Shown here piece after piece: positions 1 to 34,107 of a DNA stretch of 34,107 nucleotides. A model generated the notes under the pieces. That model worked only from the letters and a program-made list of their open reading frames with translations, made no database searches and was not told the DNA's origin. This DNA comes from a virus. Its lineage: Duplodnaviria > Heunggongvirae > Uroviricota > Caudoviricetes. Where the stretch lies: IMG/VR virus record IMGVR_UViG_2740892209_000010; one strand, written 5' to 3'. Positions within the stretch are counted from its first letter, which is position 1. Every line of letters begins with the position of its first letter. Both the position numbers and the translations under genes were made by a program.

Positions 1-318
1 GTGAAAAAGATAGCTGCTATATCATTAATTAGTGTTTTTCTTATGTCTGGTTGTGCTGTGCATAATGATGAGACAAGTATCGGTAAATTTGGCCTTGCAT
101 ATAAAAGTAATATTCAGCGTAAACTCGATAACCAATACTACACCGAAGCCGAAGCTTCTTTAGCCAGGGGTAGAATATCTGGTGCAGAAAATATAGTAAA
201 AAATGATGCAGCTCATTTCTGTGTTACTCAGGGCAAAAAAATGCAGATAGTTGACCTGAAGACAGAAGGTGCAGGATTACATGGCGTCGCTCGTCTGACA
301 TTCAAATGTGGAGAGTGA
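1..318 (+). CDS. yegR: Small lipoprotein, host flank (YegR-like, 105 aa)
   Basis: ORF-track protein begins MKKIAAISLISVFLMSGCAVHN: signal peptide with lipobox L-M-S-G-C. Lies outside the prophage att repeat. Assignment to yegR is from recalled E. coli K-12 gene order (yegR - P2 remnant - yegQ), not from a search. Start codon is GTG at position 1, so the true start could lie upstream of the window. Confidence 0.55.
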   Translation: MKKIAAISLISVFLMSGCAVHNDETSIGKFGLAYKSNIQRKLDNQYYTEAEASLARGRISGAENIVKNDAAHFCVTQGKKMQIVDLKTEGAGLHGVARLTFKCGE

Positions 319-649
319 GAATAGATTCAAGACTACCATGCACATATTTATTTATTTTATCTGTGATGGGATATTCTTCAACACCATTATTGAATGTGAG
401 TAATAATGACAAACAGATAGATGAAACTAAAGCAGAATTTTTATTTTATGCAGCCATCAGAAAATGATGTCAAAAATATTCCAATGCTTTAGGTTCATTT
501 TTTGGTAAGCGTCAAACATGCGCGTTCTGGCTGTGCGTAGCCGGAACCTGTGGGAGCACGATGTCGATAAGTGAAAAGCATCGTGCTATGAAGGAGGATT
601 CTATCGATGTGGTCAATGGAAGACGGTGACCAGGGATAGGGCTTATGCA

Positions 650-677
650 TAAAAAATAAGCCCGTGTAAGGGAGATT
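650..677. repeat. attL core (left copy of 28-bp att direct repeat)
   Basis: taaaaaataagcccgtgtaagggagatt read directly at 650..677 and again at 32574..32601. Matches my recollection of the 27-bp P2 att core (aaaaaataagcccgtgtaagggagatt). Confidence 0.85.
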
Positions 678-756
678 TAGGGTGTCACCAGTAGGGGCTT
701 TCAACGGTACAATGCGGGTTTGAGCGGCATAAATTACCACTGAAAGCCCTTAAACG

Positions 757-1770
757 TTACTCTACTGTGGACACTGTGTGGACACTCTCGGCTTCAGTAC
801 CACCTCTTAGCGGATTAAGAGAAATGGCGTCCTGAAGGTACTCTGGCGCAAAATGAGCGTAAACCATAGTTTGCTCAATCCGCGTGTGACCTAGTATCCG
901 TTGTAGCGTGATAATACTTCCTCCATTAATCATGAAATGAGTGGCAAAGCTGTGCCTTAGTGCATGTGTGGCTTGCCCCGTTGGCAAATCCGGTTTTATT
1001 GCTTTCATTGTTCGTCTGAAGCGAGGGTAATCAGCATCAGGGAATAAAAAACCTCGTTTGTTATCCGCGATCATTTTGGCAACAGCCTCTGAGATCGGGA
1101 CGGTGCGTGGTTTGTTTGTTTTCGTTTTAACAAACGTGACGCGGTTATGGATGATATTTTCTGCTTTCAAACGAGCTGCTTCTCCCCAACGTGCTCCTGT
1201 ACTCAGGCAAAGAATCGCAATCTTTTTATTGTCGCCGTCAAGTGCTGCAAGCAGTAAGGCAATTTCTTCCTGTGTGAGATAGCCTGTTTCTGGTTTTTCC
1301 TCCTTAAGCCTCTTTGTCCCTCTGATAGGGTGCTCACCAAAGAATAACTCCGCTTCAATCAGGGCTGTAAACATGCCGCTAATACATGTTAAATCACGAT
1401 TGATACTCGAAGGTTTAATACCCTGACTTCTTCGGGTGGCGCAGTACTGGCTGATAAGGGATTTCGTGATTTGAAATGCGCATGGGTCATTCGTTATTTT
1501 TGTGAAGATTTCAATTTTTCCAAGATTAGATTTCCCATGCTCTTCGTGTTTACCCTTTAAATCCCACCAGATCTGTGTCAGTTCCGACAGACGTCGTTTG
1601 TCTGTTGGTTTTGATAGCCATTCTTTATTGTGGTGGTTGTACAACGTGTATTTTTCGAAAGCGACAGCTTCGCTTTTCTTATCAAACTTCCTACGGATGC
1701 GTTTTCCGTTACGTCCAGTAGGGCGGATGTCCACTTCATATCGACCATCATCGAGTTTTTTGATTGCCAT
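757..1770 (-). CDS. int: Tyrosine integrase (P2 Int family), 337 aa
   Basis: Minus-strand ORF adjacent to attL. C-terminal region HALRHSFATH...LGHTRIEQTMVYAHF carries tyrosine-recombinase R/H/R/Y-type motifs. 337 aa equals P2 Int length. Confidence 0.93.
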   Translation of the reverse strand: MAIKKLDDGRYEVDIRPTGRNGKRIRRKFDKKSEAVAFEKYTLYNHHNKEWLSKPTDKRRLSELTQIWWDLKGKHEEHGKSNLGKIEIFTKITNDPCAFQITKSLISQYCATRRSQGIKPSSINRDLTCISGMFTALIEAELFFGEHPIRGTKRLKEEKPETGYLTQEEIALLLAALDGDNKKIAILCLSTGARWGEAARLKAENIIHNRVTFVKTKTNKPRTVPISEAVAKMIADNKRGFLFPDADYPRFRRTMKAIKPDLPTGQATHALRHSFATHFMINGGSIITLQRILGHTRIEQTMVYAHFAPEYLQDAISLNPLRGGTEAESVHTVSTVE

Positions 1771-1885
1771 CAGAAAACCCTCCGAGTGGTACTTTTTTTT
1801 GCTACTACTAATCGCTTTTTTCGTGGTGGCTGAAATTTAGCCACCAATAGTAGGCACTTGTGATGAATATATTCACGATAAATTG

Positions 1886-2185
1886 TTAACCAGTCTTTTG
1901 ACCGGAGTGGGGCGACGTTGTTTCGTTTTGCCCAAAGTGTGCGAGAGCGGGCGCAATTTGCCCGGCTTCTGGAGCTACCTGATCAGTCATGAACCACAAA
2001 GTATATTTAGTAAATCTGGGATGTTGTAAGACCTTCATTATGGCTTCAACTCCAGCGTTTTTTGACCGGCTCTCATAGCTCGAAAGTGAGCTGTAGGCTA
2101 CACCAGTTAATTCACTGAATTCTTTACGGTTTAACCTTTCAGATTCACGGATTAGCTTCAACTTCTCCGAAACGTCTATTGACAT
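1886..2185 (-). CDS. C: Immunity repressor (P2 C-type), 99 aa from internal ATG
   Basis: ORF track gives 123 aa; the ATG at 2185 (minus) has a GGAG RBS upstream and yields 99 aa starting MSIDVSEKLKLIRESERL. Transcribed divergently from cox. C-terminal QIAPALAHFGQNETTSPHSGQKTG matches what I recall of P2 C. Confidence 0.75.
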   Translation of the reverse strand: MSIDVSEKLKLIRESERLNRKEFSELTGVAYSSLSSYESRSKNAGVEAIMKVLQHPRFTKYTLWFMTDQVAPEAGQIAPALAHFGQNETTSPHSGQKTG

Positions 2186-2306
2186 AATTACTCCGATTGC
2201 GTAATTTCTTGCTGATAGTGTGAAATGTTGCGCTTCTGGAGTTATCCTTTTAGGCAATAATTAGCCATTAGGAGCCATTAGAAGCACTAAGGGAGAATCG
2301 TAGCAG
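2186..2306. promoter_or_regulatory. Divergent early promoter/operator region between C and cox (Pc/Pe switch)
   Basis: 121-bp intergenic region between divergent repressor and cox genes. Contains a direct repeat agccattag at 2263..2271 and 2273..2281 that could be operator half-sites. Promoter function is inferred from the P2 paradigm; -35/-10 elements were not confidently located. Confidence 0.4.
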
Positions 2307-2582
2307 ATGAATAGACAGCTTGTAAGCGTGACTGATGCCGTGCCTTATCAGGAGTTTGCAAAACTCATTGGTAAAACTCCAAGAGCTGTAAGGGGCATGA
2401 TTGAGAAAGGGAAATTACCAGTTATTGAGATTACTGACCCTCAGTCAGTATCGGGGCGTGCTGGTGAATATTGGGTATACCTTCCGGCATGGAATAACGG
2501 ACTAAAACTGGCTTATGAAAGCCGTCCTAAAGAGATTCGTGACGGCTGGTTGATGTGGTTAGGTCTCGGTGAACCACGTTAA
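2307..2582 (+). CDS. cox: Cox (excisionase / directionality factor and Pc repressor), 91 aa
   Basis: 91 aa equals P2 Cox. First gene of the rightward early operon; AAGGGAG RBS at 2289..2295. Sequence MNRQLVSVTDAVPYQEFAKLIG...GEYWVYLPAWNNGLKLAYESRPKEIRDGWLMWLGLGEPR. Confidence 0.85.
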   Translation: MNRQLVSVTDAVPYQEFAKLIGKTPRAVRGMIEKGKLPVIEITDPQSVSGRAGEYWVYLPAWNNGLKLAYESRPKEIRDGWLMWLGLGEPR

Positions 2583-2592
2583 GGAGAACCGT

Positions 2593-2763
2593 ATGAATGA
2601 GCCTCGTTGTATTGCTCAGTTATTGCGTAACGAAAGCCCCAGGGCGATTGACTTCACCATCACCCACGGGAAGGGACGCAAGGGAATCATTATCCGCACC
2701 AAAAAACAGAGTCCGTTAAAGAAGGCTCTGACCTTTCTGAAAAGCCGGAGGGGCTGGAAATGA
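2593..2763 (+). CDS. Hypothetical early protein (P2 orf78 position), 56 aa
   Basis: ATG at 2593 preceded by AAGGAG (2581..2586). Small basic protein between cox and B. Confidence 0.5.
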   Translation: MNEPRCIAQLLRNESPRAIDFTITHGKGRKGIIIRTKKQSPLKKALTFLKSRRGWK

Positions 2764-3260
2764 CAGTGATGACGCTCAATCTCGTTGAAAAACAGCCAGC
2801 AACTATGCGCCGGATAATTGGTAAGCATCTTGCCGTTCCTCGCTGGCAGGAGACATGTGATTATTATAATCAGATGATGGAGCGCGAACGGCTAACAGTT
2901 TGCTTTCATGCGCAGTTAAAACAACGTCACGCAACGATGCGTTTTGAAGAAATGAACGACGTCGAACGTGAACGGCTGGTTTGTGCAATTGATGAATTGC
3001 GTGGGGCATTCTCAAAACGCCGTCAGGTCGGTGCAAGTGAGTATGCATATATTAGCTTTTTAACTGTCAGTCAGCGCCGCACTTTATTTATGCACGCACG
3101 ACTGACAGAAAAAGAATTTAACCAGCCATACTGGCGAATTAATGAAGAATCATGTTACTGGCGTGAAGCTTTATTCCGTGCATTACGTGAATTATTCAGT
3201 CTGTTTGAGTATGCACCGACAATTCTGACATCGGTAAAACCAGAGCAATATCTGCATTAA
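2760..3260 (+). CDS. B: Replication protein B (helicase-loader-like), 166 aa
   Basis: 166 aa equals P2 B; position between cox and A in the early operon; start overlaps the upstream stop (ATGA at 2760). Confidence 0.8.
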   Translation: MTVMTLNLVEKQPATMRRIIGKHLAVPRWQETCDYYNQMMERERLTVCFHAQLKQRHATMRFEEMNDVERERLVCAIDELRGAFSKRRQVGASEYAYISFLTVSQRRTLFMHARLTEKEFNQPYWRINEESCYWREALFRALRELFSLFEYAPTILTSVKPEQYLH

Positions 3261-3323
3261 GTAATTAACCAGAGTTTTTAACGCACTTAATTGTGCGGGG
3301 CTTCTTTTTGCCTGGAGAAAGTC

Positions 3324-3548
3324 ATGCATACAGTTTCTGAAAATCAGTGCGGTAAATACGCATTACTGCTGCAACAGGCCAGAACCGAAGCACAGGCCGA
3401 CGCAGCGACGCGCTTTTCTTCTCATCTTGACGCCATGATTCGCCATATCACAAAGGCGGAGTTATCCCGCGTGGAGATAGTCGAGCTGCTCAGTCAGGAG
3501 TCGGAAAAATTTCACAATATCGGATTGTCTCGCGGGGAGGTGCTTTGA
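3324..3548 (+). CDS. Hypothetical early protein (P2 orf80 position)
   Basis: ATG at 3324 with GGAGAAA RBS; stop overlaps the next start. Confidence 0.5.
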
Positions 3549-3850
3549 TGTCCTGTTCTCATTCAGTTGTATTACTGAACAATGCCTTAAAAATCGCCGT
3601 TATGAAAAATGGCGATTTGTCTCTTATTCAACTTGGTCTTGATAAAGAAAAACGCGAAATAACTGAATCTGTTATCGCGATTTATCAGAACGAATTAAAC
3701 CTCCTGTCTGATGTGGTCAATTTACTTGTTAAACGCGCTGTATTTCATAAGCAAATCTCCTCCGTGGATGAACTGACGAAATTAACGACAGAAATCGCCA
3801 GCTATTGCGCTGATGAATTTAAGAAGCTGAACGACAAAAGGAGCTGGTAA
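3548..3850 (+). CDS. Hypothetical early protein (P2 orf81 position)
   Basis: ATG at 3548 after a GGAGGTG RBS; translationally coupled with its neighbours. Confidence 0.5.
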   Translation: MSCSHSVVLLNNALKIAVMKNGDLSLIQLGLDKEKREITESVIAIYQNELNLLSDVVNLLVKRAVFHKQISSVDELTKLTTEIASYCADEFKKLNDKRSW

Positions 3851-4074
3851 TGCCGGACAACGTGGATTTTATTCAGGAACAGCAGGCTGAATTACTGGAG
3901 CGCCAGATTAACGCGGCAAGGGTAAAACATTGCGGTGCTTCTGCGCTGGTTTGTGAAGAGTGTGACGTGCCAATATCTGCTGCCCGTCGTGCGGCTTATC
4001 CGTCAGCCACGCGTTGTGTTTCCTGTCAGTCAGTCTTTGAAGCAAAAAACAAACATTACCGGAGAATGGCATGA
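3850..4074 (+). CDS. Small C4 zinc-finger protein (DksA/TraR-like; P2 orf82 position), 74 aa
   Basis: Two Cys pairs, CEECDVPI ... CVSCQ, spaced as in TraR/DksA-type zinc fingers. Confidence 0.6.
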   Translation: MPDNVDFIQEQQAELLERQINAARVKHCGASALVCEECDVPISAARRAAYPSATRCVSCQSVFEAKNKHYRRMA

Positions 4075-4346
4075 GCATTCGTATAGAAATTGGCGAACGT
4101 TATGTCGTTACCAGTGACAGCTTTCAGTTTATTCTCCATGAGAAAAAGAGAGCGGAAAGCGGTAAAAACGCCGGTCAGGAGTGGCTGGCGGTGGTTGGTT
4201 ATTACCCGAAATTAAGCCAGCTCGTTTCCGGCCTGATGCATCACGATATTCTGACCGGAAGCGCAAAGTCTTTTGCTGATTTAAACGCGCAGGTTGAGCA
4301 ACTCAGCAAGCGTTGTTCAGAGGCTTTTGGCTCATATGGCCATTAA
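4071..4346 (+). CDS. Hypothetical early protein (P2 orf83 position), 91 aa
   Basis: ORF overlaps the upstream stop and the start of A by a few nucleotides. Confidence 0.5.
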   Translation: MSIRIEIGERYVVTSDSFQFILHEKKRAESGKNAGQEWLAVVGYYPKLSQLVSGLMHHDILTGSAKSFADLNAQVEQLSKRCSEAFGSYGH

Positions 4347-6621
4347 AGCCTCCGGGCGTTTTGTCCCTCCGTCAGCATTTGCTGCAGGCACCGGTAAGAC
4401 GTTTACCGGTGCTTATGCATGGAGCGCGCCACGCGAGGCTGTCGGGCGCGAAAGACCCCTTACACGTGACGAGATGCGTCAGGTGCAAGGTGTTTTATCC
4501 ACGATTAACCGCCTGCCTTACTTTTTGCGTTCGCTGTTTACTTCACGCTATGACTACATCCGGCGCAATAAAAGCCCGGTGCACGGGTTTTATTTCCTCA
4601 CATCCACTTTTCAGCGCCGTTTATGGCCGCGCATTGAGCGTGTGAATCAGCGCCATGAAATGAACACCGACGCGTCGTTACTGTTTCTGGCAGAGCGTGA
4701 CCACTATGCGCGCCTGCCGGGAATGAATGACAAGGAGCTGAAAAAGTTTGCTGCCCGTATCTCATCGCAGCTTTTCATGATGTATGAGGAACTCAGCGAT
4801 GCCTGGGTGGATGCGCATGGCGAAAAAGAATCGCTGTTTACGGATGAGGCGCAGGCTCACCTCTATGGTCATGTTGCTGGCGCTGCACGTGCTTTCAATA
4901 TATCCCCTCTCTACTGGAAAAAATACCGTAAAGGGCAGATGACCACGAGGCAGGCATATTCTGCCATTGCCCGTCTGTTTAACGATGAGTGGTGGACTCA
5001 TCAGCTTAAAGGCCAGCGTATGCGCTGGCATGAGGCGTTACTGATTGCTGTCGGGGAGGTCAATAAAGACCGTTCTCCTTATGCCAGTAAACATGCCATT
5101 CGTGATGTGTGTGCACGCCGCCAGGCAAATCTGGAATTTCTTAAATCGTGTGATCTCGAAAACAGGGAAACCGGCGAGCGCATCGACCTTATCAGTAAGG
5201 TGATGGGCAGTATTTCTAATCCTGAAATTCGCCGGATGGAGCTGATGAACACCATTGCCGGTATTGAGCGTTACGCCGCAGCAGAGGGTGATGTGGGGAT
5301 GTTTATCACGCTGACCGCGCCGTCAAAGTATCACCCGACACGTCAGGTCAGAAAAGGCGAAAGTAAAACCGTCCAGCTAAATCACGGCTGGAACGATGAG
5401 GCATTTAATCCAAAGGATGCGCAGCGTTATCTCTGCCGTATCTGGAGCCTGATGCGCACGGCATTCAAGGATAATGATTTACAGGTCTACGGTTTGCGTG
5501 TCGTCGAGCCACACCACGACGGAACGCCGCACTGGCATATGATGCTTTTTTGTAATCCGCGCCAGCGTAACCAGATTATCGAAATCATGCGTCGCTATGC
5601 GCTCAAAGAGGATGGCGACGAAAGAGGAGCCGCGCGAAACCGTTTTCAGGCAAAACACCTTAATCGGGGCGGTGCTGCGGGGTATATCGCGAAATACATC
5701 TCAAAAAACATCGACGGCTATGCACTGGATGGTCAGCTCGATAACGATACCGGCAGACCTCTGAAAGATACTGCCGCGGCTGTTACTGCATGGGCGTCAA
5801 CGTGGCGCATCCCGCAATTTAAAACGGTTGGTCTGCCGACAATGGGGGCTTACCGTGAACTACGCAAATTGCCGCGCGGTGTCAGCATTGCTGATGAGTT
5901 TGACGAGCGCGTCGAGGCTGCACGCGCCGCCGCAGACAGTGGTGATTTTGCGTTGTATATCAGCGCGCAGGGTGGGGCAAATGTCCCGCGCGATTGTCAG
6001 ACTGTCAGGGTCGCCCGTAGCCCGTCGGATGACGTTAACGAGTACGAGGAAGAGGTCGAGAGAGTGGTCGGCATTTACGCGCCGCATCTCGGCGCGCGTC
6101 ATATTCATATCACCAGAACGACGGACTGGCGCATTGTGCCGAAAGCTCCGGTCGTTGAGCCTTTGACTTTAAAAAGCGGCATCGCCGCGCCTCGGAGTCC
6201 TGTCAATAACTGTGGAAAGCTCACCGGTGGTGATACTTCGTTACCGGCTCCCACACCTTCTGAGCACGCCGCAGCAGTGCTAAATCTGGTTGATGACGGT
6301 GTTATCGAATGGAATGACCCGGAGGTTGTGAGGACGCTCAGGGGGGCATTAAAACACGGCCTGAAAACACCAAATCGTCAGCAAAGAAACGGAAGCCCGT
6401 TAAAACCACATGAAATAGCACCGTCGGCCAGACTGACCCGGTCGGAACGATTGCAAATTACCCGTATCCGCGTTGACCTCGCTCAGAACGGTATCAGGCC
6501 GCAACGATGGGAGCTTGAGGCGCTGGCGCGTGGCGCGACAGTAAATTATGACGGGAAAAAATTCACGTATCCGGTCGCTGATGAGTGGTCGGGATTCTCA
6601 ACAGTAATGGAGTGGACATGA
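4336..6621 (+). CDS. A: Rolling-circle replication initiator endonuclease A (HUH superfamily), 761 aa
   Basis: In-frame ATG at 4336 gives 761 aa (P2 A length) beginning MAIKASGRF. HUH motif TPHWHMMLF and double-tyrosine motif AGYIAKYISK read directly from the translation. Confidence 0.9.
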   Translation: MAIKASGRFVPPSAFAAGTGKTFTGAYAWSAPREAVGRERPLTRDEMRQVQGVLSTINRLPYFLRSLFTSRYDYIRRNKSPVHGFYFLTSTFQRRLWPRIERVNQRHEMNTDASLLFLAERDHYARLPGMNDKELKKFAARISSQLFMMYEELSDAWVDAHGEKESLFTDEAQAHLYGHVAGAARAFNISPLYWKKYRKGQMTTRQAYSAIARLFNDEWWTHQLKGQRMRWHEALLIAVGEVNKDRSPYASKHAIRDVCARRQANLEFLKSCDLENRETGERIDLISKVMGSISNPEIRRMELMNTIAGIERYAAAEGDVGMFITLTAPSKYHPTRQVRKGESKTVQLNHGWNDEAFNPKDAQRYLCRIWSLMRTAFKDNDLQVYGLRVVEPHHDGTPHWHMMLFCNPRQRNQIIEIMRRYALKEDGDERGAARNRFQAKHLNRGGAAGYIAKYISKNIDGYALDGQLDNDTGRPLKDTAAAVTAWASTWRIPQFKTVGLPTMGAYRELRKLPRGVSIADEFDERVEAARAAADSGDFALYISAQGGANVPRDCQTVRVARSPSDDVNEYEEEVERVVGIYAPHLGARHIHITRTTDWRIVPKAPVVEPLTLKSGIAAPRSPVNNCGKLTGGDTSLPAPTPSEHAAAVLNLVDDGVIEWNDPEVVRTLRGALKHGLKTPNRQQRNGSPLKPHEIAPSARLTRSERLQITRIRVDLAQNGIRPQRWELEALARGATVNYDGKKFTYPVADEWSGFSTVMEWT

Positions 6622-7073
6622 TGGCAAAAATTCACGAGGTAAAGCTGCACGCAAAATATTTCGACCTTGTGCTGGAAGGAAAGAAACGCGCAGAGTTTCG
6701 GAAAAATGACCGTAATTATGAGCGCGGGGACACGTTGATTTTGCATGAATGGGGGCAGGGTGTGTATACGGGGCGAAAGGTTGAAGCCCGGATAACAGAT
6801 GTTACTGACCTGTCAGACTGGCTGGAAGATTATGTCTTGCTAAGTATTGAGCTGCTTAATACAGGCGCATATGAGATTGTGAACTGGAAAGAACTTAGTG
6901 AGCGTGGTCTGTTATTCAGAATTAATCATGAAATTATGCATAAGCTCGGCCTTGCTGTTATGTATGAACCAGAGACGGGAATGTCTGGCGGGGCAATGGT
7001 TGCCACGGATGGAGCATGGAACTATTCAGATGAACAGATGGAGCGTGCACAGCAAAACGGGTGGCTTGGATAA
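6618..7073 (+). CDS. ASCH/PUA-like (DUF3850-like) protein, P2 orf91 position
   Basis: ATGATG at 6618 overlaps the stop of A and has a GGAGTGG RBS. N-terminal MAKIHEVKLHAKYFDLVLEGKKRAEFRKNDR resembles the DUF3850/ASCH fold family (from memory). Confidence 0.6.
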   Translation: MMAKIHEVKLHAKYFDLVLEGKKRAEFRKNDRNYERGDTLILHEWGQGVYTGRKVEARITDVTDLSDWLEDYVLLSIELLNTGAYEIVNWKELSERGLLFRINHEIMHKLGLAVMYEPETGMSGGAMVATDGAWNYSDEQMERAQQNGWLG

Positions 7074-7279
7074 TGCACAGAATACCAGGCGAGATACCGC
7101 ACCATAAAACTAAAAATATCAAGCTGATGGCTATTGTTCAGCGTTTACAGCGGATTATGGTCAACGAAAATCTGACGCCCGATGAGCTAGTCGGGTGTGC
7201 CGAAATAGTCCGGGATAATTACGGGCGGTTTAACTATATCGGTCAGTCCAGAGTTGCGCCACCACCACGCAGACGATAG
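7073..7279 (+). CDS. Small hypothetical protein (68 aa), translationally coupled to the preceding gene
   Basis: TAATG stop-start overlap at 7071..7075; basic C-terminus; followed by an 11-bp perfect hairpin. No recognisable motif. An alternative start is at 7127. Confidence 0.3.
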   Translation: MHRIPGEIPHHKTKNIKLMAIVQRLQRIMVNENLTPDELVGCAEIVRDNYGRFNYIGQSRVAPPPRRR

Positions 7280-7289
7280 ATAACGCCGC

Positions 7290-7350
7290 CAGTCGTGAAA
7301 CTTGTTTTCAGGGCTGGCGGCGTTGAACAACGAGTGAAGCGAGGCGTTAG
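7290..7350 (+). repeat. Cassette leader repeat, copy A (~61 bp)
   Basis: Ungapped alignment by eye with 8262..8322 gives 46/61 identities (~75%). Shared blocks include tgaaacttg, ttggcgg, gttga and gttag. Confidence 0.6.
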
Positions 7351-7508
7351 TTGACATTCATATTTTTACTGCGTTGGTGCTGTTTTTTGACGGTTGAAAG
7401 GAGTTATCTCGGAGAGCTAAAGCTAACAACTTACAAATATTCAAAAGTAAGCTTCCTGTTGCTAACATAAGGTCGATTTTTTATGTGGATGATGCAAAAA
7501 GGATAGCT

Positions 7509-8240
7509 ATGGATACTATAATCGCTTTTCTATCACTCGCTTTTTTTGTTGCTTTTTTCATCGGGTTAATCAAGCCATCACTGGTGCGAATGCCAAGCCG
7601 CAAACGTGCAAGTGCGGTTTATCTCGGAGGAGGTTTTGTATTGAGCATAATTGGTTCAATACTCTATCCAACAGAAAAAAGCCAGCCAGTTGCTAAAACT
7701 GAAACATCAACCGTTGTAGAACACCAAGTCCAAAAAACATTCGAATATGGTGAAAAAACACTCAAGGAATATCGGAGCGAGCCAAAGAAAACTCGACACG
7801 ATATTGTGAATAGTTACATTGACTTTAAGAAAGTTCCAGTCACCGCATCAGATGCATTTTATGCCTGCATGAGTGAGTATACATTTACCAAAGATGATGA
7901 GTTGAAACTCGGTGATGTTCTTGGGTGGTGCTTTAATGATTATGAAAATGACCCGAGTTCACTAAATAATAAAATCAATCTTGATACATTTCAGAGTAAT
8001 TTTAGTGGTTGGGATGGTTCTTATCGTCCATTGGAAAAACTAATTAAAGATAATATGAACGATGATTCATCTTATAAACATGTATCAACGGTATATCATT
8101 TAGTTTTGAATAAAGACCCGCACGCCATTGTGAAAACGACGTTTCGCGGCACTAATGCTTATGGTGGCATGGTCAAACAGACTGTAGCAGCGCGAGTTGA
8201 CGTGCGAACGGGTGAGATCGATTCAATACTCGACAATTAA
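7509..8240 (+). CDS. Accessory cargo protein 1: predicted membrane protein with two N-terminal TM helices and a ~190-aa C-terminal domain of unknown function (243 aa)
   Basis: ATG at 7509 with AAGGA RBS at 7497..7501 (the ORF track starts at an upstream GTG, 7485). Hydrophobic stretches TIIAFLSLAFFVAFFIGLI and AVYLGGGFVLSIIGSILY. Strongly AT-rich relative to the phage backbone. Sits in the P2 tin/old position between replication genes and cos. Confidence 0.75.
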   Translation: MDTIIAFLSLAFFVAFFIGLIKPSLVRMPSRKRASAVYLGGGFVLSIIGSILYPTEKSQPVAKTETSTVVEHQVQKTFEYGEKTLKEYRSEPKKTRHDIVNSYIDFKKVPVTASDAFYACMSEYTFTKDDELKLGDVLGWCFNDYENDPSSLNNKINLDTFQSNFSGWDGSYRPLEKLIKDNMNDDSSYKHVSTVYHLVLNKDPHAIVKTTFRGTNAYGGMVKQTVAARVDVRTGEIDSILDN

Positions 8241-8261
8241 ATAATATAGTGACAACTCCGT

Positions 8262-8322
8262 CAGTGATGAAACTTGCTTTTAGTCTTGGCGGGGTTGAGC
8301 AATGAGTCTTGCAAGGTGTTAG
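8262..8322 (+). repeat. Cassette leader repeat, copy B (~61 bp)
   Basis: Homologous to 7290..7350 (~75% identity). Its 3' end supplies the AAGGTG RBS (8313..8318) for the gene starting at 8324. Confidence 0.6.
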
Positions 8323-8323
8323 C

Positions 8324-8980
8324 ATGCGTAGAATGGAAGCTGCTTGGACGTGGGGTATTCATATGAATTTAAAAATTTTCGGCATAATTGTCCTTTCTGC
8401 TTTGATGTTCGTTTTAGGTTTTTTTCTCGGTGGTTTTAATTGGGAATGGGCTGATAAGAATTATGCAGGTGAGGTGGCGTTGTGGAGTATGTTAGGAGGG
8501 TGGTTATCCGCAATTGCAACTCTGTTTGCCGTGTTGGTTTCATTATATATGGCGTATCAAGCTACTCAGAATGAGATTGAAAAAATCAGGGTTACTCATG
8601 GAGTAAGTATGAGTGTCACTCATGACAATGAGTTAAGTTGTAATCTCATTATTCAGAACTTGAGAAATATGAAAGTGAATATTACTGGTGTTTTTTTGTC
8701 TCTAGGTAAATCATCAGGTAAGTACTCTTTGGATAAAGTAATTGACAATCGTAATATAACGCTTTCATATAAAGGTGAAACAGAAAAGGTACAATTTGTA
8801 ATCCATTCTGGGTATATTTGGTGGTCAATGTATAAATTATTCGATATGGATAAGAACATAGGTTTTGAAAAGGGTAAGATCTTGATAACAACCAACCTCA
8901 ATACATATAAATTTGATTTGCCAAAAGAATATTTAAGAGCTTTTGAGAAAGCTTATTCGGAGTATCAGACAAAAAAATAA
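8324..8980 (+). CDS. Accessory cargo protein 2: predicted membrane protein with two N-terminal TM helices and a ~130-aa C-terminal domain of unknown function (218 aa)
   Basis: ATG at 8324 six nt after AAGGTG. Hydrophobic stretches LKIFGIIVLSALMFVLGFFLGGF and WLSAIATLFAVLVSLYMAY. AT-rich. Lies immediately upstream of cos. Confidence 0.75.
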   Translation: MRRMEAAWTWGIHMNLKIFGIIVLSALMFVLGFFLGGFNWEWADKNYAGEVALWSMLGGWLSAIATLFAVLVSLYMAYQATQNEIEKIRVTHGVSMSVTHDNELSCNLIIQNLRNMKVNITGVFLSLGKSSGKYSLDKVIDNRNITLSYKGETEKVQFVIHSGYIWWSMYKLFDMDKNIGFEKGKILITTNLNTYKFDLPKEYLRAFEKAYSEYQTKK

Positions 8981-8987
8981 TGAGCTG

Positions 8988-9009
8988 CATGCAAAAGGTG
9001 CATGTTTTT
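8988..9009 (+). terminator. Putative intrinsic terminator after cargo gene 2
   Basis: Short stem catgc (8988..8992) / gcatg (9000..9004) with loop aaaaggt, followed by ttttt (9005..9009). Overlaps a longer AT-rich palindrome (8988..8996 with 9006..9014). The stem is weak. Confidence 0.3.
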
Positions 9010-9109
9010 GCATGTGCTAAGTTCACTGGTTTTGTGTATATCGCTTCAGATCTAGCGTGGTTCCGGGGAGGGCATGCAACTGCATTAAAACCGCTCCATG
9101 AAGCGGGCG

Positions 9110-9128
9110 GGCGAGGCGGGGAAAGCAC
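9110..9128. other. cos site (19-nt cohesive-end sequence)
   Basis: ggcgaggcggggaaagcac read at 9110..9128. It matches my recollection of the P2 cohesive end and sits where P2 has cos, between the accessory region and portal gene Q. Confidence 0.7.
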
Positions 9129-9297
9129 TGCGCGCTGGCGGTGGTGCTGATTTTATTTTTTCAGCGTCTGAGCGCGTCGTGATGGCGTTTAGATTGTTCG
9201 CCGGGGCGTTGGTGTGTCTGCGGGATGTTTTGTACGGTGGTGAGCGTGTGAGGGCGTGATGACAGGGTGTAAAAAAGCCGCCCGCAGGCGGCGATGT

Positions 9298-10332
9298 TCA
9301 GCCGTTGTCAGTGTCCAGTGAGTAGTTTTTAAAGCGGATGACCTCCTGACCGAGCCAGCCGTTTATCTCGCGGATCCTGTCCTGTAACGGGATAAGCTCA
9401 TTGCGGACAAAGACCTTTGCCACTTTCTCAATATCACCCAGCGACCCGACGTTCTCCGGCTTGCCGCCCATCAACTGAAAGGGGATGCGGTGCGCGTCCA
9501 GCAGGTCAGCGGCGCTGGCTTTTTTGATATTAAAAAAATCGTCCTTCGTCGCCACTTCACTGAGGGGGATAATTTTAATGCCGTCGGCTTTCCCCTGCGG
9601 GGCATAGAGAAACAGATTTTTAAAGTTATTGCGGCCTTTCGACTTAACCATGTTTTCGCGAAGCATTTCGATATCGTTGCGATCCTGCACGGCATCGGTG
9701 ACGTACATGATGTATCCGGCATGTGCGCCGTTTTCGTAATACTTGCGGCGGAACAGCGTGGCCGACTCATTCAGCCAGGCAGAGTTAAGGGCGCTGAGAT
9801 ATTCCGGCAGGCCGTACAGCTCCTGATTAATATCGGGCTCCAGCAGGTGAAACACGGAGCCGGGCGCGAAGGCTGTCGGCTCGTTGAAGGACGGCACCCA
9901 CCAGTAAACATCCTCTTCCACGCCACGACGGGTATATTTTGCCGGTGAGGTTTCCAGTCTGATGACCTTACCGGTGGTGCTGTAGCGCTTTTCCAGAAAC
10001 GCATTACCGAACACCAGAAAATCCAGCACAAAGCGGCTGAAATCCTGCTGGGAAAGCCACGGGTGCGGGATAAACGTTGAAGCCAGAATATTACGTTTGA
10101 CGTAAATCGGTGAGCTGTGATGCACGGCAGCACGCAGACTTTTTGCCAGACCGGTAAAGCTGACCGGCGGCTCATACCATCTGCCGTTACTGATGCATTC
10201 GACGTAATCCAGAATGTCACGGCGGTCGAGTACCGGCACCGGCTCGCCAAAGGTGAATGCCTCCATTTTCGGGGCGATGGCGGTCATGGTTTTTGCCGCA
10301 GGTTGCGGTGTTTTCCCTTTTTTCTTGCTCAT
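9298..10332 (-). CDS. Q: Portal protein Q, 344 aa
   Basis: 344 aa equals P2 Q; minus strand, first gene after cos; start overlaps the stop region of P. Confidence 0.9.
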   Translation of the reverse strand: MSKKKGKTPQPAAKTMTAIAPKMEAFTFGEPVPVLDRRDILDYVECISNGRWYEPPVSFTGLAKSLRAAVHHSSPIYVKRNILASTFIPHPWLSQQDFSRFVLDFLVFGNAFLEKRYSTTGKVIRLETSPAKYTRRGVEEDVYWWVPSFNEPTAFAPGSVFHLLEPDINQELYGLPEYLSALNSAWLNESATLFRRKYYENGAHAGYIMYVTDAVQDRNDIEMLRENMVKSKGRNNFKNLFLYAPQGKADGIKIIPLSEVATKDDFFNIKKASAADLLDAHRIPFQLMGGKPENVGSLGDIEKVAKVFVRNELIPLQDRIREINGWLGQEVIRFKNYSLDTDNG

Positions 10333-12104
10333 CAGTAAAACTCCAGAATGGTGGATGTCAGCGGGGTGCTGATACCGGCGGTGAGTGGCTCATTTAACAG
10401 AGCGTGCATGGTCGCCCAGGCGAGGTCGGCGTGGCTGGCTTCCTCGCTGCGGCTGGCCTCATAGGTGGCGCTGCGTCCGCTGCTGGTCATGGTCTTGCGG
10501 ATAGCCATAAACGAGCTGGTGATGTCGGTGGCGCTGACGTCATATTCCAGACAGCCTCGGCGGATAACGTCTTTTGCCTTGAGCACCATTGAGGTTTTCA
10601 TTTCCGGCGTGTAGCGGATATCGCGCGCGGCGGGATAGAACGAGCGCACGAGCTGGAACACGCCGACACCGAGGCCGGTGGCATCAATCCCGATGTATTC
10701 AACGTTATATTTTTCGGTGAGTTTGCGGATGGATTCCGCCTGGGTGGCAAAGTCCATGCCTTTCCACTGGTGACGCTCAAGTATTCTGAATTTGCCACCG
10801 GCCACCACCGGCGGTGCCAGCACCACGCATCCGGCGCTGTCGCCACGGTGTGACGGGTCGTAACCAATCCAGACCGGGCGGGAGCCGAACGGATTGGCGG
10901 CAAAGGGTGCATAGTCTTCCCATTCTTCCAGCGTGTCGACCATGCAGCGTTGCAGCTCCTCGAACGGGAACACCGATGCCTTGTCGTCAACAAATTCACA
11001 CATGAACAGGTTTTTAAAATCGTCGGCGCTGTTTTCGCGTTTGAGCTGCTCAATGTCGAACAGCGTGCAGCCGCCTTTCAGGGCGTCCTCAATGGTGACA
11101 ATCTGCCGCCACTGGCCGTCCGCACAGAGAAGCCCACCGGCAAGGGCGTTATGACTGACGTCGATTTCCACGCGTTCGGCGGCGCTGGCGCGTCCCCGGT
11201 TGAACAGTTCACCCGACCAGAACGGGTAGGCGTCGTGCGCCAGCGTGGACGGGGTGGAGAAATAGGTCGAGCGCAGGTGACTCTGTGAGGCCATACCTGA
11301 TGCCACCTTACGCAGTACCTGAAAATTCGGGATCCAGAAAATCTCGTCGACGTACAGGTCGCCGTTATGGCTCTGCGCGGTGTTGGAGTTGGTGCCGAGA
11401 AAAATCAGTTTTGCGCCGTTATTGCCCAGGACAATCGGGTCACCGGTCAGGTCAACGTCAACCAGACGGGCAAAGGCGATGATGTATTCGCGGAACACAT
11501 ACGCCTGCGTTTTACTGGCCGACAGAAAAATCTGGTTATGACCGGTTTTCAGGGCGCGCAGCAGCGCCTCGCGGGAAAAATAAAACGTCGCGCCAATCTG
11601 ACGGGATTTCAGGATATCGCGGATGCGGTGCTCAAGCCCGGCGCGATACCAGTGCAACTGATAGTCGAAAGACTGCTCAAAGAAAATCTGCTCCAGCTTT
11701 TCGATGGCTTCGTCGCTGAAAAAATTCTTTTTCGGTATGCGCCGCCCGCCTTTGTTGCGGTTAGCGACGTTCGGATTAAGGTCTGCCTCGTTGCCGGTCT
11801 GACTGTAACGGTTTACCCGTGCCAGTCGTTCAATCTGGCGTCCGAGCAGGTCAATTTCCTTGAAGTCACCGCCGGTTTTCTGCGGTTTGATGATGAGCTG
11901 GGTCAGCCGCGCTTCCAGACTCATTTCGACACGGCTGATGGGGGCAACGCTGTCCCAGCCGTCGCGCTGTTTCCAGCTCTGCACCGTCGGGCGTTTCATC
12001 TGCAACATGGCGGCAATCTGCGGCACGGAAAACCCCTGCCAGTACAGCAGCGCCGCCTGACGACGCGGGTCGTGTAAAAGAGTGGTGTCTGTGGTGATGG
12101 TCAT
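10332..12104 (-). CDS. P: Terminase large subunit P (ATPase/nuclease), 590 aa
   Basis: ATG at 12104 (minus) gives 590 aa starting MTITTDTTLLHD (P2 P length). The ORF track extends 10 codons further upstream. Confidence 0.9.
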   Translation of the reverse strand: MTITTDTTLLHDPRRQAALLYWQGFSVPQIAAMLQMKRPTVQSWKQRDGWDSVAPISRVEMSLEARLTQLIIKPQKTGGDFKEIDLLGRQIERLARVNRYSQTGNEADLNPNVANRNKGGRRIPKKNFFSDEAIEKLEQIFFEQSFDYQLHWYRAGLEHRIRDILKSRQIGATFYFSREALLRALKTGHNQIFLSASKTQAYVFREYIIAFARLVDVDLTGDPIVLGNNGAKLIFLGTNSNTAQSHNGDLYVDEIFWIPNFQVLRKVASGMASQSHLRSTYFSTPSTLAHDAYPFWSGELFNRGRASAAERVEIDVSHNALAGGLLCADGQWRQIVTIEDALKGGCTLFDIEQLKRENSADDFKNLFMCEFVDDKASVFPFEELQRCMVDTLEEWEDYAPFAANPFGSRPVWIGYDPSHRGDSAGCVVLAPPVVAGGKFRILERHQWKGMDFATQAESIRKLTEKYNVEYIGIDATGLGVGVFQLVRSFYPAARDIRYTPEMKTSMVLKAKDVIRRGCLEYDVSATDITSSFMAIRKTMTSSGRSATYEASRSEEASHADLAWATMHALLNEPLTAGISTPLTSTILEFY

Positions 12105-12277
12105 GAATACCTCGCCGTGATGAATACACGGCAAGGCTACTGAGTCGCGCCCCGCGATTCGCTAAGGTGCTGTTGTGCCAGTGATAAGCCATCCGGGACT
12201 GATGGCGGAGGATGCGCATCGTCGGGAAACTGATGCCGACATGTGACTCCTCTAATCACTATTCAGGACTCCTGACA

Positions 12278-13132
12278 ATGGCAAAAAAAGTCTCAAAATT
12301 CTTTCGTATCGGCGTTGAGGGTGACACCTGTGACGGGCGTGTCATCAGTGCGCAGGATATTCAGGAAATGGCCGAAACCTTTGACCCGCGAGTCTATGGT
12401 TGCCGCATTAACCTGGAACATCTGCGCGGCATCCTGCCTGACGGTATTTTTAAGCGTTATGGCGATGTGGTCGAACTGAAGGCCGAAAAGATTGACGATG
12501 ATTCGGCGCTGAAAGGCAAATGGGCGCTGTTTGCGAAAATCACCCCGACCGATGACCTTATCGCGATGAACAAGGCCGCGCAGAAGGTCTACACCTCAAT
12601 GGAAATTCAGCCGAACTTTGCCAACACCGGCAAATGTTATCTGGTGGGGCTGGCCGTCACCGATGACCCGGCAAGCCTCGGCACGGAATACCTGGAATTC
12701 TGCCGCACGGCAAAACACAACCCCCTGAACCGCTTCAAATTAAGCCCTGAAAACCTGATTTCAGTAGCAACGCCCGTTGAGCTGGAATTTGAAGACCTGC
12801 CAGAAACCGTGTTCACCGCCCTGACCGAAAAGGTGAAATCCATTTTTGGCCGCAAACAGGCCAGCGATGACGCCCGTCTGAATGACGTGCATGAAGCGGT
12901 GACCGCTGTTGCTGAACATGTGCAGGAAAAACTGAGCGCCACTGAGCAGCGCCTCGCTGAGATGGAAACTGCCTTTTCCGCTCTTAAGCAGGAGGTGACT
13001 GACAGGGCGGATGAAACCAGCCAGGCATTCACCCGCCTGAAAAACAGTCTCGACCACACCGAAAGTCTGACCCAGCAGCGCCGCAGCAAGGCCACCGGTG
13101 GTGGCGGTGACGCCCTGATGACGAACTGCTGA
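12278..13132 (+). CDS. O: Capsid scaffolding protein O, 284 aa
   Basis: Internal ATG at 12278 gives 284 aa starting MAKKVSKFFRIGVEGDTCDGR. Divergent from P, as in P2. Confidence 0.85.
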   Translation: MAKKVSKFFRIGVEGDTCDGRVISAQDIQEMAETFDPRVYGCRINLEHLRGILPDGIFKRYGDVVELKAEKIDDDSALKGKWALFAKITPTDDLIAMNKAAQKVYTSMEIQPNFANTGKCYLVGLAVTDDPASLGTEYLEFCRTAKHNPLNRFKLSPENLISVATPVELEFEDLPETVFTALTEKVKSIFGRKQASDDARLNDVHEAVTAVAEHVQEKLSATEQRLAEMETAFSALKQEVTDRADETSQAFTRLKNSLDHTESLTQQRRSKATGGGGDALMTNC

Positions 13133-13190
13133 CCGGCGTCAGTCAGTCCGGGAAAACCTTCACGATTAACCCTTAATTTCAGGAAAAACT

Positions 13191-14264
13191 ATGCGCCAGG
13201 AAACCCGCTTTAAATTTAATGCCTACCTGTCCCGTGTTGCCGAACTGAACGGCATCGACGCCGGTGATGTGTCGAAAAAATTCACCGTTGAACCGTCGGT
13301 CACCCAGACCCTGATGAACACCATGCAGGAGTCCTCTGATTTTCTGACCCGCATCAACATTGTGCCGGTCAGCGAAATGAAAGGGGAAAAAATTGGCGTC
13401 GGTGTCACCGGCTCCATTGCCAGCACCACCGACACCGCCGGTGGCACCGAGCGTCAGCCGAAGGACTTCTCGAAGCTGGAGTCCAACAAGTACGAATGCG
13501 ACCAGATCAACTTCGATTTTTATATCCGCTATAAAACGCTTGACCTGTGGGCGCGTTATCAGGATTTCCAGCTCCGTATCCGTAACGCCATTATCAAACG
13601 CCAGTCCCTTGATTTCATCATGGCCGGTTTTAACGGCGTGAAGCGTGCCGAAACCTCTGACCGCAACAGTAATCCGATGCTGCAGGATGTGGCGGTCGGC
13701 TGGCTGCAGAAATACCGCAATGAAGCCCCGGCGCGCGTGATGAGCAAGGTCACTGACGAGGAAGGTCACACCACCTCTGAGGTCATCCGCGTGGGTAAGG
13801 GTGGTGATTATGCCAGCCTTGATGCACTGGTGATGGATGCGACCAACAACCTGATTGAACCGTGGTATCAGGAAGACCCTGACCTTGTGGTGATTGTGGG
13901 TCGTCAGTTACTGGCGGACAAGTATTTCCCCATCGTCAACAAGGAGCAGGACAACAGCGAAATGCTGGCCGCTGACGTCATCATCAGCCAGAAACGCATC
14001 GGTAACCTGCCGGCGGTACGCGTCCCGTACTTCCCGGCGGATGCGATGCTCATCACGAAGCTGGAAAACCTGTCCATCTACTACATGGATGACAGCCATC
14101 GCCGCGTGATTGAGGAAAACCCGAAACTCGACCGCGTGGAGAACTACGAGTCAATGAACATTGATTACGTGGTGGAAGACTACGCCGCCGGTTGTCTGGT
14201 GGAAAAAATCAAGGTCGGTGACTTCTCCACACCGGCTAAGGCGACCGCAGAGCCGGGAGCGTAA
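13191..14264 (+). CDS. N: Major capsid protein N, 357 aa
   Basis: 357 aa equals P2 N; AGGAAAAACT-ATG context; position after O. Confidence 0.9.
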   Translation: MRQETRFKFNAYLSRVAELNGIDAGDVSKKFTVEPSVTQTLMNTMQESSDFLTRINIVPVSEMKGEKIGVGVTGSIASTTDTAGGTERQPKDFSKLESNKYECDQINFDFYIRYKTLDLWARYQDFQLRIRNAIIKRQSLDFIMAGFNGVKRAETSDRNSNPMLQDVAVGWLQKYRNEAPARVMSKVTDEEGHTTSEVIRVGKGGDYASLDALVMDATNNLIEPWYQEDPDLVVIVGRQLLADKYFPIVNKEQDNSEMLAADVIISQKRIGNLPAVRVPYFPADAMLITKLENLSIYYMDDSHRRVIEENPKLDRVENYESMNIDYVVEDYAAGCLVEKIKVGDFSTPAKATAEPGA

Positions 14265-14267
14265 CTG

Positions 14268-15011
14268 ATGACGAGTCCCGCACAGCGCCACATGATGCGG
14301 GTCTCGGCAGCGATGACCGCGCAGCGGGAAGCCGCCCCGCTGCGACATGCAACTGTCTATGAGCAGATGCTGGTTAAGCTGGCCGCAGACCAGCGCACAC
14401 TGAAAGCGATTTATTCAAAAGAGCTGAAGGCCGCGAAAAAACGCGAACTGCTGCCGTTCTGGTTGCCGTGGGTGAACGGCGTGCTGGAGCAGGGCAAAGG
14501 CGCACAGGATGACATTCTGATGACGGTCATGCTGTGGCGTCTGGATACCGGCGATATCGCTGGTGCGCTGGAGATTGCCCGCTATGCCCTGAAGTACGGT
14601 CTGACCATGCCGGGTAAACACCGTCGCACCCCGCCGTACATGTTCACCGAGGAGGTGGCGCTCGCGGCCATGCGCGCTCACGCTGCCGGTGAGTCTGTGG
14701 ATCCCCGCCTGCTGACGGAAACCCTTGAACTGACCGCCACGGCAGACATGCCTGATGAAGTGCGCGCAAAGGTGCACAAAATTACCGGTCTGTTTCTGCG
14801 TGACGCTGGTGATGCCGCAGGTGCGCTGGCGCACCTGCAACGTGCGACACAGCTCGACTGTCAGGCAGGCGTCAAAAAAGAGATTGAACGACTGGAGCGG
14901 GAGCTGAAACCGAAGCCGGAGCCGCAGCCAAAAGCGGCCACCCGTACCCCGCGTAAGACCCGGAGCGTGACACCGGCAAAACGTGGACGCCCGAAAAAGA
15001 AAGCCAGTTAA
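14268..15011 (+). CDS. M: Terminase small subunit M, 247 aa
   Basis: 247 aa equals P2 M; basic Lys/Arg-rich C-terminus. Confidence 0.85.
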   Translation: MTSPAQRHMMRVSAAMTAQREAAPLRHATVYEQMLVKLAADQRTLKAIYSKELKAAKKRELLPFWLPWVNGVLEQGKGAQDDILMTVMLWRLDTGDIAGALEIARYALKYGLTMPGKHRRTPPYMFTEEVALAAMRAHAAGESVDPRLLTETLELTATADMPDEVRAKVHKITGLFLRDAGDAAGALAHLQRATQLDCQAGVKKEIERLERELKPKPEPQPKAATRTPRKTRSVTPAKRGRPKKKAS

Positions 15012-15110
15012 CAACCGAATGCGCCCCGCGCCAGGGCGGCACGCCGGTCAGTGACGGTGAATCACCTGACACTGCACCGGCGTCCACCGCCCGACTTTTC
15101 AGAGGTAGTC

Positions 15111-15620
15111 ATGATGACGCTGATTATTCCGCGAAAGGAGGCTCCTGTATCCGGTGAGGGTACGGTGGTCATCCCGCAACCGGCAGGCGACGAGCCGGTG
15201 ATTAAAAACACGTTCTTTTTTCCCGATATCGCCCCGAAGCGCGTCCGGGAACGTATGCGCCTTGAGCAGACCGTCGCCCCCGCCCGTCTGCGTGAGGCCA
15301 TCAAGTCAGGCATGGCGGAGACGAATGCAGAGCTGTACGAGTACCGCGAACAGAAAATTGCCGCCGGTTTTACGCGTCTGGCGGACGTCCCTGCGGACGA
15401 CATCGACGGTGAAAGCATCAAAGTTTTTTACTACGAGCGCGCCGTGTGTGCGATGGCGACCGCGTCGCTTTATGAGCGTTATCGCGGCGTGGATGCCAGT
15501 GCGAAAGGCGACAAAAAGGCCGACAGCATAGACAGCACCATTGATGAACTGTGGCGGGATATGCGCTGGGCGGTGGCGCGAATCCAGGACAAGCCGCGCT
15601 GCATCGTGAGTCAAATCTGA
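15111..15620 (+). CDS. L: Head completion/stabilisation protein L, 169 aa
   Basis: ATG at 15111 after an AGAGG RBS gives 169 aa (P2 L length). Confidence 0.85.
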   Translation: MMTLIIPRKEAPVSGEGTVVIPQPAGDEPVIKNTFFFPDIAPKRVRERMRLEQTVAPARLREAIKSGMAETNAELYEYREQKIAAGFTRLADVPADDIDGESIKVFYYERAVCAMATASLYERYRGVDASAKGDKKADSIDSTIDELWRDMRWAVARIQDKPRCIVSQI

Positions 15621-15823
15621 TGAAGACCTTTGCGCTACAGGGCGACACGCTCGACGCCATCTGTGTCCGGTATTACGGGCGCACTGAGGGCGTGGTCGAG
15701 GCCGTGCTCGCCGCAAATCCGGGACTGGCTGAACTGGGCGCGGTGCTGCCGCACGGCACCGCCGTCGAACTGCCCGACGTTCAGACCGCGCCCGTGGCTG
15801 AAACTGTCAATCTGTGGGAGTAA
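15620..15823 (+). CDS. X: Tail protein X (LysM-like), 67 aa
   Basis: ATG at 15620 overlaps the L stop (TGATG); 67 aa; MKTFALQGDTLDAICVRYYG has a LysM-like signature. Confidence 0.8.
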   Translation: MKTFALQGDTLDAICVRYYGRTEGVVEAVLAANPGLAELGAVLPHGTAVELPDVQTAPVAETVNLWE

Positions 15824-15826
15824 CGC

Positions 15827-16108
15827 ATGACAGCAGAAGAAAAAAGCGTCCTGTCGCTTTTCATGATTGGGGTGCTGATTGTTGTCGGCAAGGTGCTTGC
15901 CGGTGGTGAGCCCATCACCCCGCGTCTGTTTATCGGGCGCATGTTGCTCGGTGGTTTTGTCTCGATGGTTGCCGGTGTTGTTCTGGTGCAGTTTCCTGAC
16001 CTGTCACTGCCTGCGGTGTGCGGCATCGGCTCCATGCTGGGTATCGCCGGTTATCAGGTGATTGAGATTGCCATTCAGCGCCGCTTTAAGGGCAGGGGGA
16101 AACCGTAA
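15827..16108 (+). CDS. Y: Holin Y, 93 aa
   Basis: 93 aa, hydrophobic TM segments, directly upstream of the endolysin gene. Confidence 0.8.
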   Translation: MTAEEKSVLSLFMIGVLIVVGKVLAGGEPITPRLFIGRMLLGGFVSMVAGVVLVQFPDLSLPAVCGIGSMLGIAGYQVIEIAIQRRFKGRGKP

Positions 16109-16605
16109 TGCCGGTAATTAACACGCATCAGAATATCGCCGCCTTTCTCGACATGCTGGCGGTGTCCGAAGGGACGGCGAATCATCCGCTGACGAAAAAC
16201 CGGGGCTATGACGTGATAGTCACCGGACTGGACGGGAAGCCGGAAATTTTCACCGACTACAGTGACCACCCGTTCGCGCATGGCCGACCGGCGAAGGTGT
16301 TTAACCGTCGCGGTGAAAAATCCACGGCCTCCGGTCGCTATCAGCAGCTTTACCTGTTCTGGCCGCACTACCGCAAACAGCTTGCCCTGCCGGATTTCAG
16401 TCCGTTGTCGCAGGACAGACTCGCCATTCAGTTGATCCGCGAACGCGGTGCGCTGGATGACATCCGGGCGGGGCGCATTGAGCGCGCCATTTCACGCTGT
16501 CGCAATATCTGGGCGTCCCTGCCGGGGGCCGGTTACGGTCAGCGCGAGCATTCACTGGAAAAACTGGTCACCGTCTGGCGTACCGCTGGCGGCGTACCGG
16601 CTTAA
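16108..16605 (+). CDS. K: Endolysin K (lambda R-like lytic transglycosylase/lysozyme), 165 aa
   Basis: N-terminal IAAFLDMLAVSEGT with the catalytic Glu context, and C-terminal NIWASLPGAGYGQ, closely resemble lambda R as I recall it. 165 aa equals P2 K. Confidence 0.9.
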   Translation: MPVINTHQNIAAFLDMLAVSEGTANHPLTKNRGYDVIVTGLDGKPEIFTDYSDHPFAHGRPAKVFNRRGEKSTASGRYQQLYLFWPHYRKQLALPDFSPLSQDRLAIQLIRERGALDDIRAGRIERAISRCRNIWASLPGAGYGQREHSLEKLVTVWRTAGGVPA

Positions 16606-16619
16606 ACGGAGTAAACACC

Positions 16620-17045
16620 ATGAAGAAATTATCCCTTTCACTGATGCTGAACGTGTCGCTGGCGCTGATGCTGGCACTGTCCCTGATTTACCCGCAGAGC
16701 GTGGCCGTCAATTTTGTCGCCGCCTGGGCGATTCTGGCGACGGTTATCTGTGTGGTTGCCGGTGGTGTCGGCGTGTATGCCACTGAGTATGTGCTGGAAC
16801 GTTACGGGCGCGAGCTGCCGCCAGAATCTCTGGATGTGCAGATTGTCACGTCGCTGTTTTTGCAGCCGGTGACGTGGTGCAGACGGGCGGCGGGTCTGGT
16901 GGTGATGGTGGCGACGTTTATCTCGCTGGTCGCTGCCGGGTGGATTTTTACCGCGCTGATTTATCTCGTGGCATCGCTGTTTTTCCGGCTGATGCAGACT
17001 GCCTGCCGTCAGCGTCTTGAGGGGTGGGAAATATGTCAAAGCTGA
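16620..17045 (+). CDS. lysA: LysA (membrane protein, lysis timing), 141 aa
   Basis: 141 aa, multiple hydrophobic helices, position after K. Confidence 0.75.
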   Translation: MKKLSLSLMLNVSLALMLALSLIYPQSVAVNFVAAWAILATVICVVAGGVGVYATEYVLERYGRELPPESLDVQIVTSLFLQPVTWCRRAAGLVVMVATFISLVAAGWIFTALIYLVASLFFRLMQTACRQRLEGWEICQS

Positions 17046-17458
17046 TGATTGTGCTGGTTGTGTTGTTATCGCTGGCGGTGGCGGGTCTGTTTCTGGCGAA
17101 GCATAAAAACGCCAGCCTGCGCACCTCACTGGACAGGGCAAACAACGTCGCCAGCGAGCAGCAGGCGACCATCTCCATGCTGAAAAATCAGCTTCATGTT
17201 GCGCTCACCAGGGCAGACAAAAACGAGCTGGCGCAGGTAGCACTGCGTCAGGAGCTGGAGAACGCTGCGAAGCGTGAAGCACTGCGCGAGAAAACCATCA
17301 CGAGGTTACTTAATGAAAACGAGGATTTTCGCCGCTGGTACGGCGCTGATCTGCCTGATGCTGTGCGCCGGTTGCACCAGCGCCCCGCCTGCACCGACGC
17401 CAGTGATTGTCCACAACGCCTGCCCGAAAGTGAGCCTTTGCCCGATGCCGGACAGTGA
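17033..17458 (+). CDS. lysB: LysB (Rz-like inner-membrane spanin component), 141 aa
   Basis: ATG at 17033 after a GAGGGG RBS gives 141 aa; N-terminal TM helix followed by a coiled-coil-like region. Confidence 0.75.
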   Translation: MSKLMIVLVVLLSLAVAGLFLAKHKNASLRTSLDRANNVASEQQATISMLKNQLHVALTRADKNELAQVALRQELENAAKREALREKTITRLLNENEDFRRWYGADLPDAVRRLHQRPACTDASDCPQRLPESEPLPDAGQ

Positions 17459-17603
17459 CCCGGAGACGAACGGCGATTTAAGTGCCGATATCCGGCAGCT
17501 TGAGAACGCGCTGGCACGCTGTGCCAGCCAGGTAAAAATGATTAAACACTGTCAGGACGAAAACGATGCTCAAACCCGACAGCCTGCGCAGGGCGCTGAC
17601 TGA
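17313..17603 (+). CDS. lysC: LysC (Rz1-like outer-membrane lipoprotein spanin component), 96 aa
   Basis: Out-of-frame ORF embedded in the 3' end of lysB and overlapping the start of R. Lipobox LMLCAGC. 96 aa from the ATG at 17313. Confidence 0.65.
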   Translation: MKTRIFAAGTALICLMLCAGCTSAPPAPTPVIVHNACPKVSLCPMPDSDPETNGDLSADIRQLENALARCASQVKMIKHCQDENDAQTRQPAQGAD

Positions 17604-18033
17604 TGCCGTCACGGTGCTGAAAACCAGCCCCGAGATGCTGCGGATATTCGTGGATAACGGGAGTATTGCCTCCACACTGGCGACGTCGTTGTCATTCGAA
17701 AAGCGTTACACGCTCAATGTCATTGTGACCGACTTTACCGGTGATTTTGACCTGCTCATCGTGCCGGTGCTGGCATGGCTGCGGGAAAATCAGCCCGACA
17801 TCATGACCACCGACGCAGGCCAGAAAAAGGGCTTCACGTTTTATGCAGACATCAACAATGACAGCAGCTTTGATATCAGTATCAGCCTGATGCTGACCGA
17901 GCGCACGCTGGTCAGTGAGGTTGACGGTGCGCTGCATGTGAAGAATATCCCGGAACCCACGCCGCCGGAGCCGGTCACCCGCCCGATGGAGCTTTATATC
18001 AATGGTGAACTGGTGAGTAAGTGGGATGAATGA
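17566..18033 (+). CDS. R: Tail completion protein R, 155 aa
   Basis: 155 aa equals P2 R; position after the lysis cassette. Confidence 0.8.
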   Translation: MLKPDSLRRALTDAVTVLKTSPEMLRIFVDNGSIASTLATSLSFEKRYTLNVIVTDFTGDFDLLIVPVLAWLRENQPDIMTTDAGQKKGFTFYADINNDSSFDISISLMLTERTLVSEVDGALHVKNIPEPTPPEPVTRPMELYINGELVSKWDE

Positions 18034-18484
18034 GTTTAAGCGTTTTGAAGACCGGCTGACCGGACTGATTGAGTCGCTGTCACCGTCAGGGCGTCGGCGA
18101 CTGGCGGTAGATATTGCGAAGAAGCTGCGCCAGCGCCAGCAGCAGCGAATTAAATTACAAAAAGCCCCGGATGGTACGCCGTATGTACCGAGAAAAAACC
18201 AACCAGTACGAAATAAGAAAGGCCGGATAAAGCGGGAAATGTTTGTGAAATTACGCACTAACCGGTTTATGAAAGCAACAGGTAGCGAGAGTGCGGCGGT
18301 GGTGGCGTTTGCCAGCGGAGTACAACGAATTGCGCGAGTACATCAATTAGGGCTTAGGGATAAGCCGGGGCGTAATAGTGCTGTGGTGGAATATCCTGTT
18401 CGTGAGTTATTTGGTTTTGACAAGGAATCTATACAATTGATAGAAAGGGAGTTATTAGTGATTCTATCGAAAGATGTTATATGA
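18026..18484 (+). CDS. S: Tail completion protein S, 152 aa
   Basis: Length close to P2 S (150 aa). The last ~35 codons are AT-rich like the downstream insert. Confidence 0.8.
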   Translation: MNEFKRFEDRLTGLIESLSPSGRRRLAVDIAKKLRQRQQQRIKLQKAPDGTPYVPRKNQPVRNKKGRIKREMFVKLRTNRFMKATGSESAAVVAFASGVQRIARVHQLGLRDKPGRNSAVVEYPVRELFGFDKESIQLIERELLVILSKDVI

Positions 18485-19236
18485 GACGGGTGTTTGTGGA
18501 TAAAAAGTTTTCCATTTTGAGAAAAAGAGTAAAGCATTCTCAAAAGAAAGTTATGGATTGTATTATTGCTGACCATAATGCTGATATATGTGTGTTATGC
18601 GGGAGTTCTGACGATATTACTCGTGAGCACATTATTCCTCAGTGGGCCTTTGAGTCAAATGCTGAAAAATCTTTAATTAATAAAAAGAATAATCAGTCAA
18701 CTCATTACATTAAAGCCACTGTACCAGCATGCAGAGTGTGCAATTCTGATTTGCTGGGAGTGTTTGAGTATAACCTGAAGAAATTTCTTACGGAAAAGAG
18801 GGGGGAGGAGTTAACAGATTATGAGTATGATTGCATCATATGGTGGTTGCAATACATGGGTTTTAAGTTGCAATTAATGGATTTGCGGAACCGCTTTCTC
18901 AGGTATAAAGGTGGTGATTATATCTCGTTCCTTGCAAACTTCCCGGTTGCAATGTTTTGGGGGAATGTCGATACGACGCCGGGGGATGTCTTCAGGATTA
19001 TACGAAAATCGCGACACAATCTGATGTCGAAATGGAAGGATAAAAAACATAATTCCTTGATGGTTTTTGAAACATCAAACAAGAGTTTTCATTTCTTTCA
19101 TAAGGTTGATGAATTTATTTTTATTGAAATGCCTCAGGTTAAGAAGGCGTTTTTCTTCTTTTTTAATAAAGAATTTGACAGCCATGATTTAGCTCATGAG
19201 GAGTGTATGAAGATTATAGAGAAGTGCTACAACTAA
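18481..19236 (+). CDS. HNH-motif protein (putative HNH endonuclease with ~150-aa C-terminal domain of unknown function), 251 aa; accessory gene at S/V junction
   Basis: ATGA overlap with the S stop. CVLCGSSDDITREHIIPQ ... NNQSTHYIKATVPACRVCN gives a CxxC ... EH ... N ... H ... CxxC arrangement typical of HNH nucleases. Very AT-rich. Occupies the position of the P2 moron orf30. Confidence 0.7.
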   Translation: MRRVFVDKKFSILRKRVKHSQKKVMDCIIADHNADICVLCGSSDDITREHIIPQWAFESNAEKSLINKKNNQSTHYIKATVPACRVCNSDLLGVFEYNLKKFLTEKRGEELTDYEYDCIIWWLQYMGFKLQLMDLRNRFLRYKGGDYISFLANFPVAMFWGNVDTTPGDVFRIIRKSRHNLMSKWKDKKHNSLMVFETSNKSFHFFHKVDEFIFIEMPQVKKAFFFFFNKEFDSHDLAHEECMKIIEKCYN

Positions 19237-19313
19237 TATTTATTATGTTGTATCACAGCTGACAGAATCCTCCATGATTGCTGCTGGTATCGTCCAGCGG
19301 CATCCTTCCCGTT

Positions 19314-19949
19314 ATGAACACTCTCGCAAATATTCAGGAACTCGCGCGCGCACTGCGCAATATGATTCGCACCGGCATTATCGTCGAAACCGACATTAAC
19401 GCCGGTCGCTGCCGTGTGCAGACCGGCGGCATGTGCACCGACTGGTTGCAGTGGCTGACTCATCGTGCTGGGCGTTCGCGCACATGGTGGGCACCTTCCG
19501 TGGGGGAACAGGTGCTGATTCTGTCCGTGGGCGGCGAACTCGACACGGCTTTTGTTCTGCCGGGGATTTATTCCGGCGATAACCCTGCGCCGTCTGCGTC
19601 GGCTGATGCCCTGCATATCCGTTTCCCTGACGGGGCGGTGATTGAGTATGAACCCGAAACCAGTGCACTCACGGTAAGCGGAATTAAAACGGCCAGCGTG
19701 ACGGCTTCTGATTCTGTTACTGCCACGGTGCCGGTGGTCATGGTGAAAGCATCAACCCGCGTCACTCTGGACACGCCGGAGGTGGTCTGCACAAACAAGC
19801 TGATCACCGGCACGCTGGAAGTGCAGAAGGGCGGGACGATGCGCGGCAACATTGAACACACCGGCGGTGAACTCTCATCAAACGGGAAGGTACTGCATAC
19901 CCATAAACACCCCGGCGACAGCGGCGGCACAACCGGGAGTCCTCTATGA
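19314..19949 (+). CDS. V: Baseplate spike protein V, 211 aa
   Basis: ATG at 19314 gives 211 aa (P2 V length). Confidence 0.85.
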   Translation: MNTLANIQELARALRNMIRTGIIVETDINAGRCRVQTGGMCTDWLQWLTHRAGRSRTWWAPSVGEQVLILSVGGELDTAFVLPGIYSGDNPAPSASADALHIRFPDGAVIEYEPETSALTVSGIKTASVTASDSVTATVPVVMVKASTRVTLDTPEVVCTNKLITGTLEVQKGGTMRGNIEHTGGELSSNGKVLHTHKHPGDSGGTTGSPL

Positions 19950-20293
19950 CAGCGCGTTATCTCGGAATGAATCGCAGTGATGGCCTGACTGTCTCTGACC
20001 TTGAGCATATCAGCCAGAGTATCGGCGATATCCTGCGCACGCCGGTCGGCTCACGGGTGATGCGTCGTGATTACGGCTCGTTGCTGGCGTCAATGATTGA
20101 CCAGCCGCAGACCCCGGCGCTTGAGTTGCAGATTAAGGTCGCCTGTTACATGGCCGTGCTGAAATGGGAACCCCGCGTCACCCTGTCATCCGTCACCACG
20201 GCGCGCAGTTTTGACGGGCGAATGACAGTTACGTTAACCGGCCAGCACAACGACACCGGCCAGCCACTTTCGTTAACCATCCCTGTGAGTTGA
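19946..20293 (+). CDS. W: Baseplate wedge protein W (gp25-like), 115 aa
   Basis: 115 aa equals P2 W; ATGA overlap with V. Confidence 0.85.
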   Translation: MTARYLGMNRSDGLTVSDLEHISQSIGDILRTPVGSRVMRRDYGSLLASMIDQPQTPALELQIKVACYMAVLKWEPRVTLSSVTTARSFDGRMTVTLTGQHNDTGQPLSLTIPVS

Positions 20294-20297
20294 AACC

Positions 20298-21206
20298 ATG
20301 CCGATTATCGACCTGAACCAGCTACCCGCACCGGATGTGGTCGAGGAGCTGGACTTTGAAACCATTCTCGCCGAACGCAAGGCGACACTGATTTCCCTTT
20401 ACCCGGAAGACCAGCAGGAGGCGGTCGCCCGTACCCTGACACTGGAATCCGAGCCTCTCGTCAAACTGCTGGAAGAAAACGCTTATCGTGAGCTTATCTG
20501 GCGTCAGCGTGTGAATGAGGCCGCACGGGCGGTGATGCTGGCCTGTGCAGCCGGTAATGACCTTGATGTGATTGGTGCCAATTACAACACCACACGCCTG
20601 ATTATCACCCCGGCAGATGATTCGACCATCCCGCCGACACCGGCAGTGATGGAGTCTGACACCGATTATCGTCTGCGTATTCAGCAGGCGTTTGAAGGTT
20701 TAAGCGTCGCCGGGTCGGTGGGAGCCTATCAGTATCATGGTCGCAGTGCCGACGGGCGTGTCGCGGATATCTCTGTCACCAGTCCGTCTCCGGCCTGTGT
20801 CACCATCTCTGTGCTGTCACGTGAAAATAACGGTGTCGCATCCGAAGACCTGCTGGCGGTGGTGCGTAACGCCCTGAATGGCGAGGACGTCAGGCCGGTG
20901 GCCGACCGCGTGACCGTGCAGTCTGCCGCCATCGTTGAATACCAGATAAACGCCACGCTTTACCTTTACCCTGGTCCCGAAAGCGAACCCATCCGCGCCG
21001 CCGCCGTGAAAAAACTGGAAGCGTATATCACGGCACAGCACCGGCTGGGGCGCGACATCCGTCTGTCTGCCATTTATGCCGCTTTGCATGTGGAAGGCGT
21101 GCAGCGTGTCGAACTGGCTGCACCGCTGGCCGACATCGTGCTCAACAGTACGCAGGCGTCTTTCTGTACCGAATACCGCGTCGTGACCGGAGGCTCGGAT
21201 GAGTGA
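20298..21206 (+). CDS. J: Baseplate protein J (gp6-like), 302 aa
   Basis: 302 aa equals P2 J. Confidence 0.85.
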   Translation: MPIIDLNQLPAPDVVEELDFETILAERKATLISLYPEDQQEAVARTLTLESEPLVKLLEENAYRELIWRQRVNEAARAVMLACAAGNDLDVIGANYNTTRLIITPADDSTIPPTPAVMESDTDYRLRIQQAFEGLSVAGSVGAYQYHGRSADGRVADISVTSPSPACVTISVLSRENNGVASEDLLAVVRNALNGEDVRPVADRVTVQSAAIVEYQINATLYLYPGPESEPIRAAAVKKLEAYITAQHRLGRDIRLSAIYAALHVEGVQRVELAAPLADIVLNSTQASFCTEYRVVTGGSDE

Positions 21207-21729
21207 TTCGCGCCTGCTGCCGACCGGCTCATCACCGCTTGAAGTCGCCGCTGCAAAAGCCTGTGCGGAAATTGAAAAAACGCCGGTCAGGATTCGTGAG
21301 CTGTGGAACCCGGACACCTGCCCGGCAAATCTGCTGCCGTGGCTGGCGTGGGCGTTTTCGGTCGACAGATGGGATGAAAAGTGGCCGGAAGCGAACAAAC
21401 GCGCCGTTATTCGCGATGCCTATTTCATCCACTGTCATAAAGGCACTATAGGTGCAATCCGGCGTGTGGTGGAGCCGCTGGGCTATCTCATCAACGTGAC
21501 GGAGTGGTGGGAAACCAGTGACCCGCCGGGCACCTTCCGGCTTGATATTGGTGTACTGGAAAGTGGCATCACAGAGGCAATGTATCAGGAAATGGAACGG
21601 CTGATTGCCGATGCCAAACCTGCAAGCCGTCACCTTATTGGTCTGAACATTACCCGGGACATTCCCGGCTACCTGTTCGCCGGTGGTGTGGCTTACGACG
21701 GCGATGTAATTACGGTTTACCCCGGATAA
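21199..21729 (+). CDS. I: Baseplate/tail-fibre attachment protein I, 176 aa
   Basis: 176 aa equals P2 I; overlaps the J stop. Confidence 0.85.
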   Translation: MSDSRLLPTGSSPLEVAAAKACAEIEKTPVRIRELWNPDTCPANLLPWLAWAFSVDRWDEKWPEANKRAVIRDAYFIHCHKGTIGAIRRVVEPLGYLINVTEWWETSDPPGTFRLDIGVLESGITEAMYQEMERLIADAKPASRHLIGLNITRDIPGYLFAGGVAYDGDVITVYPG

Positions 21730-21739
21730 GTGAGGAATA

Positions 21740-23869
21740 ATGAGCACAAAATTCAGAACCGTTATCACCACTGCCGGTGCAGCAAAGCTGGCAGCGGCAA
21801 CCGCGCCGGGAGGGCGGAAGGTCAACATTACCACGATGGCCGTCGGGGATGGCGGTGGTAAATTGCCTGTCCCGGATGCCGGACAGACCGGGCTTATCCA
21901 CGAAGTCTGGCGACATACGCTGAACAAAATCAGCCAGGACAAACGAAACAGTAATTATATTATCGCAGAGCTGGTTATTCCGCCGGAGGTGGGCGGTTTC
22001 TGGATGCGAGAGCTTGGCCTGTACGATGATGCGGGAACGTTAATTGCCGTGGCGAACATGGCCGAAAGTTATAAGCCAGCTCTTGCCGAAGGCTCAGGGC
22101 GTTCGCAGACCTGCCGCATGGTCATCATCGTCAGCAGTGTGGCCTCAGTGGAGCTGACCATTGACACCACAACGGTGATGGCGACGCAGGATTACGTTGA
22201 TGACAAAATTGCAGAGCATGAACAGTCACGACGTCACCCGGACGCCTCGCTGACCGCAAAAGGTTTTACTCAGTTAAGCAATGCGACCAACAGCACGTCT
22301 GAAACACTGGCCGCAACGCCGAAAGCGGTAAAGGCCGCCTATGACCTGGCTAACGGGAAATATACTGCGCAGGATGCCACCACCGCGCGAAAAGGTCTTG
22401 TCCAGCTCAGTAGTGCCACCAACAGTACGTCTGAAACGCTCGCCGCAACACCAAAAGCGGTAAAGGCCGCGTATGACCTTGCTAACGGGAAATACACTGC
22501 ACAGGACGCCACCACAGCGCGAAAAGGTCTTGTCCAGCTCAGTAGTGCCACCAACAGTACGTCTGAAACGCTCGCCGCAACACCAAAAGCGGTAAAGGCC
22601 GCGTATGACCTTGCCAACGGGAAATACACTGCACAGGACGCCACCACAGCGCGAAAAGGTCTTGTCCAGCTCAGTAGCGTCACCAACAGCGATTCTGAAA
22701 CGCTTGCGGCAACGCCAAAGGCGGTAAAGGTCGCGTATGACCTTGCTAACGGGAAATACACTGCACAGGATGCCACCACAGCGCGAAAAGGGCTTGTTCA
22801 GCTCAGTAGCGCCACCAACAGTGATTCGGAAACGCTGGCCGCAACACCAAAAGCGGTGAAGTCTGCCTATGACAATGCTGAAAAACGTCTTCAGAAAGAT
22901 CAGAACGGTGCGGATATTCCTGATAAAAGATTATTCCTGCGCAATATTGGAGCAACAAATTCAACAACCATGTCTTTTAGTGGTGGTACAGGATGGTTCA
23001 GGCTGGCAACTGTAACCATGCCACAGGCCAGTTCCGTGGTTTACATAAGCCTGATTGGTGGTGCTGGATATAATGTTAACTCCCCTATGCAGGCTGGTAT
23101 ATCTGAACTTGTTCTTCGTGCGGGAAATGGAAATCCAAAAGGTCTTACTGGTGCGTTATGGCGACGGACCTCGGTTGGATTTACTAATTTTGCATGGGTG
23201 AATACATCCGGTGATACCTATGACATTTATGTAGAAATAGGTAATTACGCCACAGGTGTTAATATCCAGTGGGATTATACAAAGGATGCAACTGTACAAA
23301 TTCATACATCACCAATTTATACAGCGAATAAACCAACAGGCCTGACAGATGGAACTGTATATGTAATTTACAGTTCGCACATTAAACCGACTGCTGCTGA
23401 TGTTGGGGCGTTGTCATTATCTGGAGGTCAATTGAATGGTGCACTGGGCATCGGAACATCCAGTGCTCTTGGCGGTAACTCGATTGTTTTGGGTGATAAT
23501 GACACGGGCTTTAAACAAAATGGCGACGGTAATCTGGATGTTTATGCTAATAACGTTCATGTTATGCGCTTTGTCTCCGGTAGCATTCAAAGTAATAAAA
23601 CCATAAATATTACGGGGCGTGTTAATCCCACAGATTACGGTAACTTTGATTCCCGCTATGTCCGGGATGTCCGGCTTGGTGGTGCTGCCACATACAAACC
23701 TGCGAACAATGGCATGACATGGACACATCAGGCACCGTCCGGGTGTGTATATTCCGGCATTATTGTTCAGGATACCGGCTCAAACTCTGCCGATAACATT
23801 GGTGGCGTATATTACAGACCGGTTCAGAAATACATTAACGGGACATGGTATAACGTGGCGCAGGTATAA
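21740..23869 (+). CDS. H: Tail fibre protein H, 709 aa, with internal 44-aa tandem repeats
   Basis: Position after I. Conserved GC-rich N-terminal part, repeat array, then an AT-rich C-terminal part. P2 H is 669 aa; the 40-aa difference is close to one repeat unit. Confidence 0.85.
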   Translation: MSTKFRTVITTAGAAKLAAATAPGGRKVNITTMAVGDGGGKLPVPDAGQTGLIHEVWRHTLNKISQDKRNSNYIIAELVIPPEVGGFWMRELGLYDDAGTLIAVANMAESYKPALAEGSGRSQTCRMVIIVSSVASVELTIDTTTVMATQDYVDDKIAEHEQSRRHPDASLTAKGFTQLSNATNSTSETLAATPKAVKAAYDLANGKYTAQDATTARKGLVQLSSATNSTSETLAATPKAVKAAYDLANGKYTAQDATTARKGLVQLSSATNSTSETLAATPKAVKAAYDLANGKYTAQDATTARKGLVQLSSVTNSDSETLAATPKAVKVAYDLANGKYTAQDATTARKGLVQLSSATNSDSETLAATPKAVKSAYDNAEKRLQKDQNGADIPDKRLFLRNIGATNSTTMSFSGGTGWFRLATVTMPQASSVVYISLIGGAGYNVNSPMQAGISELVLRAGNGNPKGLTGALWRRTSVGFTNFAWVNTSGDTYDIYVEIGNYATGVNIQWDYTKDATVQIHTSPIYTANKPTGLTDGTVYVIYSSHIKPTAADVGALSLSGGQLNGALGIGTSSALGGNSIVLGDNDTGFKQNGDGNLDVYANNVHVMRFVSGSIQSNKTINITGRVNPTDYGNFDSRYVRDVRLGGAATYKPANNGMTWTHQAPSGCVYSGIIVQDTGSNSADNIGGVYYRPVQKYINGTWYNVAQV
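22253..22880 (+). repeat. Tandem 132-bp (44-aa) repeats inside tail-fibre gene H, about 4.7 copies
   Basis: Units begin at 22253, 22385, 22517, 22649 and 22781 (last partial). Peptide unit ARKGLVQLSSATNSTSETLAATPKAVKAAYDLANGKYTAQDATT; units 2 and 3 are almost identical at nucleotide level. Confidence 0.85.
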
Positions 23870-23872
23870 TTT

Positions 23873-24400
23873 ATGCAGCATTTGATAAATATAACGGTGG
23901 GTAATCCAAAAACGGTTGAACAATATCAATTGACAAAGGACTTTGATGTTGTCTGGTTTTTTTCAGAAGATGGTAAGAACTGGTACGAAGAACAAAAGTA
24001 TTTTGCTGATGACACGATAAAAATAGCGTACGACAAAGATAATATTATCCGCTATGTGGAAAAGGATGTGACAGCTATCAGACCAGATGGATTAAGTGTT
24101 GTTGAAGTGCCGGATATTACCGCTAACCGACGGGCGGACATTTCAGGGAACTGGATGTTTAAAGACGGCACAGTGATTAAACGAATTTATACGGCGGAGG
24201 AATTGCAGCAGCAGGCAGAAAATCGGAAAGCCAGACTTCTTGCAGATGCTGAATCCGTGATTTTGCCGCTGGAGCGTGCTGTCAGGCTGAATATGGCAAC
24301 AGATGAGGAACACAGCCGACTGGAGGCTTGGGAACGCTATAGCGTTCTGGTCAGTCGTGTGGATCCTGCAAATCCTGAATGGCCGGAAATGCCGCAATAA
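23873..24400 (+). CDS. G: Tail fibre assembly chaperone G, 175 aa
   Basis: 175 aa equals P2 G; immediately after H. Confidence 0.8.
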
Positions 24401-24451
24401 GTTGTATGAGCTCTGGTGGGAGCTTACATATCTATGGCACAGAGTAAAGCC

Positions 24452-24487
24452 TAATCTGACAGTCCGCTCTGTGCCAAAAACGGACAT
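24452..24487. repeat. Left copy of 36-bp inverted repeat bracketing the G-FI accessory cassette
   Basis: Reverse complement of 24452..24487 aligns to 25653..25688 with 30/36 identities, including a 12-bp perfect block (gactgtcagatt). Confidence 0.6.
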
Positions 24488-24604
24488 GTCAAAGCGCAGA
24501 GTGAATGGCTAAGTCTAGCTCATTAGAAATGTTCGCTTCATGAAAATGGCTGCAGCAAGGATCTATCTCACTGCGGCCTCTTTACAATAACGAAATTTTG
24601 CGAG

Positions 24605-25360
24605 CTATTCCTTGGCCTCTTTATTTTTCTCGCCATCGCCAATGTAAAGAAGATAATCGTTTAAGGATATCCTTCCGGAGGGGCCGGTCCATGTTATCAA
24701 TCCGTTCTCACGAAGATTAAATAATGCTTCCATGAACTCATTATCGTTAAAAGAATGATCCTCTGAGAACAGAATGTTCATTTTTCTCAATAGTTCTTCC
24801 ACTTTAATCTTTTCATATCGCCTTATCAGACTTAGTGCTTTACGACGCATTAAGATTGTAGGTACTGCTTGTGAACGAATGGTTTTTTGTATTCCACTAT
24901 CAAGAACTTTCTTGATCTTGCTCTCTAACTCTTTGATTTTAGTTTCATTATCTCCATTGGACTTAAGCTTTTCATCAACGATGCAAATAATTTCCTGACT
25001 AATGCTGTTCTTGAGGTTGTTTATTTTTTCTTCATTGTTGAGAATCTCATCAGAGCTTCCTGCATGGGGTTTTTTCCATATGTGCTGACGCATATCCGTT
25101 ACCGTATCTCTCATCATAGAGAATGTATCTGAATATAACTTGTCAAATATTTTTTCCAGTCGTTCGACACTTGCCTGGATGTCTTTTGCTGCTTTAGTTG
25201 TCTCTTTAGAAGCCTCATTCGACATTTTATAAAAAACAAAAGAAAGCCAAATAGCCCCAATGGCGAGTACTAATGAGGCTATTGTGGCAATAAAACCTAT
25301 TATTGTTATTGCTGTATCTAATGTGCCTGCTGCATCTGTGACTACTGTTTCTGCTGCCAT
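24605..25360 (-). CDS. Accessory cargo protein 3: N-terminally membrane-anchored, coiled-coil-rich protein of unknown function, 251 aa; opposite strand to the flanking tail genes
   Basis: Minus-strand ATG at 25360 with GAGGA RBS. One hydrophobic helix (TAITIIGFIATIASLVLAIGAIWLSFVFY) followed by a highly charged Lys/Glu-rich region. AT-rich. Occupies the P2 Z/fun position between G and FI. Confidence 0.75.
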   Translation of the reverse strand: MAAETVVTDAAGTLDTAITIIGFIATIASLVLAIGAIWLSFVFYKMSNEASKETTKAAKDIQASVERLEKIFDKLYSDTFSMMRDTVTDMRQHIWKKPHAGSSDEILNNEEKINNLKNSISQEIICIVDEKLKSNGDNETKIKELESKIKKVLDSGIQKTIRSQAVPTILMRRKALSLIRRYEKIKVEELLRKMNILFSEDHSFNDNEFMEALFNLRENGLITWTGPSGRISLNDYLLYIGDGEKNKEAKE

Positions 25361-25652
25361 ATATCCTCAATATTTAACCATACAGGGTAGCGTGTTTTAA
25401 CCGCGGGGAAGTCGGGGTGGTGACACCCTAGCCTTACCCCGATTCCAGAGTATTTATTTATCATACCATTGAAACTATTTAATTTTATCGAAAATTTTGT
25501 CAGAGCGTGACTGAAAAGTCTTCAGCACGTCAAGCATATCGTCGCCGTTCAATTAACACTGAGCCTTTTCTTAGAGGGGTGGGCTGCGCAGTTGCGAGGT
25601 TATGCCCCAGTTCCTAGTTCCTCACTACATTCTAATTAAGCCGGCCAACTAA

Positions 25653-25688
25653 ATGTCCGCTTTTCGCTCAAAGCAGACTGTCAGATTT
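25653..25688. repeat. Right copy of 36-bp inverted repeat bracketing the G-FI accessory cassette
   Basis: atgtccgcttttcgctcaaagcagactgtcagattt; 83% identical to the reverse complement of 24452..24487. Confidence 0.6.
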
Positions 25689-25870
25689 GATAGCGTTTGG
25701 GCTATGTAAATTGTCAGTTGGAAAATGAGTGAGTGCAAATCATGGCAGGCTGGCGGATTACCCGCCTTTTCTTTGTCTGTTGTTTCATCCCCTGACCAGC
25801 CAGGTCAAATAGCGTCTCATGCTCTGCACAACAGAAAATAGTTGCACCCATTAACCACGGAGTTAAACGG

Positions 25871-27061
25871 ATGAGTGACTATCATCACGGCGTGCAGGTG
25901 CTGGAGATTAACGACGGCACCCGCGTCATTTCCACCGTATCCACGGCCATTGTCGGCATGGTCTGCACGGCCAGCGATGCGGATGCGGAAACCTTCCCCC
26001 TCAATAAACCGGTGCTGATTACTAATGTGCAGAGCGCAATTGCAAAGGCCGGTAAAAAAGGCACGCTGGCGGCGTCGTTACAGGCCATCGCTGACCAGTC
26101 AAAACCGGTCACCGTTGTTGTGCGCGTGGAAGACGGCACCGGCGACGACGAGGAAACGAAACTTGCGCAGACCGTTTCCAATATCATCGGCACCACCGAC
26201 GAAAACGGTCAGTACACCGGACTGAAAGCCCTGCTGGCGGCGGAGTCGGTAACCGGTGTTAAACCGCGCATTCTCGGTGTGCCGGGACTGGACACCAAAG
26301 AGGTGGCTGTTGCACTGGCATCAGTCTGTCAGAAGCTGCGCGCTTTCGGGTATATCAGCGCATGGGGCTGTAAGACCATTTCCGAGGTGAAAGCCTACCG
26401 CCAGAATTTCAGCCAGCGTGAGCTGATGGTCATCTGGCCGGATTTCCTCGCATGGGATACGGTCACCAGTACCACCGCCACCGCGTATGCCACCGCCCGT
26501 GCGCTGGGGCTGCGTGCCAGAATCGACCAGGAGCAGGGCTGGCATAAAACGCTGTCCAATGTCGGGGTGAACGGTGTTACCGGCATCAGCGCATCTGTAT
26601 TCTGGGATTTGCAGGAGTCCGGCACCGATGCTGACCTGCTTAACGAGTCAGGCGTTACTACGCTGATTCGCCGCGACGGTTTCCGCTTCTGGGGTAACCG
26701 TACCTGCTCTGATGACCCGCTGTTCCTCTTTGAAAACTACACCCGCACCGCGCAGGTGCTGGCCGACACGATGGCTGAGGCGCACATGTGGGCGGTGGAC
26801 AAGCCCATCACCGCAACGCTGATTCGCGACATCGTTGACGGCATCAATGCCAAATTCCGTGAGCTGAAAACAAACGGCTATATCGTGGATGCGACCTGCT
26901 GGTTCAGCGAAGAATCCAACGATGCGGAAACCCTCAAGGCCGGCAAACTGTATATCGACTACGACTATACACCGGTGCCTCCTCTTGAAAATCTGACCCT
27001 GCGCCAGCGTATTACTTCCAGATACCTGGCAAGTCTGGTCACTTCGGTTAACAGCAATTAA
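25871..27061 (+). CDS. FI: Tail sheath protein FI, 396 aa
   Basis: 396 aa equals P2 FI; CACGGAG RBS; followed by the tube gene. Confidence 0.9.
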   Translation: MSDYHHGVQVLEINDGTRVISTVSTAIVGMVCTASDADAETFPLNKPVLITNVQSAIAKAGKKGTLAASLQAIADQSKPVTVVVRVEDGTGDDEETKLAQTVSNIIGTTDENGQYTGLKALLAAESVTGVKPRILGVPGLDTKEVAVALASVCQKLRAFGYISAWGCKTISEVKAYRQNFSQRELMVIWPDFLAWDTVTSTTATAYATARALGLRARIDQEQGWHKTLSNVGVNGVTGISASVFWDLQESGTDADLLNESGVTTLIRRDGFRFWGNRTCSDDPLFLFENYTRTAQVLADTMAEAHMWAVDKPITATLIRDIVDGINAKFRELKTNGYIVDATCWFSEESNDAETLKAGKLYIDYDYTPVPPLENLTLRQRITSRYLASLVTSVNSN

Positions 27062-27073
27062 GGAGCCTGACCG

Positions 27074-27592
27074 ATGGCAATGCCGCGCAAACTCAAGTTA
27101 ATGAACGTCTTTCTGAACGGCTACAGCTATCAGGGCGTTGCAAAGTCCGTCACGCTGCCAAAACTGACCCGTAAGCTCGAAAACTATCGCGGTGCGGGGA
27201 TGAACGGCAGCGCACCGGTAGACCTCGGCCTTGATGACGATGCGCTGTCAATGGAGTGGTCGCTCGGTGGTTTCCCGGATTCGGTTATCTGGGAGCTTTA
27301 CGCAGCAACCGGTGTGGATGCCGTGCCGATTCGTTTTGCAGGCTCTTACCAGCGCGACGATACCGGCGAAACGGTGGCCGTCGAGGTGGTCATGCGTGGA
27401 CGTCAGAAAGAAATCGACACCGGCGAGGGTAAACAGGGAGAAGACACCGAGTCGAAAATCTCCGTGGTCTGCACCTATTTCCGGCTGACGATGGACGGTA
27501 AGGAGCTGGTCGAAATTGACACCATCAACATGATTGAGAAGGTGAACGGCGTCGACCGGCTGGAGCAACACCGCCGCAATATTGGCCTGTGA
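27074..27592 (+). CDS. FII: Tail tube protein FII, 172 aa
   Basis: 172 aa equals P2 FII. Confidence 0.9.
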   Translation: MAMPRKLKLMNVFLNGYSYQGVAKSVTLPKLTRKLENYRGAGMNGSAPVDLGLDDDALSMEWSLGGFPDSVIWELYAATGVDAVPIRFAGSYQRDDTGETVAVEVVMRGRQKEIDTGEGKQGEDTESKISVVCTYFRLTMDGKELVEIDTINMIEKVNGVDRLEQHRRNIGL

Positions 27593-27648
27593 TTTTCATC
27601 CGGTCAGCCTGACTGGCCGGTTAACCCCGATTCAGATGTGAGAAAACC

Positions 27649-27924
27649 ATGAACAAAGAAAATGTGATTACCCTGGAAAATCCGGTCAAACGTGGTGAGC
27701 AGGTTATCAAACAGGTCACGCTGATGAAACCTAATGCCGGGACGCTTCGCGGTGTCAGTCTGGCTTCGGTCGCACACTCCGAAGTCGATGCACTTATTAA
27801 GGTGCTGCCGCGCATGACGGCACCGATGCTGACCGAGCAGGAAGTCGCCGCGCTGGAACTGCCTGACCTTGTGGAACTGGCCGGTAAGGTGGTCGGTTTT
27901 TTGTCGCCGAACTCGGTGCAGTGA
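27649..27924 (+). CDS. E: Tail assembly chaperone E, 91 aa
   Basis: 91 aa equals P2 E; located directly upstream of the tape-measure gene. Confidence 0.8.
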   Translation: MNKENVITLENPVKRGEQVIKQVTLMKPNAGTLRGVSLASVAHSEVDALIKVLPRMTAPMLTEQEVAALELPDLVELAGKVVGFLSPNSVQ

Positions 27925-28076
27925 CGTTTCCGAAAAATCTGTCGGTCGATGACCTGATGGCGGATGTGGCAGTGATATTTCACTGGCCGCCATCAGAACT
28001 GTATCCCATGAGCCTGACCGAACTTATCACATGGCGCGAAAAGGCGCTCCGGCGAAGCGGAAACACGAATGAGTAA
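27649..28076 (+). CDS. E': Tail assembly chaperone E+E' (product of programmed -1 frameshift), ~141 aa
   Basis: Slippery T6G run at 27897..27903 near the end of E. The -1 frame is open from 27903 to the TAA at 28074..28076 with no need for a start codon and ends just inside the start of T. The fused length is close to P2 E' (142 aa). Confidence 0.6.
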
Positions 28077-30516
28077 CAATGTAAAATTACAGGTATTGCT
28101 CAGGGCTGTTGACCAGGCATCCCGCCCGTTTAAATCCATCCGTACAGCGAGCAAGTCGCTGTCGGGGGATATCCGGGACACACAAAAATCACTGCGCGAG
28201 CTGAACGGTCACGCATCCCGTATTGAGGGATTTCGCAAGACCAGCGCACAGCTCGCCGTGACTGGTCATGCACTTGAGAAGGCACGGCTGGAAGCCGAAG
28301 CCCTTGCCACACAGTTTAAAAATACCGAACGTCCGACCCGTGCTCAGGCGAAAGTGCTGGAATCCGTAAAGCGAGCGGCGGAGGACTTACAGGCGAAATA
28401 TAACCGCCTGACGGATTCCGTTAAACGCCAGCAGCGGGAGCTGGCCGCTGTGGGAATTAATACCCGCAATCTTGCACATGATGAGCAGGGACTGAAAAAC
28501 CGTATCAGTGAAACCACTACACAGCTTAACCGTCAGCGTGATGCGCTGGCGCGTGTCAGTGCGCAACAGGCAAAACTTAACGCAGTAAAACAGCGTTATC
28601 AGGCCGGAAAGGAACTGGCCGGAAATATGGCCTCGGTGGGCGCTGCCGGTGTGGGGATTGCGGCGGCGGGAACGATGGCCGGAGTTAAGTTGCTGATGCC
28701 CGGTTATGAGTTTGCGCAGAAAAACTCAGAATTGCAGGCCGTGCTCGGAGTGGCAAAAGACTCCGCCGAAATGGCCGCGCTCCGCAAGCAGGCGCGCCAG
28801 CTCGGCGATAATACCGCCGCCTCGGCGGATGATGCGGCCGGTGCGCAGATTATCATTGCGAAAGCGGGTGGAGATGCTGCGGCTATTCAGGCGGCAACGC
28901 CGGTCACGCTGAATATGGCACTGGCGAACCGCCGCACGATGGAAGAAAACGCCGCCCTGCTGATGGGGATGAAATCCGCCTTTCAGCTTTCAAACGATAA
29001 GGTCGCTCATATCGGGGATGTTCTCTCCATGACGATGAACAAAACTGCCGCCGATTTTGACGGCATGAGCGATGCGCTGACCTATGCCGCACCTGTGGCA
29101 AAAAATGCCGGTGTCAGCATTGAAGAAACCGCCGCAATGGTCGGGGCGCTGCATGATGCAAAAATTACCGGTTCAATGGCGGGGACGGGAAGCCGTGCCG
29201 TGTTAAGTCGCCTGCAGGCACCGACGGGAAAAGCATGGGATGCACTCAAAGAGCTTGGCGTGAAAACCTCAGACAGCAAGGGGAATACCCGGCCAGTATT
29301 TACCATTCTGAAAGAAATGCAGGCCAGTTTTGAGAAAAACCGGCTCGGTACTGCCCAGCAGGCTGAATACATGAAAACTATTTTCGGGGAGGAGGCCAGC
29401 TCAGCCGCCGCTGTGCTGATGACTGCCGCCTCAACCGGAAAGCTGGACAAACTGACCGCTGCGTTTAAAGCCTCAGACGGAAAGACCGCAGAGCTGGTAA
29501 ATATCATGCAGGACAACCTCGGCGGTGACTTTAAGGAGTTTCAGTCCGCTTATGAGGCGGTGGGGACTGACCTGTTTGACCAGCAGGAAGGCGCACTGCG
29601 TAAGCTCACGCAGACGGCCACAAAGTATGTGTTAAAACTCGACGGCTGGATCCAGAAAAATAAATCACTGGCGTCAACCATCGGCATTATTGCCGGTGGT
29701 GCACTGGCGCTGACTGGCATCATTGGTGCCATTGGCCTCGTAGCCTGGCCGGTTATCACCGGCATCAATGCCATCATCGCGGCAGCAGGCGCAATGGGGG
29801 CAATCTTCACGACGGTTGGCAGTGCCGTTATGACGGCCATCGGGGCGATTAGCTGGCCGGTTGTGGCTGTGGTGGCCGCCATTGTCGCCGGGGCGTTGCT
29901 TATCCGTAAATACTGGGAGCCTGTCAGCGCATTCTTTGGCGGTGTGGTTGAAGGGCTGAAAGCGGCATTTGCGCCGGTGGGGGAATTGTTCACGCCACTT
30001 AAACCGGTGTTTGACTGGCTGGGTGAAAAGTTACAGGCCGCGTGGCAGTGGTTTAAAAACCTGATTGCCCCGGTCAAAGCCACCCAGGACACACTGAACC
30101 GTTGCCGTGACACGGGCGTCATGTTCGGGCAGGCACTGGCTGACGCGCTGATGCTGCCGCTTAATGCGTTCAACAAACTGCGCAGTGGTATTGACTGGGT
30201 ACTGGAAAAACTCGGTGTCATCAACAAAGAGTCAGACACACTTGACCAGACCGCCGCCAGAACTCAAGCCGCCACGTATGGCAGCAGTGGTTATATTCCG
30301 GCGACCAGCTCTTATGCAGGCTATCAGGCTTATCAGCCGGTCACGGCACCGGCTGGTCGCTCTTATGTAGACCAGAGTAAAAACGAATATCACATCAGCC
30401 TTACGGGTGGTACTGCGCCGGGGACACAGCTTGACCGCCAGTTACAGGATGCGCTCGAAAAATACGAGCGGGATAAACGTGCGCGCGCCCGTGCCAGCAT
30501 GATGCATGACGGTTAA
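28069..30516 (+). CDS. T: Tail tape measure protein T, 815 aa
   Basis: 815 aa equals P2 T; long Ala/Gly-rich, partly hydrophobic central region typical of tape measure proteins. Confidence 0.9.
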   Translation: MSNNVKLQVLLRAVDQASRPFKSIRTASKSLSGDIRDTQKSLRELNGHASRIEGFRKTSAQLAVTGHALEKARLEAEALATQFKNTERPTRAQAKVLESVKRAAEDLQAKYNRLTDSVKRQQRELAAVGINTRNLAHDEQGLKNRISETTTQLNRQRDALARVSAQQAKLNAVKQRYQAGKELAGNMASVGAAGVGIAAAGTMAGVKLLMPGYEFAQKNSELQAVLGVAKDSAEMAALRKQARQLGDNTAASADDAAGAQIIIAKAGGDAAAIQAATPVTLNMALANRRTMEENAALLMGMKSAFQLSNDKVAHIGDVLSMTMNKTAADFDGMSDALTYAAPVAKNAGVSIEETAAMVGALHDAKITGSMAGTGSRAVLSRLQAPTGKAWDALKELGVKTSDSKGNTRPVFTILKEMQASFEKNRLGTAQQAEYMKTIFGEEASSAAAVLMTAASTGKLDKLTAAFKASDGKTAELVNIMQDNLGGDFKEFQSAYEAVGTDLFDQQEGALRKLTQTATKYVLKLDGWIQKNKSLASTIGIIAGGALALTGIIGAIGLVAWPVITGINAIIAAAGAMGAIFTTVGSAVMTAIGAISWPVVAVVAAIVAGALLIRKYWEPVSAFFGGVVEGLKAAFAPVGELFTPLKPVFDWLGEKLQAAWQWFKNLIAPVKATQDTLNRCRDTGVMFGQALADALMLPLNAFNKLRSGIDWVLEKLGVINKESDTLDQTAARTQAATYGSSGYIPATSSYAGYQAYQPVTAPAGRSYVDQSKNEYHISLTGGTAPGTQLDRQLQDALEKYERDKRARARASMMHDG

Positions 30517-30530
30517 GGAGGTGAGGAAAA

Positions 30531-31010
30531 ATGATGCTCGCGTTAGGTATGTTTGTTTTTATGCGCCAGACGTTGCCACACCAGACCATGCAGCGTGAAT
30601 CAGATTATCGCTGGCCGTCAAATTCCCGTATCGGTAAACGGGATGCCTTTCAGTTTCTCGGTGTGGGTGAGGAAAACATCACGCTTGCCGGTGTGCTTTA
30701 TCCCGAACTGACCGGCGGGAAGCTGACGATGACCACGCTCAGGCTGATGGCAGAGGAAGGCCGGGCGTGGCCGTTGCTGGATGGCACCGGCATGATTTAC
30801 GGCATGTATGTCATCAGCAGGGTGAGTGAAACAGGGAGTATTTTCTTTGCAGACGGCACACCCCGAAAAATTGATTTTACGCTGTCGCTCACCCGCGTTG
30901 ATGAATCACTGGCCGCGCTTTATGGCGATATCGGTAAACAGGCGGAATCGCTCATCGGTAAGGCTGGCAGTATGGCGACTAAATTCACGGGTATGACGGG
31001 GGCGGGATAA
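30531..31010 (+). CDS. U: Tail protein U, 159 aa
   Basis: 159 aa equals P2 U; AGGAGGTGAGG RBS. Confidence 0.85.
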   Translation: MMLALGMFVFMRQTLPHQTMQRESDYRWPSNSRIGKRDAFQFLGVGEENITLAGVLYPELTGGKLTMTTLRLMAEEGRAWPLLDGTGMIYGMYVISRVSETGSIFFADGTPRKIDFTLSLTRVDESLAALYGDIGKQAESLIGKAGSMATKFTGMTGAG

Positions 31011-32173
31011 TGCTGGATGCGCTGACATTTGATGCAGGCAGTACGCTGACGCCGGATTACATGCTGATGCTCGACAGTAGGGATATTACCGGCAATATCA
31101 GCGACCGTCTGATGAGCATGACCCTGACGGATAACCGGGGCTTTGAGGCTGACCAGCTTGATATTGAACTGAACGATGCCGACGGGCAGGTCGGGCTGCC
31201 GGTTCGTGGCGCTGTCCTGACGGTGTATATCGGCTGGAAAGGTTTTGCCCTGGTATGCAAAGGGAAATTCACCGTTGATGAGGTTGAACACAGGGGCGCG
31301 CCGGATGTGGTCACTATCCGCGCCCTGAGTGCAGATTTTCGCGGGACGCTCAATTCCCGCCGTGAAGGCTCCTGGCATGACACCACGCTCGGTGCGATTG
31401 TTGAGGCGATAGCCTCCCGTAACAGGCTGGAAGCCAGTGTCGCTCCGTCACTGGCCGGAATTAAAATCCCGCACATCGACCAGTCGCAGGAGTCTGATGC
31501 AAAATTCCTGACCCGCCTTGCTGAACGCAACGGCGGTGAGGTGTCGGTAAAAATGGGAAAATTGTTGTTTCTCAAAGCGGGGCAGGGGGTGACGGCCAGC
31601 GGTAAAAAAATCCCGCAGATTACCATCGCCCGCAGCGACGGCGACCGTCATCATTTTGCGATTGCTGACCGTGGAGCCTACACCGGCGTAACGGCAAAGT
31701 GGTTACACACCAAAGACCCGAAGCCACAAAAGCAGAAGGTAAAACTGAAACGCAAAAAGAAAGAGAAACACCTGCGCGCACTGGAGCACCCGAAAGCGAA
31801 ACCGGTCACGCAGAAGAAAGCGCCAAAAGTACCGGAAGCGCGCGAAGGTGAATACATGGCCGGTGAGGATGACAATGTTTTTGCCCTGACCACGGTATAT
31901 GCCACGAAAGCGCAGGCCATGCGCGCCGCTCAGGCGAAGTGGGATAAACTGCAACGGGGCGTTGCGGAGTTCTCCATCAGCCTGGCTACCGGTCGGGCAG
32001 ATATTTACACGGAAACGCCGGTCAAAGTGTCAGGCTTTAAGCGCGTCATAGACGAGCAGGACTGGACAATCACTAAGGTGACACATTTTCTGAATAATAG
32101 CGGCTTCACGACGTCCTTGGAGCTTGAGGTCAGGCTTTCTGATGTGGAGTACGAAACAGAAGATGATGAGTGA
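31010..32173 (+). CDS. D: Tail protein D (late control gene D), 387 aa
   Basis: 387 aa equals P2 D; ATGATG overlap with the U stop. Confidence 0.85.
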   Translation: MLDALTFDAGSTLTPDYMLMLDSRDITGNISDRLMSMTLTDNRGFEADQLDIELNDADGQVGLPVRGAVLTVYIGWKGFALVCKGKFTVDEVEHRGAPDVVTIRALSADFRGTLNSRREGSWHDTTLGAIVEAIASRNRLEASVAPSLAGIKIPHIDQSQESDAKFLTRLAERNGGEVSVKMGKLLFLKAGQGVTASGKKIPQITIARSDGDRHHFAIADRGAYTGVTAKWLHTKDPKPQKQKVKLKRKKKEKHLRALEHPKAKPVTQKKAPKVPEAREGEYMAGEDDNVFALTTVYATKAQAMRAAQAKWDKLQRGVAEFSISLATGRADIYTETPVKVSGFKRVIDEQDWTITKVTHFLNNSGFTTSLELEVRLSDVEYETEDDE

Positions 32174-32254
32174 TGTATTTTGTTTATCTGTTTGTTTTAT
32201 AAAGATAAATTAACTAAAATGGCACTATCAACAAAACCGGAAGAGGTGCTCGCG

Positions 32255-32473
32255 ATGTTTCATTGTCCTTTATGCCAGCATGCCGCACATGCGCGTACAA
32301 GCCGCTATATCACTGACACGACAAAAGAGCGTTATCACCAGTGCCAGAACGTGAATTGCAGCGCCACGTTCATCACCTATGAGTCGGTACAGCGATACAT
32401 CGTGAAGCCGGGAGAAGTCCACGCCGTAAGGCCGCACCCGTTGCCGTCAGGGCAGCAAATTATGTGGATGTAA
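32255..32473 (+). CDS. ogr: Late transcription activator Ogr (zinc-finger), 72 aa
   Basis: Internal ATG at 32255 gives 72 aa, MFHCPLCQHAAHARTSRYITDTTKERYHQCQNVNCSATF..., with a C2C2 zinc-binding motif. It matches Ogr as I recall it. Last gene before attR. Confidence 0.85.
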   Translation: MFHCPLCQHAAHARTSRYITDTTKERYHQCQNVNCSATFITYESVQRYIVKPGEVHAVRPHPLPSGQQIMWM

Positions 32474-32484
32474 TTACAAACAGG

Positions 32485-32510
32485 AAGCCCCTCAGTCGAG
32501 GGGCTTTTTT
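32485..32510 (+). terminator. Rho-independent terminator downstream of ogr
   Basis: 9-bp GC-rich stem aagcccctc (32485..32493) / gaggggctt (32498..32506) with loop agtc, followed by a T-run ending at 32510. Confidence 0.7.
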
Positions 32511-32573
32511 GTCGATGTGGTCAATGTGTGGACGTGACCAGAAATAAATCCTTTTATTTCATTGTATTACGCG

Positions 32574-32601
32574 TAAAAAATAAGCCCGTGTAAGGGAGAT
32601 T
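32574..32601. repeat. attR core (right copy of 28-bp att direct repeat)
   Basis: Identical to 650..677. Confidence 0.85.
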
Positions 32602-32745
32602 ACACAGGCTAAGGAGGTGGTTCCTGGTACAGCTAGCATTTTATGGGTTATGTTTTTCAGCGAAACGGATGATAACCTTAATAAATGCAGCTGTATGTGA
32701 TCGGTTTCTAAGAATTTTCCATCCGGGAAAAATAATCGAAATTAA

Positions 32746-34107
32746 TCACTTACCGTGGGGGTTACGCGTGGTTTCCCCGGAGAAATTACGCATCAGCAGC
32801 GCGTAATTTAGCTCAAGATCCTGCGGCACCGGGAGCCACACAGTATAACCATCGCCTGGTGCGACCGGCATTGCTTCACCTTTGGCGTTTTCCATGTGCT
32901 CAAGGGTAAAGTTAATGTTGCCTTGCGGCGTCATCAGCTCAAGGCTGTCGCCAACGGAGAATTTATTTTTCACCGCTACCGCCGCGAGCTCCCCCTTGCG
33001 CTCACCGGTAAACTCACCAACAAACTGCTGACGGTCAGAAACCGAATAACCGTATTCGTAGTTCTGATAATCGTCGTGGGTATGACGACGCAGGAAACCT
33101 TCGGTATAGCCACGATGCGCCAGACCTTCCAGAGTTTCCAGCAGGCTGGTATCGAACGGTTTGCCCGCAGCGGCGTCATCGATAGCTTTACGGTAAACCT
33201 GCGCGGTGCGTGCGCAATAGTAGAAAGATTTGGTACGGCCTTCGATTTTCAGCGAATGCACGCCCATTTTGGTCAGGCGTTCAACATGGGCGATGGCGCG
33301 CAGATCTTTTGAGTTCATGATGTAAGTGCCGTGCTCATCTTCAAACGCGGTCATATATTCGCCCGGACGCTGGGCTTCTTCGATCATAAACACTTTGTCG
33401 GTTGGCGCGCCGATACCCAGCGTCGGCTCAACATTTTGCACCGGAATCGGCTCGTACTTGTGTACGATGTTGCCGACGTCATCTTCTTTCCCTTCCTGGA
33501 CGTTGTACTCCCAGCGGCAGGCGTTGGTGCAGGTGCCCTGGTTCGGGTCGCGCTTGTTGATATAGCCAGAGAGCAGGCAGCGACCGGAGTAGGCCATGCA
33601 CAGCGCGCCGTGAACGAAGATTTCGATCTCCATATCCGGCACCTGATTGCGGATCTCTTCAATCTCTTCCAGTGACAGTTCGCGAGAGAGGATCACGCGG
33701 GTCAGACCCATTTGCTGCCAGAATTTCACCGTCGCCCAGTTTACGGCGTTAGCCTGTACCGAGAGGTGGATTGGCATTTCCGGGAAGTGTTCACGCACCA
33801 GCATAATCAGCCCTGGATCGGACATAATCAGCGCATCCGGCCCCATTTCCACCACCGGTTTCAGGTCACGGATAAAGGTTTTCAGCTTGGCGTTGTGCGG
33901 TGCAATGTTGACTACGACATAAAACTTTTTCCCCAGCGCGTGGGCTTCATTGATGCCGAGCTGAAGATTTTCGTGGTTGAATTCGTTGTTGCGCACACGC
34001 AGGGAGTAACGCGGCTGGCCCGCATAAACAGCATCTGCGCCATAAGCGAAAGCGTAACGCATATTTTTCAGCGTTCCCGCCGGGGAAAGGAGTTCCGGTT
34101 TAAACAT
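32746..34107 (-). CDS. yegQ: Peptidase U32 family protein (YegQ/TrhP-like), host flank, 453 aa
   Basis: 453-aa minus-strand ORF starting MFKPELLSPAGTLKNMRYAFAYGADAVYAGQPRYSLR; recalled as E. coli YegQ (U32 peptidase family, now TrhP). Lies outside the prophage att repeat. Confidence 0.8.
   Translation of the reverse strand: MFKPELLSPAGTLKNMRYAFAYGADAVYAGQPRYSLRVRNNEFNHENLQLGINEAHALGKKFYVVVNIAPHNAKLKTFIRDLKPVVEMGPDALIMSDPGLIMLVREHFPEMPIHLSVQANAVNWATVKFWQQMGLTRVILSRELSLEEIEEIRNQVPDMEIEIFVHGALCMAYSGRCLLSGYINKRDPNQGTCTNACRWEYNVQEGKEDDVGNIVHKYEPIPVQNVEPTLGIGAPTDKVFMIEEAQRPGEYMTAFEDEHGTYIMNSKDLRAIAHVERLTKMGVHSLKIEGRTKSFYYCARTAQVYRKAIDDAAAGKPFDTSLLETLEGLAHRGYTEGFLRRHTHDDYQNYEYGYSVSDRQQFVGEFTGERKGELAAVAVKNKFSVGDSLELMTPQGNINFTLEHMENAKGEAMPVAPGDGYTVWLPVPQDLELNYALLMRNFSGETTRNPHGK

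Follow-up and report, generated by a model that had tools for sequence, protein, structure and literature searches.

The proteins T4 Imm, P22 SieA and HK97 gp15 are inner-membrane superinfection-exclusion proteins that prevent entry of the superinfecting genome. In coliphage 186, plasmid-borne expression of the product of orf97 (U32222 29604–30335) blocks 186 infection, according to the GenBank annotation of AAC34191, which gives no mechanism. The note in record U32222 is our only source for this phenotype, and a full-text search gave nothing on the function of Orf97 beyond a citation in one Salmonella prophage paper. In P2 itself, the genes tin and old occupy the position between the replication genes and cos. 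A survey by Rousset et al. (2022, Cell Host Microbe 30:740) describes this slot as a hotspot for defence and gives non-defence cargo, e.g., partition systems, for about one-quarter of P2 hotspots.

We analysed a stretch of 34,107 nucleotides (the window), which is 99.9% identical with a prophage of E. coli O177:H21 that adjoins yegR and follows the gene order of P2. In this P2-type (Peduovirus) E. coli prophage, window positions 7351–8985 are the cargo slot next to cos. The slot forms an AT-rich island (37% GC versus 53% in the flanks), bounded by replication genes on one side and by cos on the other (Table 1), and contains two consecutive genes on the same strand, gene 1 and gene 2, which the RefSeq annotation of the identical E. 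coli prophage places at the same coordinates. The GC content is 0.388 in gene 1, 0.342 in gene 2 and 0.371 for 7353–9000, compared with 0.535 in gene A and in the portal gene and 0.515 across the whole window. No Old-sized ORF (586 aa) was found among the ORFs of the window, and BLASTP of genes 1 and 2 against P2 Tin and Old gave best E-values of 3.8–10, which are not significant; a tin/old variant was rejected for this lack of similarity. A preliminary description of this DNA had named the two ORFs, the AT-rich segment, the variable P2 tin/old site and a content different from that of P2, all of which the ORF list, the P2 record and the hotspot survey bear out. Spurious ORFs are ruled out, since both genes belong to conserved families. 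Lysis genes were also considered and rejected; the P2 lysis cassette (holin, endolysin, LysB/LysC) is located elsewhere in the same prophage. The explanation that we prefer, with a probability of roughly 55%, is that the slot holds two separate cassettes, with gene 1 encoding an excluder and gene 2 a membrane-acting protein, and that two copies of a repeated element, E, serve as boundaries.

Table 1. Features of the cargo slot and its edges (window coordinates)
Feature	Position	Strand	Basis and remarks
Boundary element E, copy 1	7279..7350	+	Direct repeat and inverted repeat; conserved ~70-nt stem-loop
Untranslated region 5' of gene 1	7351..7508	+	Conserved among P2-type phages with Orf97
Gene 1, coliphage 186 orf97 orthologue, 243 aa	7509..8240	+	ORF scan and homology; GTG 7485 is an alternative start
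Boundary element E, copy 2, somewhat degenerate	8251..8322	+	Direct repeat; directly after gene 1
Gene 2, unannotated phage family	8324..8980	+	218 aa, or 205 aa from ATG 8363
Terminator-like hairpin with T-run	8987..9013	+	Terminator scan; directly 3' of gene 2
cos cohesive-end 19-mer GGCGAGGCGGGGAAAGCAC	9110..9128	+	Identical to P2 cosR; right-hand boundary of the accessory island

Gene 1 is 78% identical with 186 Orf97 (AAC34191) over 243 of 243 residues (E = 9e-152) and matches phrog_3403 across residues 1–243 of 243 (E = 6.9e-144). It sits on the stretch from replication gene A to cos in a P2/186-like phage, and its C-terminal domain has the architecture of the Orf97 family, with two cysteines and the motif GWDGSYRPLEK. 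This large family of at least 158 clusters keeps its length at 243 aa, and its most conserved part is the C-terminal domain, with a mean identity of 68%. An alignment of 51 members reveals that Cys120, Cys141, W168, Y172, R173, P174 and L175 are invariant. The Orf97 family is thus already on record, together with an exclusion phenotype (the GenBank note on AAC34191), and the word 'undescribed' of the preliminary description does not apply to gene 1. Rousset et al. (2022) also catalogue both genes, in their Table S5B, as the separate P2-hotspot systems #12 and #30, which occur 210 and 119 times and are both listed as '2 TM' and with no Pfam domain; each representative sequence is near-identical to its counterpart here (94% class for gene 1 and 94–99% class for gene 2). 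The two systems are catalogued only and are absent from the sheets of cloned and tested systems in the same survey.

Both proteins have two hydrophobic 19-mers (Kyte–Doolittle >1.6), at residues 3–21 and 34–52 in gene 1 and at residues 18–36 and 56–74 in gene 2, and none after the first ∼75 residues. AlphaFold2 models show a helical hairpin followed by a folded domain in each, the arrangement that had been proposed from the letters of the DNA. Scans of Pfam-A and NCBIfam (including superinfection-exclusion, holin and lysis families) gave no family at the cut-off for either protein, and a scan of PADLOC-DB 2.0, which covers Old-type and the PD-T4, PD-T7 and PD-lambda systems, gave no match for gene 1 and, as the best for gene 2, a chance-level Cas4 (E = 0.03). 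No recognisable catalytic domain was found, in agreement with the earlier statement that no catalytic or nucleotide-binding motif is seen.

In gene 1, the two-helix hairpin (∼3–52) is followed by a disordered linker (56–74) and a helical plus four-strand beta domain (85–243). The 15-residue loop between the helices carries five positive charges (net +5). Topologies of both proteins were assigned by the positive-inside rule only; for gene 1, this rule puts the loop in the cytoplasm and thereby places the conserved C-terminal domain of ∼170 residues in the periplasm, where it is predicted to reside. The domain has an HdeA/HdeB-like helical fold, a similarity of moderate Z that covers part of the domain; by sequence, gene 1 does not belong to the HdeA/HdeB family. 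A PDB sequence search with the gene 1 family profile gave no match, and a Foldseek search of viral structures returned one match at E < 0.001, an uncharacterised protein. Foldseek also yielded short matches of gene 1 to small phage lipoproteins.

On the basis of the orthologue, our reading of gene 1 is that it encodes a superinfection-exclusion protein of the inner membrane. The predicted cytoplasmic loop and periplasmic C-terminal domain are a placement that fits exclusion at the cell envelope. Most likely, it would stop an incoming P2/186-like phage there, while the genome passes across the inner membrane. For gene 1, the exclusion proposed earlier has a counterpart in the recorded block of 186; for gene 2, it is a conjecture from position.

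The left edge of the slot is formed by copy 1 of element E, with which the conserved P2-type backbone ends; this copy immediately follows the stop codon of an ORF of 68–72 aa (7061/7073–7279). Homology to Wphi and P2SIAC10 stops at ∼7352 (records labelled 'Peduovirus P2' in the megablast search are this isolate, P2SIAC10, and not canonical P2, AF063097). In the untranslated region, the last ∼32 nt alone resemble 186, including the AAGGA ribosome-binding site (megablast match from 7477). On the right side, homology resumes at 8986 for 30 loci and at ∼9074 for P2-type loci. The conserved right flank, which is common to 186-type phages, begins at the terminator-like hairpin, and the linear record of phage S164 ends at window position 9127. 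Block 7477–9073 looks like a 186-type segment inserted in a P2-type genome.

The two copies of E constitute a 72-nt direct repeat with 75% identity. A profile search with both copies finds the element in 96 of 114 sequences (113 fetched loci and the window), always at the junction between the backbone and the variable slot. Its pairing is conserved: 97% of cells are paired and seven of 16 pairs vary on both sides, which none of 500 shuffles equalled. The predicted RNA folds have energies of −34.1 kcal/mol (z = −5.0) for copy 1 and −21.9 kcal/mol (z = −2.2) for copy 2. In 186, the element is situated at U32222 30344–30412, between the orf97 stop codon and terminator t95b, and the location of copy 2 directly after gene 1 is the arrangement of 186-type phages. 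Copy 1 belongs to the P2-type backbone, and copy 2 travels with orf97, as in 186. Canonical P2 (AF063097) is devoid of E, and an Rfam scan of 6900–9400 gave no match. A role as intrinsic terminator was rejected, as the stem is followed by a T-run on neither strand. The 3' AAGGTG of copy 2 is a possible Shine–Dalgarno sequence for ATG 8324. The repeats had been read as a leader for each gene; the repeat is real, but in phages of both the P2 and the 186 type the element marks the edge of the variable slot, and the copies are not specific leaders of these genes. Gene 2 is one of at least 14 unrelated alternative cargos that occupy the slot after this stem-loop element. Among those seen here, read from their translations, are putative DUF262-like, reverse-transcriptase-like and HNH-like proteins.

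The comparative data favour genes 1 and 2 being independent single-gene cassettes, since each occurs without the other; of the two arrangements offered in the preliminary description, this was the alternative, and the single two-gene module is not upheld. Among 78 loci with Orf97 homologues, 11 (including 186) have nothing after the Orf97 gene, 20 have a gene 2-like gene and the remaining ∼47 have unrelated gene clusters, such that the gene 2-like gene is absent from 58. Conversely, four loci of P2/186-like phages (L006, L014, L015 and L016) carry gene 2-like genes without Orf97, directly after orf72, Tum or A. Co-occurrence is therefore not obligate in these 78 Orf97 and four gene 2-like loci. 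In complete E. coli genomes, gene 1 is present in 87 and gene 2 in 29 of the 2161 that match a wider 2.3-kb P2-like query; at these low frequencies, neither gene can be essential to P2-type phages.

An alternative is that the two genes form one cooperating system, e.g., with a periplasm-facing sensor signalling to a cytoplasm-facing membrane effector. The genes are adjacent on the same strand with a terminator-free gap, their predicted topologies are opposite, and gene 1 is found in each of the 29 complete E. coli genomes that carry gene 2. Furthermore, the gene 2-like gene is the commonest single cargo after Orf97, in P2-type and 186-type loci alike and even at 24–32% identity. Nevertheless, the empty or unrelated slots after Orf97 and the gene 2-like genes without Orf97 argue against such a system, as do the distant gene 2-like genes in phages whose fetched flanks contain no Orf97 homologue. 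Also, 186 lacks a gene 2-like gene, yet its record states that plasmid-borne Orf97 blocks infection. We consider a cooperating system improbable and prefer two separate cassettes, although the genes are probably transcribed together, since the terminator scan finds no terminator-like site between them and one directly after gene 2. A promoter scan gave no sigma-70-like candidate between 7172 and 7792, which, together with the lack of tum and of a LexA box here, counts against our reading.

Gene 2 matches phrog_16957 (E = 1.4e-99) and is homologous over its full length to the small gene 2-like family, including the hairpin motif EVALWSMLGGWLS; most homologues start at the position equivalent to ATG 8363. 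In the family alignment, the hairpin is strongly conserved, with small-residue packing motifs, and the beta-sandwich C-terminal domain is hypervariable and fast-diverging. The charge differences that define the topology are small, and we tentatively place the variable domain in the cytoplasm. The domain resembles ApaG (beta-sandwich), with a moderate Z and part of the domain covered; by sequence, gene 2 is not a member of ApaG/DUF525. A Pfam scan of 62 family members found no family. A PDB search with the family profile gave a lone marginal match (E = 0.013) to an archaeal pilin-like chain, which shares the helix-plus-beta-sandwich shape. A search of the species-representative genome collection gave one gene 2-like locus only.

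A role of gene 2 in defence or exclusion is our conjecture from its position. Position and conservation pattern suggest that it would most likely act at the membrane, as another exclusion or abortive-infection protein independent of gene 1; its hairpin may be the working part, and its variable domain may confer specificity.

This conservation pattern also bears on the possibility that one or both proteins are abortive-infection effectors, which would kill the infected cell by permeabilising or depolarising its inner membrane. A conserved hairpin joined to a hypervariable soluble domain fits an effector plus a sensor, other candidate defence cargos are present in the same slot, and defence loci with small membrane proteins are generally thought to use these as suicide effectors (Rousset et al. 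2022). However, neither protein resembles a PADLOC membrane effector model, and the conservation of gene 1 peaks in the soluble, probably periplasmic domain and not in the hairpin, which suits binding better than pore formation. We therefore regard killing of the infected cell as unlikely, and envelope exclusion by gene 1 is the reading that we retain.

Distant gene 2-like genes also occur in unrelated phages, inside head-morphogenesis modules and between portal and scaffold/capsid genes. They may act in the cycle of the phage itself, and they lend some weight to the idea that genes 1 and 2 serve the phage cycle or host fitness, whether linked to SOS induction, in the control of lysis or release, or as an anchored periplasmic chaperone-like factor. 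The HdeA/HdeB-like helical fold of the periplasmic gene 1 domain is in line with the last of these, and the share of P2 hotspots with non-defence cargo with the idea in general. Moreover, Orf97 is quasi-conserved in 186-type phages, where a single LexA-repressed promoter drives both it and the antirepressor Tum, which implies that it is made at induction and not in the quiescent lysogen. On the other hand, the sole recorded Orf97 phenotype is the block of 186 infection, both genes are infrequent among the complete E. coli genomes that match the P2-like query, and a normal P2 lysis cassette is present elsewhere in the prophage. A service to the phage cycle or host is thus quite unlikely, and nearly as improbable as a cooperating system; we continue to favour two separate cassettes with an excluder in gene 1.

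Our analysis links an almost forgotten observation, that 186 Orf97 blocks 186 infection, to one of the more frequent unannotated cargos of the P2 hotspot, and the idea based on topology gives a testable site of action for gene 1. If confirmed, an envelope-level exclusion protein would be added to the P2/186 hotspot repertoire. The gene 2 family is genuinely uncharacterised, and its conservation pattern of an effector plus a variable domain makes it worth a defence screen. Element E accounts for the abrupt left boundary of the hotspot and may help explain cargo swapping and expression. In 186-type phages, gene 2-like and other hotspot cargo genes lie 3' of E at the end of the LexA-controlled tum-orf97 operon. 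A wider proposal, tentative and rather unlikely, is that gene 2-like proteins form an unrecognised, widespread single-gene class for exclusion or abortive infection, in which the MLGGW[LV]SG hairpin would be the effector and the hypervariable beta-sandwich would read a phage-specific signal; the boundary element might be a recombination anchor for the exchange of cargo or an expression adaptor that provides a stem-loop and a Shine–Dalgarno sequence, and with such an adaptor cos-proximal defence cargo would be SOS-switched. Current understanding is not overturned, and both genes were already catalogued.

Compared with described systems, the likeness of the two domains to HdeA/HdeB and ApaG/DUF525 is one of shape only; the sequence signal is absent, and the likeness is not evidence of family or function. 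Unlike those proteins, the domains here are membrane-anchored, and that of gene 1 has an extra four-strand sheet. P2 Tin (253 aa) and Old (586 aa; ATPase plus TOPRIM nuclease) occupy the same stretch from the replication genes to cos as genes 1 and 2 and follow the same logic of lysogenic conversion, but are encoded on the opposite strand. The closest relative of gene 1, 186 Orf97, has the same hairpin, C-terminal domain and position between gene A and cos, followed by the ∼70-nt element. The tum-orf97 SOS operon of 186, which LexA controls, ends with orf97, whereas gene 1 is found without tum, on a P2-type backbone, after a DUF3850/ASCH gene and with a further cargo gene 3' of it. The p95/LexA box and terminators t95a and t95b of 186 are missing here; no LexA-box-like site is present between 7038 and 10114, and the total for the whole window is at chance level. 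A Tum homologue is encoded upstream in every 186-type locus, but neither in the window nor in the 21 P2-type loci; the tum SOS operon is a feature of the 186 context and not of the protein. With T4 Imm, P22 SieA and HK97 gp15, gene 1 has in common its size, its membrane anchoring and the proposed mode of action.

The window represents an E. coli prophage of the P2 type, and positions 7000-9300 are 99.9% identical to a prophage adjoining yegR/yegS in E. coli O177:H21. In that prophage, genes for an integrase, a C-like repressor, cox, replication gene A, a DUF3850/ASCH gene and a small ORF are followed by two hypothetical genes, portal gene Q, terminase gene P and, after these, the genes for capsid and lysis. 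The preliminary description had singled out two adjacent, AT-rich genes for two-helix membrane proteins, and the ORFs, base composition, hydrophobic segments and predicted structures bear this out. GC content is 0.39 in gene 1 and 0.34 in gene 2, compared with 0.535 in both gene A and the portal gene. In both proteins, hydrophobic segments are confined to the first ~75 residues, where there are two, and AlphaFold2 models both as a helical hairpin followed by a folded domain (gene 1: mean pLDDT 85.8; gene 2: 74.0).

Positions of the features in the window and of the boundary element in phage 186
Feature	Position	Strand	Remarks
Gene after A	6621-7073		DUF3850/ASCH + DUF7415 protein
Small ORF	7073-7279		68-72 aa, phrog_11386
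Boundary element, copy 1	7279-7350
Gene 1	7509-8240	+	243 aa; RefSeq coordinates agree
Boundary element, copy 2	8251-8322
Gene 2	8324-8980	+	218 aa; RefSeq coordinates agree
Right flank of slot	8986-9073		opens with hairpin and T-run
ORF across cos	9099-9260	+	53-aa hypothetical protein, RefSeq annotation; probably not a real gene
P2 cos 19-mer	9110-9128
Boundary element in 186	30344-30412 (3769-3840 in fetched locus L001)		between orf97 stop and terminator t95b

In the product of the gene after A, a stretch of 74 residues is the counterpart of P2 Orf91, with 96% identity across the 74 aligned. The small ORF is kept across P2-type phages, and some loci of the 186 type (L005, L074, L089 and L092) also have it 3' of Orf97.

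Phage 186 was picked up by megablast of the region, and at the protein level gene 1 and 186 Orf97 share 190 of 243 residues in a gap-free alignment (E 9e-152). Judged by sequence, gene 1 is the orthologue of orf97 and belongs to the Orf97 family in every protein-level respect. According to the 186 record, orf97 is the final gene of the SOS operon, which has the LexA-repressed promoter p95, and lies 3' of the antirepressor gene tum; the note on its CDS reads "expression from plasmid blocks 186 infection". A paper on Salmonella prophages likewise names tum and orf97 as the SOS operon of 186 and assigns orf97 no function. The family comprises at least 158 clusters at 90% identity across Enterobacterales, and its members are nearly all exactly 243 aa long and named 'hypothetical' without exception. 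It corresponds to PHROG 3403, where its function is listed as unknown, and neither Pfam nor NCBIfam holds a model for gene 1. Gene 1 differs from 186 orf97 in that it has lost the regulatory context: no tum, LexA box or convincing upstream promoter was found nearby.

The N-terminus of the gene 1 protein begins MD-, and the loop between its helices (KPSLVRMPSRKRASA) has a net charge of +5, so that the positive-inside rule predicts a cytoplasmic loop and a periplasmic C-terminal domain. Conservation across the family is highest in this domain (mean identity 68%, compared with 31% for the linker), which has a block of invariant residues around GWDGSYRPLEK and holds the only two cysteines, both invariant in 51 sequences. 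Given the phenotype recorded for 186 Orf97 together with this topology and conservation, gene 1 is best read as a superinfection-exclusion protein acting at the envelope. The step it targets would most likely be genome passage across the inner membrane.

Gene 2 matches PHROG 16957 over its full length, again with function unknown there, and has no Pfam or NCBIfam model. Its relatives fall into only 23 clusters at 90% identity, from E. coli, Salmonella, Klebsiella, Citrobacter and Enterobacter. When a family profile was run against 1.84 billion representatives, it yielded 120 family members at E <= 0.001, all of them unnamed and lacking a Pfam domain. Two start codons are candidates: the equivalent of M14 (ATG 8363, 205 aa) is where most homologues begin, and the longer form starting at 8324 has the better Shine-Dalgarno sequence, situated within the repeat. 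The conservation pattern is the reverse of that of gene 1, with a conserved hairpin (EVALWSMLGGWLSAxATLxAV; 46-60% identity) in members whose variable soluble domain is at just 16-18%. The charges tentatively suggest an N-terminus inside, a short acidic loop outside and a cytoplasmic domain (net +6). From its position and conservation pattern, we propose that gene 2 encodes an exclusion or abortive-infection protein that acts at the membrane and whose variable domain would set specificity. PADLOC defence models match neither gene 1 nor gene 2.

Distant relatives of gene 2 (197-257 aa, motif PVLSMLGGWVSG) are present in loci L021-L033, IMG/VR contigs of mostly ~56-60 kb and high GC. In these unrelated phages they sit within the head-morphogenesis module, with the portal gene on one side and the scaffold or major capsid genes on the other; the family thus extends beyond the P2/186 hotspot.

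We fetched 80 viral contigs with Orf97 homologues and 27 with gene 2-like proteins, and located Orf97, gene 2, Tum, DUF3850, gene A and the portal gene in each set. Orf97 occurs in a P2-type context (DUF3850 and the small ORF upstream, no Tum; 92-100% identity to gene 1) and in a 186-type context (Tum upstream in all cases; 76-81% identity). In the 78 loci with a portal gene downstream, the Orf97-to-portal interval is empty in 11 (a gap of ~500 nt, as in 186), holds a gene 2-like gene of 100% down to 24% identity in 20, and has other content in 47, mostly one of 14 unrelated gene clusters. Labelled by eye from translations, DUF262-like, reverse-transcriptase-like and HNH-like proteins are presumably encoded among these clusters, one of which is similar to the sequence of system #11 of Rousset et al. 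2022. Gene 2-like genes without Orf97 follow gene A (L006), Tum (L014) or the small ORF (L015 and L016).

Among 5,426 complete E. coli genomes, gene 1 is found in 87 and gene 2 in 29, each time with gene 1, and co-transcription is likely since a terminator-like site follows gene 2 and none lies between the genes. Rousset et al. 2022 list them as separate single-gene P2-hotspot systems, #12 (gene 1, 210 occurrences) and #30 (gene 2, 119 occurrences), both carrying the flag '2 TM' and no Pfam domain; their Table S5A contains the same four-gene arrangement as the window, and neither sequence is in their sheets of cloned systems. Since Orf97 and gene 2-like genes each occur without the other and the catalogued systems are separate, the two genes are independent cassettes that frequently come to lie next to each other; a single cooperative system is the minority reading. 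Of the two arrangements considered in the preliminary description, the single module thus gives way to the pair of cassettes.

In the 186-type loci L055-L113, variable cargo follows Orf97 and the boundary element, downstream of the LexA-controlled tum-orf97 operon, and takes the place of the short t95b-bearing segment of 186. In 186-type phages, expression of some hotspot cargo may thus be coupled to the SOS response.

The repeat described as a leader of each gene is real; both copies, however, are a slot-boundary element. The 72-nt direct repeats (75% identity) represent a conserved ~70-nt element, which a profile of the two copies finds in 96 of 114 sequences (113 fetched loci and the window). 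It always marks the junction from conserved backbone to variable cargo at the left edge of the cos-proximal slot, 3' of the small ORF in P2-type phages and 3' of Orf97 in 186-type phages. Canonical P2 lacks it; Wphi and P2SIAC10 have it. The consensus is AACGCCGCCGGTGCTGAAACTYGYTTTCAGTGCTGGCGGGGTTGAACAACGAGC-NNN-GCGAGGCGTTAG, and homology between phages stops exactly at the 3' end, with complete divergence beyond.

Compensatory changes maintain a stem-loop in the first 45 nt of the element, with 97% of cells paired and both sides changed in 7 of 16 pairs; none of 500 shuffles reaches these values, and slid controls are 31-55% paired. The predicted RNA folds have energies of -34.1 kcal/mol in copy 1 (z -5.0) and -21.9 kcal/mol in copy 2 (z -2.2). 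Rfam has no family for the element. A canonical intrinsic terminator is ruled out because no T-run follows the stem; the element may instead anchor recombination, stabilise RNA or provide a processing site for it, or act as an expression adaptor. Since the 3' end carries a GAGG/AAGGTG motif (8310-8326; ~4990-5005 in L009 and L010) and the first cargo ATG lies 2 nt past the element in several phages, it may supply the ribosome-binding site for cargo.

The right flank of the slot opens with a conserved hairpin and T-run (GCATGCAAAAGGTGCATGTTTTTGCATG), common to 186, where it lies downstream of t95b. Homology to 186-type phages restarts here, at 8986, and to P2-type phages only at about 9074. Positions 7477-9073 therefore look like a 186-type block (Orf97, element, cargo and hairpin) recombined into a P2-type backbone, which accounts for the second element copy.

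The two-gene finding is thus real and sensibly located, yet less novel than had been hoped: the Orf97 family has a recorded exclusion phenotype, so that 'undescribed' does not hold for gene 1, and both genes are catalogued hotspot cargo. As had been noted, the content differs from that of P2, where Tin and Old, encoded at the same locus on the opposite strand, are unrelated to genes 1 and 2. Within the genome collection used, comparisons with 'P2' by name can mislead, as the 'Peduovirus P2' records OU784549.1 and NC_070904.1 are isolate P2SIAC10, with a BspRI-type methylase and two hypothetical genes at this locus instead of tin and old. Inner-membrane exclusion proteins of other phages include T4 Imm, P22 SieA and HK97 gp15. 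Gene 1, which belongs to none of these families by sequence or fold, would share their mode of action.

Follow-up and report, generated by a model that had tools for sequence, protein, structure and literature searches.

Two segments that flank cargo gene 1 in the variable region of a P2-like viral genome (IMG/VR record IMGVR_UViG_2740892209_000010; the whole 34,107-nucleotide stretch analysed is referred to here as the window) are diverged copies of one cis-element, a discrete and oriented unit of about 74 nt. This unit is a 3' trailer, not a leader, lying right behind the stop codon of a + strand gene, and it is found only between gene A and cos of P2-like phages, in the variable region beside the packaging site. 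Judging from the alignment of its homologues, compensatory substitutions have preserved the stem of the unit, and its G.U pairs would work on the + strand only. From these patterns we infer, with moderate confidence, that the unit acts in the transcript, its most likely function being that of a 3' trailer or insulator. The features of the hotspot are as follows.

4294 to 6621, + strand: replication gene A (rolling-circle endonuclease), 96% identical to the P2-type A C-terminus and assigned also from the annotation of the phage 186 and P2 records
6621 to 7073, + strand: DUF3850/ASCH and DUF7415 protein (Pfam PF12961, PF24187, PF04266; phrog_1812), called 'Orf91 protein' in phage 9W
7073 to 7279, + strand: small ORF 'orf72', 68 aa from ATG 7073 (phrog_11386, E = 6e-39)
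7279 to 7350, + strand: unit copy A, with hairpin 7282-7324 and tail 7325-7350 (GAACAACGAGTGAAGCGAGGCGTTAG)
7351 to 7508, + strand: AT-rich leader of cargo 1, starting with TTGACA (35% G+C)
7509 to 8240, + strand: cargo 1, a homologue of phage 186 orf97 (about 76% nucleotide identity; phrog_3403, E = 7e-144), 243 aa with a hydrophobic N-terminal stretch
8251 to 8322, + strand: unit copy B, with hairpin 8254-8296 and tail 8297-8322
8363 to 8980, + strand: cargo 2, a putative membrane protein (phrog_16957), placed by alignment with loci L128, L150 and L176 and by block homology over 7459-9178
8987 to 9015, + strand: terminator-like hairpin with T-run, opening the conserved cos-proximal block
9110 to 9128, + strand: 19-nt sequence GGCGAGGCGGGGAAAGCAC, an exact string in the window and most portal-anchored loci, which we take to be the P2 cohesive end (cos)
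9298 to 10332, - strand: portal gene Q, with 99-100% identical portal matches in 80 IMG/VR loci

Gene A, which contains an ori-like motif (GTCAATAAC) at 6202, is the last backbone gene ahead of the variable region, and gene Q is the first on its far side. The DUF3850/ASCH gene belongs to an optional module (13 of 70 portal-anchored loci), and its stop codon is overlapped by the orf72 ATG as TAATG. A comparison of the orf72 C-terminal pattern across homologues accompanied the analysis; in the window the protein ends in PPPRRR* (CCA CCA CCA CGC AGA CGA TAG), 2 nt ahead of the hairpin foot. Cargo 1 has no match in Pfam or PADLOC, and the phage 186 record states for orf97 that expression from a plasmid blocks 186 infection. 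In 186-type loci the terminator-like hairpin at 8987-9015 forms the right edge of the variable region, with 186-like homology resuming at 8986.

A pair of diverged units and their folding

The first-pass annotation had reported gapless identity at 46 of 61 positions between 7290-7350 and 8262-8322, a figure that we reproduced exactly. The homology is longer than first noted, since 7279-7350 matches 8251-8322 at 54 of 72 positions (75%), with a longest common run of 9 identical bases. In 200 dinucleotide-shuffled windows the best match to copy A averaged 35/72 and reached 39/72 at most, so that the identity of the two copies is well above chance; within the window itself the next-best true match is 35-36/72, the sole exception to this ceiling being the reverse-strand self-overlap of the palindrome at 7256 (43/72). 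A covariance model built from 91 homologues scored copy A at 89.8 bits and copy B at 69.7 bits, found nothing else above 10 bits in the 34 kb window save the reverse-strand shadow of the palindrome, and identified no extra diverged copies behind other cargo genes. Together, shuffles and model scores rule out chance similarity.

Each unit measures 72-74 nt and consists of an imperfect hairpin of ~20 bp followed by a conserved tail of 26-28 nt with the end GCGAGGCGTTAG. The hairpin has the foot AAC...GTT and the apex CUGAAAC-UUGY-UUUCAG, and its stem comprises 19-20 pairs, interrupted at columns 8/46 by a conserved internal mismatch (unpaired in 60 and G.G in 56 of the 91 variants). GAACAACGAG stands directly 3' of the stem; the single-stranded tail reads GUUGAACAACGAGY, then 3-5 variable nucleotides, then GCGAGGCGUUAG. 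Across the alignment 87.8% of stem cells are paired and both sides have changed, in compensatory fashion, at 11 of 20 pairs, values of which none was attained in 500 shuffles, while slid controls gave 35-45%. G.U-type cells number 201 against 29 of the A.C type, a bias due largely to three stem positions inherited by many sequences, and the hairpin is predicted to be more stable as + strand RNA in 89/91 variants (mean -26.9 versus -18.5 kcal/mol). For the window, copy A has a predicted RNA fold of -37.6 kcal/mol (z = -5.0) and copy B one of -25.3 kcal/mol on the + strand versus -11.6 on the - strand, its hairpin being kept via G.U pairs available on the + strand only. The G.U bias fits a + strand single-stranded DNA hairpin equally well.

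Several further pairings were examined and set aside. An H-type pseudoknot between loop and tail (CUYGY with GCGAG) could form in 95.8% of cells, but 318 of 500 shuffles did as well and one cell changed on both sides, so there is no covariation beyond conservation. A local tail hairpin (CTCGC/GCGAG) is limited to 13 of 91 variants, with 64% pairing overall; the alternative pairing of 5' arm with tail is 90% paired, but all of its columns are conserved and hence uninformative. Nor does the tail appear to have a trans-acting antisense target elsewhere in the prophage, where the best duplex (-29.3 kcal/mol) falls inside the shuffled range of -27 to -37. Coding or read-through of orf72 across the unit, whose frame stays open for 24 codons in the window, is argued against by the 1-nt indels of the copies and by the stem-wise substitutions.

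Genomic context and exchange boundaries

We found ~140 non-identical instances of the unit in P2-like (Peduoviridae) phages of Escherichia, Salmonella, Klebsiella, Yersinia and Erwinia. The family is present in 78 phage records, with 178 units across 158 loci, and in E. coli 515 of 5426 complete genomes are positive (about 9.5%; 538 places in 516 records, median 1 per genome), the maximum per locus or genome being 2 throughout. The plasmid matches that we examined, in IncC and other plasmids, turned out to be P2-like prophages, and occurrence outside this phage group was rejected. The unit lies on the gene A strand and downstream of A in 145/145 cases and within the A-Q interval in 103/103.

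The repeat had been read at first as a homologous leader preceding each cargo gene, and it is the opposite flank that gives the regular relationship: in 129 of 137 instances the unit starts no more than 30 nt past the stop codon of an upstream + strand ORF, and in 53 a TAG stands 3 nt ahead of the hairpin foot. The genes trailed in this way are the orf72-like small ORF, orf97 and tumB. Further observations tell against a leader before each cargo. Copy B is inherited together with the orf97 homologue ahead of it, as seen in phage 186, Erwinia phage EtG and many other loci, no locus holds more than two copies, an ATG-initiated ORF straight after the unit is confined to the cargo-2 lineage, and ~three quarters of closely related P2-like hotspots have cargo and no unit. 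The unit stands before ~28 different downstream contexts and is absent from most hotspots; from this absence it follows that the unit is dispensable, and it cannot be the general mechanism of cargo swapping. In the P2-type phages 9W and P2_2H4, orf97 is present with no unit behind it, and in P2_4A7b and locus L088 a degenerate hairpin is all that remains there. Two records count against the RNA-trailer reading, since in FSL SP-004 and a Klebsiella phage the annotated genes beside the unit lie on the - strand.

Copy B had also been described as running straight into the start codon of cargo 2 and supplying its ribosome-binding site. An ATG at 8324, from which the cargo 2 frame is open, does adjoin copy B, and AAGGTG lies 5 nt ahead of it. 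The conserved start, however, lies at ATG 8363: in both L150 and L176 the cargo-2 homologue is separated from the unit by a non-homologous 40-nt spacer with stop codons, and its conserved ORF start is the equivalent of 8363. On the other side, the TTGACA hexamer reported after copy A is present at 7351-7356, and the stretch of 7351-7508 that separates copy A from cargo 1 (158 nt) is AT-rich as described; its first part (7351-7458) is found in P2-type loci only, and 7459 onward is common to phage 186. The hexamer was rejected as a promoter -35 because no acceptable -10 lies at 16-18 nt, and sigma-70 promoter-like sites of at least 9/12 were found neither in 7351-7508 nor overlapping 7279-7350 or 8251-8322.

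The idea that the repeats sit at the boundaries of modules holds well. Column conservation drops from 2 bits to ~0.2 bits within 2 nt past ...GTTAG, and upstream and downstream contexts reassort freely, with 13 upstream and 28 downstream contexts in 46 combinations and 15 four-gamete quartets among the ~140 non-identical instances. Homology breakpoints to other phages fall at both edges of copy B, at 8227-8238 (L087-L089) and at 8322 (L068). Within the window, 7000-7352 is P2-type at about 97%, homology to the P2 and Wphi records stops at 7352, and 7459-9178 forms a single contiguous block in L128, L150 and L176 at 72-80% identity; copy B is contiguous with orf97 in 186-like loci, in a block typical of phage 186. 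By these comparisons the window has the look of a chimera, in which A, DUF3850, orf72 and copy A make up a left part of P2 type and orf97, copy B, cargo 2 and cos a right block of 186 type; this would be why the window holds two copies.

Candidate functions and comparison with known systems

In our preferred reading the unit would form a structure at the 3' end of the mRNA of the upstream lytic or SOS operon, or between its cistrons, and would stabilise, process or insulate that mRNA, the insulation being directed against the foreign AT-rich cargo beyond the unit. The unit may also delay termination of the ORF adjoining its 5' side. Since it is conserved while both flanks turn over, it would mark mosaic joints and could serve as a short homology patch for exchange between phages. 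Phage 186 gives a transcript context: there the orf97 stop precedes the unit and the annotated p95 terminator t95b follows it. There is no U-tract at the hairpin and a scan found no terminator-like site at copy A or B; it is therefore not a classical intrinsic terminator. Nor is it a known RNA family: a permissive Rfam 15 scan of 6500-9400 gave just a chance Intron_gpII match (E = 1.7), and a scan of the whole window at gathering scores gave just CyaR at 32578-32663. Neither the strong conservation of the tail nor a 3' edge sharp to 1-2 nt is obviously accounted for by a role in RNA stability.

Two groups of known elements resemble such a trailer. Like REP/BIME sequences, the unit is an imperfect GC-rich palindrome in a 3' UTR or intercistronic position, often a few nucleotides past a stop. 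REPs protect upstream mRNA from 3' exonucleases and, when less than ~15 nt from the stop, stall terminating ribosomes, effects reportedly treated by Newbury et al. (1987) and by Liang, Rudd and Deutscher (2015). In contrast to the unit, which is found in one or two copies, in P2-like prophages only, and has an extra conserved tail, REPs occur in hundreds of chromosomal copies and in both orientations; we know of no resemblance between the unit and the REP consensus. The RNase III hairpins of T7 early mRNA and lambda sib are likewise homologous hairpins of ~20 bp with internal mismatches, located between or after phage genes. They act on the transcript, setting 3' ends and the stability of upstream mRNA. 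With its 19-20 pairs and mismatch, the unit is predicted to offer the roughly two helical turns of imperfect duplex RNA of an RNase III substrate, but the T7 and lambda elements lie in essential early regions rather than in a cargo hotspot, and lack a counterpart to the conserved tail.

The reassortment of contexts, the breakpoints at unit edges and the fact that two-copy loci always flank one small gene (orf72-like at ~400 bp spacing or orf97 at ~970 bp) also invite a reading at the DNA level, in which the unit is a portable homology linker and recombination between units of co-resident P2-like phages, or between copies in one genome, reshuffles single-gene modules, deletes them or turns them into circles. 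We regard this as possible, though a good deal less probable than a role in RNA. Selection for homology alone would neither keep a compensatory stem nor favour one strand. Moreover, the minimum for RecA-dependent exchange is generally taken as 20-30 bp, and copies A and B, sharing no more than 9 consecutive identical bases, fall far short of it. A precedent exists in the promoter-early stem-loops (PeSL), mobile regulatory cassettes of T4-type phages in which a G-T-paired stem-loop behind a stop codon recombines around variable ORFs (Arbiol et al. 2010, PMC2839356). Like the unit, PeSL is a short repeated intergenic motif of a hyperplastic region that starts at the stop codon of the upstream gene, forms a G-T-paired stem-loop and has an SD-like sequence close to its 3' end; it lies beside variable ORFs that are not essential, at places where modules have been exchanged. 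It differs in that its repeat carries a consensus sigma-70 promoter, which the unit lacks; in its dozens of copies per genome, against two at most for the unit and none in most hotspots; and in recombination between copies that gives deletions and mini-circles. The unit, for its part, has a long conserved single-stranded tail and keeps to one interval and one orientation.

The sharpness of the 3' edge in ~28 unrelated downstream contexts could instead reflect a site-specific recombination site, namely an undescribed strand-specific cassette exchange in the defence hotspot that recognises the folded + strand hairpin and joins precisely after GTTAG, in the manner of an integron attC site or of the subterminal hairpin of an HUH or IS200/IS605-type element; we think this improbable. 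Like attC (the 59-base element), the unit is an imperfect palindrome at the 3' end of a gene, strand-specific and tolerant of extrahelical or mismatched bases, as in its strand-biased hairpin with the conserved G.G mismatch (56/91), and the phage encodes an HUH endonuclease (A) and a tyrosine integrase. By eye, the 3' foot GTTGAAC or GTTGAGC fits the attC core GTTRRRY, but the 5' side (AGATAAC, AGCAAAC, TGACAAC) does not match the inverse core RYYYAAC, AAC/GTT alone pairing. Whereas attC crossover takes place within the core at the foot, the edge of unit homology lies 26-28 nt past it; no integron integrase was found in A-Q, arrays of more than two copies are never found, and the left end of the orf97 module differs between 186 and the window (homology from 7459, not from the end of copy A), so that no consistent cassette can be defined. 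No recombinase is encoded within the hotspot, where four proteins showed no Pfam recombinase domain, and the unit is unlike the ori cut by A (score 14-16 versus a null median of 14), its lack of similarity to the ori region also removing a pseudo-origin for the A endonuclease from consideration. Phage mosaics often show sharp joints at functional boundaries with no site-specific mechanism involved. Were such joining real, it would explain both the sharp 3' edge in those unrelated contexts and the bracketing of orf72-like and orf97 single-gene modules by direct copies.

Very improbable, in our judgement, is a DNA-level role of the + strand hairpin in replication or packaging, for example as a signal for lagging-strand priming on the strand that A-initiated rolling-circle replication displaces, or as an accessory site for terminase. 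The unit lies between ori and cos in a fixed orientation, its G.T-tolerant strand bias would also suit single-stranded DNA, and the 8-mer GCGAGGCG is common to the tail and the presumed cos overhang; against this, most close P2-like relatives, presumably viable, lack the unit, the distance from unit to cos ranges from ~0.2 kb to several kb, and the 8-mer has an estimated chance probability of about 0.02 and is not collinear with cos. Two known motifs were also discarded: GCTGGCGG in the 3' arm is one mismatch off Chi, but its positions covary (exact Chi is absent from the window), and the apical CTG-N11-CAG has, by eye, the wrong spacing for a LexA box.

Least probable of all is the initial view of a shared 5' leader or translation-initiation module equipping any downstream cargo gene, for which speak an SD-like GAGG in the tail (AAGG in copy B) and an ATG 2 nt past the unit in the window, L197 and L128, but which is disfavoured by an ATG-initiated ORF there in just 1 of ~28 downstream contexts, by the start of cargo 2 past an unrelated spacer in L150 and L176, by the distance of cargo 1 from copy A and by a convergent downstream gene in 25 of 137 instances.

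Significance for P2-like phages

The 2022 paper that described the P2-like hotspot (PMC9122126) and a 2026 survey of thousands of elements (PMC13586616) both leave the mechanism of cargo swapping open, which leaves room for a homology linker; term searches of their texts found no mention of hairpin, stem-loop or terminator in the former, nor of stem, terminator or conserved sequence in the latter. Our analysis corrects annotation at two points: the conserved start of cargo 2, and the reverse-strand ORF that some records call over the hairpin, which is spurious. Nilsson et al. 2004 (Mol Biol Evol 21:1) and Odegrip et al. 2006 (J Bacteriol 188:1643) are said to have sequenced this region in P2-like coliphages, and the stem-loop may already be described there.

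The P2-like prophage hotspot is among the best studied for anti-phage defence genes, and a sizeable minority of P2-like phages have, exactly at its exchange points, a structured element of ~74 nt for which a covariance model is now available. The unit offers a handle on how lytic or SOS transcription is kept separate from foreign cargo, and on whether short conserved linkers guide modular exchange.

Layout of the locus and anatomy of the repeat

The window is a P2-like (Peduoviridae) prophage in which the interval between replication gene A and portal gene Q carries the genes and sites listed here, including a 19-nt sequence that we take to be the P2 cohesive end (cos).

Features of the interval between gene A and gene Q
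4294-6621, + strand: replication gene A
6621-7073, + strand: DUF3850/ASCH gene, directly after gene A
7073-7279, + strand: small ORF, named orf72 here, after the DUF3850/ASCH gene
7509-8240, + strand: cargo gene 1, AT-rich
8363 or 8324 to 8980, + strand: cargo gene 2, AT-rich
9110-9128: 19-nt sequence GGCGAGGCGGGGAAAGCAC, after both cargo genes
9298-10332, - strand: portal gene Q, on the far side of cos

The stretch from A to cos corresponds to the tin/old hotspot that Rousset et al. (PMC9122126) described in P2-like phages. Cargo 1 is homologous to orf97 of phage 186 and matches nothing in Pfam or PADLOC; since the GenBank note on orf97 reads 'expression from plasmid blocks 186 infection', cargo 1 is by analogy a candidate superinfection-exclusion or defence gene. 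Cargo 2 (8324-8980) belongs to phrog_16957, of unknown function, and has a hydrophobic N-terminal segment; a distant paralogue follows orf97 in phage P2_4A7b (2948-3646 of that locus). Gene callers probably mis-start cargo 2, judging by the conserved start at ATG 8363 rather than 8324 or TTG 8309. A full-length CyaR/RyeE sRNA gene lies at 32578-32663 (- strand, 100.7 bits), which places the end of the window in host DNA and the prophage close to cyaR. The exact Chi site GCTGGTGG is absent from both strands of the whole 34 kb, against a chance expectation of about one.

The first-pass annotation had aligned two 61-nt segments preceding the cargo genes at 46/61 positions without gaps, a figure that recomputation reproduced. 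The full homology covers 72 nt (copy A, 7279-7350; copy B, 8251-8322; 54/72 identical, gapless) and exceeds chance, as the best match to copy A in 200 dinucleotide-shuffled windows was at most 39/72. The TTGACA hexamer at 7351-7356 and the 158-nt leader (35% G+C) also match their earlier description. A covariance model scores copies A and B at 89.8 and 69.7 bits, respectively, and finds no third site above 10 bits over the 34 kb, barring the palindrome's reverse-strand shadow.

Aligning 91 distinct units resolves a hairpin (about 20 pairs; foot AAC...GTT, apical stem CTGAAA/TTTCAG, loop CTYGY) and, after it, a tail made up of GTTGAACAACGAGY, 3-5 variable nt and then GCGAGGCGTTAG. Evidence for the stem is strong: paired cells make up 87.8% and both sides change at 11/20 pairs (for example the compensated CCTGCAGG, CCAGCAG/CTGCTGG, GCTAG/CTAGC and CCACCGG/CCGGTGG), while 0/500 shuffles reach any measure and slid registers pair just 35-45%. 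A conserved mismatch at columns 8/46 is unpaired in 60/91 units, 56 of these being G.G. Pairing is biased towards one strand, with 201 G.U-type versus 29 A.C-type cells, although independent G.U events are fewer than these raw counts because three inherited positions give much of the excess. The predicted RNA hairpin is more stable on the + strand in 89/91 variants (mean -26.9 versus -18.5 kcal/mol; copy B, -25.3 on + and -11.6 on -). A loop-tail pseudoknot is 95.8% pairable and sterically possible, and no covariation support for it was found.

The tail 8-mer GCGAGGCG (7339-7346) recurs in the 19-nt cos overhang (9111-9118), and GGCGGGG, present in the 3' arm of most units, also occurs within cos. 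Some phage records annotate a reverse-strand ORF across the hairpin (window 7187-7357, - strand; 1646-1945 in P2_4A7b) as a hypothetical protein, most likely a spurious call because the stem covaries; E. coli records also show a 'hypothetical protein' under the unit, some instances of which may be the orf72 ORF.

Distribution of the unit and its relation to neighbouring genes

The unit is a member of a family, not a local duplication. The BLAST check of copy A returned matches in 78 phage records, including phage 186, PSP3 and Wphi, from Escherichia, Salmonella, Klebsiella, Yersinia and Erwinia hosts. The unit is present in 515/5426 complete E. coli genomes, at no more than two places per genome, and on a few plasmids, of which the two examined both hold P2-like prophages. 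In many complete chromosomes and IncC plasmids it sits at the same near-start coordinate (2940-3017 or 2618-2691), and the first base of NZ_CP104682.1 is the start of a prophage 'replication endonuclease' (gene A); such assemblies seem to have been rotated onto phage gene A, taken for the initiator of the replicon itself.

We searched 216 loci, 80 of them anchored on the portal gene and the rest gathered via a degenerate pattern and annotated records, with a profile that identified 178 units in 158 loci (about 140 non-identical), counts that are lower bounds because a degenerate hairpin in P2_4A7b escaped both the profile and the covariance model. This hairpin (2741-2800, after orf97; GCCACCGA...CTGAAGTTTG...TCGGTGGC, then ATTGAAAG) looks from its sequence like a decayed unit without the tail. 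Two copies occur in 28 loci and more than two in none. All 145/145 units are on the gene A strand and downstream of gene A, and 103/103 lie between A and Q. The unit is dispensable, since only about 20 of the 80 nearly identical, portal-anchored P2-like loci hold it. In 70 loci, the sequence immediately 3' of gene A sorts into 35 unrelated clusters; 13 of these loci carry the DUF3850-orf72-unit module.

With respect to its neighbours the unit is a trailer, not a leader. For 129/137 non-redundant instances, the stop codon of a + strand ORF (45 codons or longer) lies no more than 30 nt 5' of the hairpin foot, and 53 of these have a TAG 3 nt ahead of it. The upstream 200 nt form 13 clusters, mainly orf72-like ORFs (93), orf97 (33) and tumB/DinI (24), and the downstream 200 nt form 28. 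The downstream gene is convergent in 25/137, and 12 of those 25 use the TTA of GTTAG as a TAA stop. In phage 186 the unit follows orf97 and is itself followed, 20 nt on, by t95b, annotated as a p95 terminator; the window matches 186 at the nucleotide level over 7459-8323, and on this comparison copy B goes with its upstream gene, orf97. An ATG-initiated ORF immediately 3' of the unit is found in the cargo-2 lineage only. Even there, two related loci (L150 and L176) have an unrelated 40-nt spacer with stop codons between unit and gene, and the conserved ORF starts at the equivalent of ATG 8363, so the proposal that copy B supplies the RBS of cargo 2 describes no conserved arrangement. A leader or RBS module preceding each cargo gene is the least probable of the functions considered.

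Almost all orf72-like small ORFs end in PPPRRR* or PPPRRP* (window 7259-7279; about 58/82 related instances), across versions from separate upstream nucleotide clusters; they use the rare Arg codons AGA and CGA, and their TAG stop precedes the GC-rich hairpin by 2-3 nt. In E. coli, ribosome stalling and SsrA tagging are promoted individually by a C-terminal proline, rare pre-stop Arg codons and a hairpin less than 15 nt from the stop; by analogy, the orf72-like C-terminus and hairpin could form a built-in termination pause.

Module boundaries and the origin of the two copies

Over 7000-7352 the window is of P2 type, with about 97% identity to P2 and Wphi records, and this homology stops at the final bases of copy A. 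Window 7459-9178 is one contiguous block (orf97, copy B, cargo 2, cos-proximal sequence) in three other loci (L128, L150, L176; 72-80% identity). The simplest history suggested by these alignments would be a chimera in which A, DUF3850, orf72 and a unit from a P2-type phage were joined to the orf97, unit, cargo 2 and cos of a 186-type right end. In the second class of two-copy loci (SEN1, SW9, PSP3 and relatives), an orf72-like ORF sits between two units about 400 bp apart, the first of them preceded by tumB.

Pairing the upstream with the downstream clusters gives 46 observed combinations, among which are 15 four-gamete quartets. Per-column information is 2 bits at ...TTAG, 0.67 at +1 and about 0.2 at +2; conservation drops a little less sharply at the 5' edge, where the hairpin foot lies. 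Homology of 9W, P2_4A7b and P2_2H4 to the window runs to the orf97 stop (8227-8238), past which 9W and P2_2H4 have no unit and P2_4A7b only the degenerate hairpin; another locus (L068) is homologous through 8322 and has a different gene thereafter. FSL SP-004 and a Klebsiella phage have their variable cargo (Fic; HTH plus polymerase) upstream of the unit and a conserved gene downstream, so either flank of the unit can be the variable one. Flank reassortment, the sharp 3' edge and breakpoints at the edges of copy B bear out the module boundary proposed in the first-pass annotation; its repeat and boundary role therefore stand, and its leader role does not.

Possible function

We lean, at slightly better than even confidence, towards the unit working at the RNA level, as a 3' or intercistronic structure of the + strand transcript at the end of an early (P2-type) or SOS (186-type) operon. 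What is observed is its post-stop position, covarying stem, strand bias, fixed orientation and site within the annotated 186 p95 transcript. By inference, the unit would stabilise or process the upstream mRNA and/or curb read-through into foreign, often convergent cargo, roles akin to those of REP elements, T7 RNase III hairpins and PeSL stem-loops (PMC2839356). This model leaves two features unaccounted for: the strongly conserved tail and a 3' edge precise to 1-2 nt.

That a PeSL-like recombination linker is the primary function seems unlikely, if still worth considering. A site-specific, strand-specific recombination site is improbable: the junction lies 26-28 nt past the hairpin foot, copies never exceed two, the left limits of the orf97 module in 186 are not those seen in the window, the unit does not resemble the A-protein origin, and the hotspot has no recombinase. 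A DNA-level replication or packaging signal is more doubtful again; the 8-mer shared by tail and cos has a chance probability roughly estimated at 0.02, and the matches are not collinear with cos.

No Rfam family matches the unit. Nilsson et al. in 2004 and Odegrip et al. in 2006 reportedly sequenced this region in P2-like coliphages. Term searches found no mention of hairpin, stem-loop or terminator in the hotspot paper PMC9122126, nor of stem, terminator or conserved sequence in the hotspot survey PMC13586616; the two older coliphage papers may already note the stem-loop. Both hotspot papers call the exchange mechanism unresolved. We class the unit as an intergenic structured repeat at phage module boundaries; if it acts in the transcript, as we favour, the conserved unit would then serve passively as a mosaic joint and short homology patch.

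What the first reader, a model, noticed from the sequence alone, without database searches (positions are those of the whole stretch)
18340..19313. AT-rich HNH-motif gene inserted between tail-completion gene S and baseplate gene V
A 251-aa ORF (18481..19236) starts with an ATGA overlap on the S stop and carries a recognisable HNH arrangement (CVLCG ... REHIIPQ ... N ... HYIKATVPACRVCN) followed by ~150 aa with no obvious motif. Its composition is very different from the flanking tail genes, and the AT-rich stretch begins about 140 bp before the gene, inside the 3' end of S, so the insertion junction may lie within S. P2 carries a moron (orf30) at this S/V position (established knowledge); whether this gene is that moron or a replacement is unknown. 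HNH nucleases in prophages act variously as homing endonucleases, packaging-associated nucleases and anti-phage effectors.
Basis: partly seen in the sequence, partly recalled or inferred. Interest (0 to 1): 0.55.

Follow-up and report, generated by a model that had tools for sequence, protein, structure and literature searches.

The report
HNH nuclease cargo in P2-like prophage
A P2-like prophage carries, in a known cargo slot between two tail genes, an uncharacterised zinc-finger HNH nuclease gene; because proven anti-phage systems occupy the same slot elsewhere and its relatives lie among defence genes, it is probably an untested phage-defence gene, not a tail part.

Summary
ORF 18481-19236 (251 aa; homologues and PGAP start at 18496) overlaps the stop of tail-completion gene S and has GC 0.37 against 0.55-0.60 in the flanks.

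It is a real HNH (His-Me finger) protein. C37, C40, E49, H50, N70, C84, C87 and N88 are invariant down to 27% identity. A family profile matches HNH_5-bearing proteins (hhalign 99.6%). The best PDB sequence hit is HNH endonuclease 4H9D. The C-terminal ~160 aa match no known fold.

It is unrelated to P2 orf30. It is the same gene as ORF16 of phage R18C, published as a "moron" of unknown function.

The swapped cassette is about 18348-19245.

In other E. coli P2-like prophages the slot is empty or holds orf30, a complete Pycsar system, or PADLOC candidates PDC-S33 and PDC-S59. Relatives at 37-41% identity in marine bacteria lie next to AbiZ, a type IV restriction enzyme, a Mokosh-like helicase and PDC-M02.

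Best reading (0.55): a single-gene nuclease acting in defence or inter-element competition. Homing endonuclease and late-phage nuclease remain rivals. No experiment exists.

The parts
18026..18484 (+). Tail-completion / virion-morphogenesis gene S (152 aa), mosaic
   Evidence: Pfam Phage_tail_S E 2.5e-29. The first 78 nt are identical to P2/Wphi S; the rest is only distantly similar.
18104..18347 (+). S' allele segment (S nt 79 to ~322), shared by prophages with different slot cargo
   Evidence: Near-identical in E. coli A30 (Pycsar cargo) and ESDR8 (P-loop NTPase cargo). Unlike P2/Wphi S and closer to 186/Klebsiella-type S.
18348..18484 (+). Cassette-specific, AT-rich 3' end of S (last ~45 codons); left end of the swapped module
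   Evidence: GC 0.38. All HNH+ loci share the S C-terminal signature (S/A)IQL(I/V)E..L..L.K, with low GC of 0.38-0.47 against 0.50-0.59 in HNH- loci. Breakpoints against A30 and ESDR8. Contains TTGACA (18417-18422), 18 nt, TG-extended TAGAAA; this is promoter-like but lacks the final T and is not conserved.
18481..19236 (+). HNH-family gene (251 aa from ATG 18481; 246 aa from GTG 18496)
   Evidence: phrog_10503 E 1.5e-179. 98% identical to R18C ORF16.
18589..18744 (+). His-Me finger (HNH, H-N-N type) core with Cys4 zinc motif: C37-x2-C40 ... E49-H50 ... N70 ... C84-x2-C87-N88
   Evidence: All eight residues are invariant across 32 sequences down to 27% identity. The AF2 model gives strand 46-50, strand 80-84, helix 85-105. 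Aligned to 4H9D on both halves. Sub-threshold Pfam HNH_5 match.
18745..19233 (+). Family-specific C-terminal region (helices, then a four-strand sheet at residues 193-227, then a terminal helix); function unknown, proposed target-recognition or regulatory domain
19246..19313 (+). Conserved pre-V element (right boundary of the cassette), with hairpin 19279-19302
   Evidence: Present upstream of V whatever the cargo: Wphi (empty), A30 (Pycsar), and HNH loci L004, L009, L010. The stem keeps pairing through changes on both sides relative to Wphi. Fold -21.5 kcal/mol, z -2.2. A role as P_V late promoter or leader is inference.
19314..19949 (+). Baseplate spike gene V
   Evidence: Pfam Phage_base_V and Phage_spike. 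Start fixed by alignment with P2/Wphi V.

Best explanation
The gene is accessory cargo (a 'moron') in the S/V slot of a P2-like prophage. It encodes an active zinc-stabilised HNH (H-N-N) DNA nuclease joined to a family-specific C-terminal domain.

Proposed mechanism:
- The Cys4 motif holds the beta-beta-alpha-metal core.
- H50 activates water, and N88 (with N70 as the structural Asn) positions the metal.
- The C-terminal ~160 aa restrict cleavage to foreign DNA, either by recognising a feature of it or by keeping the nuclease off until infection.
- The outcome is protection of the lysogen, or of the phage during its own growth, against competing phages or other mobile elements.

The gene travels as a ~0.9-kb AT-rich cassette. 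The cassette replaces the last ~45 codons of S and ends just before the conserved pre-V element. It is exchanged between P2-like backbones by recombination.

Shown: family membership, motif conservation, purifying selection, cassette limits, slot contents and neighbourhoods. Inferred: nuclease activity, the target, the role of the C-terminal domain, and the defence phenotype.
For: Nuclease identity:
- The CxxC...EH...N...CxxCN motif is invariant in 32 sequences down to 27% identity.
- The family profile finds 586 relatives, including many 300-360-aa proteins. Of 42 such proteins, 30 hit Pfam HNH_5.
- hhalign of the two families gives 99.6%, E 6.8e-25, over 189 columns.
- The best PDB sequence hit is HNH endonuclease 4H9D, aligned on both motif halves (E 0.075).
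- The AF2 secondary-structure order fits beta-beta-alpha.

Selection:
- dN/dS is 0.13-0.28, like S and V.
- The gene is intact in strain EH53, where the neighbouring W gene is a pseudogene.

Slot is a defence hotspot:
- In E. coli A30 a complete Pycsar system sits in the same place, on the same strand, 16 nt after S (PycC 1e-128, PycTM 6e-29).
- Other prophages carry PDC-S59 (P-loop NTPase) and PDC-S33 (RelA_SpoT) there.
- In an even sample of 57 informative E. coli loci, 17 slots were occupied.
- A 2026 survey reports a P2 defence hotspot within the tail genes (PMC13586616).

Relatives at 37-41% identity:
- They are standalone AT-rich genes (GC 0.32-0.38, even in a GC 0.62 host).
- In 4 of 7 loci the immediate neighbour is defence-related: AbiZ, a type IV methyl-directed REase, a Mokosh/PDC-S37-like helicase, or PDC-M02A/B.
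- One Erwinia copy lies in a conjugative element.

Mobility: synonymous divergence of S'+HNH (0.02-0.04) is 3-6 times lower than that of the flanking R and V genes (0.10-0.17) in window versus M172/R18C.
Against: - No experiment exists. The R18C paper found no function (PMC6823313).
- There is no hit to any PADLOC 2.0 model, including HNH components such as PtuB.
- In every P2-like locus the gene lies on the late-operon strand, 0-30 nt after S, with no terminator between them and no conserved sigma-70 promoter. It may therefore be made only late in lytic growth and not in the lysogen.
- No immunity partner or modification gene is present, so self-protection is unexplained.
- The C-terminal domain has no recognisable fold, so the proposed recognition role is a guess.
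- Guilt by association rests on a small sample: 7 distant loci and a handful of slot variants.
Confidence: 0.55

Rival explanations
1. Free-standing homing endonuclease ('intronless homing'). The nuclease cuts the S/V region of P2-like genomes that lack it. Repair from the HNH+ genome copies the gene together with a cleavage-resistant S 3' end.
For: - N-terminal HNH plus a C-terminal domain resembles the layout of phage HNH homing enzymes (established knowledge).
- Presence is sporadic at one fixed site between conserved genes: 76 of the 1626 E. coli genomes with this tail region.
- The HNH gene always travels with its own version of the S C-terminus.
- The cassette is less diverged than its flanks.
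- Late-operon placement would express it during co-infection.
Against: - The private S 3' end is not specific to the nuclease. Pycsar and P-loop NTPase cassettes in the same slot also bring their own AT-rich S 3' ends.
- The family also occurs in an Erwinia conjugative element and as a standalone chromosomal gene next to defence genes in marine bacteria, with no S or V nearby.
- The slot holds many unrelated cargos, so general recombination is enough to explain the spread.
Confidence: 0.12
2. Late-expressed phage auxiliary nuclease. It is made with the tail genes and serves the phage's own lytic cycle, for example by degrading host or co-resident DNA, or by attacking a P4-type satellite that switches on P2 late genes.
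For: - Same strand as the late operon, overlapping or 0-30 nt after S in all P2-like loci, with no intervening terminator and no conserved promoter.
- Retained intact in R18C, a phage isolated and propagated lytically.
Against: - Pycsar, which must be present before infection, uses the same arrangement, so the arrangement does not imply late-only expression.
- Most P2-like phages lack the gene, so it is dispensable for lytic growth.
- Distant relatives are not in phages.
- There is no evidence at all on satellites.
Confidence: 0.15
3. Packaging-associated HNH, a helper of terminase as in HK97-like cos phages.
For: P2 is a cos phage. One distant relative (L024) lies just upstream of a lambda-type portal gene.
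Against: - In the window and all P2-like loci the gene lies between tail-completion and baseplate genes, far from terminase and portal.
- P2, Wphi and 186 package DNA without it.
- It is absent from about 95% of E. coli P2-like prophages.
Confidence: 0.03

Closest known systems
ORF16 of bacteriophage R18C (QDP43509.1); PHROG phrog_10503
   Same: It is the same gene: 98% amino-acid identity, same position after the same S allele. The full-length PHROG match has E 1.5e-179. It was published as a moron that replaces P2 orf30 (PMC6823313).
   Different: Nothing substantive differs. That paper and the PHROG entry give no function and do not note the HNH motif.
His-Me finger / HNH nucleases of Pfam HNH_5 type (Jablonska et al. 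2017 groups 1 and 8; solved example Geobacter HNH endonuclease 4H9D)
   Same: CxxC ... (D/E)H ... N ... CxxC-N arrangement and beta-beta-alpha order. Profile-level homology to HNH_5-bearing proteins.
   Different: - A ~29-residue insertion lies between the two strands, with low model confidence.
- The single sequence is below the Pfam cut-off.
- The ~160-aa C-terminal domain is not found in solved structures.
P2 orf30 and the S/V moron slot of P2-like phages
   Same: Same slot between S and V, AT-rich, dispensable.
   Different: No sequence similarity (E 0.87). orf30 is on the opposite strand.
Prophage-borne defence cargo of P2 hotspots (old, tin, fun; Pycsar in the S/V slot of E. coli A30)
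   Same: AT-rich swappable cassette at a fixed hotspot. The same S allele and the same right boundary as the Pycsar cassette.
   Different: No match to any catalogued defence model. No phenotype is known.
Modification-dependent HNH restriction enzymes such as McrA of prophage e14 (comparison from established knowledge)
   Same: A single prophage-borne protein of similar size that combines an HNH domain with a second domain. It needs no partner methylase.
   Different: In McrA the HNH domain is C-terminal; here it is N-terminal. No similarity outside the HNH core was detected. Dependence on DNA modification is untested.
Free-standing HNH homing endonucleases of phages (T4 Mob enzymes, I-HmuI; comparison from established knowledge)
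   Same: N-terminal HNH plus a C-terminal domain. Sporadic insertion between conserved phage genes.
   Different: The family also lives outside phages, next to defence genes. The altered flank is shared with non-nuclease cargo.

Membership tests
HNH / His-Me finger nucleases (Pfam HNH_5 type) | Catalytic His at the end of strand 1, a structural Asn, and a metal-binding His/Asn on the helix | tested here: met
   H50, N70 and N88 are invariant in 32 sequences down to 27% identity. AF2 gives strand 46-50, strand 80-84, helix 85-105.
HNH / His-Me finger nucleases (Pfam HNH_5 type) | Two CxxC pairs flanking the core (zinc site) | tested here: met
   C37, C40, C84 and C87 are invariant. They align to the Cys pairs of 4H9D.
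HNH / His-Me finger nucleases (Pfam HNH_5 type) | Score above Pfam's gathering cut-off for HNH_5 | tested here: not met
   16.2 bits against a cut-off of 27.5 (E 0.0098), and only profile positions 1-21 matched.
HNH / His-Me finger nucleases (Pfam HNH_5 type) | Profile-level homology to proteins that do carry the domain | tested here: met
   hhalign gives 99.6%, E 6.8e-25 against 42 proteins, 30 of which hit HNH_5. hmmsearch E-values are 1e-8 to 1e-11.
HNH / His-Me finger nucleases (Pfam HNH_5 type) | Structural match to a solved or predicted HNH fold | tested here: inconclusive
HNH / His-Me finger nucleases (Pfam HNH_5 type) | Metal-dependent nuclease activity | not testable with these tools
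   Needs purified protein.
P2 orf30 | Sequence similarity and orientation | tested here: not met
   BLASTP E 0.87. orf30 lies on the minus strand.
Catalogued anti-phage defence systems (PADLOC-DB 2.0) | Match to a defence protein model | tested here: not met
   No hit better than E 0.02 for the protein, and none for nine relatives.
Defence-hotspot or defence-island cargo (contextual class) | Occupies a slot that holds known defence systems in related elements | tested here: met
   Pycsar, PDC-S33 and PDC-S59 occur in the same S/V slot.
Defence-hotspot or defence-island cargo (contextual class) | Homologues elsewhere neighbour defence genes | tested here: met
   4 of 7 distant loci: AbiZ, mREase_IV, a Mokosh/PDC-S37-like helicase, and PDC-M02A/B. 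The sample is small.
Defence-hotspot or defence-island cargo (contextual class) | Protects against phage infection | not testable with these tools
   Needs plaque assays.
Free-standing homing endonuclease | Sporadic presence at one site between conserved genes of related phages | tested here: met
   Always directly after S in P2-like prophages. Found in 76 of 1626 E. coli genomes with this region.
Free-standing homing endonuclease | Altered (resistant) flank specific to the endonuclease-bearing allele | tested here: not met
   A private S 3' end also accompanies the Pycsar and P-loop NTPase cargo.
Free-standing homing endonuclease | Family confined to phage, intron or intein contexts | tested here: not met
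   Copies occur in an Erwinia conjugative element and in chromosomal islands of marine bacteria.
Free-standing homing endonuclease | Site-specific cleavage of the endonuclease-less allele | not testable with these tools
   Needs in vitro cleavage or mixed infection.
Packaging-associated HNH (HK97 gp74 type) | Adjacent to terminase or portal genes and conserved in the phage group | tested here: not met
   It lies between tail-completion and baseplate genes. It is absent from P2, Wphi, 186 and most prophages.

The most novel reading that the evidence does not exclude
The nuclease is translationally linked to S and is made with the P2 late genes. It acts as a weapon during the phage's own growth: it cuts co-resident or co-infecting P2-like genomes, or a P4-type satellite that has switched on the helper's late operon. 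It would then combine marker exclusion or homing with competition between helper and satellite. The cargo-specific S 3' ends of this slot would be part of that conflict.
Probability: 0.12. Interest if true: 0.7.

Novelty: new member of a known kind. Interest (0 to 1): 0.4.

Why it matters
The well-studied P2 hotspots (old/tin and Z/fun) have already yielded many defence systems. The S/V slot has barely been examined. Here it holds a complete Pycsar system, two PADLOC candidate families and this HNH protein, so it is a third place to search for new immunity genes.

The HNH family is small and conserved. It spreads between phages, a conjugative element and defence islands, and is absent from the 2023 PADLOC catalogue. 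It is a cheap single-gene candidate to test.

Each cargo cassette also brings its own version of the end of a tail gene. This is unexplained and bears on how phages swap cargo without breaking structural operons.

If the gene turns out to be only a passenger nuclease, the result is ordinary.

Tried and rejected
- PDB sequence searches with three profiles gave only a marginal 4H9D hit.
- NCBIfam and PADLOC gave no hits.
- The plasmid collection gave no match.
- Identity with P2 orf30 was rejected.
- A transposon-like origin is not supported. There are no flanking direct repeats, only a 13/16 inverted repeat that is probably chance.
- No conserved sigma-70 promoter was found in the S 3' end. The window has TTGACA-N18-TAGAAA, but the element is not conserved across loci.
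- A remnant of S upstream of the copy in the Erwinia conjugative element could not be established. Similarity was weak only (best z 2.5, 7 of 300 shuffles).
- I first took the private S 3' end as evidence for homing. I dropped this once the Pycsar and P-loop cassettes showed the same feature.
- Literature searches for a characterised equivalent found none.

Full report
**1. The observation**

The window is a complete P2-like prophage (integrase, A, portal, capsid, lysis, tail, ogr side).

ORF 18481-19236 (+, 251 aa) is present. Its ATG overlaps the TGA of the upstream gene as ATGA. The upstream gene (18026-18484) is S (Pfam Phage_tail_S, E 2.5e-29). The downstream gene is V (Phage_base_V and Phage_spike). 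By alignment with P2 and Wphi, V starts at ATG 19314.

GC falls from 0.55-0.60 to 0.31-0.44 between about 18340 and 19250. The gene itself has GC 0.365, and the last 144 nt of S have GC 0.38.

Most homologues, the R18C GenBank record and PGAP in E. coli genomes start the protein 15 nt further on. That codon is GTG 18496 here and ATG in R18C and M172. Either start leaves the gene tightly abutted to S.

**2. What the protein is**

A single-sequence Pfam search gives only a sub-threshold HNH_5 match (E 0.0098, 16.2 bits against a cut-off of 27.5). NCBIfam and PADLOC give nothing. PHROGs gives a full-length match to phrog_10503, annotated "unknown function".

Family-level evidence is much stronger:
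- Word-indexed search found 43 clusters at 55-97% identity, all in Enterobacterales and all annotated "hypothetical".
- A profile of these, searched against 1.8 billion representatives, found 586 proteins at E <= 1e-3. About 25 are full-length relatives. Many are 300-360-aa proteins that match profile positions ~25-130.
- In an alignment of 32 full-length members down to 27% identity, the invariant residues are C37, C40, E49, H50, P53, W55, N70, C84, C87, N88, L92, W122 and K129. This set is the complete CxxC...EH...N...CxxCN arrangement of a zinc-stabilised H-N-N His-Me finger.
- Of 42 longer relatives, 30 hit Pfam HNH_5 (best E 2.8e-7).
- hhalign between the two families gives 99.6% probability, E 6.8e-25, over 189 columns (residues 17-221).
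- The best PDB sequence hit of the family profile is "HNH endonuclease" 4H9D. It aligns on both motif halves, but only at E 0.075.

The AlphaFold model (pLDDT 75, pTM 0.79) places a strand at 46-50, a strand at 80-84 and a helix at 85-105. A poorly modelled 29-residue insertion lies between the strands. After the core come helices, a four-strand sheet (193-227) and a terminal helix.

Fold searches with the whole model returned nothing significant. The AlphaFold-database library was not available.

I therefore accept the HNH assignment on sequence and profile grounds. The C-terminal ~160 residues remain a domain of unknown fold.

Among five E. coli/R18C alleles, dN/dS is 0.13-0.28, the same range as S and V.

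**3. Relation to known P2 biology**

In the phage collection only bacteriophage R18C carries this gene (98% amino-acid identity). Its description notes a 741-bp hypothetical ORF16 in place of P2 orf30, one of three "moron" regions, with no function found (PMC6823313).

P2 orf30 is on the opposite strand and shows no similarity (E 0.87). The gene is therefore a replacement, not orf30. Wphi and 186 have an empty slot.

Among 5426 complete E. coli genomes, 77 carry the gene, always next to S. The R-S...V region is found in 1626 genomes, of which 76 hold the whole cassette.

**4. Limits of the cassette**

S in the window is identical to P2/Wphi S for 78 nt. It then switches to a different allele (S'), which is closer to the S of 186 and of Klebsiella P2-like phages (55% identity to P2 S overall, 61-69% to the others).

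Three E. coli prophages share this S' allele but carry different cargo. Each diverges from the window inside S:
- Strain A30 (Pycsar) diverges at S nt ~322, which is window ~18347.
- Strain ESDR8 (P-loop NTPase) diverges at S nt ~285, which is window ~18310.

Beyond the breakpoint each has its own AT-rich version of the S C-terminus, still S-like at protein level (GC 0.32-0.39). The same holds in other genera. All HNH+ loci share the S C-terminal signature (S/A)IQL(I/V)E..L..L.K at low GC. A Klebsiella HNH+ prophage and a Klebsiella phage with other cargo diverge from about residue 130 of S.

On the right, similarity to Wphi (empty), A30 (Pycsar) and the HNH loci of other genera resumes at TGTTGT (19246), 10 nt after the stop codon. 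It runs through a hairpin (19279-19302) to the V start.

The cassette is thus about 18348-19245.

No flanking direct repeats were found.

Synonymous divergence of S'+HNH (0.02-0.04) is 3-6 times lower than that of R and V (0.10-0.17) in two of three comparisons. The cassette has therefore moved recently between backbones.

**5. Context as evidence of function**

*The slot.* In an even sample of 57 informative E. coli loci:
- 40 were empty.
- 8 had an insertion of about orf30 size.
- 3 had the HNH gene.
- 2 had a RelA_SpoT protein.
- 2 had another hypothetical gene.
- 1 had a P-loop NTPase.
- 1 had Pycsar.

PADLOC confirms Pycsar (PycC 1.2e-128, PycTM 6.4e-29). It assigns the P-loop NTPase to candidate PDC-S59 and the RelA_SpoT protein to PDC-S33. 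Pycsar sits on the same strand, 16 nt after S, exactly as the HNH gene does.

A Klebsiella phage has yet another ORF in the slot. A Klebsiella HNH+ prophage has an extra minus-strand ORF there.

The published hotspot studies I read deal with the old/tin and Z/fun sites. A 2026 survey mentions a defence hotspot "within the tail genes", downstream of gpL, holding 16% of P2 systems (PMC13586616).

*The wider family.*
- A scan of one genome per species found full-length relatives at 37-41% identity in Vibrio, Photobacterium, Shewanella, Psychromonas, Halomonas, Paraglaciecola, Dechloromonas and others.
- None of these is in a P2-like setting.
- All are AT-rich whatever the host (GC 0.32-0.38, with a flank of 0.62 in one case).
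- Immediate neighbours include AbiZ (1e-22), a type IV methyl-directed restriction enzyme (5e-65), a Mokosh/PDC-S37-like helicase, PDC-M02A/B, a RES-domain protein and an integrase.
- One Erwinia copy follows traG in a conjugative element.

**6. Mechanism and rivals**

The best-supported reading is a single-gene nuclease serving defence or competition between mobile elements. An active HNH core would have its access to DNA governed by the C-terminal domain. Confidence is 0.55.

The steps from sequence to nuclease, and from context to defence, are inferences. The main weakness is expression:
- The gene lies at the tail of the late operon.
- No terminator lies between it and S.
- No conserved promoter is present.
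- The window has TTGACA-N18-TAGAAA inside S (18417-18446), but this is not conserved.

Because Pycsar uses the same layout, the layout does not exclude expression in the lysogen.

*Homing endonuclease (0.12).* This fits the sporadic fixed-site distribution and the linked S end. It is weakened because non-nuclease cargo has the same linked S end, and because the family also lives outside phages.

*Late-acting phage nuclease, possibly directed at competitors or satellites (0.15).* This cannot be excluded.

*Packaging role (0.03).* Position and dispensability do not support it.

**7. Verdict**

The gene is already recorded, as R18C ORF16 and phrog_10503, with unknown function.

New here are the family-level HNH assignment, the cassette limits, the wider family and its defence neighbourhoods, and the evidence that the S/V slot is a defence hotspot.

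It is a new, untested member of a known kind: nuclease cargo of a prophage hotspot. Interest is moderate.

Noticed in passing
window 18104-18484; L051:3961-4422; L052:1461-1910; L005 and L049 S genes: Each cargo cassette in the S/V slot (HNH, Pycsar, P-loop NTPase) carries its own AT-rich version of the last ~45-55 codons of tail gene S, mutually dissimilar between cassettes. All three follow a shared S' allele that itself departs from P2 S at nt 79. Neither homing nor an embedded promoter explains all three cases.
   Followed up: partly
L051:4438-6340 (E. coli A30, NZ_CP028745.1): A complete Pycsar system (PycTM plus PycC; PADLOC 6e-29 and 1e-128) sits between S and V of a P2-like prophage, on the late-operon strand, 16 nt after S.
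   Followed up: yes
L052:2011-3255 and L053:1994-3073: Other E. coli P2-like prophages hold a P-loop NTPase (PADLOC candidate PDC-S59) or a RelA_SpoT-domain protein (PDC-S33) in the same slot, on the minus strand.
   Followed up: partly
window 19246-19313: A conserved ~68-nt element lies directly upstream of V and is kept whatever the cargo. Its 9-bp hairpin (19279-19302) keeps pairing through changes on both sides relative to Wphi. It may be the P_V late promoter or leader.
   Followed up: partly
window ~6600-9000 (ORFs 7485-8240 and 8309-8980): The classic old/tin hotspot between A and the portal gene is AT-rich (GC 0.34-0.46). It holds two ORFs with no Pfam or PADLOC match.
   Followed up: partly
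window ~24600-25800 (ORF 24605-25360, minus strand): The Z/fun hotspot between the tail-fibre genes and FI is AT-rich (GC 0.37-0.43). It holds a 251-aa ORF with no Pfam or PADLOC match.
   Followed up: partly
window 18332-18347 and 19332-19347: An imperfect 16-nt inverted repeat (13/16) brackets the cassette. Its left arm ends at the left breakpoint and its right arm lies inside V. It is probably chance.
   Followed up: no
L055 (E. coli EH53, NZ_CP146512.1): The W (gp25-like) gene next to V is annotated as a pseudogene with an internal stop, while the HNH gene is intact. This is a single case of the cargo outliving the phage.
   Followed up: no
L005:5926-6576 and L049:3279-4322: Klebsiella P2-like elements have further slot cargo. 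One is a 216-aa minus-strand ORF beside the HNH gene. The other is a 347-aa ORF with a weak LmuA-like match (E 2e-6).
   Followed up: partly
L010 and L011: Contigs labelled as a Sporobacter termitidis MAG and as Chryseobacterium sp. carry Enterobacterales-type P2-like prophage DNA (GC 0.55-0.56). This probably reflects mis-binning or contamination.
   Followed up: no
P0037, P0038; H49 (E. coli FORC_082): A minority of E. coli copies are truncated: 170-181-aa products, and one copy with a 1-nt deletion. This shows occasional decay of the gene.
   Followed up: no

Follow-up and report, generated by a model that had tools for sequence, protein, structure and literature searches.

Inverted repeats around a cargo gene between G and FI of a P2-like phage as probable ends of an old transposase-less cassette

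A reverse-strand cargo gene lies between the tail gene G and gene FI in the P2-like phage DNA studied here (a stretch of 34,107 nucleotides, analysed as a whole and called the window below), and inverted repeats stand on both sides of it. Do these repeats mark a unit that arrived at this locus as such, or has the region diverged in place? The initial annotation proposed a discrete mobile or recombinogenic cassette and left three variants side by side: a MITE-like footprint, an invertible segment, or conserved recombination targets. We evaluated these readings using repeat statistics, profiles of related repeats, and comparison of occupied, empty, and unrelated loci.

Extent and parts of the inverted repeats

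The repeat itself was reproduced as first described. The reverse complement of 24452..24487 matches 25653..25688 at 30 of 36 positions, a perfect 12-bp block included, and a repeat search of the window recovered the same inverted pair (35 nt, 86%). The 9-bp palindrome reported next to it is exact (GGCACAGAG at 24436-24444, CTCTGTGCC at 24467-24475). The inverted repeat exceeds chance expectation. When a 3.2-kb region was shuffled 60 times, the best inverted match over 36 nt had 22-28 matching positions (median 24), and the Smith-Waterman score of the repeat was 45, compared with 15.3±2.2 and a maximum of 25 in 500 shuffles. Exactly two copies of the degenerate core AATCTGACAGTCYGCTYTGWGCSA are present in the 34-kb window, where 0.00 are expected.

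The full extent of the repeat was set by a profile of about 92 nt made from related copies. This profile matched the window at 24398-24489 on the plus strand (E=6e-19) and at 25742-25650 on the minus strand (E=9e-19), and its alignment placed the ends of the terminal repeats at 24403 (TGTA...) and 25737. The 36-bp repeat is thus the inner third of two terminal inverted repeats of about 88 nt, or arms, at 24403-24489 and 25650-25737. The 1,237-bp unit that had been delimited from the 36-bp copies was drawn too narrowly; according to the family profile, it is nested in a 1,335-bp element whose arms extend outward. In the window, the left and right arms are 84% identical over the inner 37 nt and 58% over the outer 50 nt, and because the outer halves are so little alike, only the inner part is visible by eye. 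The arms of canonical copies are about 70% identical to each other in both their outer and inner parts. Pairwise alignment within the window alone gives weak similarity outside the 35-bp core, and the longer arms become convincing only via the family profile. Each end carries two CTGACAG motifs about 34 nt apart, and the tip reads TGTATTAGC. The parts of the element and its surroundings are as follows.

24396..24402, no strand: left 7-bp target duplication AATAAGT, decayed; includes the G stop codon TAA (24398-24400)
24403..24489, plus strand: left (L-type) terminal inverted repeat, with tip TGTATGAGCTC... and inner end ...AAAAACGGACAT
24436..24475, plus strand: stem specific to L-type ends, GGCACAGAG, 22 nt, CTCTGTGCC; the local palindrome of the initial annotation
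24453..24487, plus strand: inner core of the left arm, CTGACAG motif and palindromic module GTCCGCTCT-GTGCCA-AAAACGGAC
24605..25360, minus strand: cargo ORF, 251 aa
25474..25503, minus strand: weak sigma-70-like promoter match 5' of the cargo gene (9/12 positions)
25650..25737, minus strand: right (R-type) terminal inverted repeat, with tip (reverse complement) TGCACTCACTC... and inner end ...AAAAGCGGACAT
25653..25687, minus strand: inner core of the right arm, module GTCTGCTTT-GAGCGA-AAAGCGGAC
25738..25744, no strand: right 7-bp target duplication AATCATG, decayed
25752..25775, plus strand: intrinsic terminator GGCGGATTACCCGCC-TTTTCTTT from a terminator scan, outside the element

Relative to canonical ends, the left arm is 66% identical to the L-type in its outer part and 89% in its inner part, and the right arm is 64% and 92% identical to the R-type, respectively. 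The number of sigma-70-like sites matching at 9/12 positions in this region is not above that in shuffles. The FI late promoter region lies just 3' of the G-operon terminator (pF activator site and start site from the P2 annotation).

The cargo ORF is the only one in the element and has no recombinase domain (ORF list, Pfam). Its product has a hydrophobic N-terminal stretch and was assigned to phrog_36054, annotated as "unknown function"; it gave no Pfam match above the cut-off and no significant PADLOC match. The GC content of the ORF is 33-39%, versus 54-60% in FI. A nearly identical locus (97.9%) is found in Peduovirus P22H4 and phage 9W.

Empty and occupied sites at gene G and related ends elsewhere

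The element lies at the stop codon of the tail-fibre assembly gene G, before the G-operon terminator and the FI late promoter. Five relatives (L018, L033, L082, L040, and L073) have an empty site, with neither arm present. Three of them (L018, L033, and L082) read CAATAAAT followed at the insertion point by ACAGGCGGGCGG, with a G-FI spacer of 128 nt; the others are L040 (ATAGAGGC 3' of the stop) and L073 (117 nt). The target at the empty sites is one AATAAAT, and the terminator comes directly after the G stop. In the 40 occupied P2-like loci, the flanking 7-mers agree at 4-5 of 7 positions, a decayed duplication throughout. The initial annotation had suggested searching for target-site duplications outside the repeats, and such 7-mers do flank the tips: the window's own pair, AATAAGT/AATCATG, agrees at only 4 of 7 positions, and the other P2 loci agree at 5 of 7.

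A search for alternative cargo between the same repeats in relatives, also suggested there, was productive. Between a common left flank of 87 nt and a common right flank of about 90 nt, the P2-like loci carry about 35 cargos that are unrelated to one another and 1.0-4.4 kb long; many are genes for anti-phage defence. Homology breaks off sharply on the cargo side, at about 24487-24490 on the left and about 25653-25662 on the right. The outer arm halves are diverged and P2-specific, and they are common to the P2-like loci whatever the cargo.

Related ends are widespread outside P2. The exact core was found in 14 species-representative genomes with no G, FI, or H homologue near it (the genera include Erwinia, Morganella, Pantoea, Yersinia, Xenorhabdus, Klebsiella, Enterobacter, and others), in 68 plasmids, and in 1,736 of 5,426 complete E. 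coli genomes, where it occurs in islands among other places and in at most 3 copies per genome. The canonical tip is present in more than 120 viral contigs, with lambdoid prophages among the carriers. Matches to the full profile of about 92 nt are mostly convergent pairs around 0.5-6 kb of cargo. There are 24 such pairs when the first set of P2 loci is left aside. In 15 of them the TGTA...TACA tips are immediately flanked by perfect 7-bp direct repeats, representing 10 different 7-mers, and in two more the repeats are imperfect (one 6/7, one 5/7). Several of the perfect duplications are one insertion seen in related phages, and four of the 24 pairs share their contig with genes for H, G, or FI homologues, so the number of independent duplication events is nearer 10. 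Many of the target 7-mers (GCTAAnn, or TATTAGC on the opposite strand) are similar to the tip of the element, a likeness that would also be compatible with a site-specific recombinase whose overlap is 7 bp. Wherever both arms of a pair could be classified (33 pairs in P2, 16 elsewhere), an L-type arm is matched with an R-type one; neither LL nor RR pairs were seen.

The cargos between these ends include PARIS-like AAA_15/DUF4435, TIR, Cap15 receptor, SMEK, reverse transcriptase, RES, RelA/SpoT, pPIWI nuclease, and Mrr-STAND genes. No DDE, rve, or HUH transposase was found by Pfam among about 85 cargo proteins. The only recombinase among them is a fragment-like tyrosine recombinase ORF of 228 aa (L013), which has degraded relatives in a Xenorhabdus cassette and is not common to other cassettes. 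A search for an autonomous partner with a tip-only profile over about 2 Mb of loci gave only truncated or IS3-interrupted arms.

These comparisons support the view that the window cassette is a discrete transposon-like unit and did not diverge in place, as the initial annotation had proposed. The arms are missing at empty sites and surround about 35 unrelated cargos at occupied ones, homologous arm pairs with 7-bp duplications enclose unrelated cargo at unrelated loci, and one cargo is common to a P2 and a non-P2 context with its breakpoints inside the arms. Two of the proposed variants, the MITE-like footprint and the conserved recombination targets, fit this picture.

Proposed origin of the cassette and turnover of its cargo

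We consider it probable that the repeats are the inner ends of an old transposase-less cassette that was inserted once and whose cargo has since been swapped via the cores. Such an element would be non-autonomous, with cargo and no transposase, like a mobile insertion cassette (MIC) or a cargo-bearing MITE. It would have entered the ancestor of this P2-like group in a single ancient event, at an AATAAAT holding the G stop, falling between G and the G-operon terminator and duplicating the 7-mer. The empty-site comparison and the target duplications of the family together show this step. That there was one old insertion in P2 is argued by the 40 pairs that share the 4-5/7 decayed duplication and by the P2-specific outer arms. 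We infer transposition from its footprints alone.

Since the insertion, the outer halves of the ends have drifted, and the element at the P2 locus is probably no longer mobile as a unit. The inner cores, in which CTGACAG is followed by a 9+6+9 palindromic module with the loop GTGCCA in the left arm and GAGCGA in the right arm, have remained near the family consensus, and we propose that this is because the cargo was repeatedly replaced by recombination of the cores with those of family members in phages, plasmids, and chromosomes. The locus would then act as a docking site at which unrelated accessory genes, many of them anti-phage, succeed one another while tail-gene expression goes undisturbed.

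One clear case and one partial case suggest that cargo is swapped by recombination in the arm cores. Over 1,966 nt, the cargo of one P2 locus (L066) has 99% identity to a cassette in a contig (L167) from which the P2 tail genes are absent and whose outer arms are unrelated. On both sides, identity climbs from some 25% to over 94% within the stretch between arm positions of about 62 and 78. In the partial case (L053 and L089), the shared stretch begins at arm position 49 and extends only 62 nt into the cargo.

The symmetry of the L066/L167 breakpoints, which fall at the palindromic module on both sides, also bears on another explanation. The inner modules could be dedicated site-specific recombination sites that support a natural form of recombinase-mediated cassette exchange, either in place of transposition or on top of it. 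In each module, 9-bp half-sites would flank a 6-nt spacer (left GTGCCA, right GAGCGA). With unlike spacers, a left site could not recombine with a right one, but each could do so with sites of its own kind elsewhere. The loop sequences are indeed fixed for each side across the family, and the outer and inner half-sites share the consensus GTCCGCTYY. On a plasmid, an element of the IS110 family, known for targeting specific repeats, lies in the module loop. The title of a 2004 paper from the laboratory behind an earlier annotation of such repeats (see below) likewise invokes site-specific recombination. Nevertheless, we regard this explanation as unlikely. No recombinase is consistently associated with the cassettes, the one small tyrosine recombinase among about 85 cargo proteins being the sole candidate, and within a locus the variants of the left inner end show no co-variation with those of the right (permutation p=0.44). 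The 7-bp duplications outside the tips and the 50-nt outer parts of the arms would be left unexplained, and the breakpoints have been mapped in one pair only. To our knowledge, none of the hix or gix sites, Tn3-type repeats, the Mu left end, or the P2 cox box is close enough to the core.

The arms might instead belong to the phage's own regulation, as terminators, insulators, or stems for RNA processing that pair across the cargo, and owe their conservation to a protective role in late tail-gene expression. Several features of the arms are in line with this. The L-end stem is conserved, with changes that are wobble-compatible on the strand of the G-operon transcript; the left flank folds better than shuffles (z of -2.3 for the plus and -3.4 for the minus strand); and the right arm was flagged as resembling a terminator when read on the minus strand. 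Across 70 distinct L-type arms, 90.6% of cells in the stem are paired, versus 24-45% with a shifted partner, and the substitutions are G.T-compatible on the plus strand, with a few compensatory ones. The stem is absent from R-type arms (45% pairing). However, phages with the empty site have no arms and keep the true terminator, and the arms occur with target duplications in plasmids and chromosomes. The left-arm stems have no T tract 3' of them, the inner hairpin lacks covariation, and long-range pairing lacks co-variation within loci. We therefore find a regulatory origin of the arms distinctly improbable. The initial annotation had named a related reading, in which repeats present at the homologous locus whatever its cargo are accounted for by a conserved bidirectional terminator. 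The first half of it holds, as the repeats are there regardless of cargo; the terminator half does not, because the true terminator is the separate hairpin at 25752-25775, which is found at empty sites too.

Narrower candidate roles for parts of the arms were rejected or, for the inner hairpin, found no support. As a terminator, the left arm was not flagged, and the right arm was flagged on one strand alone, the minus, where its T tract (tail ATTTAGTTGG) is poor. As a selected RNA or DNA stem, the inner hairpin GTCYGCTYT/RRAGCGGAC shows no sign of matched changes: C and T at position 16 are found opposite A and G equally, and T is no more often faced by A at position 29 than C is. For long-range pairing, or arm ends matched within each cassette, identity was 8.72 of 13 within loci and 8.68 between loci (p=0.44). 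As for a coding origin, the arms hold short ORFs (MSVFGTERTVRL, MSAFRSKQTVRF), and five of the six arm differences fall at codon positions 1-2. The arms had no match to Rfam families.

A further possibility is that every P2 cargo came by its own transposition into the same preferred target at the G stop. Several target 7-mers of the form GCTAAnn do indicate some target preference, and the perfect duplications elsewhere imply fairly recent transposition. But the P2 loci share their diverged outer arms and the decayed duplication regardless of cargo, and the canonical outer arm was not seen at the G stop in the first set of loci, so we hold repeated insertion to be very unlikely.

The invertible-segment variant, with the repeats as crossover sites of a Hin/Gin/Pin or FimB/E-type system that flips the cargo gene, is hardly credible: it has in its favour the perfect 12-bp block in inverted repeats around a gene and its promoter, and a sister lineage whose G-FI interval contains an invertase together with an invertible tail-fibre segment, but the unit has no recombinase gene, the arms are missing from the invertase lineage, no two cargos among 52 loci match on the minus strand, so that no cargo was seen in both orientations, and in 33 P2 loci the L-type arm is always on the left and the R-type arm always on the right.

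If an old insertion followed by cargo exchange is taken as the preferred reading, the anatomy of the locus is that of a fossil transposon insertion whose arm cores are common to hundreds of cassettes in phages, plasmids, and chromosomes, with at least one cargo caught in two contexts and its breakpoints within the arms. It is possible, if somewhat doubtful, that the arms define a new Enterobacterales family of transposase-less "moron transposons" with asymmetric ends of about 90 nt, 7-bp duplications, and inner modules whose differing spacers make them portable exchange sites. Were this so, defence and accessory genes would be shuffled among docking sites in P2-like and lambdoid phages, plasmids, and genomic islands, which would offer a mechanistic answer to cargo turnover at phage "hotspots". 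Clusters of anti-phage genes at hotspots have been amply documented in P2-like phages and other mobile elements. The defence hotspots of P2 and P4 hold accessory and defence genes at fixed sites, and the mechanism of rapid gene exchange there was stated as not known; the P2 hotspot analysed in that work adjoins cos and is a different locus from G-FI (Rousset et al., 2022, PMC9122126). The arm profile has a practical use as a probe, too: convergent pairs yield small cassettes enriched in known and candidate defence genes, and the 251-aa cargo of the window is among the cassette genes retrieved by the arm-pair scan.

Relation to known systems

The repeats at the P2 Z region are already annotated and are not new in themselves. 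GenBank entry AJ512685 (P2-EC67 proviral Z-region) lists a "left inverted repeat" at 3..115 and a "right inverted repeat" at 1255..1345 (113 and 91 nt), between G and FI and around a different ORF. The window aligns with this entry at 95% over 79 nt in the left flank and 93.5% over 216 nt in the right flank, and the end of the annotated right repeat coincides with the empty-site boundary. The repeats are thus homologous and at the same locus, but the cargo in the window is different and on the other strand. P2 itself has both arms around fun(Z). The entry is reportedly linked to a 2004 article by Nilsson, Karlsson, and Haggard-Ljungquist in Mol Biol Evol. Full-text literature searches by arm sequence and keywords, whose coverage did not extend to the text of the 2004 Z-region paper, returned nothing on these repeats. 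The wider family of ends with its duplications may be undescribed.

Phage morons and the T4-type promoter-early stem-loop cassettes resemble the cassette in placing accessory genes between conserved phage genes with short conserved flanks. What defines a moron is a promoter and a terminator of its own rather than inverted-repeat ends with duplications.

The pdif modules of Acinetobacter, and engineered cassette exchange, share with the cassette inverted palindromic sites with a 6-nt spacer and non-identical ends, and pdif modules are also discrete cargo exchanged between replicons. However, the pdif model covers neither the target duplications nor the long outer arms. Compared by eye with the XerC/XerD consensus and E. 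coli dif, the cassette shows no evident resemblance.

In the form of its ends, the cassette is similar to Tn552, the IS21 family, Mu, and Tn7-type elements, which have TG(T) tips and long, distinct left and right ends with sub-terminal repeats. A short duplication of fixed length, here 7 bp, is a further likeness to Tn552 and IS21; the lengths are 6-7 bp for Tn552, 4-8 bp for the IS21 family, and 5 bp for Mu and Tn7. The likeness lies in these features; no transposase/ATPase gene pair was found between or near the ends of the cassette.

There are parallels in organization with MICs and cargo-bearing MITEs, which likewise combine terminal inverted repeats, a target duplication, and passenger genes at many loci with no transposase of their own. 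Examples include MIC231 of Bacillus cereus, integron mobilization units, and the Tn3-derived TIMEs, which, unlike the cassette, have been traced to a known parent IS or transposon. The cassette is further set apart by its long asymmetric ends (about 88-92 nt, L and R), its sub-terminal CTGACAG motifs, and the turnover of its cargo at fixed sites.

The inverted repeat and its earlier record

The window is a P2-like (Peduovirus) prophage, and the features of its G-FI interval are as follows.

to 24400: end of tail-fibre assembly gene G
24398-24489, plus strand: left arm, as matched by a profile built from copies outside P2
24605-25360, minus strand: cargo ORF, 251 aa
25742-25650, minus strand: right arm, matched by the same profile
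25752-25775: intrinsic terminator, a separate hairpin (terminator scan)
25871: start of tail-sheath gene FI

The 36-bp inverted repeat of the initial annotation was borne out, with 25653-25688 matching the reverse complement of 24452-24487 at 30/36 positions, including a perfect 12-bp block, and the 9-bp palindrome described at 24436-24444 and 24467-24475 is exact. The repeat lies far above chance level: inverted 36-nt matches reached at best 22-28 positions in 60 shuffles of the 3.2 kb around it, the arm-against-arm local alignment scored 45 versus 15.3±2.2 in shuffles, and a degenerate core occurred twice in the window against 0.00 expected. The repeats extend to ends of about 88 nt, and the profile found exactly two arms in the window. 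These two arms are 84% alike over the inner 37 nt and 58% over the outer 50 nt; compared with the canonical ends (the arm consensus from non-P2 copies), the inner part is 89-92% alike and the outer part 64-66%.

Others had annotated the Z-region repeats before, so that the finding in its original form is not new. Among the partial database matches that carry annotation, the best is GenBank AJ512685 ('Bacteriophage P2-EC67 proviral Z-region'), whose features include a 'left inverted repeat' at 3..115 and a 'right inverted repeat' at 1255..1345 flanking a different ORF on the other strand, and both arms are present in phage P2, around fun(Z). Papers citing the annotating laboratory's work speak only of a variable 'Z region'. 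The window element is a further member, with new cargo, of a family of cargo-bearing inverted-repeat cassettes, whose range, duplications and part in cargo turnover may be undescribed so far and are worth following up.

Empty and occupied P2-like loci

For comparison we used 80 loci from viral contigs, fetched by the FI N-terminus. Five are empty: neither arm is present, and the G stop codon lies inside a single AATAAAT, followed directly by an intrinsic terminator (GGCGGGCGGATTGCCCGCC-TTTT) and then the FI promoter region. At the occupied loci, about 35 inserts (1.0-4.4 kb, mutually unrelated) are alternative cargos between the same repeats; all these loci have in common the 87 nt that follow the G stop and the ~90 nt that precede the terminator, and homology stops sharply where the two 36-bp repeats end on their inner side. 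Since empty sites are without arms and the arms are common to unrelated cargos, the G-FI segment is an insertion relative to the empty site. The discrete mobile or recombinogenic cassette first proposed for this region is supported by the same two observations and by copies elsewhere.

Two other readings raised initially did not hold. An invertible segment was rejected because no cargo was found in both orientations among the P2-like loci compared, and the few fixed left/right arm differences keep to their own side in all loci. Nor are the arms a terminator, as the true terminator is the separate hairpin at 25752-25775, which is kept at the arm-less empty sites.

In a sister P2-like lineage (L037 4053-5941, also L070), the G-FI interval is a true invertible tail-fibre switch: in place of the arms it has three genes, one for a Hin/Gin-type DNA invertase (MLIGYVRVSTNDQ...LSTLYKKFP) and two that are inverted, a second tail-fibre assembly gene and a tail-fibre C-terminal segment. 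The window's own tail-fibre gene H (21740-23869) contains, at 22210-22860, 4-5 tandem units of ~132 nt (44 aa; ...ARKGLVQLSSATNSxSETLAATPKAVKxAYDLANGKYTAQDATT), which also give rise to successive 40-aa ORFs in a different frame. At another P2-like locus (L059 1849-4969), the G 3' end and left arm are tandemly duplicated, giving two different cargos serially with a single right arm, as expected for unequal exchange between two phages. A further Z locus (L013 3313-5872) has an additional truncated canonical arm 89 nt inward of the left arm. Among the cargo genes there are one for a DUF5677 protein and a tyrosine-recombinase-like ORF of 228 aa, which has degraded relatives in a Xenorhabdus cassette (L093).

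Copies outside P2, their targets and cargos

An exact 24-nt core was found in 14 species-representative genomes (Erwinia, Morganella, Pantoea, Yersinia, Xenorhabdus, Klebsiella, Enterobacter, Lelliottia, Intestinirhabdus and one Alteromonadales-like bin), none of which has a G, FI or H homologue near it within the 8 kb fetched; the arms are not P2-specific. Similarity between arms and between loci reaches ~92 nt in the non-P2 copies, and the canonical end reads, tip to interior, TGTATTAGCTCAGACTTGAyCTGACAGTTTT...ATCAAATCTGACAGTCTGCTTTGAGCGArrAGCGGACrTT, with two CTGACAG motifs ~34 nt apart. Profile matches outside the window are mostly convergent pairs enclosing 0.5-6 kb of cargo, with contexts that include sites downstream of carB in Klebsiella spallanzanii, on a Pantoea chromosome, on Yersinia, Salmonella and Klebsiella plasmids, in islands of E. 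coli at leuX and at a tRNA-Gly gene, and at the Q-to-lysis 'moron' site of lambdoid prophages. The canonical end was matched in 1,736/5,426 complete E. coli genomes, 68 plasmids and >120 viral contigs. One arm-like match (L086 876-955, Neptunicella sp. MAG) is in a metagenome bin assigned to a marine Alteromonadales genus, through possible contamination or possible transfer; all other copies are from Enterobacterales.

Target duplications outside the repeats, a further point raised initially, were found in the family and only as a 4/7 match in the window. Perfect 7-bp direct repeats lie immediately outside the TGTA...TACA tips in 15/24 pairs outside the first P2 set (four of the 24 on contigs also bearing P2-type tail genes, and some the same insertion in related phages), each with a chance probability of ~1 in 16,000 at a fixed position; they comprise ten different 7-mers (e.g., GCTAATA, CACTATT, CATAAAT, GATTAAG, TTTCATG), and of the remaining pairs one matches at 6/7 and another at 5/7. 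The window 7-mers are AATAAGT (24396-24402, holding the G stop codon) and AATCATG (25738-25744), and 40 P2-like loci have the same 4-5/7 pattern. This uniformity, the single AATAAAT when empty and the P2-specific outer arm halves common to all cargo types point to a single old insertion in this phage lineage rather than many. A Pantoea chromosomal element (L088 1582-7838, 6,257 bp) and one on a viral contig (L149 214-4366, 4,153 bp) have the same duplication, GCTAACT, and unequal lengths, and may mark a second docking site with in-place cargo exchange.

Insertion sequences interrupt several arms. On plasmid NZ_CP065834 (L224 9001-10745), the IS110-family ISEsa2 lies in the inner-palindrome loop of a canonical arm (...TTTGAGCG, IS, AAGCGGACATT), and since the same 73-nt truncated arm match recurs on a dozen or more large plasmids of Klebsiella, Salmonella and Enterobacter, ISEsa2 may target the arm module. 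Family arms are also interrupted by IS629 in SpLE5 of E. coli O157:H7 Sakai (L101 8001-8078) and by IS3 on a viral contig (L182 2993-3032).

The cargo contents are those typical of defence or accessory genes: AAA_15/AAA_21 with DUF4435 (PARIS-like), TIR, Cap15-type receptor, SMEK, reverse transcriptase, RES, RelA/SpoT, FRG, HNH, Mrr, pPIWI-associated nucleases, DUF4365, Mrr-STAND, TolA-C lipoprotein, nucleotidyltransferase, and a fluoride channel with its riboswitch. The ~85 cargo proteins examined included no transposase. The window's 251-aa protein had no Pfam match above cut-off and no significant PADLOC match, and falls in a PHROG of unknown function; G+C is 33-39% in this cargo versus 54-60% in FI. 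The family's commonest cassette (L117 4409-4804 and 71 other viral contigs; 462 nt between arms) encodes a 131-aa lipoprotein bearing a TolA C-terminal domain (PF06519, phrog_5772) and lies, in lambdoid prophages, between the lysis genes and a gene for a Q-like antiterminator, adjoining a second TolA-like lipoprotein gene. The Klebsiella spallanzanii chromosomal cassette downstream of carB (L098 5632-7830; perfect duplication GCTAATA) contains, along with a fluoride riboswitch (RF01734), a ClC-type channel gene and an ORF of 120 aa, so the family also moves non-defence cargo.

Proposed cargo exchange and the two ends

Over 1,966 nt, the cargo of one P2 locus (L066) shares 99% identity with a cassette on a contig (L167) that has no P2 tail genes and whose outer arm sequences are unrelated; on either side, identity rises from ~25% to >94% from arm position ~62 to ~78. 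Locus L053 and an Intestinirhabdus chromosomal copy have in common only a stretch that begins at arm position 49 and ends 62 nt inside the cargo. These comparisons, mainly one clear case, fit replacement of cargo by recombination inside the conserved inner arm. Inner cores would be refreshed at every exchange and outer arm halves would merely decay, which would explain why the window's inner parts are nearer to each other and to the canonical ends than its outer parts. Exchange may proceed by homologous recombination over 25-35 bp or by a dedicated site-specific reaction at the palindromic module; the fixed, unlike loops at the two ends and the symmetric L066/L167 breakpoints favour the latter, and the lack of any associated recombinase speaks against it.

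Each classifiable element (33 P2 loci and 16 others) has an L-type arm (loop GTGCCA) at one end and an R-type arm (loop GAGCGA) at the other; LL and RR pairs do not occur, so the ends are functionally distinct. The 9-bp palindrome belongs to the L end: pairing is 90.6% across 70 distinct L arms versus 24-45% with shifted partners, and R arms do not have it. Substitutions in it stay G.T-compatible on the inward-reading strand, with a few compensatory changes. No covariation was seen in the inner 9+6+9 palindrome or, within loci, between left and right inner ends, and no Rfam family matched the arms. The family probably moves by transposition. The distinct L and R ends resemble those of transposons having left and right ends; a possible likeness of the arm ends to Tn552 or IS21-type ends, and of the arm modules to pdif modules, serves as a lead only.

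Follow-up and report, generated by a model that had tools for sequence, protein, structure and literature searches.

Why does a P2-like prophage carry, between its tail-fibre assembly gene and its tail sheath gene, a single gene that runs against its neighbours, and what could the product of this gene do? An earlier note, made from the letters of the DNA, had proposed a candidate single-gene exclusion or abortive-infection factor at the position of P2 Z/fun. The gene is considered here within the whole stretch of DNA that was analysed, 34,107 nucleotides in length (the window), and is compared with its copies and relatives elsewhere. The features are listed in Table 1.

The reverse-strand gene and its slot

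The late genes around the CDS are all encoded on the + strand, opposite to the CDS itself, which has a GC content of 0.36–0.37 vs 0.55–0.61 in the flanks; coordinates, strand and base composition agree with the AT-rich reverse-strand single gene described between G and FI in the earlier note. The left neighbour is a tail-fibre assembly gene also according to the RefSeq annotation of near-identical prophages. Backbone sequence homologous to P2 stops at ~24485 and restarts at ~25652, and the P2 pF promoter region is kept upstream of FI (about 25652–25870). Of the 510 bp between the ATG and FI, ~291 bp up to the backbone restart are specific to the cargo, which bears out the ~290 bp of upstream sequence noted before; the RBS attributed to the gene is the GAGG at 25368–25365, 4 nt 5' of the ATG. 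The 251-aa product ends in ...GLITWTGPSGRISLNDYLLYIGDGEKNKEAKE, exactly as had been given. The CDS is under purifying selection (dN/dS 0.18–0.19 vs the Citrobacter and Serratia orthologues), its product has 351 homologues at E ≤ 1e-3, and an exhaustive profile search yields a compact family of 697 clusters at 50% identity; it is therefore a real gene and not a chance ORF.

Table 1. Features of the locus, of the protein and of the cassette copies. Positions are those of the window.
Feature	Position	Strand	Evidence or remark
Tail-fibre assembly gene (P2 G equivalent), left backbone neighbour	23873–24400	+	Pfam Caudo_TAP, E 1.8e-34
Mobile 1.2-kb cassette: hairpin, leader, gene, terminator-like hairpin, hairpin	24462–25678	-	homology of other copies
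Copy in lambdoid L001	24435–25679		98.6% (megablast: 24462–25679, 99.3%)
Copy in DnaB-type lambdoid L063	24462–25674		96%
Copy in P2-like L064, S-V slot	24471–25669		83%
Copy in C. koseri	24466–25668		89%
Copy in S. oryzae	24517–25695		80%
Inverted repeat, left arm, with boundary hairpin A, GTCCGCTCTGTGCCAAAAACGGAC (24462–24485)	24453–24487	.	inverted-repeat search
Terminator-like hairpin, GGCCGCAGUGAG...CUUGCUGCAGCC then AUUUUCAU	24540–24578	-	MFE −17.9 kcal/mol, z −2.6
CDS, 251 aa	24605–25360	-	ATG start; phrog_36054 member
C-terminal winged-helix domain (modelled), codons 166–240	24641–24865	-	H1-b1-H2-H3-b2-b3; AF2 pLDDT 82–86
Charged helical linker, variable, codons 96–165	24866–25075	-	AF2 helices 104–133, 139–163
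Juxtamembrane helix, codons 45–95	25076–25228	-	commonest-residue mean frequency 0.89
Single TM helix, codons 18–44	25229–25309	-	hydropathy, conservation, AF2 pLDDT 93–95
Shine-Dalgarno GAGG	25365–25368	-	invariant in 8 aligned upstream regions
Conserved non-coding 5' leader block, GGTAAGGCTAGGGTGTCAC...CCCCGA...CGCGG	25401–25438	-
Extended -10-like promoter element TGgTATGAT (predicted)	25460–25468	-	~93 nt 5' of the ATG
Inverted repeat, right arm, with boundary hairpin B, GTCCGCTTTTCGCTCAAAGCAGAC (25655–25678)	25653–25687	.
Tail sheath gene FI, right backbone neighbour	25871–27061	+

The position is, as had been recognised, the Z/fun slot of P2, in which fun(Z) lies at the same place and on the same strand. 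P2 Fun(Z) blocks the growth of phage T5 and confers sensitivity to FUdR. The slot is known as a hotspot for accessory and defence genes (10.1101/2024.10.15.618418; PMC13586616), and in other E. coli P2-like prophages it holds a restriction endonuclease, DUF4145, DUF6615 and other genes. Such hotspots also carry non-defence cargo, including partition systems, toxins and receptor-binding modules (PMC9122126; 10.1101/2024.10.15.618418).

By sequence, the protein belongs to an uncharacterised family. It matches the phrog_36054 profile over its full length (E 1.2e-174, profile positions 1–251 of 251) and is a member of that group, which has no functional annotation and is a label that explains nothing. 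The protein, which could not be placed by eye before, is also unmatched among characterised families: searches of Pfam, NCBIfam, PADLOC and PDB sequences, run both with the protein itself and with a profile of its family, gave nothing significant. In the PADLOC check suggested earlier no model matched, the best match in PADLOC-DB 2.0.0 being PDC-M49B at E 0.4. The family is not mentioned in the searchable literature or in the DefensePredictor supplements when these are searched by accession, PHROG id or motif. Matches to DHC_N1, FUT8_N_cat, apolipoprotein and large T antigen are spurious, being sub-threshold or coiled-coil noise, and the names exonuclease VII, DivIVA, RmuC and V-ATPase H that databases give to homologues are coiled-coil artefacts. 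A holin or type I membrane toxin was likewise rejected: the product has 251 aa vs under ~150 aa and under 60 aa, respectively, and the gene lies outside the lysis cassette, the lysis genes of the window being elsewhere (~15.8–17.5 kb).

A mobile cassette bounded by hairpins

Homology of other copies of the gene to the window always covers about 24462–25678 (Table 1). Outside the G-FI slot, the near-identical cassette occurs in two lambdoid prophages, one of which has it between DUF977 and hokD while the other is of DnaB type (L063), and in the S-V slot of another P2-like phage (L064). The cassette is mobile. The gene is not peculiar to the G-FI slot; a hairpin-bounded cassette carries it in several phage types.

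The cassette is enclosed by an inverted repeat with 35-nt arms, 86% complementary and 1165 nt apart. Boundary hairpin A (−19.8 kcal/mol, z −4.15, on the gene strand) is located at the edge of backbone conservation, and at hairpin B (−15.3 kcal/mol, z −3.6) the sequences of P2, P2-EC67 and the window diverge just inside the right arm. The cargo gene is uncharacterised; the repeats themselves have been annotated previously, as 'left/right inverted repeat' at the P2 Z locus (GenBank AJ512685). The junction module formed by the boundary hairpins is found in 1045 of 5426 E. coli genomes. At the sampled sites it lies between cassettes with cargo such as AbiH + SIR2, and between a restriction endonuclease and SIR2 + ATPase. 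The same vehicle is thus common to defence genes. Since unrelated genes sit in other cassettes with the same hairpins, the gene is not the mobility factor of its cassette. Apart from the prophage Int (757–1770), the window encodes no integrase.

Inside the hairpins, the gene has predicted signals of its own. The -10-like element is kept in the E. coli, C. koseri and S. oryzae copies and reads TGaTATTAT in Buttiauxella; a promoter consensus scan gave only a weaker overlapping candidate (25503–25474), and such scans do not rise above shuffle expectation. Of 53 family loci, 11 have the leader block, at −74 to −87; these are all of the Enterobacterales copies with their own leader, including copies in which synonymous sites are saturated; a 12th, weaker match lies at −24 in Alcanivorax, and the match rate in shuffled sequence is 0.3%. 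The terminator-like hairpin begins 27 nt past the stop codon and is kept in the C. koseri and S. oryzae copies. A structured RNA in the leader was rejected (alifold −5.7 kcal/mol with 0 compensatory pairs; leader z −0.2), as was a leader peptide, the 40-aa ORF at 25342–25464 being disrupted by an indel in C. koseri. The intergenic regions of the locus have no Rfam match.

The distribution of the gene is sparse and patchy. It is present in 3 of 70 matching phage records, in 10 E. coli genomes (of 1044 that match and of 5426 altogether) and in 36 of ~185,000 species representatives, which belong to many phyla. Like a moron, it is absent from close phage relatives and deviates in GC content (0.36 vs 0.55–0.6). 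In Enterobacterales, its carriers are almost exclusively phages or plasmids. Genes for proteins of 56–89% identity occur at the ends of prophages, in opposite orientation between terS and terL, beside HipBA, next to a transposase on IncF plasmids, and within inoviruses, where the gene is co-oriented with an HTH_3 repressor. No conserved neighbour or partner gene occurs within ±6 kb across ~38 loci. No defence-island enrichment is seen in distant taxa: housekeeping functions predominate among the ±2 neighbours, integrases account for only 2 of 121, and PADLOC matches are sporadic. In Limnohabitans, the gene has EF-P/EarP on one side and sulfur-transport genes on the other. Capture of an inovirus gene by P2 was rejected as the origin, as the 36 species-representative loci have no common Zot-like neighbour; Zot markers had 0 matches in the eight IMG/VR loci scanned. 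The association with inoviruses is real for several lineages, and inoviruses are therefore one vehicle among several.

These contexts bear on the idea that the gene serves the element that carries it, as a membrane regulator of lysis or assembly, as an anchor of replicating DNA, or as a toxin that would maintain the cassette through addiction. The frequent company of filamentous phages, which complete their entire life cycle at the inner membrane, would suit such a role, and the length and conservation of the leader are suggestive of tight post-initiation control. However, absence from nearly all P2-like phages and from most inoviruses indicates that the gene is not part of a core programme; it functions in four or more unrelated kinds of element, and a product of this length far exceeds type I toxins and has no conserved antitoxin partner. 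Service to the element is considered very improbable.

A conserved membrane module and a diversifying winged helix

The single N-terminal TM helix proposed before is recovered, with the best Kyte-Doolittle window at aa 18–36 (score 2.41). Its invariant residues are S29, L30, A36, I37, W38, L39 and F43, and a stripe of small residues (A25, S29, A33, A36, S40) runs along it. In all 58 members compared (58/58), K+R are more numerous after the TM helix than before it; by the positive-inside rule, the topology is therefore N-out/C-in. The periplasmic part has 0–17 residues and is variable.

The juxtamembrane helix is the most conserved part of the protein, with invariant I61, R67, L68, E69, F72, L75, Y76 and D78 in its first half and T79, F80, M82, M83, T86, V87, D89, M90, R91 and W95 in its second. 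For the TM and juxtamembrane module together (aa 18–95), dN/dS is about 0.017–0.035, and the module is strongly conserved from Actinomycetota to Bacteroidota. The conserved part is thus this module and not the charged region to which the earlier note had drawn attention. The latter (aa 96–165; 25 of 70 residues charged) has a conservation of 0.44 and a dN/dS of 0.09–0.19, and probably forms a coiled coil, as had been supposed; the AF2 helices in this region are in keeping with that. For the helical part, AF2 gives no confident tertiary packing (pLDDT 48–73, pTM 0.33), and a deeper alignment of 114 sequences made the model no better, so that oligomerisation or pore formation would be guesses.

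The C-terminal segment singled out in the earlier note is part of a modelled winged-helix domain. The fold is real: Foldseek target TM-scores reach 0.78 vs solved winged helices, and Pfam MCM4_WHD gives a weak match (E 0.0012). The DNA-binding PadR, MarR, MecI and RosR score equally well, however, so the class of ligand is not settled by the fold. The 'recognition' helix H3 has a net charge of −3 (family mean −0.4) and the wing a net charge of 0 (family mean −1.5); H1 alone is basic, and the domain nets ~+1. Because the 'recognition' helix is acidic, the winged helix is likely a protein-binding sensor. This domain evolves fastest (dN/dS 0.26–0.43), and the polarity of dN/dS between the membrane module and the winged helix is the pattern expected of a conserved effector joined to a diversifying sensor.

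A membrane protein of this kind could instead exclude superinfecting phages at DNA entry, in the manner of HK97 gp15 and P22 SieA, without sensing or aborting; the TM and juxtamembrane module would then bind an inner-membrane translocation component or incoming tape-measure or pilot proteins. An inner-membrane product on several unrelated temperate phages, inovirus copies in the repressor-side, lysogeny-expressed region, and a constrained part that is the membrane module are consistent with this, and known exclusion proteins are inner-membrane moron products (PMC10883804). Yet so short a periplasmic part would permit contact with a tail tip through the TM helix only, ~200 cytoplasmic residues with a diversifying winged helix would be left unexplained, and a single specific entry factor is hard to reconcile with a spread over phyla whose envelopes differ greatly. 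A block at entry is judged quite improbable.

Possible roles and known systems compared

The tentatively preferred explanation is that the gene is a candidate lysogen-expressed sensor-effector, sufficient as a single gene, for exclusion or abortive infection, a function that is plausible from its context. The gene would be a self-contained 'moron' on its 1.2-kb cassette that landed in the G-FI cargo slot of a P2-like prophage. It is probably transcribed from its own predicted promoter, against the late operons, and would so be expressed in the lysogen. The product is most likely a bitopic inner-membrane protein with a few residues outside, one TM helix and the remainder in the cytoplasm. The winged helix, held on the charged helical stalk, may recognise a phage protein or a phage-altered host protein and relay this recognition to the nearly invariant TM and juxtamembrane module. 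This module might then self-associate in the inner membrane, or act on it, so that infection is aborted or excluded and the lysogen is shielded from other phages.

Counted for this explanation were the Z/fun slot and the variable cargo found there, the mobility of the gene, its wider relatives, a vehicle common to defence genes, its stand-alone nature and sparse spread, the dN/dS polarity, the cytoplasmic bulk of the protein, the acidic winged helix and the AbiP/PdpSau precedent. Counted against it were the results with PADLOC, the literature and defence islands, the Limnohabitans context, the AF2 packing and the non-defensive cargo of hotspots. Conservation of the membrane module across phyla was also counted against it, as this might just as well reflect a non-immune role in which the module binds a universal host membrane machine.

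The last point leads to a somewhat unlikely alternative, in which the protein is a lysogenic-conversion or accessory membrane protein that has no part in phage defence and changes envelope physiology, stress tolerance or division. It might, for example, tether a conserved cytoplasmic protein of the host to the membrane through the winged helix, so recruiting or sequestering it, or modulate some universal inner-membrane machine via the TM and juxtamembrane module. A universal cellular partner would fit the extreme conservation of that module between Actinomycetota and Bacteroidota; distant members stand singly amid housekeeping genes with no mobile-element or defence signal, the winged helix appears to bind protein, and hotspots carry other cargo than defence genes. 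Several points speak against it: occurrence is very sparse, Enterobacterales copies are nearly confined to phages and plasmids, Abi, SIR2 and restriction cassettes use the same vehicle, and a housekeeping interaction would seldom involve a C-terminal domain that evolves this fast.

A sensor-effector that proves protective would represent a compact, partner-free defence family of 251-aa proteins, in which a near-invariant membrane module is combined with a rapidly diversifying winged-helix sensor, and would be tractable for studies of how cytoplasmic recognition is relayed to the membrane. If not defensive, the protein is still a widespread, strongly constrained membrane protein that phages repeatedly carry. 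The hairpin-to-hairpin cassettes offer a testable handle on rapid cargo swaps between P2-like phages, lambdoid phages and islands, with a junction module that reaches ~1/5 of complete E. coli genomes. That the family is a cross-phylum single-gene anti-phage sensor-effector and, at the same time, in enterobacteria one cargo of an integron-like hairpin-cassette system that shuttles AbiH, SIR2, restriction genes and this gene between fixed slots in P2-like phages, lambdoid phages and islands is, taken as a whole, distinctly unlikely.

Among known systems, P2 Fun(Z) (NP_046777) shares the G-FI slot, the reverse orientation, the same inverted-repeat hairpins and the status of non-essential lysogenic-conversion cargo. 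The proteins differ in length (528 aa vs 251 aa), and the comparison that the earlier note had called for finds them unrelated (BLASTP best E 8.7 over 12 residues) and thus does not turn the gene into a known one. Fun(Z) likewise has no PADLOC model, and the position in the slot is uninformative on mechanism.

HK97 gp15 is an inner-membrane superinfection-exclusion protein encoded by a moron. P22 SieA is also described as an inner-membrane superinfection-exclusion protein and a moron product (PMC10883804). Both resemble the present gene as independently transcribed cargo in or beside late regions with an inner-membrane product, although transcription is predicted here; they differ in having unrelated sequences, in acting at the DNA-entry step and in having neither a large cytoplasmic stalk nor a winged helix.

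For the winged helix, the protein-binding winged helices of cullin WHB, the RPA32 C-terminal domain, kleisin and ESCRT-II are 6–17% identical and give no specific subfamily signal. The basic or polar recognition helix of the DNA-binding PadR, MarR and MecI domains is lacking here, a difference that, given the charges of H3 and the wing, is suggestive and not decisive.

The cassettes resemble integron cassettes and BIME/REP units in that imperfect palindromes delimit single genes, promoter-bearing or promoterless, that palindrome pairs lie between successive cassettes, and that cargo is swapped in a fixed slot. Unlike integron cassettes, they have no integron integrase near and occupy slots within phage genomes and islands; unlike attC, their hairpins (GTCCGC...GCGGAC, 24 nt) are, by inspection, without R'/R'' GTTRRRY cores.

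Precedents for the proposed role are AbiP of Lactococcus and PdpSau of S. aureus prophages. PdpSau alters membrane potential and permeability upon infection and is, with AbiP, a precedent for single-gene prophage Abi (PMC10127798). Their domain is an OB-fold-like, positively charged nucleic-acid binder, whereas the family described here has a helical stalk and a predicted winged helix with an acidic H3; no search found a sequence relationship, and PdpSau is predicted to be N-in vs N-out/C-in here. They are alike in being single genes without a partner in a prophage or accessory location, and in having an N-terminal TM helix followed by a cytoplasmic binding domain, an arrangement that the present family shares.

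Cargo cassette of the G–FI slot

The window contains a P2-like (Peduovirus) prophage with integrase, A, Q/P, capsid, lysis and tail genes, and with ogr beside yegQ. As the earlier note proposed, a single gene on the opposite strand lies between G and FI; it is the sole ORF between these plus-strand genes (Table). Its described AT-richness was confirmed (GC 0.36–0.37 versus 0.55–0.61 in the flanks), and it has its own ribosome-binding site, as suggested. On alignment with P2, backbone homology stops at ~24485 and restarts at ~25652; the cargo is therefore ~1.17 kb. It includes ~291 bp of cargo-specific DNA 5' of the ATG, in agreement with the ~290 bp of upstream sequence noted before.

An inverted repeat brackets the cargo, with a stable 24-nt hairpin, GTCCGC...GCGGAC, in both arms (z −3.6 and −4.2). 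P2, P2-EC67 and the window have three differing cargoes, with a common backbone through the hairpins and divergence just inside them. Neither the hotspot nor its inverted repeats are new; GenBank AJ512685 already annotates the latter. Copies of the gene elsewhere are homologous to the window over the stretch from one hairpin to the other (Table). In an E. coli strain without the gene, the two hairpins remain in the same lambdoid slot and flank ~245 bp of unrelated DNA. The junction module, which consists of two hairpins and a spacer, occurs three times in the DnaB-type lambdoid prophage L063, between successive cassettes. Of 5426 complete E. coli genomes, 1045 have this module, in every case between genes. 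All eight sampled module sites are flanked by single accessory genes, in P2/lambdoid slots or integrase-bearing islands; the cargo there includes AbiH + SIR2, as well as restriction endonuclease and SIR2 + ATPase on the two sides of one module. Hairpin-to-hairpin mobility of the cassette across phage types appears to be new here, no prior description of it having been found in the searchable literature. In P2-like slots, lambdoid slots and genomic islands alike, the 24-nt hairpins delimit single-gene cassettes that can be swapped; homologous hairpins are also found at about 700–1000 of locus L058.

Coordinates of the cargo gene, its surroundings, its product and cassette matches (window positions unless stated)
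Feature	Position	Strand	Remarks
Tail-fibre assembly gene	23873-24400	+	Caudo_TAP
Inverted repeat	24453-24487 + 25653-25687		35 nt, 86% complementary
Terminator-like hairpin	3' of stop codon
Cargo ORF	24605-25360	minus	251 aa
Ribosome-binding site GAGG	4 nt 5' of ATG	minus
Leader block GGTAA(A/G)G.T.GGGTGTCAC..CCCCGA..CGCGG	25438-25401	minus	conserved; ~40-80 nt 5' of start codon
Extended -10-like element TGgTATGAT	25468-25460	minus	predicted
Sheath gene FI	25871-27061	+
Match, lambdoid locus L001	24435-25679		blastn
Match, lambdoid locus L001	24462-25679		megablast
Match, lambdoid prophage L063	24462-25674
Match, P2-like phage L064	24471-25669
Match, C. koseri	24466-25668
Match, S. oryzae	24517-25695		stops short of left hairpin
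Junction module, 66 nt	L063: 9655-9716, 10876-10941, 11775-11840		hairpin, ~18-nt spacer, hairpin
Transmembrane helix	aa 18-44		single, hydrophobic
Juxtamembrane helix	50 residues after transmembrane helix		highest conservation; mean commonest-residue frequency 0.89
Linker	AF2 helices aa 104-133, 139-163		helical, strongly charged, variable
C-terminal domain	aa 168-240		H-b-H-H-b-b; AF2 pLDDT 82-86

Other slots of the window are also occupied. The S–V slot contains a different 251-aa ORF (18481-19236, +), which had no match in Pfam and PADLOC searches; in the P2-like phage L064 this slot (10001-10756) holds a member of the studied family, 84% identical. The A–Q (old/tin) hotspot contains ORFs 6585-7073, 7485-8240 and 8309-8980 (+), one product being a DUF3850/ASCH + DUF7415 protein; Pfam/PADLOC searches gave no match for the other two (251 and 223 aa). 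DUF4145 proteins (L052, 10143-10724; matches H43 and H49) fill the G–FI slot in other E. coli strains and, in the S. marcescens prophage, are encoded beside the gene of the studied family. This slot use and adjacency raise the possibility that the DUF4145 gene and the family circulate together as cargo. A GC-rich hairpin with a T-run after it, GGCGGATTACCCGCC TTTTCTTTGT (25752-25766, +), lies in the conserved backbone 5' of FI and is also found in P2 and P2-EC67; it may be a terminator between cargo slot and F operon that insulates the latter. Translation of the tail-fibre gene H (21740-23869) reveals about five tandem ~44-aa units, ...TAQDATTARKGLVQLSSATNSTSETLAATPKAVKAAYDLANGKY..., at about 22250-22860. 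The gene is 2130 bp in the window versus 2319 bp in the otherwise near-identical O177:H21 prophage, and the repeat count seems to differ between the two.

Family, carriers and leader sequence

The earlier note could place the protein in no family by eye, and profile searches match only phrog_36054, over the full length, whose function is unknown; searches of Pfam, NCBIfam, PADLOC and PDB sequences returned nothing significant. An indexed search found 351 homologues at E ≤ 1e-3, all named 'hypothetical' or given spurious coiled-coil names, and an exhaustive profile search found 697 clusters at 50% identity, nearly all of 200–260 aa with a common layout. Overall dN/dS is 0.18–0.19 (Nei–Gojobori; Citrobacter and Serratia orthologues). 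The cargo ORF is a genuine gene, and its family is uncharacterised. Some longer members have additional precomputed Pfam domains, PF12872 (OST-HTH/LOTUS) in P0075 and P0090 and PF25212 in P0055, suggesting domain accretion or swapping. The Thiorhodospira sibirica homologue (L015, 9980-10654) consists of two adjacent ORFs of 113 and 110 aa, probably a decaying copy with a frameshift or premature stop.

Carriers are sparse and patchy, comprising 36 of ~185,000 species representatives in Proteobacteria, Bacteroidota, Ignavibacteriota, Actinomycetota, Acidobacteriota, Chloroflexota and Campylobacterota. No conserved neighbour was found within ±6 kb of family genes. Family genes of distant taxa stand among ordinary metabolic genes, and integrase or PADLOC matches are only sporadic there. 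In Enterobacterales and some Betaproteobacteria, the family is nearly always on mobile elements: the P2 G–FI slot (7 E. coli genomes, phages P22H4 and 9W, and 4 IMG/VR contigs), the S–V slot of L064, the lambdoid slot DUF977|hokD, the prophage L063, prophage ends in C. koseri, the interval between terS and terL in S. marcescens (opposite strand), a site adjoining HipBA, Klebsiella IncF plasmids (adjoining an ISNCY transposase), and sites inside or adjoining filamentous prophages of Alcaligenes, Pectobacterium, C. braakii and E. coli. In the latter two species, the gene follows an HTH_3 repressor on the shared strand. The filamentous (inovirus) loci L003, L007, L009/L010 and L055 have Zot, secretin, g8p and Rep genes; in L010 the family gene sits between two tandem prophage copies.

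The ~310 bp 5' of the gene moves along with it. The leader block is kept in every own-leader Enterobacterales copy irrespective of the carrier element, and persists even where copies have saturated synonymous sites. Fold analysis gave no support for a leader RNA structure, and the leader/upstream DNA had no match in Rfam. The block may therefore be a binding site for a protein or sRNA.

Protein architecture and possible functions

The single N-terminal transmembrane helix and the charged, helical region following it, both predicted by the earlier note, are present. The segment before the helix is short, variable and acidic, and in all 58 members the one after it has more Lys/Arg; an N-out/C-in topology with the bulk of the protein cytoplasmic is therefore predicted. 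The transmembrane helix has seven invariant residues and a stripe of small residues (A25, S29, A33, A36 and S40) on one face; juxtamembrane invariants include R67, E69, D78, T79, T86, D89, R91 and W95. dN/dS is 0.017–0.035 for residues 18–95, 0.09–0.19 for the linker and 0.26–0.43 for the C-terminal winged helix. The putative recognition helix of the latter is acidic (net charge −3, against a family mean of −0.4) and its wing is not basic, which fits protein binding better than DNA reading. In the AF2 monomer the helices are unpacked (pTM 0.33), which is compatible with an oligomeric coiled coil but is not proof of one.

We tentatively favour a putative single-gene sensor-effector defence factor expressed in the lysogen, because of the slot, the moron-like independence, the presence on four or more kinds of mobile element, a vehicle in common with bona fide defence genes, the lack of a partner gene, and a polarity in which the effector module is conserved and the sensor domain varies. 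The case is circumstantial, and the absence of a defence-island signal in distant taxa counts against this reading. Hotspot genes of unknown function are many. That the membrane module is so extremely conserved could just as well mean a non-immune tie to a universal membrane machine, and a non-defence membrane function is only slightly less likely than the favoured reading. Exclusion at the level of entry is unlikely, and service to the carrying element itself would be quite improbable.

P2 has fun(Z) exactly in this position, as the earlier note recognized, likewise on the reverse strand. However, Fun(Z) is 528 aa versus 251 aa for the cargo protein, and comparison of the two, proposed as a check for high identity, found them unrelated in sequence (E 8.7). 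The architecture of the cargo protein is analogous, but not homologous, to those of AbiP and PdpSau.
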